Source of the DNA: a virus
Lineage: Duplodnaviria; Heunggongvirae; Uroviricota; Caudoviricetes
IMG/VR virus record: IMGVR_UViG_2526164598_000023
Direction: 5' to 3' (one strand)
Length of the DNA stretch: 38,064 nt
Under the pieces are notes generated by a model. It was given only the letters and a program-made list of their open reading frames with translations, ran no database searches and had not been told where the DNA came from. Shown here piece after piece: positions 1-38,064 of this stretch. How positions within the stretch are numbered: the stretch's first letter is position 1; each line of letters starts with the position of its first letter. A program made the position numbers and the translations under genes.

Positions 1-573
1 TTACATTTCAGGTTGCGTTATGACAGTCCCAACAGGGTGGTAGCGGTAGATCGTTGACAGTCCAATATCATAGATAATTGCCAGCCGCTTTCTGTCATAC
101 CCTTTCTGGAGCAATCTTGCGATCTGCTCATGCTGCTCCTTCGTCAGTTTCGGGCGACGTCCTCCAACTCTCCCTTGTGCTCGCGCAGCAGCCAGTCCTG
201 CCAGCGTGCGCTCAACTATCAGTTCACGCTCCATTTCTGCCAGTGCACCCATCATATGAAAAAAGAACCTTCCCATCGGAGTGCTGGTATCGATTGAATC
301 CGTCAGACTGCGAAAATTGACACCTTTTGCGCGTAGCTCTTCTGTGAGAGCAATGAGGTGTTTCATTCTTCTACCCAACCGATCCAGCTTCCAGACCACC
401 AATGTATCCCCTCTTTTAAGGCACTTTAAAGCGCGTTTCAGGCCTGGTCGTTCCGACTTGGTTCCGCTCATTTTGTCCTCAAAAATCTGTTCACATCCTG
501 CGCACATTAATGCATTGCGTTGCAAATCTGTGTTTTGGTCATTTGTTGACACACGTATGTAGCCAATCAGCAT
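1..573 (-). CDS. gin: Serine DNA invertase, Gin/Pin/Hin family (complete, 190 aa)
   Basis: From ATG at 571-573 (minus) the translation begins MLIGYIRVSTNDQNTDLQRNAL, the serine-recombinase catalytic N-terminus, and continues through GDTLVVWKLDRLGR and a C-terminal HTH. AGGGAG-type RBS just upstream; stop at 1-3. The longer track ORF 1..768 is an unsupported upstream extension. Confidence 0.93.
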   Translation of the reverse strand: MLIGYIRVSTNDQNTDLQRNALMCAGCEQIFEDKMSGTKSERPGLKRALKCLKRGDTLVVWKLDRLGRRMKHLIALTEELRAKGVNFRSLTDSIDTSTPMGRFFFHMMGALAEMERELIVERTLAGLAAARAQGRVGGRRPKLTKEQHEQIARLLQKGYDRKRLAIIYDIGLSTIYRYHPVGTVITQPEM

Positions 574-627
574 TAAAAATACTCCCTTTTGAGTGGTTAA
601 AGTACTGAGATAATGTGGGGAGGATTT

Positions 628-653
628 GAGAGATAAACGTTGGTTTGGGGGAA
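628..653. other. hix/gix-like 26-bp recombination site 1, inverted relative to sites 2 and 3
   Basis: Minus-strand reading is TTCCCCCAAACC-AA-CGTTTATCTCTC. Left half and core match the remembered hixL TTCTTGAAAACC-AA-GGTTTTTGATAA. It sits exactly at the boundary where homology between the fibre cassettes begins. Confidence 0.55.
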
Positions 654-771
654 GGCTCTGCACTGCCCGTTGGTGTGCCTGTTCCATGGCCCTCAGCCAC
701 ACCACCAACGGGCTGGCTGAAATGTAACGGTGCAGCATTTTCTTCTGAAATGTACCCCAATCTGGCAAAGG
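642..771 (+). repeat. About 130-bp block, near-identical inverted copy of 2070..2199
   Basis: Reverse complement of 642-771 matches 2070-2199 with a single mismatch by eye. The third copy (2584..2713) has about 8 mismatches. Confidence 0.8.
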
Positions 772-1120
772 CCTACCCCACCAATAAATTACCGGATTTA
801 CGCGGTGAATTTATCCGTGGCTGGGATGATGGGCGAGGAATTGATGCGGCACGCGCTTTATTGAGCATTCAAAACGGGATGTTGGAAAAACACCGCCATA
901 TTGTTGTAGCTAACGATGGATATGACACAAAAGATGAATGGGAGTTGGCTACGATTTTCAAAAAACATATACACAAGGCAGGGGGCTTGATGCCACAAAT
1001 ACAGGAGGGAGTTTGATTCCATCACCAACGCTTCATTCACGAGGAAGTATTGGTAACACAGGTGGTAGTGAAACCCGCCCCCGCAATATTGCATTTAACT
1101 ATATCGTGAGGGCGGCTTAG
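645..1120 (+). pseudogene. Silent tail-fibre C-terminal cassette V3, frame-disrupted
   Basis: Begins at the conserved block with no start codon of its own (in-frame TGA at 627-629). The conserved N-terminal part is in one frame (645..1016) and the conserved C-terminal end ETRPRNIAFNYIVRAA is in another (938..1120). An A6 run (960-965) and a G5 run (981-985) lie in the overlap. Confidence 0.55.
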
Positions 1121-1126
1121 TTATAT

Positions 1127-1738
1127 TCAACTGGCTGCTGCCAGTGGTATTTCCGGCAAGTTGATATCTGGTACCATGTTTATATCCATTGCGTTCAGCG
1201 CGTCTATATAATCCAGCACGGCATTAAGCCGGGTGGTTTCTGCCTGCGTCAACTTCCGCCCGGCCTGCAACTTCAACTGAATCAGACTTATGGAAGCCAT
1301 TGCCGCATCAGCCAGTGACTGGCGCTTGGTTTCTGCCGCTTCTACTGCGGCACGATGTTGTGCCTCAGTATCTGTCACCCATTTTTCACCATCCCATTTA
1401 TCGTATGGTGTTAACGGGGCGATAGTGGTTGTAGTTTTCGGGTAGTCACCCAGCGCCGTGATTTCTTCGGTGTTTCCCGTGTCAGTGCTATAGACGGTTT
1501 CACCACGATGGTCTGGCGCATACTCCCATGAACTTAAATTCTCCGAACGGCGGATAGCATAGCCCGCTTTATGTGCGCCCGGGGCATCTAAACAGGAATT
1601 TGCCGGAATACCGACACCCACAGCAAGATATTCAGTTGATTCGGAAATATATTCCCGTGTCTCACCATCATAGTTATAAACGACGATGTTTCCTGCCTGT
1701 ACGGCAATAAGGTCATCATTTAATATCGCGTTATTCAT
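1127..1738 (-). CDS. Tail fibre assembly protein (Tfa, Mu U / P2 G-like), 203 aa
   Basis: C-terminal region SLADAAMASISLIQLKLQAGRKLTQAETTRLNAVLDYIDALNAMD is the typical tail-fibre chaperone domain. Its ATG overlaps the V2 cassette stop as ATGA (1735-1738). Confidence 0.85.
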   Translation of the reverse strand: MNNAILNDDLIAVQAGNIVVYNYDGETREYISESTEYLAVGVGIPANSCLDAPGAHKAGYAIRRSENLSSWEYAPDHRGETVYSTDTGNTEEITALGDYPKTTTTIAPLTPYDKWDGEKWVTDTEAQHRAAVEAAETKRQSLADAAMASISLIQLKLQAGRKLTQAETTRLNAVLDYIDALNAMDINMVPDINLPEIPLAAAS

Positions 1739-2196
1739 AATGCGGTTCTCACAATATAATTGAAGGCAATATTGCGTGGGCGGTTTTCATTCCCATCTGA
1801 GGATTCCGTTCTGTATTGACTGGTAAATCTACCGTTAATTGCACCTTGCCGGACGGCGTTATCTGTCGACAACAGACTATCCCCTCTTTTGTCATTTGGC
1901 ACCAGTACCGTGTTATCCCACGCATCCCATGACCGAATATTATGATAATGACTTCCTGTTAACCACCCCTGCATGCTTAAGATGCCCCTTCCGGCATCCA
2001 CCCCGCGCCCATCATCCCAGCCACGGATAAACTCACCGCGTAAATCAGGTAATTTTAACGTTGGGTAAACCTTTGCCAGATTTGGGTACATTTCAGAAGA
2101 AAATGCTGCACCGTTACATTTCAGCCAGCCCGTTGGTGGTGTGGCTGAGGGCCATGGAACAGGCACACCAACGGGCAGTGCAGAGCCTTCCCCCAA
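1735..2196 (-). CDS. Silent tail-fibre C-terminal cassette V2 (no own ATG; first codon TTG inside hix-like site 2)
   Basis: Starts with the conserved block and ends NENRPRNIAFNYIVRTAL. Immediately follows the stop of the expressed fibre and is followed by tfa. Confidence 0.7.
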   Translation of the reverse strand: MGEGSALPVGVPVPWPSATPPTGWLKCNGAAFSSEMYPNLAKVYPTLKLPDLRGEFIRGWDDGRGVDAGRGILSMQGWLTGSHYHNIRSWDAWDNTVLVPNDKRGDSLLSTDNAVRQGAINGRFTSQYRTESSDGNENRPRNIAFNYIVRTAL

Positions 2197-2199
2197 ACC
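2070..2199 (-). repeat. About 130-bp block, near-identical inverted copy of 642..771
   Basis: See 642..771. Confidence 0.8.
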
Positions 2200-2213
2200 A
2201 ACGTTTTCATGCG
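2188..2213. other. hix/gix-like recombination site 2
   Basis: Plus strand TTCCCCCAAACC-AA-CGTTTTCATGCG. Contains the TGA stop of the expressed fibre (2207-2209) and the first codons of cassette V2. Confidence 0.55.
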
Positions 2214-3367
2214 GCTCTTACGATGTAATTAAATGCAACGTTGCGAGGGCGAGTTTCTGTACCTACATTTCCACTAATTTCACCAAACCGTCTTACATTA
2301 CGAGAGCTAATGGCTCGTAGTGAGGAAGGCACCTTTAAACCGGGTTCGTCTGTTTTAACTATTCCCCCGTCCCCGTATGTAGCCAGTATTCCAGGGTTTA
2401 CTCCTTCCCGTGTGCTTCCCGTGGCAAGTCCATCCCCGGTCCATAATTCCATATAGTGTGCATGATCCAAAATTGTGTGTGGCTGCCAATTAAGCAAAGC
2501 GCGGCCAGCATCCACCCCGCGCCCATCATCCCAGCCGCGAATAAATTCTCCCCGTAAATCCGGTAATTTATTGGCGGGGTAGGCCTTTGCCAGATTGGGG
2601 TACATTTCAGAAGAAAATGCTGCACCGTTACATTTCAGCCACCCCGTTGGCGGCGTGGCTGAAGGCCATGGAACGGGCACACCAACGGGCAGCGCCGAGC
2701 CTTCCCCTAAACCAAGGTAATTGAGGACTTCTTTTATACTGCCCATAGCGATAATAGCGCGACCAATAGCTGTAAGGGTTGTCAGTGCTGCGCGGTCTGC
2801 TCCGGTAAAATAAGGCAACCGATCTGCTGCAGTGGCAAGTCCTGCCAGAGCAGTGAGCGTGGCATCTGCCGGTTGTTTTCCGTTTGCCAGATCGTATGCA
2901 GCCTTGACCGCTTTCGGTGTGGCGGCCAGTATTTCAGACGTGCTGTTGATGTCACTGCTCAATTGTACGGTGCCTTTTGCCGTCAGCGAGGCAGCAGGCA
3001 CTCCCGTTATCTGACTCCACGGGTGAGTATGGCTGACGGGGGCCTTGCCGGCAGCCAGGTCATATGCAGCCTTGACGGCCTTTGGTGTGGCGGCCAGCGT
3101 TTCAGAGGTGCTGTTGGTGGCACTGCTCAGTTGGGTGAACCCCTTAGCTGTCAGTGTCGCGTCCGGGTGGTTACGGGAACGTACGTGTTCAGCCAGTGAC
3201 TGTGCGGCTTCCTCCGTTTTTTTCTTCAGCCATTTCGTCCTGTTTGCCAGTTGCCGGGGGGCTCGATTTGATATCCCGTCTGCACCACCCAGAACCGGAT
3301 CTGATGTCTCCAGTTGATAGATATTTTCTTCCCACTTTTCTGTTTCATTCAGGTTTCCCATAATCAA
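2207..3367 (-). CDS. Tail fibre protein (Mu S / P2 H-like), constant N-terminal part fused to cassette V1, 386 aa
   Basis: Contains P2 H-like repeats (HPDATLTAKGFTQLSSATNSTSETLAATPKAVKAAYDLA) and QPADATLTALAGLATAADRLPYFTG, then the conserved cassette block, and ends ETRPRNVAFNYIVRAA. Confidence 0.9.
   Translation of the reverse strand: MIMGNLNETEKWEENIYQLETSDPVLGGADGISNRAPRQLANRTKWLKKKTEEAAQSLAEHVRSRNHPDATLTAKGFTQLSSATNSTSETLAATPKAVKAAYDLAAGKAPVSHTHPWSQITGVPAASLTAKGTVQLSSDINSTSEILAATPKAVKAAYDLANGKQPADATLTALAGLATAADRLPYFTGADRAALTTLTAIGRAIIAMGSIKEVLNYLGLGEGSALPVGVPVPWPSATPPTGWLKCNGAAFSSEMYPNLAKAYPANKLPDLRGEFIRGWDDGRGVDAGRALLNWQPHTILDHAHYMELWTGDGLATGSTREGVNPGILATYGDGGIVKTDEPGLKVPSSLRAISSRNVRRFGEISGNVGTETRPRNVAFNYIVRAA
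2702..2727. other. hix/gix-like recombination site 3, at the constant/variable junction of the expressed fibre
   Basis: Plus strand TTCCCCTAAACC-AA-GGTAATTGAGGA. The central AAACCAAGGT is identical to the remembered hixL centre. Encodes ...LNYLGLGE. Confidence 0.6.
2885..3163 (-). repeat. Two tandem repeat units of about 108 nt inside the tail fibre gene, period 171 nt (57 codons)
   Basis: 2891-2950 and 3058-3120 are about 85% identical. They encode the two LTAKG..QLSS..NSTSE.LAATPKAVKAAYDLA units. Confidence 0.7.
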
Positions 3368-3942
3368 CTGCTCCCGTGGTTATAACTGCCATCATGGATG
3401 GCGGTATTGTTATAGCGAATGGCCACAGACTGATACTCCAGGCTGGCCAGATGGCAGCGGGCCGGTGCAAATGCAGCCAGCGTCTGACGCAGCATCGCGG
3501 CCTGATCGTTAGTAATGGGCTGTTTCAGAATAACGCGATAAACTGCCCAGGCGGCTGCATCTCCATGAACAAACAGTCCGTTATAGCTGCGATTGCCGTC
3601 GTAACTGAGACGACCTGTGCCTTCAATCAGATCCACTTCACCAAAGCCAAAACGGCGGATAACTTCCCGGATTGACCACGGCGTCCCTTTATACCGGTGC
3701 AGTTCGATGGCTGCTTTTATAAGCATGCGGCGAACATCGTCCGATTCCGCCAGCTCCCAGCCATCGCCAGACAGTGAGAACTGCTCGCCCAGCCATGGCA
3801 GCGCGGAACTGTCGACGATATCGACGAGAAAGACCATCAGTACGCTCAGGTCGATGTTATCCAGCCGTCCTGCCAGTCTTCCCAGCGTCCTGAGACTGAT
3901 ATCACCCTCAAGCGGTGGCGGGAGTTGTAATGGCTCAGTCAT
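3364..3942 (-). CDS. Tail/baseplate protein, P2 gpI / Mu gp48-like, 192 aa
   Basis: Located between baseplate J and the tail fibre; family assigned from position and remembered similarity. Confidence 0.6.
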   Translation of the reverse strand: MTEPLQLPPPLEGDISLRTLGRLAGRLDNIDLSVLMVFLVDIVDSSALPWLGEQFSLSGDGWELAESDDVRRMLIKAAIELHRYKGTPWSIREVIRRFGFGEVDLIEGTGRLSYDGNRSYNGLFVHGDAAAWAVYRVILKQPITNDQAAMLRQTLAAFAPARCHLASLEYQSVAIRYNNTAIHDGSYNHGSS

Positions 3943-5038
3943 CAGACACTCCAGTCATGTTAAGAGTGATTGCCGTACAGTTTGCCCATTCGTTTTCTGC
4001 CACCACCCGCAGTGCCGGTGTCACCAGTTCAACCTGGTACACCCCGGAAACGGACAATGCACTGATAATCTGGCTGGGGACAATATCGCGCCCCAGCGTG
4101 GCGGCACGTGATGCCACCCAGTTCTGTATGGCGCTGTTAGCGGCATCTTTTACAGACCTGGCATCCTGATCACGATAGATCGTAATCTTGGCTTCAATGG
4201 TGTAATCCACCTTCACTGGTGTTTTAGCCCGCACTGTATCAGTGAGTGGCCTGACTTTCTCATCAGAGCAGAAACTCTCTACCAGCGTGAGAACACCGCC
4301 GTCCGGCAGACCGGTACTGAGCAGCGGATACAGATCTACGGTCCCGGGAACCGGGGAAAGCACAGCAACATCGACAATGTTGGGATGGGCCTGCATGGCA
4401 TGAAAGCGGTATGCGCCACGGCTTCCGGCATTGGTGAATGACTCCGGGGCCAGCCTGATACGCTCCCGGAGCCTGTCATCGTCTTCCTGTTCTGAACCGC
4501 CGGAACTGGCCGTCAGATTGCTCACCAGCAGGTCGACGTTATCAATCTCATCGAGTAACTGACTGACCTGCGCAGGTTGCCAGCCGTTACCAGCGGTACC
4601 GGGTTCGGTACAGGTGGACGTGACATTGACCAGCAGCAATCCGGCCTTCAGTACCACATCTGTATCGGTGGCAAAAATAACGCTGTCGGAAGCGCTGACG
4701 CGGGTGCCTGCCGGGATCAGCACATCAATGGCCAGTGCCTCATCTACGGAGAACTGGAGCGTGGTAGTGGCAGGCTGCGCGGCAAGACGGTATACACCGA
4801 CCAGTTCACCGAGGTAATCAATCATCGGCTCACGGGCAAAGGCGACCAGATTCTGCTTTGCTGCCTCCTGTACCGCAACCCTGACCAGCATTTCGCGATA
4901 GGCCCACAGATCAATCAGCAGACGTTCTGCCTGTGCCGGGTACAGCGTTTTGCCGGTATCCGCTTCATACTTCGCAATCATTTCTGCCGTGATTTTGTCG
5001 GCATCGCGTTCAATAAAATCGGGTTCTGTCAGCGCCAT
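3935..5038 (-). CDS. Baseplate protein J-like (Mu gp47 / P2 gpJ), 367 aa
   Basis: Size and position between gpW-like and gpI-like genes; start overlaps the upstream gene end. Confidence 0.7.
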   Translation of the reverse strand: MALTEPDFIERDADKITAEMIAKYEADTGKTLYPAQAERLLIDLWAYREMLVRVAVQEAAKQNLVAFAREPMIDYLGELVGVYRLAAQPATTTLQFSVDEALAIDVLIPAGTRVSASDSVIFATDTDVVLKAGLLLVNVTSTCTEPGTAGNGWQPAQVSQLLDEIDNVDLLVSNLTASSGGSEQEDDDRLRERIRLAPESFTNAGSRGAYRFHAMQAHPNIVDVAVLSPVPGTVDLYPLLSTGLPDGGVLTLVESFCSDEKVRPLTDTVRAKTPVKVDYTIEAKITIYRDQDARSVKDAANSAIQNWVASRAATLGRDIVPSQIISALSVSGVYQVELVTPALRVVAENEWANCTAITLNMTGVSDD

Positions 5039-5376
5039 AGCAGCTCCTGAGTCCGGGTCTGTCCGTCTGAGCCTTTCCAGCTCACCCGGAGCGTAAGATG
5101 TTCGCCGTCGACGGCGGGTTTAACTGACATAAGCTGGCAGCGGGGCTCCCAGCGCCGGATGGCATCGACGGATTCGCGCACCACATGCGGAATGGCCCGG
5201 TCTACAGGCCAGTCGATATAAAGATGCAGATTGCTGCCGAACTCCGGGCGATGCGGGTCGCTGCCGCGGGGAGTCCGCAGGATAATTTGAATCGCCTGCC
5301 GGATATCATCCAGCCCCCGGACAATTTCGCCGGGAGCCTGCAGGGTCGGTTGCCAGAATACTGAGGTTGTTTTCAT
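5029..5376 (-). CDS. Baseplate protein, GPW/gp25-like, 115 aa
   Basis: Small protein between spike and J; family assigned from position and size. Confidence 0.6.
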   Translation of the reverse strand: MKTTSVFWQPTLQAPGEIVRGLDDIRQAIQIILRTPRGSDPHRPEFGSNLHLYIDWPVDRAIPHVVRESVDAIRRWEPRCQLMSVKPAVDGEHLTLRVSWKGSDGQTRTQELLWR

Positions 5377-5430
5377 GGGGGCAGTATTGCCCCCGTGCGG
5401 GAACGCTGATATTAAAGGCGTTTAAAAAGC

Positions 5431-6027
5431 TCAGTGGGAGTGGTGGCTGGAGTTTTCGCCATCAGACAACATACTGCCCGTGGCATGGGCATTCCCTTTA
5501 ATCTCGATATTGCCATGGATGGTCGCGGTAACACCTTCACCACCAGAACCCGCCATGCCTCCTTCGTAAATCAGCTTACCCCTGACACGCAGATCTCCGG
5601 TAAGTTCGGTTTCCGGTGCGTCAATCGTGGCTTTCTGTGTTTTCAATACCACATCAGCACCACACTCAATGACAATATGCTCAATGCCGCCCCGGATGGT
5701 CAGAGTGTGCGTCTTCCGGTTGTAGCTGTACTCTGCACCATCAGCAAACCGGGTTCCCCGGATATTTTTGTCACTGAACGGTGGTTTATCGACGTCTGAA
5801 TACACCGCGCCCAGAATAACACCATCCTCGCCGTTGGCATCGAGCAGCACCTCAACCTGCTCCCCCACGTCAGGGAGCCAGTAATCTTTGTTATCCTGGG
5901 TATTGCGCTGCAGCACGTTAAGCCAGTTTGTGCGCAGGTTATCGCATTCAGGCAGACGAACGCGGGCCTGAACCCTGTCGGCATCAACGGCACTGACCGT
6001 ACCGACCTGACGAGTGACACCAGTCAT
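5431..6027 (-). CDS. Baseplate spike protein, gpV-like, 198 aa
   Basis: gpV-like size and position; His-rich C-terminal tip SSHHSH. Confidence 0.7.
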   Translation of the reverse strand: MTGVTRQVGTVSAVDADRVQARVRLPECDNLRTNWLNVLQRNTQDNKDYWLPDVGEQVEVLLDANGEDGVILGAVYSDVDKPPFSDKNIRGTRFADGAEYSYNRKTHTLTIRGGIEHIVIECGADVVLKTQKATIDAPETELTGDLRVRGKLIYEGGMAGSGGEGVTATIHGNIEIKGNAHATGSMLSDGENSSHHSH

Positions 6028-7178
6028 TTTTTCTTCTCCTTAATCACCGTCGATGTACTGCCATCCGGGTGATAAACCGTGAGTTTCTGAGTTTTTTGTT
6101 TTTTCCCTCTTGTGACTGGCCCCCGTGCCACTTCCAGCTCTGTGGTGTAGCCGCTGTTACGGTCAAACGCATGGCGGGCAGTGGTTATGAGCCATGGCCC
6201 GGATAACTGCCCAAAACCCACCAGTTCAATTTTGTTGCCTGCTGTCAGTTGAGGTGTTCCCGTCAGCGTCAGGGAGCCGTTCTGCTGGTATTCGTTATGT
6301 CTGGCCAGTGCTGAATCCGCTTTAATCCGGGCACTGTCCGGGTCGCTGACGCGGCTGTTAACTTTAAGTGAGTCAGCGCTGGTAACCTTACCACCTTTGA
6401 GCTTTTTGTCGCTTTCACGGGTACCACCATCAGCTTCGTAGACGATCAGTTTTTTACTGCTGCTTTTCTGGTGTTTTACCTTTGCAGATTTATAGACCCG
6501 GTTGATGGTGTCACGCAGGGAAAAGCGGGCCACATCCTGCGGTTTTAACTGCCTGACCGGCTCCTGACTGCGCAGTGTGGCCAGATGAGAAAAAATCAGC
6601 TGGTCACTGACCACTTTCACTGCATAACCATACTCGCTGGCCAGCCGGCGCAGAAAACCCACGTCGGTTTCAGCATACTGGGTCACCCGGTCGATTCTGA
6701 TGGACTCAATGCTGCCCACCAGTTTCAGTCGGTGCTTTCTGGCAATCCGCCCCGCAACAGCTGCCAGCGTGGTGTTCTCAAAACCACGACTGGTTTTAGT
6801 CCGCAGGGCACTGTTAACCGAGGTGGCCACCCCACGGATAGAAACAACGGAAGCGGGCGAACTCACTTCGATCTCGTCTATAGAGAACGTACCGCAGGAC
6901 AGCAGCTTCTCGCCCTGATAGCCCATTTTCAGCGTCAGCGTGTCACCCTTGCCCGGATACCATTTATCCAGCCAGCGGCCATCGGTGTCGTCCAGCTCCA
7001 CCTCAATGGTATCGGACTCATTTTTGATGTTATCGCTCCAGGTCACACGGGTGACATAAGGCGCGATATCAGAGGTGATGTTTTTCTGCAGATACCACAA
7101 AGTGAACACCGGTGTCAGCACATCGCTGACGCCGGTTAACGCTGATGTGACTTGCGCAGTGCTGTTTATCTCAGCCAT
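6024..7178 (-). CDS. Tail/baseplate hub protein, P2 gpD / Mu P (gp44)-like, 384 aa
   Basis: Position after the tape measure, N-like and X-like genes; size typical for gpD. Confidence 0.6.
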   Translation of the reverse strand: MAEINSTAQVTSALTGVSDVLTPVFTLWYLQKNITSDIAPYVTRVTWSDNIKNESDTIEVELDDTDGRWLDKWYPGKGDTLTLKMGYQGEKLLSCGTFSIDEIEVSSPASVVSIRGVATSVNSALRTKTSRGFENTTLAAVAGRIARKHRLKLVGSIESIRIDRVTQYAETDVGFLRRLASEYGYAVKVVSDQLIFSHLATLRSQEPVRQLKPQDVARFSLRDTINRVYKSAKVKHQKSSSKKLIVYEADGGTRESDKKLKGGKVTSADSLKVNSRVSDPDSARIKADSALARHNEYQQNGSLTLTGTPQLTAGNKIELVGFGQLSGPWLITTARHAFDRNSGYTTELEVARGPVTRGKKQKTQKLTVYHPDGSTSTVIKEKKK

Positions 7179-7381
7179 GGGGCAATATCCTCTTCTGTAC
7201 GGGCTTCTTCAGCCTCAATCACCGGGATCAGTAACAACAGCCCGGAGGGCAGCACCGGCGTGATGGCCACGTGCGGATTGGCGGCAATAATCCGGGGATA
7301 GCCCAGCGGGTCACCGTAGTACTGCCATGCCAGCGAATCCCAGCGCTCTCCGTCACGGGTAACATGTTCAAGAAACATCAC
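7166..7381 (-). CDS. Tail protein X-like (P2 gpX), 71 aa
   Basis: Pattern W..L...YYGD.......IAANP resembles the small gpX family. Confidence 0.5.
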   Translation of the reverse strand: MMFLEHVTRDGERWDSLAWQYYGDPLGYPRIIAANPHVAITPVLPSGLLLLIPVIEAEEARTEEDIAPWLR

Positions 7382-8262
7382 ACACTCCTCGTCAGTATTC
7401 TGGCGGCCATTGCACTTAATCCCGGAGACATGCGGTTGAATGCTGTGCCGGCGGCGTTAAGCTGCCCGGAAACGGTATCCAGAGCATCTGCAATATTTCT
7501 TTTGTCCACACCACTCAGCGCAGACTGTGCCTGCTGTACATACGTGGCTGCTTCGCTGGCTGTTCTGGCCAGACTGATGGCATCGGGCATGGATTCAGAG
7601 AGTGCGTTAAACGCCGGAACACTTTTCCCCAGAGCCCCGGAGATATTACCCAGTCCGCTCATCAGCCCCGGCACACGGGTCAGTGCGACAACGGGGTTAT
7701 CCTTCATTTTCTGTGTCACCCGAACGGCGCTGATAGTGGTCTGGAGTACAGACTGCGCCTGTTTCGCATAGTTGACGCCGTTGCGGATGAACTGCGCCAC
7801 CCCTGAAGGTGAAGGTATGGCACCGGAGACCGCCCCGACACCCGGGAGCTTCGTGCGTATTGCCGGTGGTTGCAGAGGATTTTTCGGGTCACCGGTGTAT
7901 TCCCGGAGAGACACGGTGGCACTGACAGCCAGCACGTTGCCGGTACTGTCAGTCTGCTCGCTGGTTGCAGTCACATCGGTAATCACGAACCAGCCGCGAT
8001 AGTCACCGTTGCCGAAGACCAGCGCCAGTGCCTGATGGGCTTTCATGGCTGTTCGCAGTCTCGCCAGCTCCACATCGGGTACACAATAATGCTGATGGAA
8101 AACCAGAGTTATCTGGATTTCGTCCAGCCTGTCGCCGACGAACTGCAGGCCAGGCTTACCCCCGATGCGGGCATGCTCCGCATAATCGACGCCGAACGTG
8201 GCCTCGAAGCCGTCCCAGTAGGTAATCAGCTCAAACTCAATATCACCCAGTACGGCAAACAT
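7378..8262 (-). CDS. Tail protein, Mu N / P2 gpU-like (DNA circularisation protein family), 294 aa
   Basis: Immediately downstream of the tape measure; N-terminus MFAVLGDIEFEL. Confidence 0.5.
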   Translation of the reverse strand: MFAVLGDIEFELITYWDGFEATFGVDYAEHARIGGKPGLQFVGDRLDEIQITLVFHQHYCVPDVELARLRTAMKAHQALALVFGNGDYRGWFVITDVTATSEQTDSTGNVLAVSATVSLREYTGDPKNPLQPPAIRTKLPGVGAVSGAIPSPSGVAQFIRNGVNYAKQAQSVLQTTISAVRVTQKMKDNPVVALTRVPGLMSGLGNISGALGKSVPAFNALSESMPDAISLARTASEAATYVQQAQSALSGVDKRNIADALDTVSGQLNAAGTAFNRMSPGLSAMAARILTRSV

Positions 8263-10952
8263 CAGCGGTACTCCTTACGTTGTTTCTGAGCCAGCAGACG
8301 CTCCAGCATTTTTTCCAGCTCATGCAGACTCATATTCAGGGCACCAGTCAGTCCTGCAGGCGCTGTGGTTTCCCTGCCATTGAGGAAAAACTGAGGATTA
8401 AAGCTGACCTGGATACCACCAGACGTTCCACCGCCGGTTGCAGCTGCACCACGGCCTGAATATCCGGCAGCCAGGATTTCAGGCGAGGGGATACGGGGAA
8501 CATCCGGTGTCATCTCATTTGCCAGACGTTGCCCTGGTAAAATCGATGCCCGGGTGGAGAGCGGAATAGCGGGCATGGAAGACAAACTATTGATTACGGC
8601 TCCGATCGCATTTTTAGCAGACGACATAAACCCATTGATATCGGGCAACGGCATACTGAAGCGAACACCTGAAGTGTTATCCCGTATTTCTGGCCCCTGG
8701 ATGCTCACGGGCATTCTGGGGAGCAGTTCACTGGCCATTCGCTGCCCGGCCAGAGCTGCAAGCGGAGTGGTCCGCTGCAGGCCAATGGCGGCCCCCTGCG
8801 CGATATTGTCACCAAAGCCCATAAACACGCGGCTCGGCGAATGAATGCCCAGCTTTTCGCTGAACCAGCCACTGATGCTGTCACCCATTCCGGTTACACT
8901 GGATTTGAGCGACTCCCATTTGTTTTTGATACCGTTAATCAGACCATCGACAAGATGGCCACCGAAGTCGGTAAACTTTGCCGGCAGATCAACACCAAGA
9001 TATTTCAGCGCAGCTGCAAAGGCTTTATAGAGCAGGCCTGCCGGCGACCAGTTAATCAGTAACTTACCAATTCCCACAATGCCGCCGTTAAAGGCTTCCT
9101 GAATGTCTGCCCAGCGCTGTTTAAACCAGCCACTGACTGCCCCCCAGTTGCGGTAGATAAGGTAAGCTGCTGCCGCGACAGCGGTGATAACGAGACCGAT
9201 GGGATTCATCATCAGCGCACGTCCAATCCAGAGAACAGCACGTCCGGCGAGCATAATTCCGCGAACCAGCCCCTCGGAGAGCACGCCACTCAGTGTTCTG
9301 GCTCCTCTGGCGACGGCGCTAAATCCGGTCACCAGCCAGCGGAGCTTACCGCCTTGCCCCAGTGCGAGCGACAGACGAAGCCAGTTGGCCCGAAGTAAAA
9401 CAGCATTTTTCCAGACACTTACAAAGGGGGAAATAAGGAGATTCAGCCCCAGTTTGAGACCAACAGTCGCTATCTTAATCGCAAGGAGCGCACTGATGAG
9501 CTTAAAAGCCCCACTGACAAATTGCGGGTGAGTCGCTACCCAGTGTTTTGCCCCCTGAATGAGTGGAAGCAGTTCCTGAGTCAAAGAAATAAAAGATGGA
9601 GCTAATTGATCGCCCAGCGTAATTGCCAGATCGCGACTGCTGACCATAAGTGTTTTAGTGGCTTCAAGGGGAGATTTCAGCCGCTGATCATAAGCACTGG
9701 CAAGCAAATCGTTATCCGCAGCCCTGAGAGCACCGGCACGGATCTCTCGATATCTGTCCATGTTGGCCAGCATCGGGCGGATAAATGCCATGACCTGCAT
9801 ATCCGCGAACATATCGCCCAGACCAAAGTTTTTCGCCAGAGCCTGAAGTGCCTCATCTCTTGCCGTATCATTCTTTATTTTCATGGCTGATTTGAAGCCG
9901 GCCAGCGCTTCGGGGCTTTTGGCATTGAGGTAACGTTCTATAACACTCAACATCCCTTCAATCGGAGAGATCCCCGCAGCTTTATAACTCGCAATAGATC
10001 CCTGCAAATCAATACCCAGATCAGCAAACTGTTTCTGAGTATCGCGGGCAAAAATTTTGGTAAGAAAGTTTTTAAAATTATTGGCTGCTTCGTCGGTGGA
10101 ACCTGCACCGATTTTTGCTATCTGGAGACTGGCCCCGATTTCAGCAACAGCCTCTTTTCCACTGGCAATACCCGCCATCATTGGGGCCAGGGACTGCATC
10201 CACTTGACCTGATCCGGGATTTCAAATGACCCCTGGTCACCGGCATAAGCCATAATATTCTGAACGGCACCAAAATCTCTGGCCGCACCTTTCAGGGAGT
10301 TTTGCCAGACTGCGGCCACTTTTGCCCAGTCCTGAGCAGACGTGCGTGTTGCCGTTGCCGCGCGGGCAATATCCGGCATCAGAAAACCGATATCTGACAC
10401 ATTATCAATATTGTCGCTGATGAGTGAACCCACCGCCTCCTGCAGCTCATCCTGATACTGATTGTATTTAAGCGCCCAGCCTTTTATCTGTCCGGCAAGT
10501 CCATCCCGCGTTTTATTGTCATATTTTGCGGTGATCGACATATCAATCATTTTGTCCTGAAAAGACATGGACTGCTGAACGGCAGGGGAAACCGTATGAT
10601 AAACAGTCTGTGCCATGCCATACGCTTCAATCCCCTGACCATACAGCGCCATGCGGTTAGCTTTCAGCGCATCACTGGTAGCGGATGCCGCTGACAGACG
10701 GCGCTGCTGGCGCTCAATTTGCTCCATGGTGCGGCTTACCCGCAGCAGCTCGCTGTTGAGATGCTGCATCCGGGAAGAACCCAGTTGACCATAACGTTCT
10801 GTTGCACGGGTTAAAGCGTTCTGACGTTCCTGCAGGCGGCGTGAGGTATCGCTCAGGGAATCAAGCGCACGGCGGGTACCGCTCATTGCAGAACGGAATG
10901 TGCTACCAATCATCCCGCCGATAACAACGCCGACTGAAAACTGTCCCGACAT
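8262..10952 (-). CDS. Tail tape measure protein, 896 aa
   Basis: Very long, Ala/Gln-rich N-terminal part and hydrophobic central segments; directly downstream of the frameshifted chaperone pair. Confidence 0.8.
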   Translation of the reverse strand: MSGQFSVGVVIGGMIGSTFRSAMSGTRRALDSLSDTSRRLQERQNALTRATERYGQLGSSRMQHLNSELLRVSRTMEQIERQQRRLSAASATSDALKANRMALYGQGIEAYGMAQTVYHTVSPAVQQSMSFQDKMIDMSITAKYDNKTRDGLAGQIKGWALKYNQYQDELQEAVGSLISDNIDNVSDIGFLMPDIARAATATRTSAQDWAKVAAVWQNSLKGAARDFGAVQNIMAYAGDQGSFEIPDQVKWMQSLAPMMAGIASGKEAVAEIGASLQIAKIGAGSTDEAANNFKNFLTKIFARDTQKQFADLGIDLQGSIASYKAAGISPIEGMLSVIERYLNAKSPEALAGFKSAMKIKNDTARDEALQALAKNFGLGDMFADMQVMAFIRPMLANMDRYREIRAGALRAADNDLLASAYDQRLKSPLEATKTLMVSSRDLAITLGDQLAPSFISLTQELLPLIQGAKHWVATHPQFVSGAFKLISALLAIKIATVGLKLGLNLLISPFVSVWKNAVLLRANWLRLSLALGQGGKLRWLVTGFSAVARGARTLSGVLSEGLVRGIMLAGRAVLWIGRALMMNPIGLVITAVAAAAYLIYRNWGAVSGWFKQRWADIQEAFNGGIVGIGKLLINWSPAGLLYKAFAAALKYLGVDLPAKFTDFGGHLVDGLINGIKNKWESLKSSVTGMGDSISGWFSEKLGIHSPSRVFMGFGDNIAQGAAIGLQRTTPLAALAGQRMASELLPRMPVSIQGPEIRDNTSGVRFSMPLPDINGFMSSAKNAIGAVINSLSSMPAIPLSTRASILPGQRLANEMTPDVPRIPSPEILAAGYSGRGAAATGGGTSGGIQVSFNPQFFLNGRETTAPAGLTGALNMSLHELEKMLERLLAQKQRKEYR

Positions 10953-11027
10953 AGTGGTTAACCTCCGGGGAAGGTGAAAAGACGTGAGGGGATAACGCAG
11001 AACAGCCGCTACTGGCGGCTGTCTGTA

Positions 11028-11445
11028 CTATGATTTGTCGCCGTACTCGCTTTTTATTTGCTCTTCAGCCTGCTCCAGCCACATCTCCAGATCGTCAGTA
11101 TCGAGGGCATCAATCTCCCCCGGCTGAAACCGGAACCATCTCGCCAGCAGCCCCTGCGCCTGCGTCAGCGCCCTAGTTGCTCTCACCCATCCCCGTGATG
11201 AGCTGAAATCGTTTCTGTAACTGCAGGTAATCAGCCAGATCCATATTGTCGAGATCTTCCGGGAGAAGACCAGTACTGCGGGCAATCAGCGGTTCGTCCC
11301 AGTCTGCCGGGTTTTTGCTGATTTTGCGCACCTGCTTCAGGTCTTTTACCGTCAGGCGTTTCAGTTCAACCTGCTCAATTCTGGTGCCTGCAGCAGTGGT
11401 GAAGGGATAAGACAATTTAAAAGTATCGGATGGGGTCTGTGACAT
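11028..11445 (-). CDS. Putative frameshift fusion product E+E' (about 139 aa)
   Basis: A second ORF (11028..11285) overlaps the 3' part of E and extends 145 nt beyond its stop. Sizes match P2 E (91 aa) and E+E' (142 aa). By codon phase E' is +1/-2 relative to E, not -1. Confidence 0.45.
11173..11445 (-). CDS. Tail assembly chaperone, P2 gpE-like, 90 aa
   Basis: MSQTPSDTFKLSYPF..., about 90 aa, between tube and tape measure genes. Confidence 0.6.
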   Translation of the reverse strand: MSQTPSDTFKLSYPFTTAAGTRIEQVELKRLTVKDLKQVRKISKNPADWDEPLIARSTGLLPEDLDNMDLADYLQLQKRFQLITGMGESN

Positions 11446-11542
11446 GATTGTGCTCCTGTGTAAGTTCAGGGCAGTATGTCGGGAGAAGCGCGTGACGGAT
11501 ATTAAAGGAGATTAAGAAGAAGGGGCCGGAGCCCCTGTGATG

Positions 11543-11824
11543 TCAGCAAGTGCGAAACCCCTTGCAGTTACGCAGGAAAGCGATGAGAAGCGTCTTTCCC
11601 TCAGATTTGCCGGTGCCGGAGAACCAGTGGTCGGGAGGCTCCCATGCTTCAATCAAATCCGCCAGTTTGCGGGCCTTTGAACGTGTGCAGTCAATCGGGT
11701 CATTGGTTTTACGGGTATTAAAAAGGGTTTCCACCCCCGGAATATCAAGGAGGGTAAACCACGTACCATTTGACATGCCCAGTGCCGCACATCGTCTTCC
11801 TTTATCCGTCAGTTCAACACTCAT
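11543..11824 (-). CDS. Hypothetical protein, 93 aa
   Basis: ORF between tube and chaperone genes, tightly packed; no recognised family. Confidence 0.4.
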   Translation of the reverse strand: MSVELTDKGRRCAALGMSNGTWFTLLDIPGVETLFNTRKTNDPIDCTRSKARKLADLIEAWEPPDHWFSGTGKSEGKTLLIAFLRNCKGFRTC

Positions 11825-11826
11825 CG

Positions 11827-12348
11827 TCAGCCCCCGATATTGATACGGTAGTCAGTCAGTTGATCAACACCGCCGACCCGGAAGATGTTGGCCAGATAGT
11901 CCAGTTGCAGCAGCTCTTCACCATCCAGTACCTGTCTGATATACGTGCAGGTGAAGCTACTGGAGAACTCGGCGTTCTCGTGCTGTTTGAACGTCCCCAG
12001 AGGGTTCTTCTTGAACATAATCGTCAGGAAGGTGACCAGCGGGATTTCGTCAATCAGCCCCTGCGAGCTGTAGCGCTGGACGCTGGAACGACACTGCAGT
12101 GCCAGCGACCTGTACGGGTTAGCGGCAGACAGCATCGCATCGCGGTAAAAGCTGTTCCATTTGATTTCGCCTTCCAGTTTGTCAAAACCAGCCGGGAGTT
12201 CCACCTTACCCACCATCCCCAGCGCCTTGTGTTCCTGCATAATCATGGAGACATCGGGGAGTTTAACTTCCTCAGCCCGTCCCAGCAGGTTAGTACCATC
12301 CAGATAGATGTTGGCATTCGTGATGCGGTTTATCTCAATCTTTGACAT
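11827..12348 (-). CDS. Tail tube protein (P2 FII-like), 173 aa
   Basis: Size and position directly downstream of the sheath gene. Confidence 0.65.
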   Translation of the reverse strand: MSKIEINRITNANIYLDGTNLLGRAEEVKLPDVSMIMQEHKALGMVGKVELPAGFDKLEGEIKWNSFYRDAMLSAANPYRSLALQCRSSVQRYSSQGLIDEIPLVTFLTIMFKKNPLGTFKQHENAEFSSSFTCTYIRQVLDGEELLQLDYLANIFRVGGVDQLTDYRINIGG

Positions 12349-13775
12349 CAGTTGCCCCCTTTCAGGGTTAACAGGTATTCCGAGGTGATCTCAGTCTCAA
12401 ACGTCAGTCGCTCCAGCGGCGGTGGTGGCGTATATTTGTAGCTCAGCAACAGGTGCCCGGCGGCCAGCTCCGTCTCCGGATTGCGGGCCGGATCAAACCA
12501 GCAACGGAAGCCCAGTACCGCACCATCACCAGTCATTTTGCGACCGTAGGCGTTGACCGACTCCGTCAGTGCATCAATCAGCGCCTGAGTAATCGGCATG
12601 TCGATGTACTGCTGGCTGAAATAACGAATGGACTCGTTGATCACATCACCGGTGCGGCGAACGTTCTCAAAGTTACGCATATGGGTGACCGTTGGCCATG
12701 CTGCCGTCCGGTTACCCCACAGACGAAGGCCGCTGCCGTAACTGCTGAATACCGTGGTGATCCCCTGTTCGTTAAGCAGGTTTACCTCACTCTGCGGGTC
12801 ATCAATCATCGCGGACAGCTGGCGCTCCACGCCGGTGATCCCCAGAATCTCCTGATTGGAGGATGACCACCAGTAGCCCTTGTCCAGATCGACTCTGGCA
12901 CGCAGACCTGCTGCACGCTGGCTGAGCGGCTCCAGACGCTCTGTGTTTGTCACCGGGTCATATACCTTCACATGCGGATAGCACAGACGGACGCGGTCGG
13001 AGCTGGTATTGAAGTTGATGGTGCCTTCCGGGCCACGACCTGCCAGAGCCTGTGCAAAGGTGGTACCGACAGGCGCATCAATGTAGGTTACCGCGCCCAG
13101 CTTCTCTGCCATGGCGATAAGCTCAACTGCGACACTCTTCTGGGTGCAGAACACCGGCGCAATCAGAATTTTGGCGAAATAGCCGTACAGGTTGAAGCTG
13201 TCGTTAAGCAGCTTCATGCCGGTTCGGTTTCCGGCGCTGTTCACCCCGCCGATGATGTCCGCCGCAGTCACCTTCGACGGGTCCGCGTACTCATAGCTCA
13301 CCTTCACGCTGCCACCGGCCTCAATAGCCTTGCCCAGGTTCGTGAGCACACCCGCCTGCGCATCAACACGGTAGTCCGTGTTCGCCGTGTGGGTGGTGCT
13401 GCCTTCACTGTTTTTCACCACCACATTAGCGACAACCGGATGCGCCAGTCTGGCCTGCCCTGTCGATTTGTCAAAGGTAACCACCTCATCCTCGATCGCC
13501 GTTTTATGTTTCGCCGGGTCGAGGACGTTAATGACCAGAACGGTGCCTGCACCATGGTCATAAATCGCATCCAGCGCCTGCGGAATGGTAAAGCCGGTGA
13601 ACTGGCTGCCAAATGCCGCTGCGTCTTTCTCAGACAGGCACTGTACCAGCGTATTGACATCCCCCATCGGGGCGGTACCAATCAGGCCAATAACGGCAGA
13701 TTTCACCGTTTTAACCGGGCGGGCTCCGTTTTCCACCTCAATGGTTTCGGGACCATGCAGATAGTTAGCTGCCAT
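12348..13775 (-). CDS. Contractile tail sheath protein (Mu L / P2 FI-like), 475 aa
   Basis: Size and position upstream of tube, chaperone and tape measure. Confidence 0.8.
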   Translation of the reverse strand: MAANYLHGPETIEVENGARPVKTVKSAVIGLIGTAPMGDVNTLVQCLSEKDAAAFGSQFTGFTIPQALDAIYDHGAGTVLVINVLDPAKHKTAIEDEVVTFDKSTGQARLAHPVVANVVVKNSEGSTTHTANTDYRVDAQAGVLTNLGKAIEAGGSVKVSYEYADPSKVTAADIIGGVNSAGNRTGMKLLNDSFNLYGYFAKILIAPVFCTQKSVAVELIAMAEKLGAVTYIDAPVGTTFAQALAGRGPEGTINFNTSSDRVRLCYPHVKVYDPVTNTERLEPLSQRAAGLRARVDLDKGYWWSSSNQEILGITGVERQLSAMIDDPQSEVNLLNEQGITTVFSSYGSGLRLWGNRTAAWPTVTHMRNFENVRRTGDVINESIRYFSQQYIDMPITQALIDALTESVNAYGRKMTGDGAVLGFRCWFDPARNPETELAAGHLLLSYKYTPPPPLERLTFETEITSEYLLTLKGGN

Positions 13776-14019
13776 GGGCGTCCTCCGTTTTCACTTCGCT
13801 GTCACTGCTGCTTCTGCGCTTTGGTGACTGCACAGCCGGTGTGACGGCGGGTTTAGTATCTTCTGGTACCGGCGTCAGATGCTTCAGCGCCACCAGTACC
13901 TTCACGTAGTCATGCTCCTCCGGCAGGGAAACCGCCTTCCCCGGCCAGAGCAGGATTTCGGTTCCGTCCGACAGCGTGACGCCGCTGGCCGGGCCGGAAT
14001 AGCGGTATGCTTTCATCAC
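13765..14019 (-). CDS. Hypothetical protein, 84 aa (Mu gp38 position)
   Basis: ORF with overlapping ends in the head-tail joining region. Confidence 0.45.
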   Translation of the reverse strand: MMKAYRYSGPASGVTLSDGTEILLWPGKAVSLPEEHDYVKVLVALKHLTPVPEDTKPAVTPAVQSPKRRSSSDSEVKTEDAHGS

Positions 14020-14480
14020 TCGCTTTCCTCATAGTTCACTTCGGTTAACAGCGGGCCGGACGGTAAATCGCTGTCTTCGATAAAGATGCTTTCAGTCGCG
14101 AAGTCGAGGGCGTATTGCCACAGCCCCCTGACTTCACCGATAAACACCTCGCGGGTCAGCCAGATACGGCGGCGGCAGCCGGGCGGGGTGTAGCCACCGA
14201 GAATGCGGCGGACAGCATCCAGGACATTAATCGCCCCTTTTTTACCGTTGAGCTGGCGGAAGACCACCGTGACGCAGAGCTGGATAGTCTGAGACTGGAT
14301 CACCGCACCGGTATCATCCGGCCTGTCAAAGCGCGAACCGGCATAGCTCAGCAGCAACGCGCCAACCGGATGGTTCAGGCGATATTCAGCCGGTTTCTCC
14401 GGGAAGTACTCCACCTGCAGTTGCGGCAGCTTCTCGCGTAACCGGGCCAGTACCGCATCAAGGACGGGCAGAACGTTCAT
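14016..14480 (-). CDS. Mu gp37-like head-tail protein, 154 aa
   Basis: Position and size. Confidence 0.5.
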   Translation of the reverse strand: MNVLPVLDAVLARLREKLPQLQVEYFPEKPAEYRLNHPVGALLLSYAGSRFDRPDDTGAVIQSQTIQLCVTVVFRQLNGKKGAINVLDAVRRILGGYTPPGCRRRIWLTREVFIGEVRGLWQYALDFATESIFIEDSDLPSGPLLTEVNYEESE

Positions 14481-14926
14481 CAGTATTTCTCCAGTAAACC
14501 GTCACGACCGCCGAAAGTGGCCGGGCGACTGCGTACACGAAACTCGCCAGGCTCAGGCACATCTTTCTGAGTGGACGGCAGCCCCAGCGTGAGCCTGTTA
14601 TCACGTAACTCCCTGAGTTGCCGCAGCGCTTCTTTGTGGTCATCCTTCACCGTATCCGGGAGGTCACCTTCCGGGCGGCGGGCGTAGAGCCGGTAACGGA
14701 CCAGCGTGATGGCAATGTCCCGCAGAACAGTCGGTATCTCTGCCAGTGGCAGGATATAGCGTCCGCGCAGATGGGCATCAATCAGCTCGTCGGCATAGCG
14801 GATACAGCTGTCCACCACACGGGTATTCACTGTTGCAGGCGAGTCGAAGTCCATCTCTTCACTGGTGAGCTCGATAAGCGTCCGCTCCGGCACCTGCGCA
14901 AGCAAATCCTCCAGGGTGCAGTACAT
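14480..14926 (-). CDS. Mu gp36-like protein, 148 aa
   Basis: Start moved to ATG at 14924-14926 (MYCTLEDLLAQVPE...), which removes the overlap with the upstream gene. Confidence 0.5.
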   Translation of the reverse strand: MYCTLEDLLAQVPERTLIELTSEEMDFDSPATVNTRVVDSCIRYADELIDAHLRGRYILPLAEIPTVLRDIAITLVRYRLYARRPEGDLPDTVKDDHKEALRQLRELRDNRLTLGLPSTQKDVPEPGEFRVRSRPATFGGRDGLLEKY

Positions 14927-14927
14927 G

Positions 14928-15266
14928 TCACACCCCGCGCAGGATACGAATGACGTCGCCTTCACCCCCGGCTTCATCAAGTGCAATACCACAGGATTTA
15001 CCGTCGCCGGACTGCGGCACGGCTCTGGCCTGAGCATCTGACTGAACAGCCACACCACGGCTGACAGCGGCCCCGGCCTCGACAGCAATAATGCCCAGAA
15101 CGCTCACCGGCGTGCTGTCGCCGGTAACAGCATCCACTTCGGCAACCCCGAGCGCTGCGGCACCGGCTTTACAGGGGGTATTATCTGCCCCGACAAAACG
15201 CTGCTGTGCCAGTGCTGCCCCTGCCGTTACGGTTGTGATCAGAATGACCTGCTGAGTGGTTCCCAT
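14928..15266 (-). CDS. Hypothetical Ala/Gly-rich head-associated protein, 112 aa
   Basis: ORF directly downstream of the major capsid gene. Confidence 0.45.
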   Translation of the reverse strand: MGTTQQVILITTVTAGAALAQQRFVGADNTPCKAGAAALGVAEVDAVTGDSTPVSVLGIIAVEAGAAVSRGVAVQSDAQARAVPQSGDGKSCGIALDEAGGEGDVIRILRGV

Positions 15267-15275
15267 AACGCCTCC

Positions 15276-16229
15276 TTATTTACTGATACCGGTAATGAGA
15301 TACCCGGCATCGCCACCAACCACGGCGACTTTGTAGATATCGGTATAACGGCAGTACTTCACCTTGCCACCGGCTCCGTCGTATTTGTCGGCAACAGGCA
15401 TCCCCTTACGACGCAGGGTGTAGCCGAAGGACGGCTCGTTCTCGTCCGCGCTGTCCGCCCCCGGCTGCGGTTTGCCGACATAGTGCAGCATCAGATTGTC
15501 TCCCCAGATATCCGCCGGCACGCTGTTCTTATCCATTGCCGCTTTCATGGACGGCAGGGAGACTGGGGCACCGATGACGATCTCTTCGATCTGAAAGAGG
15601 TCCTGCAGGATTTCTGTGGTGATGCGCTTGCGTTCGTTGGCTCCGATGGCGGCCTGAATCGCCGGGTGGAACTTCAGCAGCGCCATCACGCCGGCCCCCA
15701 TGGTCATCAGGTTAGGACGCAGCCCCGTGGCCGTACGGACCGCTTCCATACCGGCTTCAATCACCCCGATGGGGTCCCCCTTACCACCGGCCCAGCGATC
15801 ACTGGCTGTCAGTTTTTTGACGTGCCCGGTACGGTAGACCTTTTCATCCTGAGCCAGACGGGCAGCGATAAGTTCACGGCGCAGGTTCACGCCATTCGTG
15901 GCGCGACGGATGGCCTTGCTCTCTTCGTTAAACATGGACTCCGCCTGCTCGCGATAGTCCACCGGCGCAGCCAGATCGTGTTCACCCAGCACCAGGTCCA
16001 GCGTGCCTGTTTTTTCACGAACCAGAACATTGCTGTCCGCCCCGACGGCACGCTCGGTGTCATATTCCACAAAGGCGGTTTTCCCGAAGGTCGGTACACG
16101 CACGCCTTCCTTGTCCGTCAGCACGACGGGGAAAATACGTTCGCCGATGAATGCGGCATTTTTATAGCCACGGGCGATACTGGTCAGTACCGGATCAACG
16201 ACACGTTTACCTTTTAAGTAATCAGACAT
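15276..16229 (-). CDS. Major capsid protein (Mu T-like), 317 aa
   Basis: Position downstream of the protease/scaffold gene; size close to Mu T. Confidence 0.7.
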   Translation of the reverse strand: MSDYLKGKRVVDPVLTSIARGYKNAAFIGERIFPVVLTDKEGVRVPTFGKTAFVEYDTERAVGADSNVLVREKTGTLDLVLGEHDLAAPVDYREQAESMFNEESKAIRRATNGVNLRRELIAARLAQDEKVYRTGHVKKLTASDRWAGGKGDPIGVIEAGMEAVRTATGLRPNLMTMGAGVMALLKFHPAIQAAIGANERKRITTEILQDLFQIEEIVIGAPVSLPSMKAAMDKNSVPADIWGDNLMLHYVGKPQPGADSADENEPSFGYTLRRKGMPVADKYDGAGGKVKYCRYTDIYKVAVVGGDAGYLITGISK

Positions 16230-16243
16230 GCTCTCTCCTTAAA

Positions 16244-17359
16244 TTACAGGCAGCGTGCGACAGCAGCCTCATAGCTGATGCCTTCTTTTTTGGACAGGGC
16301 CACTGCTTTCTGATGCAGGGCCAGACGCTCAGGATCGGCTTCCGCAAACTCTGCCACATCCACCTTCACCGTGTCGCCGACACGCTCTTTTGTGGCCTGT
16401 TCGGCGAAATTCATCACCGGCTCCCCGTCGGAGAGCAATGAACGAAAGGCGGTGGCCAGCGGTGTGCGGCTTTCCCCCTCAGCAAACTCCACCGGCTTGT
16501 CGCCACCGGCGACGGCATCCAGCAGGGCAACCACCACGGAGGAGGCGCGGGGAGCCAGACGGCCCTCTGCGACCAGTTTTTCTGCAAAGGCCACATTGTC
16601 CTTATGCAGTTGCTCCTGTCTGACCTGTGCATCACGCGCATCGCGATCAGCAGCCTGCTGCTTCAGGCGGCGGTTCTCCTCCTGAAGGGCTTCAATCTCT
16701 TCTTTTGTCATCGATGATTCCTCGTTACTTGCGGAAGACGGCACCTGGCCTGTCTCACTGAATTGCGCACCTGCTGCATCCTGCGACGGTGTGTCGCGGT
16801 ACGCCTCTTCGCGCAGATTGTTGAGCTGCCATTCCGGCAGGACTTTTTCTGCTTCGTCCAGACTGAAGCGGGCGATCAGAAAATCGCGCAGCTTTCCCCA
16901 CAGGGAGGCATTCGTGATGGCCTGCCAGTCGGCGAACTCCACCACACCTTCTTCCTGCTCACTGAAGGACACCTGTTTCAGCCCCTTGACGGAAGGTGGC
17001 TGTGCCCCGAGAAAGCCCACATGGCGCAGGTAGAGCACGCCGGGCTTCGGATTGGACGGTGAATCCGGGAGGTAGAAAGAGGCGGACACTTTTTTGAATC
17101 GTCCGTCGGTGACCATCTCAGCAAACTGCGGGTCCAGCTGGGCAGGCTCTGCCATCAGATCGACGCCGCTGAGCGACAGGGCTTTCACCCAGCCCCACGC
17201 CGGGTCTTCCGTTCTGGGATGACCAATCACGAGTGGTGCTTCATGGACGGACGGGTCATAGGCTTTCACGCAGGCGGCAAGATCGTCTGGCGTGAACGGC
17301 AGTTTTTTGCCGTGCATATCGGTATGAGTACCGGCTTTAAAAATGTGAATGGCTGACAT
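16244..17359 (-). CDS. Head maturation protease / scaffold (Mu I-like), 371 aa
   Basis: N-terminal domain followed by an acidic, coiled-coil-like C-terminal part (EEIEALQEENRRLKQQAADRDARDAQVRQEQ). Confidence 0.65.
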   Translation of the reverse strand: MSAIHIFKAGTHTDMHGKKLPFTPDDLAACVKAYDPSVHEAPLVIGHPRTEDPAWGWVKALSLSGVDLMAEPAQLDPQFAEMVTDGRFKKVSASFYLPDSPSNPKPGVLYLRHVGFLGAQPPSVKGLKQVSFSEQEEGVVEFADWQAITNASLWGKLRDFLIARFSLDEAEKVLPEWQLNNLREEAYRDTPSQDAAGAQFSETGQVPSSASNEESSMTKEEIEALQEENRRLKQQAADRDARDAQVRQEQLHKDNVAFAEKLVAEGRLAPRASSVVVALLDAVAGGDKPVEFAEGESRTPLATAFRSLLSDGEPVMNFAEQATKERVGDTVKVDVAEFAEADPERLALHQKAVALSKKEGISYEAAVARCL

Positions 17360-17573
17360 TTTGCTGTCCCGCGTTATGTTGTCGGAGACAGTTTGTGAGA
17401 AATGCAGGCCCGGCGATTTTAATCTGCTTTAGAAAACATCAGGGGAGAAGGACAGGGAAAGCAATACGGTGAACCGGAGGCGGTTATAAAACAGAGGCTG
17501 TAAAGCCTTTATAAAGGTAATACAGCCCCTCATTCGCTGGCAATGATAAATCACCCGCCTGAAGAGAGAAAAC

Positions 17574-18032
17574 TCAGCGACGGGCCGCTGATTCAAGATG
17601 GCGGACAATGGTATCGAGGATGGGGATTACCACTTCAGGCTGTAGTTCTCCATCCCCCGTCACCGGCAGGAACGGGCGGGCCGGAAGTTCAACAGACTCA
17701 TTACGCCCCGTTTTACCCCCGAACTGGTGAATGGCACCGTAAACAACGTTGGTCCCCACAACAGCCTGCCGGTCGTCATGGTCGGTTGATACTGACCCCA
17801 TCAGACGCCCGGTATCCTGCAGTGTCTGCCCGTCACGCTCTTCCGCTGCCAGCGAGGGCATCCACCCCGGACGCCCCTCATCAAGAAAGTTAAACTGTGT
17901 TTCCGCCAGCAGGGTTCCGGCAATTTTGCGCATCGCGGGCTCCAGGTCTGTGGCAGCAAGATCCAGCGCACGGAGGCTCCGGCGCAGGGATTTATCGTTA
18001 ATGGTGATACTGACCAGGTTATCGGAAGCCAT
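17574..18032 (-). CDS. Virion morphogenesis protein (Mu G-like), 152 aa
   Basis: Position between the F-like and I-like genes. Confidence 0.55.
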   Translation of the reverse strand: MASDNLVSITINDKSLRRSLRALDLAATDLEPAMRKIAGTLLAETQFNFLDEGRPGWMPSLAAEERDGQTLQDTGRLMGSVSTDHDDRQAVVGTNVVYGAIHQFGGKTGRNESVELPARPFLPVTGDGELQPEVVIPILDTIVRHLESAARR

Positions 18033-18034
18033 TG

Positions 18035-18856
18035 TTATCCTCTCAGTTCCTGTTGTGCCAGTGGCTGAAGCGTACCCTGATAGCGGGCCAGGTCGGGACG
18101 GTATGCTGCCCCCGGTGCATAAGACCAGCCGACGTCGGTGGTCACCTTCGTGGTGCCGGTATTAAAGGTGGCCACGTTCCGCATTTCGCCGGTTTTCTCT
18201 GAGACCAGTTTCAGTTCCTGGCCCATGGCAGAGCCGGAGCTGATAACCTTCAGGCCACGGGCACGTACATCCGCCGCACTCAGGGCAATCACACTACAGC
18301 GGCAGCGCCAGCCGTTCGGCGGGTAAAATGCCTGCCAGAACGGGTCATCCCAGCGCAGCACCAGACCATGCAGCGCCAGATGGCTCCTGCGGGTATGGCT
18401 GTCGTTGATGCCGGTATACATCCAGTACGGCCTGTCGTCGACGTTTTCCATCTGTTCCGCCCAACGACCGGCGCTGTAGAGTACGGACATATTGGTGCGA
18501 AAGATGGTATCGAGCCGCCACGGACTGCCCTGCTGAATGGTGACTGGCTCACCCGTTACCGGGTCAGTCGTGTCACGTGGTCCCCACCATCCCTTACGCT
18601 TCAGCACCGGCTCCAGCTCCTGCCGGAACCAGCGATCGGTTTTTCCTTCATCGACAGCCTGCTGCAGTGCCCCGCGAATATCTTCCAGGATATCCAGGCG
18701 GGTCACTTTAGCAACGGTAAAGGCGCGGGCATGGGCCTCCTGCCACATTTCTTCCCAGTCCCAGGTAATCTGATACCCTTTGGACTTCAGGTAGTTGATT
18801 GCCCGCTTCGGGGGAAGCGTCATGCAGTACGCCAGTTCAGCCGTTGTCACGCTCAT
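18035..18856 (-). CDS. Head morphogenesis protein (Mu F-like), 273 aa
   Basis: Contains NGWRCRC; follows the portal gene. Start uncertain because it overlaps the portal end. Confidence 0.6.
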   Translation of the reverse strand: MSVTTAELAYCMTLPPKRAINYLKSKGYQITWDWEEMWQEAHARAFTVAKVTRLDILEDIRGALQQAVDEGKTDRWFRQELEPVLKRKGWWGPRDTTDPVTGEPVTIQQGSPWRLDTIFRTNMSVLYSAGRWAEQMENVDDRPYWMYTGINDSHTRRSHLALHGLVLRWDDPFWQAFYPPNGWRCRCSVIALSAADVRARGLKVISSGSAMGQELKLVSEKTGEMRNVATFNTGTTKVTTDVGWSYAPGAAYRPDLARYQGTLQPLAQQELRG

Positions 18857-20333
18857 GCAGACGCCCCCAGATATTTGTCACAAAGAGAATGCGGGCCAGC
18901 CGCTCCTGCAGATCGTCCGTGTTCATCTGAGGGTAGAGCTCCGCCAGTTCGCCCAGCAGCTCAGACGGGTTAACCCCATTTTCGACCCGCCTGAACAGAG
19001 GTGCCAGGACGGGTTCCAGCGTGCCATTTAACGCGCCTCCGTTCATCAGAATGTCCAGCGCGTCGTCAAGCTGCTGCTGAGCCTGAATATCAGCATCAAT
19101 CGCCTCGGCAAATGACAGCGGCAGCATGTTATTCTGTCGTTCCGACGGTGGTGTCTCGTCAATATCGCCGTCCTGCAGTTGGTACTCACGCTTGAAGTAC
19201 TGCGGGGTCAGACGCAGACCCGCCCGGGTGAGTTTTTCGTCGCGGGTGGCACGGGTGTCATCAATGGCCTCCTGTTCCCACATGGCCCAGACCGGACACG
19301 GCACATCGCCGAAGTTCAGGGTGACCACCGTTCTGATGACCTGATTCACTGCCGCCTGAATGATGTCCGCATCCGCATCGCGGATATCAGCCGTTACCTC
19401 CAGCCCGGCCTGTGCAGAGGCCTTGTTACTGTTCGCTTCCGTGGTCTGATTCTGACCGAGTAATGCAATGGAGATCTCACTGCGTGACAGTGTGATCAGC
19501 TCGCGGAATACCTCGCTGCTGTCCGCCTTACCATCCGCGGCTTTGAGTTCGATGCTGCTGTCATCGGGGATGGCGGCCACCGCGTCCTCCACCATCTGCT
19601 CCATGGAGTCCAGCAGTTTTTCAATCTCTGCATCATTTGCACCCCTCGGGTGCTTACCGATCACCCACGGGGAGCCAAACTTTTCGGCAAAGCGGAGCCA
19701 GAATTTCATCCCGCCTTTCTTGAAGGCGACCGGCCAGAAGCACATGGACAGGTCCGGGAAACCGTAAGGATTGTCATACGAGGCATCCTGTGCCGGCACC
19801 ACGAATTTTGACGGTGACAGCAGCTCACCCTCCACACCCGCATCACGCGCCCGGAAGCGCAGGCAGTTGTCCGTATCAAACTGAAACCACTCAGGCGGTT
19901 TGCCGACAATATCCGTCACCGCCCACGACCTGACCGAACGGCCCCACATGATTTCACAGGGCTGATACCCGTAGAGCACGGCATCGCTCATTTCACCGAT
20001 GATGCGGGACAGATCCAGATCGTCGAGCATGTCGCGGATGAAACGGAAGACCCGGGCAGAGGCGTGACCACGCTCCAGTCCACGCTCCAGCGATTTAAGC
20101 GCTGCTTTACGTCTGCGGATACAGCCCCCGACCAGCGGGTCGGTGCGCAGTTCGCGGTAGATACGGATATCCCGTCCCTGAGCCTTGAGAATGGGATCAG
20201 GATTGGGCAGATACATGCCCAGTCCGTAAAAGTCGATCGCGCGGCTGCGGGAGGCAATCTGCGCGGTCAGTGATTTCTGAGGCTCAGAAAAAGCAACAAA
20301 TTCATCGGGTGAAACCCAGATACCCCTCGCCAT
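18837..20333 (-). CDS. Portal protein (Mu gp29-like), 498 aa
   Basis: Size and position immediately after the terminase large subunit. Confidence 0.7.
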   Translation of the reverse strand: MARGIWVSPDEFVAFSEPQKSLTAQIASRSRAIDFYGLGMYLPNPDPILKAQGRDIRIYRELRTDPLVGGCIRRRKAALKSLERGLERGHASARVFRFIRDMLDDLDLSRIIGEMSDAVLYGYQPCEIMWGRSVRSWAVTDIVGKPPEWFQFDTDNCLRFRARDAGVEGELLSPSKFVVPAQDASYDNPYGFPDLSMCFWPVAFKKGGMKFWLRFAEKFGSPWVIGKHPRGANDAEIEKLLDSMEQMVEDAVAAIPDDSSIELKAADGKADSSEVFRELITLSRSEISIALLGQNQTTEANSNKASAQAGLEVTADIRDADADIIQAAVNQVIRTVVTLNFGDVPCPVWAMWEQEAIDDTRATRDEKLTRAGLRLTPQYFKREYQLQDGDIDETPPSERQNNMLPLSFAEAIDADIQAQQQLDDALDILMNGGALNGTLEPVLAPLFRRVENGVNPSELLGELAELYPQMNTDDLQERLARILFVTNIWGRLHERDNG

Positions 20334-21928
20334 CAGAATCCCTCCAGCATACGGGCCGCCTGACGACGACGGCGTGAGCTTGCCTTCACCGGCCCTTTGT
20401 TAATTTCACGGCTGGCGAAATACGCCAGCGCCAGTGCGATGGCTGAATCCCCGTGGCGTTTACCACCGTCAGCCTTTGCTTTTGAGCGTTGCTCCGGTAC
20501 GCGGGGGACACCGTTCACCACCTGAACGGCCCGCAGGTCATCCAGTGTGTCTTCATCCTTTGGTAAGTCCACCAGGTTACCGTCTTCCAGTGCAGCTTTG
20601 ACCGGAGGCATATGCTCCCGGTACCAGCCTTCGGTTGGCATCACCTGCTGAACCCGGCTGGAGCCGTAGCGCTGCATGGCGTATTCAGCCAGATAGGCAC
20701 CATTACCACGGGCATCAAACGCTGCACCCAGCAGACCGGGCAGGCCATCCATCAGATACCAGGTGATTTGCTCCTGCTGTCTGAACGGCACGTTACGCAG
20801 CTCCAGTACGAATGGCACGCGTCGTACCAGGTTCTTCTCCTGCAGCAGGGGATAGTCCACCGACAAATCACCGCTACGGCCAAAGTCGCGCCCCAGGAAA
20901 GAGCGGGCATCAGTGGGGAGTGCCTCCAGCAAGGGTTTCAGATACTCATCAAGCCAGTCCTGCGTCTCGCGGAAGCGAACCTCATCAGACAGCAGTTCAT
21001 AACCTTCCTTGCAGGTCAGACGCAATACCGGCGTATCAGCGGACATGCGGGACTCTATCAGGGCACGGGACAGCCAGGCACCGCCACCGTTGGCCGGAAT
21101 ACAGTCAAGCTCTTCGGATGCGCCGGCACCGTAGAATTTGTACACCGATGCCATCCAGGCCTGCTCGGATGCCTCCGACCATTCCTTCCCGGTGCGCAGA
21201 CAGACGCGCCGGAACAGCCCCTCAGATACGGCTTCCCGGAAAGTGATGCGATGTATGCTGCCTCCCTGACGTCCGGCACGGATATCCCCGATAAGCGTAT
21301 TGAACGGATTGTCGTCACCGTTATGGGTGGAGATAACGCGTACCTTTCCCCCCCAGATAAGCATCGCCAGCGCCGCTTTCAGCAGTTCGTCCAGTTGCTC
21401 ATGGAACGCCGCTTCGTCGATAACAATAATACCCTGACGGCCACGCAGGTTAGACGGGCGGCTGGAGAGCGCAACAATACGAAAGCCGGAGTCAGGAAAT
21501 TTGATGGTGTAAGTCCTGATGTGTTTGTCGTCGTCGTCCTCTTCCCAGAATCCTTCTTCAATTTCACTGGCCGCATAGTTGAATGCCCGTGCCCACATCG
21601 CACACGCCTGAATGTATTCGACGGTCATGTCCTGGTTATAAGCGATGTAATACACATTCATCCCGCCTGCTGGCGCAGAAGAGGCGGCGGTCAGTACGTT
21701 ATCGGATGCCTCAGCCCATGTAATACCGGTACGACGGCTCTTTTCTATCACCTTAAGCGGAGAGGTGTCTGCCACCCAGCGCTGCTGGTAAGGCAACAGA
21801 ACGGGAGGGGCATCCAGCGCCGAGGTATCAGGCAAAACGGGAGCAAGGTTATTCCTCCCGTCCATGGGACTCATCCCTTCGGGGCCGCCGCCAGCGGCGT
21901 TTAAAATCACTCCGGATGATTTTGTCAT
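20333..21928 (-). CDS. Terminase large subunit (Mu gp28-like), 531 aa
   Basis: Walker-B-like GIIVIDEAAFH and C-terminal nuclease-like region; start overlaps the upstream gene by 4 nt. Confidence 0.75.
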   Translation of the reverse strand: MTKSSGVILNAAGGGPEGMSPMDGRNNLAPVLPDTSALDAPPVLLPYQQRWVADTSPLKVIEKSRRTGITWAEASDNVLTAASSAPAGGMNVYYIAYNQDMTVEYIQACAMWARAFNYAASEIEEGFWEEDDDDKHIRTYTIKFPDSGFRIVALSSRPSNLRGRQGIIVIDEAAFHEQLDELLKAALAMLIWGGKVRVISTHNGDDNPFNTLIGDIRAGRQGGSIHRITFREAVSEGLFRRVCLRTGKEWSEASEQAWMASVYKFYGAGASEELDCIPANGGGAWLSRALIESRMSADTPVLRLTCKEGYELLSDEVRFRETQDWLDEYLKPLLEALPTDARSFLGRDFGRSGDLSVDYPLLQEKNLVRRVPFVLELRNVPFRQQEQITWYLMDGLPGLLGAAFDARGNGAYLAEYAMQRYGSSRVQQVMPTEGWYREHMPPVKAALEDGNLVDLPKDEDTLDDLRAVQVVNGVPRVPEQRSKAKADGGKRHGDSAIALALAYFASREINKGPVKASSRRRRQAARMLEGF

Positions 21929-22470
21929 GTGGCAATCCCCAGAATCTCGCGACGAAGCGCCTGTACTGCGTCGCTTGACAGTCCCCCCTTACGGGCAATT
22001 TTCTCGGCGTTGCTGGCTGCCTGCTGCGCTCTGGCCCGTACTTCAGACTGGAACTTTTTGAGGTTGACGGACGCGCGGGACAGCGTAGCCACATTCTTCG
22101 CCACCTTCGACAGCAGGGCCACGCGTTCTTTAGGATCGACTTCACCTTCTTCCGCCTCCTGCAACTGGACAATACTCTCGAACAGCTCGGTCTGAATAAG
22201 GGCTATCACAGCCTCCGAACGCGCATCCTGATCGTCTGCTGCGCCTTCGGTCAGCATGCGGGCCGCTTCTGTTGCCGCACGGATAGCACCATAGCGGCGC
22301 TCAATCTTCTGTCCATAGCGATGGATAGCGGATTTGCTGATGACGTACCCCCGCTCACGCAGCAGGGACTCCAGCTCGTTATACCCGCTGAAGCCGGATT
22401 CAGTCAGCGCCCGTTCAAGCCAGCGGCGCACGTCTTCCGGCAGCTTTTCTATTGTGCTGCGTCTGGCCAT
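21925..22470 (-). CDS. Putative terminase small subunit-like DNA-binding protein (Mu gp27-like), 181 aa
   Basis: N-terminal HTH-like region, coiled-coil C-terminus; directly upstream of the terminase. Confidence 0.5.
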   Translation of the reverse strand: MARRSTIEKLPEDVRRWLERALTESGFSGYNELESLLRERGYVISKSAIHRYGQKIERRYGAIRAATEAARMLTEGAADDQDARSEAVIALIQTELFESIVQLQEAEEGEVDPKERVALLSKVAKNVATLSRASVNLKKFQSEVRARAQQAASNAEKIARKGGLSSDAVQALRREILGIAT

Positions 22471-22781
22471 TATTCACTCCAGTACTTTTCCGGGCGGGCA
22501 ATACCCGGACCACATTCCACGGTGTATTCCACCAGGTCTACGCCGAGGCGGGTCAGGTCAGCAAACCAGTCGCCAGAAGGTTTTTTCTCCAGCTCAACCA
22601 TTTTACGGTCAGCCAGATAATCCAGTTCGCGGCGCAGTTCCAGCGGTGTGGTGTCCGGGTAGATGGCGCGGGACACGTCCAGCAGCAACGTTTCACTGGC
22701 GGTGTAAGGGCGGGTTTTGTTCAGGGCAACCAGCAAACTCCAGCGCAGGGATTCGCGGCGTACCCGGGTAATATCGACCAT
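22470..22781 (-). CDS. Hypothetical protein, 103 aa (Mu gp26 position)
   Basis: ORF with start/stop coupling to neighbours. Confidence 0.45.
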   Translation of the reverse strand: MVDITRVRRESLRWSLLVALNKTRPYTASETLLLDVSRAIYPDTTPLELRRELDYLADRKMVELEKKPSGDWFADLTRLGVDLVEYTVECGPGIARPEKYWSE

Positions 22782-23107
22782 TATTGACCTCCGGTATTGC
22801 GGTACTGCTGTACCACTTCCAGTTTGTTATAAAGCGCGTCCAGTTTGGCCTCGATGACTGTCTGGCCACGGATATAATCCTCGCGACGGACATAATTCAG
22901 CGGTAAATCCGCTTTAAATCGCATAAATTCTTTTTCCAGCTCGCCCCAGTTGGAGGCGGACTGTTGCAGGGCCTGTTCAAGGGAGGCGAATCGTGCCGCC
23001 TGGCGTTCTTCTGTTTTACTGAACAACCATTTGGCGAGCCCTCCCACAAACCCCATGAAGGTGAGCAGAAAACTCACCACCGTCCAGAATTCAACCTGCA
23101 GTGTCAT
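22781..23107 (-). CDS. Small membrane protein with N-terminal TM helix, 108 aa (candidate releasin-like lysis accessory)
   Basis: TM helix FWTVVSFLLTFMGFVGGLAKWLF followed by a coiled-coil-like region; last gene of the lysis cluster. Confidence 0.45.
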   Translation of the reverse strand: MTLQVEFWTVVSFLLTFMGFVGGLAKWLFSKTEERQAARFASLEQALQQSASNWGELEKEFMRFKADLPLNYVRREDYIRGQTVIEAKLDALYNKLEVVQQYRNTGGQ

Positions 23108-23754
23108 TTCTGTAATCCTTCCCGTTCATCCAGTAACGCGTTTATCTGGTTCCGCCAGCGACGACATTGTCCTGCGTTGTCGATGATGTTGGCGAGAACG
23201 TCACGCTGGGAGACACCCGAATCGCGTAACCGGGTGTCAGTGGTTTCAGGTTGCCCGGTCGCTGTGCCAGAGCGGGTGCCAGCGGCGGCAACTGAGTCTG
23301 AATGACCGGTGTCGACGGATGCGTTGTCATATCCGAGTGCGGCGTTGTACTGGCGCACGAAACCGCGAGTAAACACGCACTCAATGGGATGGCTCTTACC
23401 TTTTTCATCAATCCAGCGCTGTGTGACATCGTTAATTTGCCCCTGTAGTTGTTTGTTCCGGCTCTCCAGTTGAGCAATCTGCTCAAGATAACCGGCTTCA
23501 GCCCGCTGCCCGGCGGCCACCTGCTCCTGATACCGTCTGGCCCAGGCCCGCAGCGCAGCATTCTCAAGCGTTGCCTGCTCCGTTTTGTACGCGTCAAATG
23601 CTGACTGCAACTGACTGAGCGCGGTATCACCGTCACGCTTTGCAGAGTCATGACCACTTCTGTATCCCATGGCATACAGGCCGACCAGAAAGGCATTGAT
23701 AAGAATGGCCAGCAGAATGCCGCGCCACGGCAGCTTTTTAACCAGATGCCGCAC
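23104..23754 (-). CDS. i-spanin-like protein (start uncertain; GTG at 23752-23754 proposed)
   Basis: N-terminal TM (ILLAILINAFLVGLYAMGY) then a long coiled-coil-like periplasmic domain. The track start at 23856 would overlap the endolysin gene by about 118 nt. Confidence 0.5.
   Translation of the reverse strand: MRHLVKKLPWRGILLAILINAFLVGLYAMGYRSGHDSAKRDGDTALSQLQSAFDAYKTEQATLENAALRAWARRYQEQVAAGQRAEAGYLEQIAQLESRNKQLQGQINDVTQRWIDEKGKSHPIECVFTRGFVRQYNAALGYDNASVDTGHSDSVAAAGTRSGTATGQPETTDTRLRDSGVSQRDVLANIIDNAGQCRRWRNQINALLDEREGLQK
23142..23408 (-). CDS. o-spanin-like lipoprotein nested in another frame inside the i-spanin gene, 88 aa
   Basis: ATG at 23406-23408; MKKVRAIPLSACLLAVSC has a signal peptide and lipobox-like LAVSC, followed by a Pro-rich mature region. 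Confidence 0.55.
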   Translation of the reverse strand: MKKVRAIPLSACLLAVSCASTTPHSDMTTHPSTPVIQTQLPPLAPALAQRPGNLKPLTPGYAIRVSPSVTFSPTSSTTQDNVVAGGTR

Positions 23755-24472
23755 AACTGCTGCCTCCCCATGTGAGATATCGCGGTGCCAGTTCGCGCAG
23801 GATGCGCTGCGGATAATGGCGGTTCTCCCGCCAGCTGGCCGCATTGCGTCCGGCATTCACCGTGGCGACATGTCCGAACCAGCGGGTGCTGTCCAGACCT
23901 TTCTGTGATGCAAGCCGCCTGTCCCGTTGTACCCAGCCCAGACCACCGTTATAGCCCGACAGTGTCATGGCCATACGCTCGCAGTCACTGGCGGCGCTGA
24001 CACGCTGCCACAGCCAGCGGTCATAGCTGACCAGCGCCCGGATAGCCCATGCCGGATTAAACGGCTCACGACTGCTCAGCATCGGTATCAACTGGCTTAT
24101 CCAGTCGGCAGTGGCAGGCATGAACTGCGCCAGTCCCTGAGCGCCAGCCGGCGAGATCGCATCAGGTCGCCAGCCGCTTTCCTGATGCAGTTGCGCGGCG
24201 AAATCGGCCACCGGCGCAGACAGTCCCCATTCAAGCCGGGCATTACGGATCACATCATCGCGATACTGCAGCGCAGCCTGCGGGGGCTGCGCTGCGCATG
24301 CCTGGCTGAAAAAGCCGCCACACCAGAGCAGCCAGACAATCACCAGGTTGCCAGCAAGCTGCCACCAGAAGCTGTATTTATCGTTACGTGGTTCTCCGTG
24401 TCTGATGGCGGTTACGCCCAGACCAAAGGCGAACAGAATAATGAGGGTGATTTGAGGCCAGTTCATGGTCAC
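23738..24472 (-). CDS. Lytic transglycosylase (SLT domain) endolysin with N-terminal membrane anchor, 244 aa
   Basis: Two N-terminal hydrophobic helices followed by an SLT-type catalytic region with QLHQESGW and AQGLAQFMPATA. Confidence 0.8.
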   Translation of the reverse strand: MTMNWPQITLIILFAFGLGVTAIRHGEPRNDKYSFWWQLAGNLVIVWLLWCGGFFSQACAAQPPQAALQYRDDVIRNARLEWGLSAPVADFAAQLHQESGWRPDAISPAGAQGLAQFMPATADWISQLIPMLSSREPFNPAWAIRALVSYDRWLWQRVSAASDCERMAMTLSGYNGGLGWVQRDRRLASQKGLDSTRWFGHVATVNAGRNAASWRENRHYPQRILRELAPRYLTWGGSSCAASG

Positions 24473-24819
24473 AGTCCTGTTGCCACAGCCAGGCAGACCG
24501 CTGCAACAATCAGTGCACGGCGGATTAACGCAGCAGAAAACACCAGGTGAAGGCCGGTCTGTACCGGGAAACGCCCTTCAGCCATCAGCCTGTCGTCATG
24601 TTTCAGGTACTGACCGGGACGGGCTTTGGGGAAGAGCGAACGGTCAAGCCAGTAACCCAGCACTGCTGCCAGCGTGATAAGTGCCAGCTTGTAGATCACA
24701 ACAGGCAACTGCTGTGGCGAGACCAGAGCGATGATGCCCAGCAACAGCACTGAGGTCAGCAGCCAGCCGCTGAGGCGAGGTTTTTTAACAGGGGGAATGA
24801 ATTTTTTCAGGTTTTTCAT
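24469..24819 (-). CDS. Putative holin, three predicted TM segments, 116 aa
   Basis: Start placed at ATG 24817-24819 (MKNLKKF...) with AGGAG RBS; the stop overlaps the endolysin start by 4 nt. Confidence 0.4.
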   Translation of the reverse strand: MKNLKKFIPPVKKPRLSGWLLTSVLLLGIIALVSPQQLPVVIYKLALITLAAVLGYWLDRSLFPKARPGQYLKHDDRLMAEGRFPVQTGLHLVFSAALIRRALIVAAVCLAVATGL

Positions 24820-24933
24820 GTGTGTCTCCTCGTTTGGTGGAGACAGCATCACAAATGTGGCGGGATACGGATTTTAAACAGCGTTAATAGTGAAGATGTA
24901 AACGTGCACTGCATGATGACTTTGAAAGAACGA

Positions 24934-24961
24934 CCAGCCCGGTACCCGAACACCGGGCTGG
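24934..24961 (-). terminator. GC-rich stem-loop (10-bp stem, 8-nt loop), possible insulator/terminator upstream of the late operon
   Basis: CCAGCCCGGT-acccgaac-ACCGGGCTGG; on the minus strand it is followed by TCGTTCTTTC. Confidence 0.3.
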
Positions 24962-25007
24962 CCATCGCCCCACAGGAATGCGCTGTGAGCCGACCGAGGT
25001 TCAGTCA

Positions 25008-25019
25008 GTCTCGCGAGAC
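25008..25019. promoter_or_regulatory. Perfect 12-bp palindrome GTCTCGCGAGAC upstream of the methyltransferase gene
   Basis: Self-complementary 12-mer about 48 nt upstream of the ATG at 25067; TATAAT hexamer at 25042-25047. Confidence 0.25.
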
Positions 25020-25066
25020 CAGACTAGCCTGCCATATTTTTTATAATTGTAAAAGGCTTACAGATT

Positions 25067-25837
25067 ATGAAAATGCAGACATTACCCATCGTTCCATGGA
25101 TTGGTGGCAAACGCCGCCTTGCAAAACACATCCTGCCGCTGTTTCCGGCGCATGAATGTTATGTGGAGCCGTTTTGTGGGGCAGCAGCGCTCTATTTTCT
25201 TAAGGTACCCGGCAAGATCGAAGTCATTAATGATATCAACGGTGAACTGGTGAACCTGTATCGGGTGGTAAAACATCATCTGGAAGAATTTGTACGCCAG
25301 TTCAAATGGGCGCTGGTCAGCCGGCAGATCTACAAATGGCTGCAGATCACCCCGGAAGAAACACTGACGGATATCCAGCGTGCAGCACGGTTCTACTACC
25401 TTCAGAAGCAGGCGTTTGGAGGCAAGGTGGCGGAGCACAGCTTTGGTACCTCCACCATATCCCCGCCACGCTTCAACCTGCTGCGTATTGAAGAAGAACT
25501 GTCAGCGGCACACCTGCGGCTTTCCAGAACGGTCATAGAACACATGGACTGGCAACAGTGCATAGAACGATATGATCGCCCGCATACGTTGTTCTACTGT
25601 GACCCTCCATACTGGGGAACGGAAGGTTATGGTGTGGAGTTCGGACTAGAAAATTATGATCATATGGCAGATTTAGCACGCAGGATCAAAGGGAAGATGA
25701 TTATATCGGTGAACGATATCCCGGAAATGCGGCAGGCATTCAACGGTCTAAATATTCAGTCGGTTGATATCAGCTACAACCTCAAGATCACTGGCAAATC
25801 CAGTCGCAAGAAGGAACTCATTATCCTCAACTTTTGA
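25067..25837 (+). CDS. N6-adenine DNA methyltransferase, Dam-like, orphan (no adjacent restriction endonuclease), 256 aa
   Basis: AdoMet motif EPFCGAAALYF near the N-terminus and catalytic DPPY (YCDPPYWGTEGYG). Confidence 0.85.
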   Translation: MKMQTLPIVPWIGGKRRLAKHILPLFPAHECYVEPFCGAAALYFLKVPGKIEVINDINGELVNLYRVVKHHLEEFVRQFKWALVSRQIYKWLQITPEETLTDIQRAARFYYLQKQAFGGKVAEHSFGTSTISPPRFNLLRIEEELSAAHLRLSRTVIEHMDWQQCIERYDRPHTLFYCDPPYWGTEGYGVEFGLENYDHMADLARRIKGKMIISVNDIPEMRQAFNGLNIQSVDISYNLKITGKSSRKKELIILNF

Positions 25838-27032
25838 CCGAATAGTAAGACTTCATGCAGTGAATCAAGTACTGCATGAAGTCAAGGGCTGGTTTTGTGT
25901 ACCAAAAATAAACAGTGATAGCGGTAATAATTCCCATAACTAGAACACCACGTATAATCCAGAACGTACGTTTCTGCGTGTCTAGTCGCGCAGAAATACT
26001 GCTAAATACACCAGCCACGTCATCTTTAATGAAGGAATATTCCTTATTAATCTGTTTTTCTTTGTATTCAATTTCTTCGCCTAAGGCCTTTATAGATTGC
26101 ATCTGGTTCGAAAGTGCCAGCCAGATTAACGTTGCAGCAAAAATGCATCCCAGAAGAATTATTGTGTTTGTTATCCCTTGGCCTGACCATTTCGTAGCCA
26201 CTTTGAATTGGGTAGCTACGATAACAGAGGCAACAGGAATGCCAAGTATATGGTTCTGGATATCTGAAAACGCTTTGTGGATTTTACCCATTTCTTCGAC
26301 TTTTGCAGCACGCAGTTGATCCATTACTTTGTCATAAGAGAATCCAGAAGAGTAGATACGATACCCTTTCAGAAACTTTTCATGCAGACGCTGAATATTG
26401 TCCAGTAAATAAGCGAATACTAGAGGTGAATCAATTCCATCACTAACTGCTTGGATACTTTCAATCAGAATATCTAGCTTCTGATCCTTATGGGTATCAT
26501 CATTGAAACAAGCTATAAGGTTATCAAGATACTCTCTTTGCAAATTTTGTACATTTTCTGCAGCGAAGTGCGGTAATAGCTTGATAACTTCTTTTTTCAG
26601 AAAAACTAACTGACAAGTTGAGTTATCAAAGTAGGCCGCGGCCTCTTTTAGCAGGTTAACGAACTCGAGAATCTTCCGGTAGTTGCTGATGAAAACGGGG
26701 ATATCTTCATCATCATTACGAAACTTTGTTTCTAGGATGAAGTAATTAGCTGGCTCAAGGCACTGATGCTTTGGAGCATTTAGCAATTTTTCATGGGTGG
26801 AAAACACAAGTCCCAGTCCACTCCGTGGTGACGTCACACGTAGGATGATCGTGTTACCTGGAGCGATAGTGCCTGTATCAATAGAAAGACCATATTCACG
26901 AGGATCATCAAGCAAAGTATCAACCAGATCACAATCGGACTGATCTAAGAGCAACAGCGAACCGACACGAAACCCCTCTTGGAATTCCATACGACGATAC
27001 AGATCTGTCAGCATCTCAAATGAAATCGCCAC
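25827..27032 (-). CDS. Membrane protein with soluble N-terminal domain and two C-terminal TM helices, 401 aa
   Basis: GTG start at 27030-27032 two nt after the upstream stop, with a GAGG RBS (alternative ATG at 27014). TM helices ITNTIILLGCIFAATLIWLALS and FWIIRGVLVMGIITAITVYFWY; AT-rich codon usage. Confidence 0.65.
   Translation of the reverse strand: MAISFEMLTDLYRRMEFQEGFRVGSLLLLDQSDCDLVDTLLDDPREYGLSIDTGTIAPGNTIILRVTSPRSGLGLVFSTHEKLLNAPKHQCLEPANYFILETKFRNDDEDIPVFISNYRKILEFVNLLKEAAAYFDNSTCQLVFLKKEVIKLLPHFAAENVQNLQREYLDNLIACFNDDTHKDQKLDILIESIQAVSDGIDSPLVFAYLLDNIQRLHEKFLKGYRIYSSGFSYDKVMDQLRAAKVEEMGKIHKAFSDIQNHILGIPVASVIVATQFKVATKWSGQGITNTIILLGCIFAATLIWLALSNQMQSIKALGEEIEYKEKQINKEYSFIKDDVAGVFSSISARLDTQKRTFWIIRGVLVMGIITAITVYFWYTKPALDFMQYLIHCMKSYYSVKS
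25849..25883. repeat. Perfect 13-bp inverted repeat with 9-nt spacer
   Basis: GACTTCATGCAGT-gaatcaagt-ACTGCATGAAGTC, 12 nt past the methyltransferase stop and inside the last codons of the convergent 401-aa gene, at the boundary where composition becomes AT-rich. Confidence 0.7.
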
Positions 27033-27034
27033 GA

Positions 27035-28042
27035 TTAAACCTCAGTCATCCACATTTCCCTAAATTCTTCAGGTACATTACGTAGGGTGATAATATTTGT
27101 TTCCGGATCATAATCAATATAGCCTTCAGTTTTCCCTTCCCGGTCAAACTTAAGTTCCCAATATTTAGACTTGCCTTTAAAAGATACCAGAGCCCGAATG
27201 ACTCGACCATCAGGAACGAAGCCATCCGATAACTCCAACTCTTCAGCAGCAAGTTTACCAGATAACTCCTCGGGAGCCTGGGGCCAAATGGCATTAACAA
27301 GGGTTTCAAGACTAAGTGGTTCACCAGCCTTACTTAGTGCATGTAAGTGTTCAAACGCACTCTTAAGAAATGCATCTTTTTCAGCGCCGTCAAGTCCTTT
27401 CTCTGCCGCAAATGCTTTTAAAACGTCACGTAACTTTTCAGACTCTCGTTTGGCGATTAAGACATCATTACAGCCGAGGAACTGTTTAAAATAGTTTGAA
27501 ACATTACCTTGCCCCTTAAGAAAACTGATATAGCGCTCTGCGCCACTTTCCCACGCGGTTAAGTCAATGCGCCCAGCCATACGCAGCTTAGCAATATCAA
27601 GATAGGTACTATCTTGGATGTTAAAATCATCTGTGACAGTGGATCCAATGGTAGCGCTTACAATAGCTATCAACAGGTGTTCATTGTGTCCTATCACGAT
27701 ATTTGCAAAAAGAACATAACCACCAGTAGCCATGTTTTCTCGCTGAGAACGTTCCGTCAGGTGATGCATCATTCGGCAGGAACTTTGGTAGAAATCATCA
27801 ACACCTTCGAGAAAGTCCCCAGCCATTCGTTCCATAGGATAGTTATCCGTATCGCCTTCAAAATAGCCATAACCTTTACCTGTGCGTCCTGCATATTTTG
27901 CACAAATATCGTTTATAAGGCGCTGGGAGGCTTCAGTAACTAGACCTTCTTCAGGACTCAATCTCTCAGAAGCGTCTCCATTTTGTTGTTTGTCTAAAAT
28001 GTGAACTACAACGTGTTTAACTTCAATGGTCTGCTCAGACAT
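27035..28042 (-). CDS. NdpA/YejK-like nucleoid-associated protein homologue, 335 aa
   Basis: Segments GGYVLFANI..HLLIAIVS, YLDIAKLRMAGRIDLTAWESGAERYISFLKGQ and the C-terminal YIDYDPETNIITLRNVP resemble E. coli YejK as I remember it; same length (335 aa). ATG 28040-28042 with AAGGTGGA RBS. Confidence 0.65.
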   Translation of the reverse strand: MSEQTIEVKHVVVHILDKQQNGDASERLSPEEGLVTEASQRLINDICAKYAGRTGKGYGYFEGDTDNYPMERMAGDFLEGVDDFYQSSCRMMHHLTERSQRENMATGGYVLFANIVIGHNEHLLIAIVSATIGSTVTDDFNIQDSTYLDIAKLRMAGRIDLTAWESGAERYISFLKGQGNVSNYFKQFLGCNDVLIAKRESEKLRDVLKAFAAEKGLDGAEKDAFLKSAFEHLHALSKAGEPLSLETLVNAIWPQAPEELSGKLAAEELELSDGFVPDGRVIRALVSFKGKSKYWELKFDREGKTEGYIDYDPETNIITLRNVPEEFREMWMTEV

Positions 28043-28112
28043 TAGCTATCCACCTTATTTTTTATTGCTTAATGGCAAATAATTTCTGCTATATGTTCTC
28101 GTTAGGAACACA

Positions 28113-28520
28113 TTAACCCACATTTTTTAACCGCTCAATCGTTGCGGATAATTCCTTCAGTTGTTTTTCCATCTCAATCACACGCTGTTTTTCTTCAGCG
28201 CCTCGCATGAGATCTCGCCGAACCTCAGGATCTAACTGGTTTAGAAGTTCAAGCATTTTAAGGTCTGACGGGCTGAATTGATGTTGTGTTGGTACAGCAA
28301 CAATTTCTTTAGATGGAATATGTTCTTTACCGGTAAGTAGCCAATCGATCGATACACCCAAATGGGTGCTTAGCGCAACAAGAGCCTCTGCGTTTGGTTC
28401 TCTCTCTCCACGCAAATAGTTTTGAAGTGAGCGATATGGAATTTTTGATAAGTTAGATAATGCCTTTATTGTCATGCCATTAGCATCCATCACTTCACGC
28501 AATCTCTCTTTTGTACTCAT
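28113..28520 (-). CDS. Phage repressor, HTH (XRE-like), 135 aa
   Basis: Start moved to ATG 28518-28520 (MSTKERLREVMDANGMTIKALSNLSKIPYRSLQNYLRGER), an HTH; divergent from the ner-like gene. Confidence 0.7.
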   Translation of the reverse strand: MSTKERLREVMDANGMTIKALSNLSKIPYRSLQNYLRGEREPNAEALVALSTHLGVSIDWLLTGKEHIPSKEIVAVPTQHQFSPSDLKMLELLNQLDPEVRRDLMRGAEEKQRVIEMEKQLKELSATIERLKNVG

Positions 28521-28539
28521 TTGAACATATCTCAATTTG

Positions 28540-28559
28540 ACACACTCATTTGGGTGTGT
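28540..28559. promoter_or_regulatory. Candidate operator dyad ACACAC-N8-GTGTGT in the repressor/ner divergent region
   Basis: 6-bp inverted arms separated by 8 nt, centred between the two divergent starts. Confidence 0.3.
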
Positions 28560-28608
28560 ACAATAGACCCAATAGAGTACATCATAACCTAACAGGAACA
28601 CGGTGCAT

Positions 28609-28833
28609 ATGAACAAACAACAAGTTCGGGCACGGCTGGTTGAACGAGGCAGTAGCTTGCGCCAGTTCGCGCTTAACGCGGGCTATGAACCACGAACAGT
28701 CACCCAGGCAGTCAGTCGCTGGGCTGGTAAAAGTGAACTACCTCGCGGTCGTTTGACTTATCGGATTTTGCGAGATCTATCGGTTGCAATAGGTAAAGAA
28801 GTTACCCCCGGTATCCTTAAGGAGGCGTCATGA
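28609..28833 (+). CDS. ner: Ner-like DNA-binding protein, 74 aa
   Basis: MNKQQVRARLVERGSSLRQFALNAGYEPRTVTQAVSRW... matches the Mu Ner family; ATG 28609 with AGGAA RBS (the track start at 28603 is GTG). Confidence 0.7.
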   Translation: MNKQQVRARLVERGSSLRQFALNAGYEPRTVTQAVSRWAGKSELPRGRLTYRILRDLSVAIGKEVTPGILKEAS

Positions 28834-29138
28834 ATAAACCAAATACATCAAGCTCAGGTACCCGTATTTTGCGCGTTCTTAAGGCCTTACGTGGCCACGC
28901 TTTGAACGGTGTTTCTAACGGGGAACTAGCGGTTGCACTGCACGAATCACCGGCAAACATCAACCGGGCACTTAACACGCTCATTGAAGAAGGGTTGGCT
29001 CTGAAACTAGAAAACGGGCGTTTCGCACCAGGCATCCAGTTGCTGCAGATCGCCATGGCCCACAGTAACGAGATGGCACGTGCACAGGATCGCATTAACG
29101 AAATCAACCAACGTGTTATTTCAGGTAGTCGTTTGTAA
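28830..29138 (+). CDS. Winged-helix DNA-binding protein, 102 aa
   Basis: ILRVLKALRGHALNGVSNGELAVALHESPANINRALNTLIEEGL resembles a MarR/IclR-type wHTH. Confidence 0.5.
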   Translation: MNKPNTSSSGTRILRVLKALRGHALNGVSNGELAVALHESPANINRALNTLIEEGLALKLENGRFAPGIQLLQIAMAHSNEMARAQDRINEINQRVISGSRL

Positions 29139-29148
29139 GGAGTAATCA

Positions 29149-30060
29149 ATGGGACGCACCAAATCACCGGTTAGCACTGAACTGAACGTCGAGGTACCGC
29201 TGTCGGATGATCTCAATGTCAGTCTAAACGCCATGACACAGCATCGCATGGAAATCATGCAACAGTTCGGCGATGGTCTGCCCTATGAGCGCGATCGTGT
29301 TGTCCATGAGGCACGCTTTTATATGGCACAGAGCGCTGAGGCCATGCTGGAGGCAGGTAAGCGGCTGATAATCCTTAAGGAAAATGAACCACACGGGGAG
29401 TTTATAAAGATTCTTGAAAGTGAGTTGGGGCTGGCATACCGGACATCTGTGAGAATGATGCAAGCATCGACAAAATACTTATCCCCGGCGCTGAAACCAA
29501 ATGTGCCAACGTTGGCACATTTGGGAAAAGCCAAACTTTTCGAATTAATGACAGAAGACGACGAAGAGCTTGCCGAACTGGCCGACGGCGGCACAGTTGC
29601 CGGCCTGACGCTTGACGACGTTGATCGCATGTCAGTACGTGAATTGCGTCAGGCCCTGCGCGAAGCGCGCGAAACCAACGCAGCACAACAGCGCGTACTC
29701 GCTGACAAAAATGAAAAAATAGACTCACTCTCCACCAGACTGGAGAAGAAATCCCGTATTCAGCCGCCTGAGCCTGATGAAGAGGTTAAGAAGCTGCGGG
29801 CGGAAGTGACAGCATTAGCGGTTGAGGCGGAATCTGCTATCGCCGTTCGACTGTCCAGCGCTTTTGAGACGCTGTGCGCATATTGTGCTGAAAACATGAT
29901 TGATACCCCCAGAGACTTCATGGCAGGCCTGGTCTGTCAACTGGAAAGCACAGCGCGTAGCCTGCGCTCCACATTTGACCTGCCGGATGAGCCAACAGGC
30001 AATGCCGCGCCTTCATGGCTGACTGAGCCGACGCCACAGATTAACGGGCTGGAGGCATAA
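29149..30060 (+). CDS. Hypothetical protein, 303 aa
   Basis: ORF between the wHTH gene and the transposase; no recognised catalytic motif. Confidence 0.5.
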   Translation: MGRTKSPVSTELNVEVPLSDDLNVSLNAMTQHRMEIMQQFGDGLPYERDRVVHEARFYMAQSAEAMLEAGKRLIILKENEPHGEFIKILESELGLAYRTSVRMMQASTKYLSPALKPNVPTLAHLGKAKLFELMTEDDEELAELADGGTVAGLTLDDVDRMSVRELRQALREARETNAAQQRVLADKNEKIDSLSTRLEKKSRIQPPEPDEEVKKLRAEVTALAVEAESAIAVRLSSAFETLCAYCAENMIDTPRDFMAGLVCQLESTARSLRSTFDLPDEPTGNAAPSWLTEPTPQINGLEA

Positions 30061-30063
30061 CCA

Positions 30064-31833
30064 ATGAATGCTGCCCTGACTGAACGACTGGTTTATGTCG
30101 CCCGCGCGGCACGTGACGCGGGGCATGGTAAACGCGGTGCAATATACGACGCTGCCTGTGCTGAACTTGGCATGTCCCGCGCCACTCTGCTGCGCAGGCT
30201 GAAGGAGGTCTCTGTGACTGATAAACGCAAAAAACGCGCTGATGCCGGACGCAGCGCCCTGACCCGCGACGAAGCCGCGCTGATATCTGCCACACTGCGT
30301 GAGGCCACCCGCAAGAACGGTAAGCGTCTCTATTCCATCGCGGATGCAGTGGAAACCCTGCGGGCTAACGGCTTTATCTCCGCAGGCAGAACAGATGAAA
30401 CCACCGGTGAGTTTTTCCCGTTGTCCGAAGATGCCATCAGTCGTGCCCTGCGTAACTATGGCCTGCACCCGGAACAACTGGATGCTCCTGCGCCGCATAC
30501 CGAAGTGGCCAGTCTGCATCCCAATCATGTCTGGCAGATTGATGCCTCGCTCTGCACGCTTTACTACCTGAGCAATGGACACAAAGGGCTGCAGGTGATG
30601 GACAGCGCGAAGTTCTACAAGAACAAACCCGCTAACCTTGCCCGTATCGCCAGTGACCGCGTGTGGAGTTACGAGATTACCGACCATGCCAGCGGCTGGA
30701 TTTACGTTGAGTATGTGACGGGTGCGGAATCCGGTGAGAACCTGTGTTCTGTGCTTATCAACGCCATGCAGGAGCGTGGCGGCGCAGACGTGCTGCACGG
30801 CGTGCCAAAAATACTCTATCTCGACCCCGGTTCGGCAAACACCGCGGGTATGACGAAAAACATGTGCCGCTCACTGGGCATTGACCTGATAGCGCACAAG
30901 CCGCATAACGCCCGCGCCACCGGACAGGTGGAAAAGGCGCGTGACATTATCGAACGCAAGCTGGAGCCGGGTCTGAAGTTCCGGCCGGTTCACAGTCTGG
31001 AAGAACTCAACGCGCTGGCCGCGAAATGGCGCAGCCACTTTAACGCCACGGCTGTTCACAGCCGCCACGGTAAAACCCGCACGGATATCTGGCTGAAGAT
31101 TACTGCTGAGCAGCTGAAAAAAGCGCCTTCCGTTGAGGTATGTCGTGAACTGGCTGTGGCGGCACCAGAACTCCGCAAAGTCACGCCAAAACTTCGTGTC
31201 TCGTTCCGGGGCACTGAATTTGACGTATCAACGGTACCGGGCGTACTGGTCGGTGAAAAACTGATGATTACCCGTAACCCGTGGCGCAGCGATGTGGCAC
31301 AGGTGGTTCTGACCGGTGAGGACGGCCACGAGACGTTCTTCCTGGTCGAAGAGGTCAGAAAGAACGAGTTTGGCTTTGCTGAAGGCGCGGCGGTATTTGG
31401 CGAAAGTTACAAAGCCCTGCCGGAAACCCCGGCGCAGATGGCGGCAAAAGAAACCGAAGCGCTGGTCACCGGTACAGACAACGCCGCAGATGCAGCTGCC
31501 GCACGCAAGGCGAAGGCGCTGCCGTTCGGCGGGCGGCTTGACCCGTATAAACATATTGATGACGCCACACTTCCGGCCTATATGCCGAAGCGAGGTCAGG
31601 CCTCTGACGTACGCGGACCGCGCACTGAACAGCGTCCCATGACTCATGTGGAGGCCGCGAAAGCCCTGCGCGGGAAGTTCAGCGCCAACGGCCTTACCTG
31701 GACGCCGGAACATTACCGCCAGTTAACGGCACAGTACCCGGACGGCGTACCGGAAGCCGCACTGGATGAAGTCATGGCCACGCTGACCACGCCGGCCCGC
31801 AGCAGTGTTATCAGCATTGTTAACGGCAACTGA
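30064..31833 (+). CDS. DDE transposase (Mu A-like), 589 aa
   Basis: Candidate DDE residues in HVWQIDAS, ILYLDPGSANTAG and ATGQVEKARD; N-terminal HTH-like region; followed by an AAA+ gene. Confidence 0.8.
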   Translation: MNAALTERLVYVARAARDAGHGKRGAIYDAACAELGMSRATLLRRLKEVSVTDKRKKRADAGRSALTRDEAALISATLREATRKNGKRLYSIADAVETLRANGFISAGRTDETTGEFFPLSEDAISRALRNYGLHPEQLDAPAPHTEVASLHPNHVWQIDASLCTLYYLSNGHKGLQVMDSAKFYKNKPANLARIASDRVWSYEITDHASGWIYVEYVTGAESGENLCSVLINAMQERGGADVLHGVPKILYLDPGSANTAGMTKNMCRSLGIDLIAHKPHNARATGQVEKARDIIERKLEPGLKFRPVHSLEELNALAAKWRSHFNATAVHSRHGKTRTDIWLKITAEQLKKAPSVEVCRELAVAAPELRKVTPKLRVSFRGTEFDVSTVPGVLVGEKLMITRNPWRSDVAQVVLTGEDGHETFFLVEEVRKNEFGFAEGAAVFGESYKALPETPAQMAAKETEALVTGTDNAADAAAARKAKALPFGGRLDPYKHIDDATLPAYMPKRGQASDVRGPRTEQRPMTHVEAAKALRGKFSANGLTWTPEHYRQLTAQYPDGVPEAALDEVMATLTTPARSSVISIVNGN

Positions 31834-31843
31834 GGAGGAAAAC

Positions 31844-33010
31844 ATGCTGGTACTGAAGCAGCAACTGAAAGAGGCCCGTATTTCACAGGCGGTGGTGGCG
31901 AGAGCTGTCGATGTTTCTGAGGCCACGCTGGCCCAGATTGTGAATCATAACGCGTGGCCCCGCACCAGCCCCGGAGAAGTGCGCCGGCGTCTTGCGTCCT
32001 GGCTGGAAAGTCAGGGGATTGATACAGCGAAGAGTTTTGATGCTGTACAGGGCGCGGCCACGCCCCGTACATCGGGTACCACAGATAAAACGAGCCTCAG
32101 TGAGGAAGAGAATATGTTACTCAAAAAACAGGTGTTATTTCCAGCAACCAAAAAAGCGTTTGGTCTTTTCCGTGACCCGTTCGCCGACGAAGCCATGCAG
32201 GGTTCTGATGATGTGTTCACCACCCCGGACATTCGCTACGTGCGTGAGGCGTTGTACCAGACAGCACGTCATGGTGGGTTTATGGCCGTCATCGGTGAGT
32301 CCGGTGCGGGTAAATCCACGCTGCGCCGTGACCTGACTGAACGTATCAACCGCGAGAATGCGCCAGTGATTGTTATCGAGCCATACATCATCGCTATGGA
32401 AGACAACGATGTGAAAGGGAAAACTCTGAAGGCAGCAGCGATTGCCGAAGCCATTATCAGTACCATCGCACCACTGGAAAGCATCAGACGCAGTCAGGAC
32501 GCCCGCTTTCGCCAGTTGCATCGCGTCCTGAAAGACAGCAGCCAGGCGGGGTTCAGCCACGTTCTGGTGATTGAGGAGGCCCACAGTCTGCCCATTCCGA
32601 CACTGAAACACCTCAAACGCTTTTTTGAGCTGGAGTCCGGTTTCAAAAAACTGCTGTCCATCGTGCTAATTGGTCAGCCGGAACTGGCGACAAAACTGTC
32701 TGAACGCAATATGGAAGTCCGTGAAGTCGTTCAGCGCTGTGAGGTGGTCGAACTTCTGCCTCTGGACAATAACCTTGAAGAATTTCTGACGTTCAAACTG
32801 CAACGGGCCGGTAAACAACTGACGGACATTATGGACGCCAGCGCAGTGGATGCCATACGTGCCCGCCTGAGCAATCCGGGAAGTCATCGTAAAAATATGG
32901 TCAGCCTGCTGTATCCGCTGGCCGTCAGTAACCTGGTAATAGCCGCCATGAATCTGGCTGCTGAAATCGGGGTTCCACAGGTCAACGCTGACGTTGTCAA
33001 AGGGGTTTAA
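31844..33010 (+). CDS. Transposition ATPase (MuB-like AAA+), 388 aa
   Basis: Walker A GESGAGKST and Walker B VLVIEEAH; start placed at ATG 31844 with GAGGAGGA RBS. Confidence 0.8.
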   Translation: MLVLKQQLKEARISQAVVARAVDVSEATLAQIVNHNAWPRTSPGEVRRRLASWLESQGIDTAKSFDAVQGAATPRTSGTTDKTSLSEEENMLLKKQVLFPATKKAFGLFRDPFADEAMQGSDDVFTTPDIRYVREALYQTARHGGFMAVIGESGAGKSTLRRDLTERINRENAPVIVIEPYIIAMEDNDVKGKTLKAAAIAEAIISTIAPLESIRRSQDARFRQLHRVLKDSSQAGFSHVLVIEEAHSLPIPTLKHLKRFFELESGFKKLLSIVLIGQPELATKLSERNMEVREVVQRCEVVELLPLDNNLEEFLTFKLQRAGKQLTDIMDASAVDAIRARLSNPGSHRKNMVSLLYPLAVSNLVIAAMNLAAEIGVPQVNADVVKGV

Positions 33011-33012
33011 TA

Positions 33013-33282
33013 ATGAAATCCACCACAGGTATCAACCAGCAAATCAGCAAAGTGCAGTCAGCCATTATGGCGCTTAAGGCGACGAACACGGATGTACAAA
33101 GCATCACCATCAGGGGGAACAAACCTGTCATCCGCGTTTCCCGGAGTGCGCATTGCATGCGCATGCTTGAGCAGGGAAAGGCCTGTTATCTGTATACCGG
33201 ACATGACCACAGGGGATATTTCCGTCAGGGCGTTTTCGAACTGCACGGCTGTCGCGTCGTGTGGCCGGAATCTTTGTGGTAA
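33013..33282 (+). CDS. Hypothetical protein, 89 aa (position equivalent to Mu kil)
   Basis: ORF immediately after the B-like gene. Confidence 0.4.
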   Translation: MKSTTGINQQISKVQSAIMALKATNTDVQSITIRGNKPVIRVSRSAHCMRMLEQGKACYLYTGHDHRGYFRQGVFELHGCRVVWPESLW

Positions 33283-33309
33283 TCAGCACAACCGGAGAAA
33301 TCATAAAAA

Positions 33310-33840
33310 ATGGCAAAAAGTACAAAAGGTGCAAAACGTATCAAGGCCGCAGCAGCACTCTGGGTGCCGGGGACACGTGAAGAGGTCATTGAGGGCATCA
33401 GACTGCTCGGTGACGCACACCGTGAACTGGTCAGGGCTGAAACAGAAATGAATGACGCCATTGGCGATATCACCGCACGTTATGCCCCGCTCACCGAGAG
33501 CCTGAAAAAACGCATGGCCGAACTGCAGTCCGGTATTCAGACATGGTGTGAGGCACACCGTGATGAACTGACCGGCAACGGGAAGGTGAAGTTCGCTAAC
33601 CTCACCACCGGCGAGGTGCAGTGGCGAAACCGTCCGCCATCAGTCAGTATCCGTGGGGCGGATAATGTTATTGAATTACTGAGACGTCTGGGGCTTGAGC
33701 GCTTTATCCGTGTAAAGGAGGAAATAAATAAAGACGCTATCCTGAATGAAAAGGACGCCGTGAAAAATATTCCCGGTATTACCATAAAAAGTGATATTGA
33801 GGATTTTTCAATAATTCCTTTTGAGCAGGATGTGCAGTAA
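33310..33840 (+). CDS. gam: Host-nuclease inhibitor Gam (Mu Gam-like), 176 aa
   Basis: Mu Gam-like length; the sequence MAKSTKGAKRIKAAAALWVPGTREEVIEGIRLLGDAHRELVR fits the family. Confidence 0.8.
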   Translation: MAKSTKGAKRIKAAAALWVPGTREEVIEGIRLLGDAHRELVRAETEMNDAIGDITARYAPLTESLKKRMAELQSGIQTWCEAHRDELTGNGKVKFANLTTGEVQWRNRPPSVSIRGADNVIELLRRLGLERFIRVKEEINKDAILNEKDAVKNIPGITIKSDIEDFSIIPFEQDVQ

Positions 33841-33937
33841 ACACACCACGTTAATTATTTAATAAAAACATTTTCTTTTTTATTCCGGCGTCAGCGCCGT
33901 GGGCTTCTGCACGCCGGAAACAGAGGAGAATTAAATT

Positions 33938-34132
33938 ATGATATTTAAATGTATTCAGTGCGAGAGGGATATAACAGCCCTGCGTTTTCACAGCGCCATC
34001 GCCGTGATGTCCGGTAAATACCACATCCCTGCGGTACGCGTCACCCTGGTCTGCCCGTACTGCAGCCAGCATTTTTCGGCAGACGTGCCCGTCATGGAAT
34101 TCTCCCGCCCTGACAGGGAGGACTCGCAATGA
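33938..34132 (+). CDS. Small zinc-ribbon protein, 64 aa
   Basis: Two Cys pairs: CIQC and CPYC. Confidence 0.45.
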   Translation: MIFKCIQCERDITALRFHSAIAVMSGKYHIPAVRVTLVCPYCSQHFSADVPVMEFSRPDREDSQ

Positions 34133-34401
34133 TTACCCCACAGGAAGCACGACAGCGCACCCGAACCCTTGTTGAACACTATGTCAACGAGTGTGAATGC
34201 CGCGACCTCACCGATGTGAAGCACGTCCTGACGGCGCTAATCAGCATGACCGCTCAGGCCATTGTGGCGACCAACGGAAAGGCGGCTGCCCTGCAGGTAC
34301 TGGTGAACACACTAACCCACACGGCAGCGCATGAGGTGCCGTACCGGATGGAAACCACTGCAGAAGGCGGTCTGCACATCACCGTCAGCCGGAATCACTG
34401 A
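34129..34401 (+). CDS. Hypothetical protein, 90 aa
   Basis: ORF with overlapping stop/start to its neighbours. Confidence 0.45.
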   Translation: MITPQEARQRTRTLVEHYVNECECRDLTDVKHVLTALISMTAQAIVATNGKAAALQVLVNTLTHTAAHEVPYRMETTAEGGLHITVSRNH

Positions 34402-34410
34402 GGGCGCAGC

Positions 34411-34716
34411 ATGACACGGTACACCATACTCACCCGCACCGCCCTCTACCGTCTGGCCCTGCAGCGTTTCGGGCCGGACGCACAGGCCCTGAAACTGACA
34501 GAAGAGGCCGCTGAACTGGCAGCCTGTGCTGCCCGCAACCTGAACGGACAGGGCAGTGAAAGTGACCTCGCGGCAGAGCTGGCAGACGTGGAAATCATGA
34601 CAGAGCAGTTGCGCCTTCAGGGGATGGACCGGCTGATTGACTTCCACAAACAGAAAAAACTGGAACGCCTTGCCGCACGGCTGGGCGTCATGTACACCGG
34701 AGATACTGAACAATGA
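34411..34716 (+). CDS. MazG-like nucleotide pyrophosphohydrolase domain protein, 101 aa
   Basis: EEAAELAACAAR...ELADVEIMTEQL resembles the EExxE...E..D metal-binding helices of small MazG-like proteins. Confidence 0.5.
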   Translation: MTRYTILTRTALYRLALQRFGPDAQALKLTEEAAELAACAARNLNGQGSESDLAAELADVEIMTEQLRLQGMDRLIDFHKQKKLERLAARLGVMYTGDTEQ

Positions 34717-35396
34717 CAGACTTGGATAAACACATTGAAAAACTGAAAAAGTTGCTGGCGCTGGCAGCATCCGGCAACCCGTATGAGGCTGCTCTGGCAC
34801 TGCGCCGCGCCCGTAAACTGATGGATGTTCACGGCATCACACATTCCGACATTGCCATGAGTGATATTGATGAAACCATCAGTCATTACTGGCCGACAGG
34901 CAGTCTCCGTCCACCGCGCTACATGCTGGGCCTGATGAACATCATCCGCGAGGCATTTGGTGTTAACTCCATAATTCACCCCGGCACATATCCGGGTGTG
35001 GGGTTCTACGGCAACCGGGAACGGGCCGCACTGGCTGCGTACACCTGGGAAGTGCTGGCCCGCCAGCTGAAAAAGGCGCGTCAGCAGTATATCAGCGCAC
35101 AGAACAAAAGAATAAAAACTGCCACCCGTACCAGCCGTGGTGACCAGTTTGCTGAAGGCTGGGTGCTGGCCGTTATCAGTGAAATACAGTCCTTCGCCCT
35201 GACCGATGACGAACGTGAACTGATGCAGCAGTGGCTGGAACATAAATACCCGCAGACGCAAACCACCAGGGCGCGTAAACCGGGAAGAAGCCGCAATGGC
35301 GACGCCTCGCGCTATGCGGGGTTTCGTGAAGGGCAGAACGTCAGACTGCACCGCCCGGTCAGTGGGCAGGAACAACAGAAACTGGAGGCCAGATGA
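34713..35396 (+). CDS. Conserved phage early protein (DUF2786-like N-terminus), 227 aa
   Basis: N-terminus IEKLKKLLALAASGNPYEAALALRRARKLM. Confidence 0.5.
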   Translation: MTDLDKHIEKLKKLLALAASGNPYEAALALRRARKLMDVHGITHSDIAMSDIDETISHYWPTGSLRPPRYMLGLMNIIREAFGVNSIIHPGTYPGVGFYGNRERAALAAYTWEVLARQLKKARQQYISAQNKRIKTATRTSRGDQFAEGWVLAVISEIQSFALTDDERELMQQWLEHKYPQTQTTRARKPGRSRNGDASRYAGFREGQNVRLHRPVSGQEQQKLEAR

Positions 35397-35623
35397 TTAC
35401 GCTATCAGGTAACAGCCGGAAATTAAAAGCCTGCCGAATATCTGCCAGATACCTTTTTGCCCGCGCCTTTTTTAAGAACGTAAGGCCGGGGATCACAATT
35501 GGTGTTATTGCCGGACGCGAACAGGTTGAAAAATACATGTCAGGTGCATGGTGGAATAACGACCCTGTCATTGCTGCCCGTAATATTCATATCAGTTGGG
35601 GGGATATTCAGAATGACGGCTGA
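35393..35623 (+). CDS. Hypothetical protein, 76 aa
   Basis: ORF overlapping the start of the next gene. Confidence 0.4.
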   Translation: MITLSGNSRKLKACRISARYLFARAFFKNVRPGITIGVIAGREQVEKYMSGAWWNNDPVIAARNIHISWGDIQNDG

Positions 35624-35828
35624 ATCTGTTGTATGTGCCCTGTTCTGGTATTGTTTTGTCGGTTGGTGTACTGCTGAACTGCACCGCCGTTCAGGGTTTT
35701 ATTCACGTTACAGTGGTGCCGGCTACTGGATTAGCTGGTCGGTGATGTTCCTGTGCTGGCCTGTGGCGCTTCCTTTATATGTCGATTATATCGGTGGCGC
35801 AGGTAAAAGGAGCAACGATGATGACTAA
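35613..35828 (+). CDS. Small membrane protein, 71 aa
   Basis: ATG 35613; two hydrophobic helices (VCALFWYCFVGWCTA and WISWSVMFLCWPVALPLYV). Confidence 0.45.
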   Translation: MTAESVVCALFWYCFVGWCTAELHRRSGFYSRYSGAGYWISWSVMFLCWPVALPLYVDYIGGAGKRSNDDD

Positions 35829-36270
35829 ACAACGTCTTATCCAGCTCATTCATATTGCCCGTAATGAACTGGGTATGGATGAAGACACCTACCGCCAGAT
35901 GTTACAGGGGCTGACCGGTAAAGCCTCAACCAAAGGAATGGATACCACACAACTAAACTGCGTGCTGGAATCCATGAAAAGGAAAGGCTTTCGCGTTAAG
36001 CCTGCCAGAAAAGCCAGCTCCGGTTTACCGCTGGATAACCATCCGCAGTCCAGGAAAATCCGTGCGCTATGGCTTGAAATGGCTGCTGCCGGCATTGTTC
36101 GTGACCGTTCAGAAAATGCATTAGCGCGGTGGATCAAGCGGGAAACGGGCATCAGCGCCCTGCGCTGGCTCAATACTGAACAGGCAAGCAGTGTTATTGA
36201 GAAACTGAAGAAGTGGCAGCACAGAGCTGCGGGAGTAAAACATGAGCGACCTGAATCAGTTTCGAAGTAA
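35818..36270 (+). CDS. gemA: GemA-like regulatory protein, 150 aa
   Basis: MMTKQRLIQLIHIARNELGMDEDTYRQMLQGLTGKAST resembles Mu GemA; GGAG RBS. Confidence 0.65.
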   Translation: MMTKQRLIQLIHIARNELGMDEDTYRQMLQGLTGKASTKGMDTTQLNCVLESMKRKGFRVKPARKASSGLPLDNHPQSRKIRALWLEMAAAGIVRDRSENALARWIKRETGISALRWLNTEQASSVIEKLKKWQHRAAGVKHERPESVSK

Positions 36271-36631
36271 AGGGCCGGAACTCCTGGTGGAACTGGCACA
36301 GCATACCTCTGAGACCGTTCGCGAGATTATTGATATTGAGCCCGCAATTGCCGACCAGATTGGTCAGGCCGTCGCGAACCGCATGATGCAGGTCTGGGGC
36401 GGGCAAAACGTTTATTTCCCGATGGGCATGGTATGGAAGGTCAGTCAGCGCGACCGGGAAATCTTCAGGGAGTTTAACGGACGTAACCACCATGAACTGG
36501 CCCGCAAATTTGGTGTTTCGCTTCAGTGGGTCTACAGCGTGGTTAAGCGGGTAAGAAAAGAAGAACTGGATCGGATGCAGGGCAAGCTATTTGCTGATGA
36601 ACCCGATGTAGATACGGAGAAAAAAGAGTAA
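36242..36631 (+). CDS. mor: Mor/C-family transcription activator, 129 aa
   Basis: Same length as Mu Mor; C-terminal HTH ELARKFGVSLQWVYSVVKR; GGGAG RBS. Confidence 0.8.
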   Translation: MSDLNQFRSKGPELLVELAQHTSETVREIIDIEPAIADQIGQAVANRMMQVWGGQNVYFPMGMVWKVSQRDREIFREFNGRNHHELARKFGVSLQWVYSVVKRVRKEELDRMQGKLFADEPDVDTEKKE

Positions 36632-36659
36632 TATCTGCAATCAGGCTGGAGCGAGTTCT

Positions 36660-36792
<133 letters not shown>

Positions 36793-36819
36793 CAGAAATG
36801 TCGGATAAGGCACCGCTGA

Positions 36820-38064
36820 TTACTGATACACCGGCAGTAAATTAAAGCTCGATAAAATATGGACCAGTGCGTTGCCAACGCCAAACACCAGAATCAGCGT
36901 AATCATCGGCTTGCCGCCCCAGACGCGGAATTTCGGGCTGCCAAAGCGTTTACGCGATGCGCGGGCTAACAGCGCCGGAACAATTGCCGCCCAGATGGTA
37001 GCTGCTAAACCAGCATAACCAATGGCGTACAGGAATCCGTTCGGGAACAGTAGACCACCCACAACAGGCGGGGCAAAGGTCAGCAATGCCGTTTTCAAGC
37101 GCCCCAGGGCTGAGTCATCGAAACCAAACAGATCTGCCAGATAGTCAAACAAACCCAGCGTTACGCCAAGGAACGAACTCGCTACCGCAAAGTTTGAGAA
37201 CACGACCAGCAGAAGGTCCAGGCTACGGCTGTTCAGCACGCCGCTTAATGCCTGTACCAGCACATCAATATTACCGCCCTTCTCTGCAATACCGATAAAC
37301 TCCGGACGCGGGATGTTACCCATCGTCGCCAGCAACCAGATGGTATACAGCGCCAGTGCCATCAGCGTACCGTACACCAGGCATTTCACGATGGTTTTCG
37401 GATCTTTGCCGTAATACTTCATCAGGCTTGGCACGTTACCGTGATAACCAAACGACGCCAGGCAGAACGGCAATGTCATCAGCAGATACGGCGCATAAGA
37501 TGCATTGCTTTCTGCAACGTTGAACAATGTCGCAGGCTGCACATGCCCCAACAGGCTGCCAAAGGTGAGGAAGAAGGTAATGACTTTCGCCCCCAGCACA
37601 ATCGCCGTCATGCGGCTGACGGCCTTAGTACTCAACCACACCACAAACGCTACCAGCAGTGCAAAACCAAAACCCGCCGCCCGTGCCGGGACGTTTAGCG
37701 ACATCTCTGCGAAGGTGTGATGCAGAATTGAACCACTGGCAGAAATATAGGCATAGGTCAGGATATAGAGCACAAAGGCAATGGAAATACCGTTGACCAC
37801 GTTCCAGCCTTTGCCCAGCAAATCTTTGGTGATGGTGTCAAAACTCGAACCGATTCGGTAATTCAGGTTAGCTTCCAGAATCATCAAGCCGGAATGCAGC
37901 ATACAGAACCAGGTAAAGATCAGCGCCGCCATTGACCAGAAAAACCACGCCCCGGACATGACCACTGGCAGAGAAAACATCCCTGCGCCAATAATGGTGC
38001 CGCCGATAATCACCACGCCGCCAAGCAGCGACGGTGACGTTTGGGTGGTGGTTAGTGTTGCCAT
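36820..38064 (-). CDS. mtr: Tryptophan-specific transport protein Mtr (host gene, complete, 414 aa)
   Basis: Translation [43 protein letters not shown]... matches E. coli Mtr; ATG is the last three bases of the window. Confidence 0.95.

Follow-up and report, generated by a model that had tools for sequence, protein, structure and literature searches.

A putative anti-phage cassette pairing a candidate membrane effector with a YejK-like nucleoid-associated protein in the cargo of a Mu-like E. coli prophage

The window, by which we mean the whole 38,064-nt stretch of DNA that was analysed, holds a two-gene cassette that forms part of the cargo of a Mu-like E. coli prophage. Along the minus strand a repressor gene is followed by a gene for a nucleoid-associated protein (NAP) and then by a gene for a 401-aa membrane protein, and a Dam-type methylase gene on the plus strand marks the other edge of a low-GC cargo region (GC 40–47% over 25–29 kb versus about 57% in the flanks). 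The genes and their junction are as follows:

28113–28616, minus strand: prophage CI-type repressor gene (Pfam HTH_3 and Phage_CI_repr), directly upstream of the partner gene across a 70-nt spacer.
27035–28042, minus strand: partner gene for a 335-aa YejK/NdpA-like nucleoid-associated protein (NA37), the candidate sensor (Pfam NA37, 1e-80; PDB YejK 9be2, 6.8e-30).
27033–27043, minus strand: gene junction, read directly from the sequence as a GAGG Shine-Dalgarno within the 3' end of the partner gene, TAA, 2 nt and GTG.
25827–27032, minus strand: membrane protein gene with a GTG start, a DS-1B/Pag2B-like candidate effector (ORF; public gene call; DS1_2_antiphage, 3e-21; hhalign to DS-1B, 95.5%; phrog_5023, 6e-143).
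25067–25837, plus strand: Dam-type DNA adenine methylase gene (Pfam MethyltransfD12, 7e-28), convergent with the effector gene, the 3' ends overlapping by 11 nt.

The original prediction allowed two starts for the membrane protein, and both codons are present, GTG at 27032 and ATG at 27014 (codon 7). The GTG is favoured because residue F5 is retained at 90% or more across 52 homologues, the GAGG at 27043–27040 lies 7 nt 5' of it and the TAA stop of the partner gene (27037–27035) ends 2 nt ahead of it. An independent gene call on an identical public contig gives the same 401-aa product and, with 704 related clusters at 50% identity in addition to the phrog_5023 match, this is no chance ORF. The arrangement of the junction suggests that the partner and membrane protein genes are translationally coupled. 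A promoter and terminator scan found no terminator-like site in the spacer between repressor and partner (28043–28112), but its counts were at shuffle expectation and the scan is therefore uninformative on transcription. Given the placement of the cassette, a lysogen probably expresses it together with the repressor.

The two genes are strictly paired across genomes. An NA37 gene lies directly upstream of the membrane protein gene in 56 of 59 genomes, every one of these 56 loci has a tight junction (-59 to +7 nt), and no third conserved gene was found beside the cassette across the genomic contexts examined. Divergence of the partner tracks that of the N-terminal domain of the membrane protein most closely (r 0.89, against 0.80 for its C-terminal part), a correlation that is confounded by shared descent. 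The exact cassette occurs in 19 of 5,426 complete E. coli genomes (approximately 0.35%), tagged there only as hypothetical protein, which is also the only RefSeq label of the 401-aa protein. Across the family, the cassette occupies cargo positions in Mu-like and lambdoid prophages, with the repressor or Q on one side and the holin on the other, and is also found in other mobile elements; its neighbours elsewhere include integrases, restriction-modification genes, AbiEii, Shedu, MqsR and conjugation genes.

The partner begins with MSEQTIEVKH and enters the NA37 domain at residue 12. It scores 186 bits against the NCBIfam YejK model, under the cut-off of 341 bits, and an identity as housekeeping YejK was rejected on this score and on the prophage-borne position of the gene. 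The protein also matches NCBIfam NF053868 (DS1_1_antiphage) at E 1.4e-17 with 63.7 bits, which does not reach the 330-bit cut-off, and it aligns to DS-1A at E 8e-9.

For the membrane protein, membrane helices were called with a 19-residue Kyte-Doolittle (KD) window on the protein and on the family average, together with a rough Hessa-type sum. The layout, combined with an AlphaFold2 (AF2) model, is as follows:

26397–27032, minus strand: acidic alpha/beta N-domain, residues 1–212, which may dock the nucleoid protein as a candidate counterpart of the Pag2B DMK domain.
26250–26396, minus strand: long juxtamembrane helix, residues 213–261 (AF2 helix 213–275), with a conserved motif.
26193–26249, minus strand: semi-hydrophobic segment, residues 262–280 (ILGIPVASVIVATQFKVAT), KD peak 1.6, Hessa-type sum +6.3.
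26109–26171, minus strand: first clear TM helix, residues 288–308, KD 2.33, family-averaged KD 2.5, Hessa-type sum -2.35 (290–308).
25962–26108, minus strand: amphipathic helical hairpin, residues 309–357 (AF2 helices 284–331 and 333–378), containing EEIEYKEKQINKEY.
25899–25961, minus strand: second clear TM helix, residues 358–378, KD 1.95, family-averaged KD 2.3, Hessa-type sum +1.1 (356–374).

A soluble N-terminal domain of about 280 residues had been proposed. Such a domain is real, but its globular part spans only residues 1–212 (AF2 pLDDT 94.4) and is followed by the helix of residues 213–261. The N-domain is acidic, with a net charge of -15 and a pI of 4.55, and across the family its net charge runs from -18 to -2 (median -8.5). 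The helix that follows carries the motif G-Y...F-S-Y-D-K...K-I-H-K-x-F-S-D-I-Q-N, in which G223, F231, S232, Y233, K250, D257, I258 and Q259 are invariant in the 52-homologue alignment. The two TM helices of the original prediction (about 288–308 and 356–378 overall) are credible on their Kyte-Doolittle peaks, in the protein and in the family average, and on their Hessa-type sums. That two-helix layout overlooked a third, weaker hydrophobic segment, residues 262–280, where conservation within the family is highest (block conservation 0.85–0.86; P266, A268 and K277 invariant). With its only moderate hydrophobicity, this segment may lie close to the membrane or form a marginal third span. The linker, which had been put down as amphipathic or coiled-coil, is an amphipathic helical hairpin of helices 309–331 and 333–357, with hydrophobic moments of 1.17 and 0.97, respectively. 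EEIEYKEKQINKEY corresponds to residues 319–332 inside this hairpin, and N309, Q310, E320 and R349 are invariant in the region.

A characterized relative is DS-1, a validated anti-phage defence system listed in the supplementary tables of PMC13092281, which came from DefensePredictor, consists of E. coli WP_000355468.1 and WP_000150292.1 and is modelled by NCBIfam NF053868 and NF053869. DS-1 lowers the plating efficiency of phage Bas1 by 7.6 log and is protective when cloned alone in a non-lysogen (PMC13092281). The 401-aa protein matches NF053869 (DS1_2_antiphage) at E 3e-21 with 75.9 bits, the cut-off of 315 bits not being reached, and all 52 family members (the protein itself and 51 aligned homologues) match the same model. 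BLASTP aligns 302 residues with DS-1B at 23% identity (E 6e-10), and hhalign against the validated DS-1B gives a probability of 95.5% (E 1.4e-8, 266 columns), in an alignment that covers the D-x-H motif of the N-domain and the juxtamembrane motif, both of which are common to the two proteins. Judged from these alignments, the 401-aa protein is homologous to DS-1B at the superfamily level and is not an equivalog; with both proteins of the pair scoring far below the DS-1 equivalog cut-offs, their function could have diverged. Pfam gave no family for the 401-aa protein, only sub-threshold noise, a PDB sequence profile search gave nothing (best E 2.1), and Foldseek with the full model against PDB gave nothing at E ≤0.001. 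A specific fold match to CorA/Mrs2 magnesium channels was sought and not found in the protein, nor was their GMN signature after TM1. The earlier view that the protein has no recognisable catalytic motif is thus borne out, with no catalytic family or fold from Pfam, PDB profile or Foldseek searches, and profile and fold searches assigned it to no housekeeping membrane family.

A second point of reference is type II PANGU (Pag2A and Pag2B), in which a YejK-like protein is combined with a TM effector that has an acidic N-domain (bioRxiv 10.64898/2026.04.06.716658). Defence there needs both genes and aborts infection, and neither gene by itself is toxic; the KD for Pag2A binding to the acidic N-domain of Pag2B is 19 nM, and the NAP departs from the nucleoid upon T4 infection (bioRxiv 10.64898/2026.04.06.716658). 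At our locus a YejK-like NAP (NA37, 1e-80) is separated from the membrane protein gene by a 2-nt gap, inside the <40 bp used to define type II PANGU, and the two clear TM helices of the 401-aa protein form a C-terminal TM domain of the kind that defines PagB. PagB is further defined by an N-terminal domain that is acidic and mimics DNA (DMK), for which the N-domain here, on its net charge and pI, is a candidate. By analogy, the type II PANGU scheme of NAP release on genome damage, acidic-domain binding and abortive infection is the likely working model here.

The original prediction of an abortive-infection-type membrane effector with an NdpA-like partner is supported by the DS1_2_antiphage and DS1_1_antiphage matches, the hhalign result with DS-1B and the type II PANGU architecture. 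We consider it probable, at roughly 65%, that the 401-aa protein serves as the membrane effector in an anti-phage cassette of two genes, the other encoding a YejK-like NAP, carried as Mu-like prophage cargo downstream of the repressor and acting as proposed below, and we take the cassette to be a divergent member of the DS-1/type II PANGU kind first described in 2026. Our own data show that the two proteins are homologous to DS-1B and DS-1A, how the membrane protein is built, that the genes are strictly paired and that they reside in prophages and mobile elements, whereas the literature on related systems supplies the defence activity, the dependence on both genes, the relocation of the NAP and its binding to the N-domain. 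In a healthy lysogen the NAP would sit on the chromosome and the effector would lie idle in the inner membrane, its acidic N-domain in the cytoplasm. An incoming lytic phage would break down or remodel the host nucleoid, the freed NAP would bind the acidic N-domain (residues 1–212), and the juxtamembrane helix (213–280), which is long and highly conserved, would relay the signal. The C-terminal membrane helices may then rearrange or oligomerise with loss of membrane integrity or potential, and the infected cell would no longer support phage growth, which amounts to abortive infection. The membrane-damage step is an assumption, given that the preprint leaves unsolved how Pag2A activates Pag2B (bioRxiv 10.64898/2026.04.06.716658).

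Other explanations of the same gene pair assign the two proteins different tasks. The roles could be reversed as in Kiwa, the membrane protein being an envelope sensor or anchor for phage attachment or DNA entry and the NAP an effector that coats phage DNA and blocks replication. Kiwa does pair a membrane protein with a membrane-held, non-specific DNA binder, the partner here has a bona fide NA37 DNA-binding fold, and a sensor role for PagB was raised, then set aside, by the PANGU authors. One PADLOC KwaA profile also weakly matches residues 262–394 (8e-5). We downgraded this lead, with matches in only 3 of the 52 members, none in DS-1B and no fold match. The DUF4868 domain of KwaB is absent from the partner, for which Pfam reports NA37 only and PADLOC no match, and we regard reversed roles as unlikely. 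The 401-aa protein could instead be a membrane-tethered nucleic-acid-binding or nuclease effector whose N-domain, a degenerate LAGLIDADG-like fold, would act on DNA at the membrane and would not be a protein-docking DNA mimic, an option to which we give very little credence.

The cassette could also serve the prophage and not defence. The membrane protein might be a lysis-timing or holin-modulating protein that reads the state of the nucleoid, or might act in superinfection exclusion by blocking DNA entry. In favour of this, the protein is small and membrane-bound and contains a helical hairpin, the cassette adjoins the lysis cassette in every prophage context examined, and the Morganella copy sits between Q and holin in the same orientation as the late genes. 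However, the Q–holin junction is a well-known cargo hot spot, only three holins and three Q genes occur among 102 downstream neighbour ORFs in 51 genomes, and the contexts lie mostly outside prophage lysis regions. Moreover, the cassette is entirely missing from close relatives of this phage, three lambdoid prophages carry it on the strand opposite to the late operon, and its homologue DS-1 confers protection by itself on a host that is not a lysogen, all of which makes a role in the phage's own life cycle distinctly improbable. Membrane toxins are common in toxin–antitoxin modules, and a tight operon of two overlapping or near-overlapping genes on mobile elements would also suit an addiction module stabilising the prophage, with the membrane protein as toxin and the nucleoid protein as its neutraliser. 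Yet the type II PANGU genes are singly non-toxic and both needed, the NAP there is an activator and not an antitoxin, and the 401-aa length and large, folded cytoplasmic domain of the present protein set it apart from small membrane toxins; we hold such a module to be highly unlikely.

If the cassette is an effector pair as we propose, a divergent and very widespread branch of NAP-sensor defence travels as prophage cargo. Such defence was described only in 2026, with the mechanism of its membrane-effector branch explicitly unsolved. Standard annotation and PADLOC miss the cassette, given that there is no PADLOC model and the scores fall below the NCBIfam cut-offs. The near-invariant juxtamembrane segment and the D-x-H motif, common to DS-1B, are the obvious first mutagenesis targets for the putative step from NAP binding to membrane damage. 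More speculatively, a large clade overlooked by annotation might consist of NAP-gated membrane effectors, the rex-equivalent of temperate phages co-transcribed with the repressor. These could represent a new type of gated oligomeric channel, in which an acidic cytoplasmic domain with a degenerate homing-endonuclease-like fold would attract the nucleoid protein by posing as DNA, and a CorA-like stalk helix would connect this domain to a two-helix membrane pore. We find this extension doubtful. If true, gating would fall to the invariant motif F-S-Y-D-K ... K-I-H-K-x-F-S-D-I-Q-N-x-I-L-G-I-P-V-A next to the membrane, and the question of how Pag2A activates Pag2B would be answered.

Several known systems can be compared with the cassette. 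Housekeeping yejK stands alone, outside an operon; the partner has the same full-length NA37 fold as YejK/NdpA but sits in an operon on a prophage. Rex of phage lambda is expressed in the lysogen and aborts infection through a membrane component. The lambda cI-rexA-rexB genes have the same prophage operon order of repressor, cytoplasmic protein and membrane protein, and both systems would be lysogen-expressed and abort infection via the membrane component, although RexB has 144 aa without a large cytoplasmic domain and no similarity to RexA or RexB was detectable (BLASTP E 0.91; hhalign probability 1%). Kiwa (KwaA and KwaB) likewise has two genes, for an inner-membrane protein and a non-specific DNA-binding protein, but the NA37 partner here differs from KwaB, which is Rossmann-like plus DUF4868, and so does the membrane topology.

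As in DS-1, an NA37 gene is followed across a 2-nt junction by a gene for a protein of approximately 400 aa. In each system this second protein starts with a soluble region and has hydrophobic helices towards its C-terminus, the juxtamembrane motif is common to the two, and sequence homology is significant for both proteins of the pair. The differences are the identity of only about 23%, the scores far under the equivalog cut-offs, the N-terminal CxxC...CxxC zinc ribbon of DS-1A (WP_000355468.1; MDITCLECG...CDKCG), which the partner here lacks, and the setting, given that the present subfamily is found mostly in prophage cargo slots. With type II PANGU, for which Pag2B was compared by description only, the cassette shares the tight bicistronic arrangement of a YejK-like NAP and a protein with an acidic N-domain and C-terminal TM helices. 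The published PANGU examples were picked near defence islands (bioRxiv 10.64898/2026.04.06.716658), whereas the present cassette is prophage cargo beside a repressor.

The prophage that makes up the window is Mu-like (Bcepmuvirus-like). On an identical public contig the genes listed below are surrounded by Mor, GemA, Mu Gam, an rve transposase, a MuB-like ATPase, Mu Gp27, Mu portal and Mu F, and the gene of the 401-aa membrane protein is called identically. This candidate effector gene and that of its partner, a YejK/NdpA-like nucleoid-associated protein (NAP), form a two-gene cassette in the following surroundings:

24469..24852, holin (Pfam)
25067..25837, plus strand, D12-class Dam methylase ORF, 256 aa, convergent with the 401-aa ORF (Pfam)
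25827..27032, minus strand, membrane protein ORF, 401 aa, GTG start (ORF listing)
27035..28042, minus strand, partner ORF, 335 aa, directly upstream of the 401-aa ORF (Pfam NA37, the 37-kDa nucleoid-associated protein family, 1e-80)
28113..28616, minus strand, helix-turn-helix ORF, 167 aa, upstream of the partner (Pfam, CI-type repressor helix-turn-helix)

Of the two starts that the original prediction allowed, GTG 27032 is preferred to ATG 27014 because F5 of the membrane protein is at least 90% conserved in the family alignment, GAGG lies 7 nt upstream of the GTG and just 2 nt separate the GTG from the TAA stop of the partner. The effector gene on the minus strand and the Dam methylase gene on the plus strand converge, and their 3' ends share 11 nt (25827-25837), so space for a terminator between them is absent and transcription of either could disturb the other. 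The window GC profile falls to 40–47% at 25–29 kb, against about 57% in the flanks. Since this low-GC island (25000-29000) spans the Dam gene, the cassette and the repressor gene, it suggests that the immunity and cargo region has a source other than that of the Mu-like backbone. The entire 3.7-kb stretch is found at ≥99% identity in 19 of 5,426 complete E. coli genomes, in which RefSeq labels the two proteins 'hypothetical protein' and 'nucleoid-associated protein'.

The 401-aa protein falls in no Pfam family, and PHROGs places it in phrog_5023 (unknown function, 6e-143). The NCBIfam model NF053869 'DS1_2_antiphage' matches it at 3e-21 with 75.9 bits (cut-off 315) and is matched by all 52 of the 52 aligned family members. 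Compared directly with DS-1B, the second protein of the DS-1 system, it has 23% identity across 302 residues (E 6e-10), and in hhalign the family profile aligns with DS-1B at 95.5% probability (E 1.4e-8, 266 columns), an alignment that covers the N-domain's second half, the juxtamembrane motif and the first of the two TM helices. A D-x-H motif (D179 and H181 in the window protein) is common to both. For the partner, NCBIfam gives NF053868 'DS1_1_antiphage, nucleoid-associated anti-phage protein' (1.4e-17) and also YejK, at 186 bits, below the 341 cut-off; the partner aligns to DS-1A, the NAP of DS-1, at 23% identity (E 8e-9). Given significant NF053869 and DS-1B matches with a score under the cut-off, the window protein is, by sequence comparison, a distant homologue of a validated anti-phage protein and not an equivalog. 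DS-1 is among the 42 systems that the DefensePredictor study validated; its first gene (WP_000355468.1, 391 aa) encodes a zinc ribbon and NA37, its second (WP_000150292.1, a 404-aa hypothetical protein) follows 2 nt later, and it reduces plating by 7.6 logs for phage Bas1, 2.7 for Bas26 and 1.7 for both Bas3 and T3 (PMC13092281).

The original prediction described about 280 soluble residues, then two TM helices joined by an amphipathic or coiled-coil linker. The two strongly hydrophobic helices are genuine: Kyte-Doolittle (KD) peaks of 2.33 at 288-308 and 1.95 at 358-378 recur in the family-averaged profile, and approximate Hessa-type insertion sums are -2.35 at 290-308 and +1.1 at 356-374. 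The linker is likewise borne out by the model and hydrophobic moments, with EEIEYKEKQINKEY (residues 319-332) inside an amphipathic helix-turn-helix (309-331 / 333-357). The soluble domain has to be shortened: its globular part, modelled alone from 81 sequences (pLDDT 94.4, pTM 0.89), ends at about residue 212, and in the full-length model (mean pLDDT 82.6) a single long helix (213-275) leads into the membrane region. A further hydrophobic stretch, weaker than these two, spans 262-280 (KD 1.6, approximate insertion sum +6.3); absent from the earlier scheme, it is the family's most conserved part in the alignment's conservation blocks. The N-domain (residues 1-212) has a net charge of -15 and a pI of 4.55 (family median charge -8.5, range -18 to -2). 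As predicted, a recognisable catalytic motif is lacking: family and fold searches found no enzyme signature, and Foldseek of the full model against the PDB gave no match at E 0.001 or better.

The family comprises 704 representative clusters at 50% identity (E up to 0.001; 107 at E up to 1e-30), nearly all 380–420 aa long. A locus scan with one genome per species gave 59 loci from gamma-, beta- and alpha-proteobacteria and a few metagenome-assembled genomes of other groups. In 56 of these an NA37 gene on the same strand immediately precedes the effector gene, with -59 to +7 nt from partner stop to effector start in every paired locus (56/56). The three unpaired loci are identical Cupriavidus loci (L051 at 7992-8618, L052 and L053; one on a plasmid) with just a lone 208-aa C-terminal-half ORF, corresponding to family residues 191-392 at 44% identity and lacking an NA37 neighbour; the ORF is a decayed remnant that three genomes have retained or else a membrane module that stands alone. 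In pairwise comparisons, partner divergence correlates with N-domain divergence at Pearson 0.89, versus 0.80 for the membrane part, which agrees with docking on the N-domain but is confounded by shared descent. A Paraburkholderia member (L067 at 8001-9434) extends to 477 aa, past the usual roughly 400, with no recognisable prophage around it and an Mrr-type restriction gene 2.6 kb downstream. The Jeongeupia wiesaeckerbachi chromosome (L012, L016) has two cassette copies, each in a Mu-like prophage and with equal percent identities to the query proteins.

Across 51 genomes, the two nearest ORFs on each side contain no third conserved gene and belong to 66 and 63 different Pfam families, including integrases, resolvases, DNA methylases, a restriction endonuclease, AbiEii, Shedu SduA_C, MqsR, conjugation proteins, antiterminator Q and holins. 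In prophages the cassette is in a classic cargo slot, between repressor and lysis genes in Mu-like prophages and between antiterminator Q and holin in lambdoid prophages of Citrobacter, Salmonella, Yersinia and Morganella. Shiga toxin genes occupy the same Q-holin position. The Morganella cassette (L071 at 5982-8215) is co-oriented with the late genes and would therefore be transcribed in the phage's own lytic growth too, unlike those of the other three genera, which are on the opposite strand. A Citrobacter lambdoid prophage (L062-L064, 12039-17155) has, a few kilobases away from its cassette, a colicin-domain gene and an SLFN/AlbA_2 gene, to which one strain adds a reverse transcriptase beside an SMC-like ATPase; this cluster is likely competition and defence cargo. 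The close phage relatives KP12 and PhiKM are without the cassette: after the repressor, Klebsiella phage KP12 (L069 at 3524-4057) has a different gene, of 177 aa, that matches neither Pfam nor PADLOC, and Escherichia phage PhiKM (L070) has nothing. The post-repressor slot varies in its cargo and would be worth mining.

The cassette shows DS-1 homology, the architecture described, obligate NA37 pairing, a mobile and prophage cargo context and no enzyme signature. The original reading, a membrane effector with a NAP partner, was essentially right. Defence, with both genes required, is known from relatives (PMC13092281; 10.64898/2026.04.06.716658). By analogy with those relatives, the NAP would leave a damaged nucleoid and bind the acidic domain. 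Binding to residues 1-212 may then be relayed via the nearly invariant helix 213-280 to both TM helices, which could oligomerise or rearrange, compromising the membrane and stopping the infected cell. The window protein has a weak PADLOC match to KwaA, which only 3 of 52 family members show; DS-1B has none, KwaA is absent from the fold searches and the partner is without DUF4868. A Kiwa-like reversal of roles is less well supported than a NAP-triggered membrane effector, as are a part in lysis or exclusion for the prophage itself, a DNA-acting domain tethered to the membrane, and an addiction module.

Systems of this kind are already known from two 2026 reports, and the window protein belongs to a divergent, widespread subfamily of putative anti-phage proteins that current pipelines leave unnamed. 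Its main value lies in a well-conserved alignment with which to attack how the membrane effector gets activated, and in an annotation fix. The order repressor, DNA-binding protein, membrane protein recalls lambda cI-rexA-rexB; direct comparison found no sequence similarity of RexA or RexB to the cassette proteins. PANGU, defined in an April 2026 preprint, are two-gene operons based on YejK-like NAPs, and type II combines the NAP Pag2A with the transmembrane effector Pag2B (10.64898/2026.04.06.716658). In the type II system from an E. coli strain, both genes are needed, neither alone is toxic, cultures follow an abortive-infection pattern and T4 denA (EndoII) mutants escape (10.64898/2026.04.06.716658). 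GFP-Pag2A departs the nucleoid during T4 infection and the isolated Pag2B N-domain binds Pag2A with a KD of 19 nM; how Pag2A engages and activates Pag2B is, according to the authors, still to be determined (10.64898/2026.04.06.716658). The Pag2B model has an acidic 'DNA-mimicking' domain at the N-terminus and a C-terminal TM domain (10.64898/2026.04.06.716658), and the window protein, compared by architecture and not by sequence, is alike in having an acidic N-domain (-15, pI 4.55) followed by a membrane region.

Follow-up and report, generated by a model that had tools for sequence, protein, structure and literature searches.

A solitary DNA methyltransferase gene of BcepMu-like Escherichia coli prophages and a predicted structured RNA on the opposite strand at its 5' side

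The methyltransferase gene and its neighbours

The window (the whole stretch of DNA that was analysed, 38,064 nucleotides) is a BcepMu-like transposable prophage of Escherichia coli. Its plus strand carries at 25067-25837, from ATG to TGA, a solitary gene for a D12-class (alpha-type) DNA amino-methyltransferase of 256 amino acids. The protein matches PF02086 (D12-class N6-adenine DNA methyltransferase) over residues 11-234 with an E-value of 7.3e-28 and a score of 98.4 bits against a cut-off of 22. The FxGxG-like AdoMet motif I (EPFCGAAA, residues 34-41, of which FCGAAA corresponds to nt 25172-25189) is N-terminal to the catalytic motif IV DPPY (residues 179-182, nt 25601-25612), which is the alpha order. 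Residues F36, G38, A40 and D179-Y182 are invariant in an alignment of the family, as is a putative target-recognition stretch (FGGK...G..T...NLLR) in seven members from five host genera. A preliminary description of this DNA had assigned a DPPY-motif methyltransferase to this reading frame, and the PF02086 match and the position of the DPPY tetrapeptide bear that assignment out. In RefSeq the same gene, the convergent gene for a 401-amino-acid protein and the overlap between the two are annotated in identical E. coli chromosomes. This is a real, ordinary and already annotated phage DNA methyltransferase gene without a partner nuclease.

Judged by its sequence, the enzyme groups in one family with phage B3 ORF48 (66% identity over 255 residues, E=4e-131), phiE125 gp27 (65% identity) and, probably, M.EcoMIV. 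The last assignment goes through the methylase of prophage Phi2 in strain EC958 (EC958_RS05075), which from its prophage, domain and position is probably M.EcoMIV/EC958_1101. It has 88% amino-acid identity to the window protein; the two agree at 178 positions in the first 180 residues, identity falls to ~60% over the 76 residues of the C-terminus, and the gene is therefore a mosaic. Many unrelated temperate phages carry a member of the family within a block of late genes or at its end.

Of 5426 complete E. coli genomes, 535 (~10%) carry the methylase gene, and these include the pandemic clone ST131. Its position in BcepMu-like prophages is fixed, with the lysis cassette on one side and the immunity region on the other, and variable cargo on both sides. 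In the window the left flank has a holin (PF13272) and an SLT lysin, and the right flank a 401-residue protein that matches no Pfam family, followed by an NA37 nucleoid-associated protein and an HTH repressor; Pfam finds no nuclease domain in either flank. Do relatives keep a nuclease next to the gene? Among 80 loci from different species each cluster of neighbours is common to 13 loci at most, and the 25 Pfam families met most often in the 150 genes at positions +/-1 include no restriction nuclease, a tally that sets aside 42 rarer families. The phage contexts that were examined hold no nuclease partner either. The adjacent cognate endonuclease of a type II restriction-modification system is thus absent, and the earlier description of the gene as an orphan, which an endonuclease adjacent in relatives would have overturned, stands: none recurs in the 80 species-level loci.

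The commonest +/-1 family, and the sole recurrent neighbour, is Zn_ribbon_Com. A more sensitive search placed a Com zinc-ribbon gene directly upstream of the methylase in 27 of the 80 loci and in phage Bise. The window enzyme is orthologous to a Com-linked one (B3 ORF48), but the Com gene that lies immediately upstream in B3, Bise and those 27 relatives has no counterpart here: a search of all six frames of the window gave no Com-like ORF, the best match (E=0.036) being inside another gene.

On the 3' side, outside the methylase unit, lies a two-gene AT-rich cargo on the minus strand (25827-28042). It consists of the convergent ORF for the 401-amino-acid membrane protein (25827-27032) and the gene for the 335-amino-acid NA37 protein (27035-28042; Pfam NA37, E=1e-80). 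GC content is ~0.56 in the late genes and drops to 0.40-0.43 over these two, so that the AT-rich module that had been noted beside the methylase is real. So is the 11-nt overlap of the two convergent stop regions (25827-25837). It had also been suggested that this overlap causes transcriptional interference, and here the data give no support: the methylase is in 535 genomes and the NA37 and 401-residue pair in 19 of them, the overlap being confined to this rare variant, while other cargo variants have in its place a gap of 48-116 nt with a terminator hairpin. A hairpin persists in the window as well. An inverted repeat of 13-14 bp at 25849-25883, 12 nt past the methylase stop codon (-25 kcal/mol, z=-3.5) and within the last 18 codons of the 401-residue gene, probably ends the methylase transcript; a simple terminator scan did not call it, and the EC958 and S12 variants have analogous hairpins past the stop codon. 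The conserved regulatory signal is on the 5' side of the methylase, not on the side of the overlap.

Could the methylase be a working partner of this defence-like pair, perhaps labelling self DNA for it? The two are adjacent with overlapping ends, the pair resembles the NCBIfam 'anti-phage' proteins DS1_1 and DS1_2 (E=1e-17 and 3e-21, both below the cut-offs) and has a weak KwaA match, and in Mixta and Brenneria prophages similar minus-strand ORFs of ~400 amino acids abut the methylase. We nevertheless regard a joint function as extremely unlikely in view of the 535 genomes with the methylase against 19 with the pair, the unrelated cargo that fills the same slot in S12, KP12, EC958 and PhiKM, the differing GC content of the pair (0.40-0.43 against 0.49-0.52), and the failure of any partner of this kind to recur among the 80 relatives.

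Specificity of the enzyme

The preliminary description had called the enzyme a Dam-type adenine methyltransferase. 'Dam-type' holds at the level of the broad TIGR00571 subfamily, whose cut-off is passed marginally (116.9 bits against 114.85), but is too specific beyond that: the cut-off of the Dam equivalog model NF008152 is missed (69.2 bits against 441) and residues of the Dam hairpin are replaced. In a HMMER alignment to 2G1P the residues Y119, N120, L122, R124 and P134 of EcoDam, which we take to be those of its DNA-reading beta-hairpin, correspond to F117, G118, K120, A122 and S132 of the window protein. To judge from these comparisons the enzyme is not an orthologue of Dam, and its target is probably other than plain Dam-like GATC recognition.

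That it is after all a true Dam-like GATC methylase, serving phage regulation or packaging (as P1 Dam does at pac) or topping up host Dam during rapid replication, is unlikely. In its favour are the TIGR00571 'Dam family' score, the fact that, of the proteins with solved structures, DpnM and E. coli Dam match it best (E about 1e-15 to 1e-17), and a remark in the phiE125 gp27 record on similarity to the AlwI (GGATC) methylase. Apart from the equivalog score and the replaced hairpin positions, however, E. coli has a Dam of its own, Dam-based systems are missing from many hosts of the family (Pseudomonas and Burkholderia among them), and GATC is depleted in the prophage to 0.56 of expectation (98 sites observed, 176 expected), a figure that fits several scenarios. 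Oligonucleotide bias was also tried as a source of the target motif; this GATC depletion was the only signal seen and is not decisive. A search of the literature on the family, VP882 and phiE125 included, yielded no recognition motif; according to Forde et al. (2015, PMC4659465) none was known for any homologue with more than 65% identity.

As to the base, 'adenine' agrees with the D12/DPPY class but is something we infer, because M.CbeI (7M6B), a relative of known structure that is equally distant, methylates N4 of cytosine and also has DPPY. This alpha-class protein aligns over the full length no less well than Dam (E=6e-15) and is closer to the window protein in the loop that replaces the Dam hairpin. 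Even so, N4-cytosine methylation is very unlikely, as D12/DPPY enzymes are mostly m6A enzymes and lysogens of phiE125 reportedly contain N6-methyladenine. The Com-linked, Dam-related enzymes of Mu-like prophages have, moreover, been shown to produce m6A (PMC3299994).

A conserved RNA structure upstream of the gene and its spread

Upstream of the methylase, on the minus strand, lies a conserved structured RNA motif of 116 nt (24918-25033), predicted from covariation and covariance-model hits. Read 5' to 3', the RNA has a tail of 8 nt (GGCAGGCU), a hairpin P1 (25003-25025), a 4-bp junction helix (24999-25002 with 24928-24931) enclosing helix P2 (24964-24994) and the GC-rich hairpin P3 (24933-24962), and, after the junction helix, a pyrimidine-rich tail (24918-24927). 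The three-way junction and its junction nucleotides are conserved. A spacer of 33 nt (25034-25066, plus strand) separates the 5' end of the RNA from the methylase start codon, and the ribosome-binding site is therefore left uncovered by the RNA as modelled. Within the spacer the Shine-Dalgarno sequence AAGG (25053-25056) is part of an initiation region of the type GGCUUACAGAU-AUG that is conserved in the alignments.

Compensatory changes are present in 33 of the 34 pairs of the RNA (RNAalifold, pair counts), and none of 500 shuffles gave a consensus structure as good. The strand can also be assigned. On the minus strand 93.3% of cells are paired and on the plus strand 82.3%, with 258 and 43 G-U pairs respectively, in counts that favour the minus strand in so far as the alignment was fitted to the minus-strand model. 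The consensus energy is -53.9 kcal/mol for the RNA strand as against -34.1 for the other, and the RNA strand is the more stable in 58 of 60 sequences. The structure is thus selected on the strand opposite the methylase, as in a cis-antisense RNA. We reject a reading of the conserved block as a plus-strand 5' leader or riboswitch on the strength of this G-U asymmetry together with the energies. A boundary of the conserved block falls at 24923 in 556 E. coli genomes.

The structured RNA is a new part of this locus, with very strong covariation. Rfam 15 gave no hit at the gathering score across the whole window and none at E<=10 on either strand of 24750-25150; when eight other RNA loci were compared with Rfam, the sole overlapping match was a sub-threshold one to SymR at one locus (E=0.13, chance level). 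A literature search for an RNA motif under the name 'D12-methyl' returned nothing. A convincing sigma-70 promoter was found neither for the methylase nor for the RNA. Immediately upstream of the RNA, Enterobacterales have an A/T-rich GAAAAT that resembles a -10 element, and no element is common to all taxa; promoter and terminator scans of 24700-26100 called about as many sites as in shuffled sequence.

Two other candidate signals in this region were discarded. The palindrome GTCTCGCGAGAC (25008-25019), considered as a repeated activator site of a late promoter, occurs once in the window, as expected by chance, and is the apex of the covarying helix P1. A helix that would sequester the Shine-Dalgarno sequence (AGCCU/AGGCU) is absent from the loci of the N6_N4 methylase family and elsewhere is invariant, without covariation, an invariance that the retrieval pattern partly forces.

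The motif accompanies the methylase family across Proteobacteria, being found at 60 of the 80 loci, and it also lies upstream of B3 com and of phiE125 gp27. Other phages have it ahead of com, of a methylase of the unrelated N6_N4 family, or of bacteriocin-like genes for colicin M-like and lectin-like proteins. This other cargo came to light in a retrieval that was independent of the methylase, and the RNA is therefore no methylase-specific device. The distance from the RNA to the start codon varies between 16 and 55 nt across loci. A similar initiation region precedes com and the methylase family; N6_N4 loci keep the spacing and, in part, the sequence. Tiny ORFs have been annotated at the position of the RNA, for example ORF45/46 of B3, and are probably spurious.

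What might such an RNA do? A tentative reading, to which we give somewhat less than an even chance, is that it represents an undescribed class of phage riboregulator that gates late cargo harmful to the lysogen. It would be one element of a portable cassette, the others being the conserved translation-initiation region and, optionally, Com. The carriers would be temperate phages and tailocin-like elements of Beta-, Gamma- and Deltaproteobacteria, and the cargo two unrelated DNA methylase families and the colicin M-like and lectin-like bacteriocins. In BcepMu-like prophages of E. coli the gating would operate without Com.

The opposite-strand position of the RNA at the 5' end of the methylase, and its occurrence ahead of bacteriocin-like toxins, would also suit an addiction pair that works by type I toxin-antitoxin logic and stabilises the prophage. 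Harm would then come from the methylase, with the RNA as its antisense antitoxin, and protection of phage DNA would not be the role. Unscheduled expression of phage modification genes is indeed harmful (PMC3299994), and the weak resemblance to the SymR antitoxin RNA points the same way. We consider such a pair distinctly unlikely: the modelled RNA overlaps neither the ribosome-binding site nor the coding region, no promoter was identified, the SymR match is at chance level, and strain A24 retains an intact RNA next to a methylase gene that breaks off after 46 nt, with no sign of joint decay.

Proposed role and comparison with known systems

The reading that we favour, at a probability of roughly 60%, is that of a solitary methylase owned by the prophage, not half of a restriction-modification system, which acts against restriction in the lytic cycle and is kept under tight RNA- or Com-based control. 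Protection from restriction had been offered as one possible role in the preliminary description, and it is plausible. The methylase would be silent in the lysogen and produced in lytic growth, so that progeny phage DNA would be methylated before packaging and would therefore survive restriction in the next host. In function the enzyme would thus correspond to Mom of phage Mu and to the methylases that are linked to Com in FluMu-type prophages. Post-transcriptional control is the most likely kind, and would fall to the Com-like zinc-ribbon gene that precedes the methylase in roughly one relative in three and, in the present lineage, to the opposite-strand RNA instead. The RNA may hold late cargo harmful to the host in check, either as a regulator (cis-encoded antisense or divergent) or as an insulator; its 3' hairpin and pyrimidine-rich tail could halt leftward transcription ahead of the holin and lysis genes.

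The methylase by itself, as a common and already annotated prophage gene, changes little. Its target motif, however, is a gap left by the ST131 methylome work, and knowing it would show whether these prophages are able to protect their DNA from the restriction systems of new hosts. The RNA matters more, being widespread, supported by very strong covariation, and associated with genes whose expression in a lysogen a phage has to prevent. As a regulator, if that is what it is, it would account for the silencing of such genes in phages that lack Com, would add an RNA layer to the com-mom paradigm, and would give annotators a marker for late cargo that harms the host.

Among the closest known systems is the Phi2 methylase of E. 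coli ST131 strain EC958, probably M.EcoMIV. It is an orphan with a D12 domain in a prophage of the same BcepMu-like family, lies between the lysis genes and the repressor, and has the same RNA upstream, at about 1,031,637-1,031,752 of the EC958 chromosome on the strand opposite EC958_RS05075; besides its diverged C-terminus, it differs in its flanking cargo, with three additional genes on the upstream side and the NA37 pair missing on the downstream side. Work on the EC958 Phi2 lysogen gave no motif for M.EcoMIV and no RT-PCR signal (Forde et al. 2015, PMC4659465). The ORF47-ORF48 operon of phage B3 of Pseudomonas aeruginosa, in which ORF47 is a Com homologue, likewise belongs to a transposable Mu-like phage and has the opposite-strand RNA directly upstream. 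There, however, the RNA is separated from the methylase by the Com gene, and the module is inside the tail gene block, whereas the window has no Com. ORF47/48 were noted by Drozdz et al. (2012, PMC3299994), the activity of ORF48 being untested at that time.

In the same study, methylases related to Dam that occupy the mom position in Mu-like prophages were shown to be inactive in lysogens and to shield DNA from many nucleases (Drozdz et al. 2012, PMC3299994). These enzymes, Hia5, Hin1523 and Nme1821, are non-specific m6A methylases that resemble ours in being Dam-related and prophage-borne without a nuclease partner, in their FxGxG and DPPY motifs, and in a target-recognition region that has diverged; they are silent in the lysogen, and a role against restriction has been proposed for them (PMC3299994). 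They differ in being always Com-linked, and relaxed specificity has been demonstrated for the Hia5 group itself. They also form a separate subfamily, to judge from the reported placement of B3 ORF48 outside the 1000 closest relatives of Hia5 (PMC3299994). With E. coli Dam, T4 Dam and DpnM the window enzyme shares PF02086, the motif order and the catalytic DPPY; identity is ~25%, the Dam equivalog cut-off is failed and the DNA-contact hairpin is not conserved.

Comparable RNAs are P22 Sar, SymR and CopA, which are also small and structured, lie opposite the 5' region of a gene that needs to be limited, and end in a hairpin with a U/C-rich tail. The predicted RNA of the window is unlike them in its conserved three-way junction, in having no Rfam match, and in that its model stops 16-55 nt before the start codon. 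For the locus as a whole the comparison is with Mu com-mom. Mom is an acyltransferase-fold enzyme and not a methylase (PMC3299994), and no copy of the RNA motif was found upstream of com in Mu. What the two loci would have in common is a late, host-harmful DNA-modification gene in a transposable phage under tight post-transcriptional control, and relatives of the window methylase carry the Com regulator itself.

The methylase gene and its family

The preliminary description of the methylase was accurate as to its ORF, its DPPY motif and its 11-nt overlap with the convergent gene, as ORF calls, Pfam and RefSeq annotation confirm. The ORF (25067-25837, plus strand) runs from an ATG, with AAGG ten bases 5' of it, to a TGA and encodes 256 aa. 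A match to Pfam PF02086 (D12-class N6-adenine DNA methyltransferase, E=7e-28) covers nearly the whole protein, in which motif I (EPFCGAAA) is N-terminal and DPPY follows (aa 179-182, nt 25601-25612). The 401-aa ORF on the minus strand ends at 25827, leaving those 11 nt common to both reading frames, and RefSeq calls both genes alike in identical chromosomes. The methylase belongs to a widespread family: of 5426 complete E. coli genomes 535 carry it, clusters about 91% identical to it are spread across Enterobacterales, and more distant members (58-76% identity) come from temperate phages and prophages of Pseudomonas, Burkholderia, Halomonas, Stenotrophomonas, Acinetobacter, Nitrosomonas, Geobacter and others. 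The window methylase shares 66% identity with ORF48 of the Mu-like phage B3 and 65% with gp27 of phiE125.

The methylase of prophage Phi2 in strain EC958 (ST131) has 88% identity overall, being near-identical (about 99%) over the first 180 residues and ~60% identical over the last 76. Because this last third of the gene (25607-25837) is the part most divergent from the EC958 allele and also has a lower GC content (0.44 vs 0.52), the gene is a mosaic, which suggests a recombination joint directly after the DPPY codons. From the shared prophage, domain and position we infer that the Phi2 gene is M.EcoMIV, a D12-class orphan enzyme carried on Phi2 that was given no motif and was negative by RT-PCR in the lysogen, and among whose homologues of >65% identity none had been characterised (Forde et al. 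2015, PMC4659465).

Is the enzyme a Dam? The earlier label was 'Dam-type adenine' methyltransferase, of which the methyltransferase class stands (PF02086). The broad model TIGR00571 is barely passed, the Dam equivalog is failed (69 bits vs 441), and the solved relatives, DpnM, E. coli Dam and M.CbeI, all match at E about 1e-15 to 1e-17; judged by these comparisons the methylase is not a Dam orthologue. Nor can adenine be read from DPPY: M.CbeI, an alpha-class N4-cytosine enzyme, likewise has it, so that the motif alone cannot reveal the modified base. In an alignment with E. coli Dam, the window methylase has FGGKVAEHSFGTSTISPPRF where Dam has FNVPFGRY and the preceding Y-N-G-L-C-R, its GATC-reading hairpin. 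Since this replacement is conserved throughout the family, a common, non-Dam specificity is suggested. A literature search found no paper determining the target motif. GATC is scarcer than expected both in the whole prophage window (98 observed vs 176 expected) and in the early region at 28603-36700 (9 vs 25); counts of GGCC, CATG and GATATC in the window are close to expectation. The looser label 'D12-class, specificity unknown' should be preferred.

Prophage setting, orphan status and the 3' overlap

Several E. coli chromosomes match the window region at 100% identity. It has the gene content of a BcepMu-like (Bcepmuvirus) transposable prophage, whose junction adjoins the host hyf genes. Late genes extend leftward from a holin/SLT lysis cassette; on the right are a repressor, a Ner-like gene, a DDE transposase, Gam and a Mor-family activator. 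The methylase stands between lysis cassette and repressor, in a hotspot for cargo. Holin and methylase are separated by an additional gene in S12 and Klebsiella phage KP12, in which the small gene downstream is also a different one; in EC958 and PhiKM other genes lie upstream of the methylase, and the repressor follows it with no gene between. The AT-rich pair found here (25827-28042, minus strand), a 335-aa NA37 nucleoid-associated protein plus the 401-aa membrane protein, co-occurs with the methylase in only 19 E. coli genomes. It matches the NCBIfam anti-phage models DS1_1 and DS1_2 in the right order, far under their cut-offs, and the C-terminus of the 401-aa protein has a weak likeness to KwaA; the two genes are probably related, at some divergence, to a described defence pair.

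The convergent overlap had been read as a sign of transcriptional interference, a view that comparison did not support. It occurs only where the NA37 pair is present, whereas other variants have an intergenic gap with a stable hairpin 10-20 nt past the methylase stop. The window has a 13-14-bp inverted repeat at the same distance (25849-25883, 12 nt past the stop), but here the 401-aa gene contains it, within its final 18 codons. It looks as if the overlap arose incidentally when cargo was inserted beside the methylase terminator, and not as a regulatory design; antisense read-through from the cargo or repressor side is possible.

For orphan status we surveyed 80 methylase loci from different species, calling ORFs and clustering all neighbours. 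No neighbour family was common to more than 13 loci. No restriction-nuclease family is among the 25 Pfam families most frequent in the 150 immediate neighbours (42 rarer families lie outside this list), so the search for a recurrent cognate endonuclease in relatives was negative, and the methylase is solitary, as had been proposed. The original finding is right but unremarkable: the methylase is a common prophage orphan that was already annotated, and its overlap is incidental.

A structured RNA on the opposite strand

About 145 bp directly 5' of the methylase start (24923-25066) are conserved better than the gene itself, and across 556 E. coli genomes this conservation breaks off sharply at 24923. 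Diverse copies of this block were gathered and submitted to RNAalifold, whose prediction was a minus-strand structure with several helices, and a covariance model was built from 36 sequences. The copies it finds are full-length and lie, without exception, on the strand opposite the methylase. By this model the window RNA has 116 nt (25033 down to 24918, minus strand) and consists, from its 5' end, of a conserved tail (G-UAGGCU), a hairpin P1, a 4-bp junction helix around P2 and a GC-rich P3, and a pyrimidine-rich tail. Across 60 distinct sequences 93.3% of cells are paired, with compensatory changes in 33 of the 34 pairs; none of 500 shuffles matches these values, and sliding the partners abolishes the signal. 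As to strand, the minus strand has 258 G-U pairs and the plus strand 43, and pairing in one helix is 97% (minus) vs 54% (plus); the alignments behind these counts were built on the minus strand or fitted to it and lean that way. Consensus energy is -53.9 (minus) vs -34.1 kcal/mol (plus), and the minus strand is the better folder in 58 of the 60.

A copy precedes the methylase in 60 of the 80 loci, across Proteobacteria, and others are found in phages Bise, vB_E192b, phiHAP-1, phiE125 (upstream of gp27) and B3 (upstream of com). Most copies lie 5-55 nt from the methylase start and two lie 116 nt from it; with com in between the distance is ~165-260 nt. A search of Rfam 15 gave no match to the element, and going by Rfam and the literature that could be searched it is undescribed.

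Some local features may be recorded. In phiHAP-1 (L009, 3356-3429, minus strand) a sub-threshold match to the SymR antitoxin RNA falls within the motif (29.8 bits vs a gathering score of 61, E=0.13), most likely by chance. Photorhabdus-type loci (L017, L101, L125, L150) carry 1-3 additional tandem ATTGATT/AATCAAT copies in the loop at the P1 apex, a small repeat expansion within the RNA. In B3 (L160, 1597-1822) two very small annotated ORFs, 45 (43 aa) and 46 (26 aa), overlap the motif from the other strand, and neither is likely to be a genuine gene. Between the RNA 3' end and the holin gene lies CTATTAACGCTGTTTAAAAT (24871-24890, minus strand), which occurs once in the window, is kept in most Enterobacterales variants even where additional cargo lies between it and the holin, and may be part of the Mor-dependent late promoter.

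Cargo behind the RNA, and the Com connection

To avoid the circularity of methylase-based finding, viral contigs were searched with a loose RNA-only pattern, and the 38 copies confirmed by the model were kept. The gene diverging from the RNA 5' end keeps the same short distance throughout. It is a D12 methylase of the window family in 18 contigs, an unrelated N6_N4 (PF01555) methylase in nine, a lectin-like (B_lectin) protein in three, a colicin M-like protein in two, Com followed by a DUF642 protein in one, and an unknown small protein in three (two of them preceded by Com); two sequences were too short to decide. Among these viral contigs (L162-L261), the RNA ahead of N6_N4 methylases, colicin M-like and lectin-like proteins and Com + DUF642 is again on the opposite strand, at a spacing of 16-35 nt (for example L179:553-669, L228:6470-6588, L162:2834-2952 and L170:5951-6068). 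An initiation region of similar form, GGCUU-CAGAU-AUG, precedes com and the D12 methylase; at the N6_N4 loci the spacing is retained, but this sequence only in part. In E. coli A24 (L161, 3350-3546) the methylase is cut after 46 nt, with other genes in its place, and the RNA is intact (110 bits). No copy was found in phage Mu. Since the RNA precedes such varied cargo at the same spacing and on the opposite strand, it looks like part of a portable, general cassette ahead of late cargo that would harm the host if made in a lysogen.

Regulation should be sought on the 5' side of the methylase and not at the 3' overlap. The putative transcript would most likely be a cis-encoded antisense or divergent regulator of the cargo, or an insulator. 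Its 3' end faces the holin gene, ~100 nt away, where the 3' hairpin and tail could halt leftward transcription from the repressor or cargo side before it reaches the lysis genes. The modelled RNA stops short of the ribosome-binding site. No promoter for it common to all taxa was found; a GAAAAT -10-like box beside it is conserved in Enterobacterales only.

The commonest neighbour family of the methylase is Zn_ribbon_Com. Com is the translational activator of Mu mom. A dedicated HMM detected Com immediately 5' of the methylase in phage Bise and in 27 of the 80 loci; in B3 it is annotated as ORF47, and in the window it is absent. In two Paludibacterium loci (L052:3794-4747, L063:3794-4753) one stop-free frame spans Com and methylase, which may be a fusion or a very tight overlap. 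Dam-related methylases hold the mom position in Mu-like prophages, where they guard DNA against many nucleases and are inactive in lysogens; B3 ORF47/48 was mentioned as an untested case (Drozdz et al. 2012, PMC3299994). These enzymes are the best functional precedent for the window methylase, which would most likely serve anti-restriction in the lytic cycle and be silent in lysogens.

Follow-up and report, generated by a model that had tools for sequence, protein, structure and literature searches.

The DNA analysed here (hereafter the window, i.e., the whole stretch of 38,064 nucleotides) is an E. coli prophage of the transposable, Mu-like kind, whose closest deposited phages are Klebsiella phage KP12 and Escherichia phages Phi06_2974 B and PhiKM. 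The late genes run leftward and end in an SLT transglycosylase gene (23738-24472) and a holin gene (24469-24852); the early genes run rightward from about 28830 and comprise an IclR-type HTH gene, a DUF3102 gene and an rve transposase gene (30064-31833). Four genes are located between the two blocks, i.e., a methylase gene on the plus strand and, on the minus strand, a gene of 401 codons, an NA37 gene and a gene for a CI-type HTH repressor. The features of this region are the following:

25067-25837, plus strand: gene of a D12-class N6-adenine DNA methyltransferase (Pfam PF02086, E = 7e-28).
25819-28092, strand-neutral: replaceable cargo segment, delimited by blastn boundaries, annotated relatives and a junction alignment.
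25827-27032, minus strand: gene of a 401-aa membrane protein (PHROG 5023, function unknown; no Pfam family).
25838-25848, minus strand: tail of the minus-strand RNA, UUACUAUUCGG, which also separates the methylase stop from the hairpin.
25849-25861, strand-neutral: left arm of the inverted repeat, GACTTCATGCAGT.
25862-25870, strand-neutral: spacer (loop) of 9 nt, GAATCAAGT.
25871-25883, strand-neutral: right arm of the inverted repeat, ACTGCATGAAGTC.
27035-28042, minus strand: gene of an NA37/YejK-family nucleoid-associated protein (Pfam PF04245, E = 1e-80).
28113-28616, minus strand: gene of a phage repressor-type HTH protein (Pfam HTH_3, Phage_CI_repr).

The methylase is also recognized by the PADLOC model MTase_II (E = 4e-115) and bears the RefSeq name "DNA adenine methylase". 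The 214-nt intergenic region that separates its gene from the holin gene is unusually conserved. The NA37 protein matches PDB 9be2 (YejK) with E = 7e-30 and retrieves nothing from PADLOC. Its gene is located directly upstream of the 401-aa gene in every locus examined, and the homologues of the 401-aa protein, which are widespread in Proteobacteria, are always encoded after an NA37 gene. As for the 401-aa protein itself, a PDB profile search was empty, the comparison of its AF2 model (pLDDT 83 overall, 54 in the last block) with the PDB by Foldseek gave no match below E = 0.1, and in PADLOC just a weak match of the TM region to KwaA (E = 8e-5) was retrieved. The paper describing Kiwa draws no link between KwaB and NA37, and the literature on NdpA/prophage defence and on DUF3102 was uninformative as to the identity of the cargo. 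The NA37 and membrane-protein genes form an uncharacterised two-gene module that recurs in prophage hotspots and is present also in an island-like locus without phage genes. The repressor gene is co-directional with this pair and lies directly upstream of it, and the 70-nt gap between the repressor and NA37 genes contains no strong hairpin. In the early block, the DUF3102 gene embeds a perfect 28-bp palindrome (29497-29524), whose symmetry is kept across 17 variants, with 7 of its 14 pairs changing on both sides and 95.8% of the cells pairing, a degree that none of 500 shuffles matched; this strongly covarying palindrome was judged more intriguing than the hairpin at 25849-25883, which is the subject of the present analysis.

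The GC content falls from about 0.55-0.60 to 0.39-0.45 across positions 25500-28500, and the statement of the first-pass annotation that the repeat marks the boundary of an AT-rich insert is thus a fair one. Toward relatives harboring other cargo, blastn homology ends at 25818 and starts again at about 28090; hence, the interval from the methylase to the repressor is replaceable, and the repeat is located within it, about 30 nt from its left edge. No direct repeats flank the edges of this segment. The gene arrangement of the window is shared by 19 complete E. coli genomes, and in about 600 E. coli relatives a 175-aa gene endowed with a hairpin of its own takes the place of the NA37 and 401-aa genes.

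The inverted repeat is exactly as it had been described, that is, two 13-bp arms (25849-25861 and 25871-25883) separated by nine nucleotides and matching without a single mismatch. The methylase stop codon (TGA) occupies positions 25835-25837, so that the repeat begins, after an interval of 11 bases, at the twelfth base past the stop, in agreement with the distance first reported. The methylase ORF (plus strand) and the 401-aa ORF (minus strand) are convergent and overlap by 11 nt; the repeat, which had been placed inside the final 20 codons of the latter, is located within its last 18 sense codons and encodes the peptide DFMQYLIHCMKS, and the tail of the ORF across the repeat reads ...ALDFMQYLIHCMKSYYSVKS. 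In the 38-kb window, this is the sole perfect 13-bp inverted repeat with a loop of 3-20 nt. Among 300 dinucleotide-preserving shuffles of the window, 1% held any equal repeat (a mean of 0.017 perfect 13-bp inverted repeats per shuffled window), which bears out the initial impression that the repeat is unlikely by chance. It was retrieved in 19 of 5426 E. coli genomes, at one place in each of them and always inside the module formed by the NA37 and 401-aa genes. A scan of positions 24400-29200, both strands, with the Rfam 15 covariance models gave no match at E <= 1.

The fold-energy calculation that the first-pass annotation had proposed was performed and showed that a stem-loop forms in the RNA of both strands, the 35-mer having an energy of -20.4 kcal/mol on the plus strand and of -19.0 kcal/mol on the minus strand; none of 500 shuffled 35-mers (minus-strand test) was as stable. 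In a context of 81-86 nt, the z-scores are -4.1 (plus) and -2.4 (minus). The stem is 13 bp long and reaches 14 bp on the plus strand through a G-U pair, leaving a 7-nt loop, and the GC content of the hairpin is 46%. What follows the stem differs between the strands: the minus-strand tail is U-rich (UUACUAUU, with five U in the eight nucleotides after the stem), whereas the plus-strand tail (AAGGGCUG) has one U in eight and no U-run. A simple scan for consensus terminators does not call the hairpin on either strand, because its loop is 9 nt long and it has no T-run, and the hairpin was accordingly not filed as a canonical terminator. The two transcripts meet the structure in different states. 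In the methylase transcript it is located in untranslated RNA, from the twelfth base past the TGA; in the cargo transcript it lies in translated sequence and ends 22 nt short of the stop of the 401-aa gene, and ribosomes should hinder its folding there. Overall, the hairpin lies within 12-47 nt of the two convergent stops.

In order to follow the hairpin through its relatives, loci carrying the NA37 and 401-aa cargo were compared. The hairpin is kept in all nine haplotypes in which a methylase converges on the cargo (the window, L001, L006, L090, L098, L186, L080, L082 and L007). Its arms are perfect in E. coli L001, in Mixta L006 and in Enterobacter L186 and L090. In L098, where the methylase is intact, one arm change produces an A-C mismatch on the plus strand. 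L080 and the Yersinia-type L082 (so called since its protein, P0009, is named Yersinia enterocolitica) have two to three arm changes, giving rise to C-A mismatches on the cargo strand and to G-U pairs on the methylase strand; the plus-strand folds still reach -23.7 (L080) and -19.8 kcal/mol (L082), and in L080 the changes in the loop extend the stem to 15 bp. In Brenneria L007, one compensatory change from U-A to A-U is observed (-18.1 kcal/mol), the cargo stop codon is located inside the right arm, the hairpin is followed by the tail UGUUUUUCU, and the equivalent of the 25838-25848 stretch is UGCCUGUUUUUCU.

A different picture emerges from the seven loci where no convergent gene faces the cargo (L008, L084, L086, L087, L089, L095 and L088), in which the hairpin is absent and the corresponding segment folds no better than shuffles. 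In six of them, i.e., Pectobacterium L008, L084, Serratia L086, Klebsiella L087, L089 and L095, a co-directional holin gene follows the cargo, and in Plesiomonas (L088) the cargo is embedded in a lambdoid prophage. Brenneria L007, in which the methylase converges and the hairpin is present, and Pectobacterium L008, in which the next gene is co-directional and the hairpin is absent, share 88% protein identity, and their proteins are closer to one another than to those of the window. A small number of independent lineages underlies the correlation between convergence and hairpin, part of which could stem from recombination breakpoints. In three loci of one lineage (L083, L184 and L185), the methylase is reduced to a 3' remnant of about 80 nt (about 27 codons) beside the hairpin, which is eroded by an A-A mismatch and a wobble and folds at -12 to -15 and -8 to -11 kcal/mol.

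As to the conservation of the single parts, the perfect repeat is limited to relatives of 91% protein identity or more, and at 87% the DNA repeat has two to three mismatches. In the closest haplotypes (the window, L006, L090 and L098), 1 of 26 arm columns is variable vs. 9 of 25 flank columns (Fisher p = 0.005), a conservation of the arms that could owe something to the encoded peptide. Across all variants, eight of the nine loop columns vary. Among eight variants, 96.2% of the cells pair on the plus strand and 92.3% on the minus strand; covariation is not significant, since double-sided changes are limited to a single pair and a score as high is reached by 56 of the 500 column shuffles. The G-U wobbles of L080, L082 and L007 had suggested that the structure might be selected on the plus-strand RNA only, a possibility weakened by the plus-strand A-C mismatch of L098 and by the U-rich tail on the minus strand. 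The C-terminal tails of the 401-aa homologues past the last TM helix vary both in length and in sequence, with about 64% identity in the tail vs. 87% over the whole protein (window vs. P0009 of L082). In Brenneria and Pectobacterium, a TAG stop is located in the right arm, at the position where E. coli has AAG and reads eight codons further into the methylase gene.

The comparison of the insert junction with relatives lacking the module, also proposed at first reading, revealed a hairpin of unrelated sequence at the equivalent place. This GC-rich hairpin, AGGTGGTGGTGC-N4-GCAGCACCACCT, is found in E. coli and Klebsiella relatives whose cargo is different and is intergenic; where the cargo is the 175-aa gene, it is located in a gap of 47 nt between the two convergent stops. 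The analysis was then carried to a sample of 80 loci of methylase relatives from viral contigs, 60 distinct downstream contexts of which were examined, scoring the most stable 45-nt fold within 70 nt past the methylase stop against equal windows inside the gene. The best fold after the stop has a mean of -18.1 kcal/mol vs. -13.0 kcal/mol within the gene (Wilcoxon p = 4e-8). The sequences of these hairpins differ between cargo contexts, and many of them face a convergent ORF. In other words, a hairpin just past the methylase stop is the rule in this methylase family, whatever the cargo. Concerning the 47 strong hairpins of this sample, a U-rich tail is found on the methylase strand in 8, on the opposite strand in 16 and on neither in 25; the missing U-run therefore does not set the hairpin of the window apart, which groups with the cases having the U-tail on the opposite strand (UUACUAUU, minus strand).

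From these sequence comparisons, we propose, with a probability of about 0.6, that the repeat is an RNA stem-loop placed at the common 3' end of two convergent units, acting as a terminator or as a hairpin that defines the 3' ends. One unit would be the methylase gene (rightward), and the other the repressor, NA37 and membrane-protein genes (leftward), the repressor gene being likely the start of a lysogenic transcript that ends at the hairpin. We infer both the location of the transcript ends at the hairpin, with their direction(s), and the co-transcription of cargo and repressor. The stem-loop would stop or pause the RNA polymerase coming from either side and would shield both mRNA 3' ends from exonucleases; the stop or pause would keep each unit from producing antisense RNA over the other. 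The presence of the hairpin within an ORF is probably due to the stop codon of the 401-aa gene having drifted past it, in a weakly constrained C-terminal tail.

A bidirectional terminator was among the functions suggested in the first-pass annotation. What the comparative data favour of it is a hairpin at a shared 3' end: unrelated hairpins are located at the equivalent place, the hairpin is retained only with a converging methylase, and conserved arms enclose a variable loop. The hairpin does not conform to a textbook intrinsic terminator, given the plus strand without a U-run and the minus-strand copy inside translated sequence. An attenuator, suggested in the same place, finds no support, because the repeat sits at gene ends and not in a leader.

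The main rival of the shared 3'-end hairpin is a functionless quasi-palindrome, that is, a neutral feature of the tail that was perfected by template-switch correction or by chance and then passed on by recent descent. It is known that quasi-palindrome correction occurs in E. coli, and such an origin would fit the absence of the perfect form below 91% protein identity (two to three DNA mismatches having accumulated by 87%), the lack of significant covariation, and a fast-evolving tail in which the stop codon wanders. However, only about 1% of shuffled windows hold an equal repeat, and the site is exactly the one where both this phage family and this methylase family regularly have a hairpin; moreover, the arms are more conserved than flanks and loop, and the diverged relatives with a convergent gene still fold at -18 to -24 kcal/mol, whereas those without it do not. 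On balance, this explanation appears unlikely, though it deserves more credit than any other competing one. Very little weight can be given to the idea that the arms are conserved for the sake of the tail peptide (DFMQ...CMKS), their symmetry being incidental. The repeat does lie within an annotated ORF, and the close clade does preserve its arms. However, no part of the protein is less conserved than the tail (about 64% vs. 87% overall), which also differs in length, the AF2 confidence is low at the protein end, and in Brenneria the stop falls inside the right arm; besides, selection on a peptide does not predict reverse-complement symmetry.

The two other options entertained at first reading, a protein-binding site and the scar of an insertion, are not supported. 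The perfect dyad symmetry, the 9-bp spacer and the presence of several HTH genes nearby might suggest that the DNA palindrome is bound by a dimeric protein (e.g., the methylase, the NA37 protein, the phage repressor or some other HTH regulator), which is nevertheless quite improbable: there is one copy per genome, in the 19 module-carrying E. coli genomes only; the site, where genes end, is not a regulatory one; the corresponding place in relatives with different cargo is occupied by a hairpin of unrelated sequence; and relatives with this cargo alter the arm bases asymmetrically in DNA yet keep the RNA pairing. Sequences close to that of the arm occur in the window at chance level (20 hits at three mismatches or fewer vs. 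11 +/- 3.6 expected, 4 of the 20 being self hits). Two of them were considered as evidence of a repeated binding motif and discarded: the copy with two mismatches in the intergenic region upstream of the methylase (24908-24920) is not kept in L001, where the same repeat is present, and the copy with one mismatch at 31761-31773 is located inside the transposase gene without a partner. A recombination element or scar, i.e., a marker of the cassette end in cargo exchange (attC-like, or a template-switch junction) or an insertion leftover, might be hinted at by the short distance (about 30 nt) of the repeat from the left end of the replaceable segment that contains it, by the fact that every cargo type has its own hairpin beside the conserved methylase 3' end, and by the methylase-less island copies (L083, L184 and L185), which keep a methylase remnant beside theirs. 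Against it, neither edge is flanked by direct repeats, no integron-type integrase is encoded nearby, and the junctions that were compared showed no evident common core; the flanking methylase and repressor genes suffice for exchange by homologous recombination, and the same cargo exists without the hairpin in other arrangements. As regards a scar in particular, the repeat lies inside the junction rather than at it, and the hairpin is found also in prophages of Enterobacter, Mixta, Yersinia and Brenneria. We consider this origin hardly probable.

A more elaborate version of the terminator, which we regard as improbable, would be direction-selective and gated by translation, the hairpin being untranslated for the methylase transcript and inside the translated tail of the membrane protein for the other. 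This placement would result in a constant stop one way and in a ribosome-dependent one the other way: antisense transcription coming from the methylase side would always be stopped, and the repressor-cargo transcript would be stopped only when ribosomes do not melt the hairpin. If so, read-through antisense to the methylase and lysis genes would be coupled to the translation of the cargo operon. In a variant of the same improbable idea, the 3' hairpins would aid cassette exchange at the hotspot.

Returning to the hairpin as the common 3' end of two convergent units, if this reading is correct, the repeat would represent routine gene-boundary punctuation between the methylase of a prophage and an accessory (possibly anti-phage) operon expressed in the lysogen, insulating them from mutual antisense transcription. 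It might help to delimit the cargo unit (the repressor-proximal NA37 and membrane-protein genes), a candidate defence or exclusion module. As an example, it would illustrate that the cargo swapped into a prophage hotspot regularly has its own 3' hairpin, and that an ORF can run through a 3' hairpin where the C-terminal tail is unconstrained.

With regard to known systems, the immunity operon cI-rexA-rexB of phage lambda ends in its own terminator. The locus of the window may be considered analogous to it, with a repressor followed by two co-directional accessory genes, one of them for a membrane protein, and with a hairpin at the end; however, the proteins are unrelated, the window is a Mu-like transposable and not a lambdoid element, and the co-transcription with the repressor is here a putative one. 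Like REP and other dispersed extragenic palindromes, the repeat is stable and is located where convergent genes end; it differs from them in being single-copy, in 19 E. coli genomes and with no Rfam family, and a dispersed repeat (REP or MITE) was ruled out by the single copy. Regarding an integron attC-type site, no tyrosine integrase is encoded by the genes around the locus, the sole recombinase being the rve-type transposase.

With canonical intrinsic terminators, the hairpin has in common a stem (13 bp, about -19 to -20 kcal/mol) that is followed on the minus strand by UUACUAUU and starts on the plus strand at the twelfth base past a stop codon, and in the Brenneria homologue it is followed by UGUUUUUCU; on the other hand, the plus strand has no U-run, the loop is 9 nt long, the GC content is only 46% and the structure is translated on the minus strand. 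Bidirectional (collision-type) terminators between convergent E. coli genes were reportedly described by Ju et al. in 2019. The bidirectional terminators of convergent E. coli genes look different from intrinsic terminators and depend on a stem-loop of the nascent RNA, which fixes the site of head-on polymerase collision (bioRxiv 10.1101/2022.10.23.513370). The repeat resembles them in being a hairpin at the meeting point of convergent genes, with a stable stem-loop on both strands, without a canonical U-run on at least one side and with a comparative pattern tied to convergence. It differs from them in not being intergenic, since the overlapping tail of one of the two ORFs contains it, and in belonging to a prophage cargo junction rather than to a chromosomal gene pair. 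The one oddity of the hairpin is its placement inside the poorly conserved C-terminal tail of a gene and, judging from its sequence and relatives, it most likely belongs to the non-canonical class of convergent-gene hairpins rather than to the textbook terminators made of a hairpin plus a U-run.

Besides the perfect 13-bp inverted repeat at 25849-25883, the window holds the following repeat features.

29497-29524, plus strand: perfect 28-bp palindrome in the DUF3102 gene (29149-30060)
31761-31773, minus strand: one-mismatch copy of an arm of the 25849-25883 repeat (GACTTCATCCAGT), within the transposase gene
24268-24295: perfect 11-bp inverted repeat GCAGCGCAGCC-N6-GGCTGCGCTGC, within the SLT transglycosylase gene

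The first of these is far better supported than the 25849-25883 repeat itself. The palindrome (CCAAATGTGCCAAC|GTTGGCACATTTGG) has no spacer, and in the relatives its inner bases are changed while the symmetry is retained, as in CCAAAAGCGCAAGC|GCTTGCGCTTTTGG and CCAAAACGCTCAGC|GCTGAGCGTTTTGG. Among 17 variants, both sides were changed in 7 of the 14 pairs, and 95.8% of the cells were paired, a value matched by none of 500 shuffles. The encoded peptide is not constant (PNVPTLAHLG versus PKAQALALLG). The pattern points to a covarying DNA site or an RNA hairpin embedded in coding sequence that immediately precedes the transposase gene. A literature search on DUF3102 yielded nothing informative.

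The other two repeats are of a different weight. The arm copy at 31761-31773 is judged coincidental; about 0.05 one-mismatch copies would be expected per window, according to our own estimate, and no partner arm accompanies it. The 11-bp repeat may be a product of chance, because about 12% of the shuffled windows hold one of this length.

Two further parts of the window were compared with the relatives.

24853-25066: intergenic region with divergent holin and methylase genes on either side
24934-24961: dyad CCAGCCCGGT-N8-ACCGGGCTGG, within this region
25827-28042, minus strand: two-gene module encoding an NA37/YejK-like DNA-binding protein and a 401-aa membrane protein (PHROG 5023)

From E. 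coli to Brenneria, the intergenic region is more conserved than its flanking genes, and it also contains the dyads CACAGG-N6-CTGTG and CAGTCTCGCGAGACCAGACT. It is probably a promoter/activator region for the late and methylase genes, or a structured leader. The same gap is a second cargo hotspot: in the relatives L002, L003 and L004 the cargo at this place is a DUF2441 gene, a 182-aa gene or a pair of small genes, whereas the window carries none.

In the two-gene module, the pairing is invariant in the loci compared. In Mu-like prophages the module is located downstream of the repressor; a lambdoid prophage (L088) has it between xis and recT, and in L083 and L184 it occupies an island-like locus that contains no phage genes. 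At the 3' end of the 401-aa homologue gene of L089 (about 2973-3020), a stretch of 21 nt (GCCTGGGTGCAGTCCTTCTTC) occurs twice in tandem, so that the C-terminal tail reads ...AWVQSFFAWVQSFFA, which adds to the evidence for a plastic tail. The design of the module, a membrane protein paired with a non-specific DNA binder, recalls that of Kiwa, but PADLOC gave only a weak match to KwaA (E = 8e-5), and the AF2 model of the 401-aa protein (pLDDT 83) matched no PDB fold. The module is a candidate for defence or exclusion.
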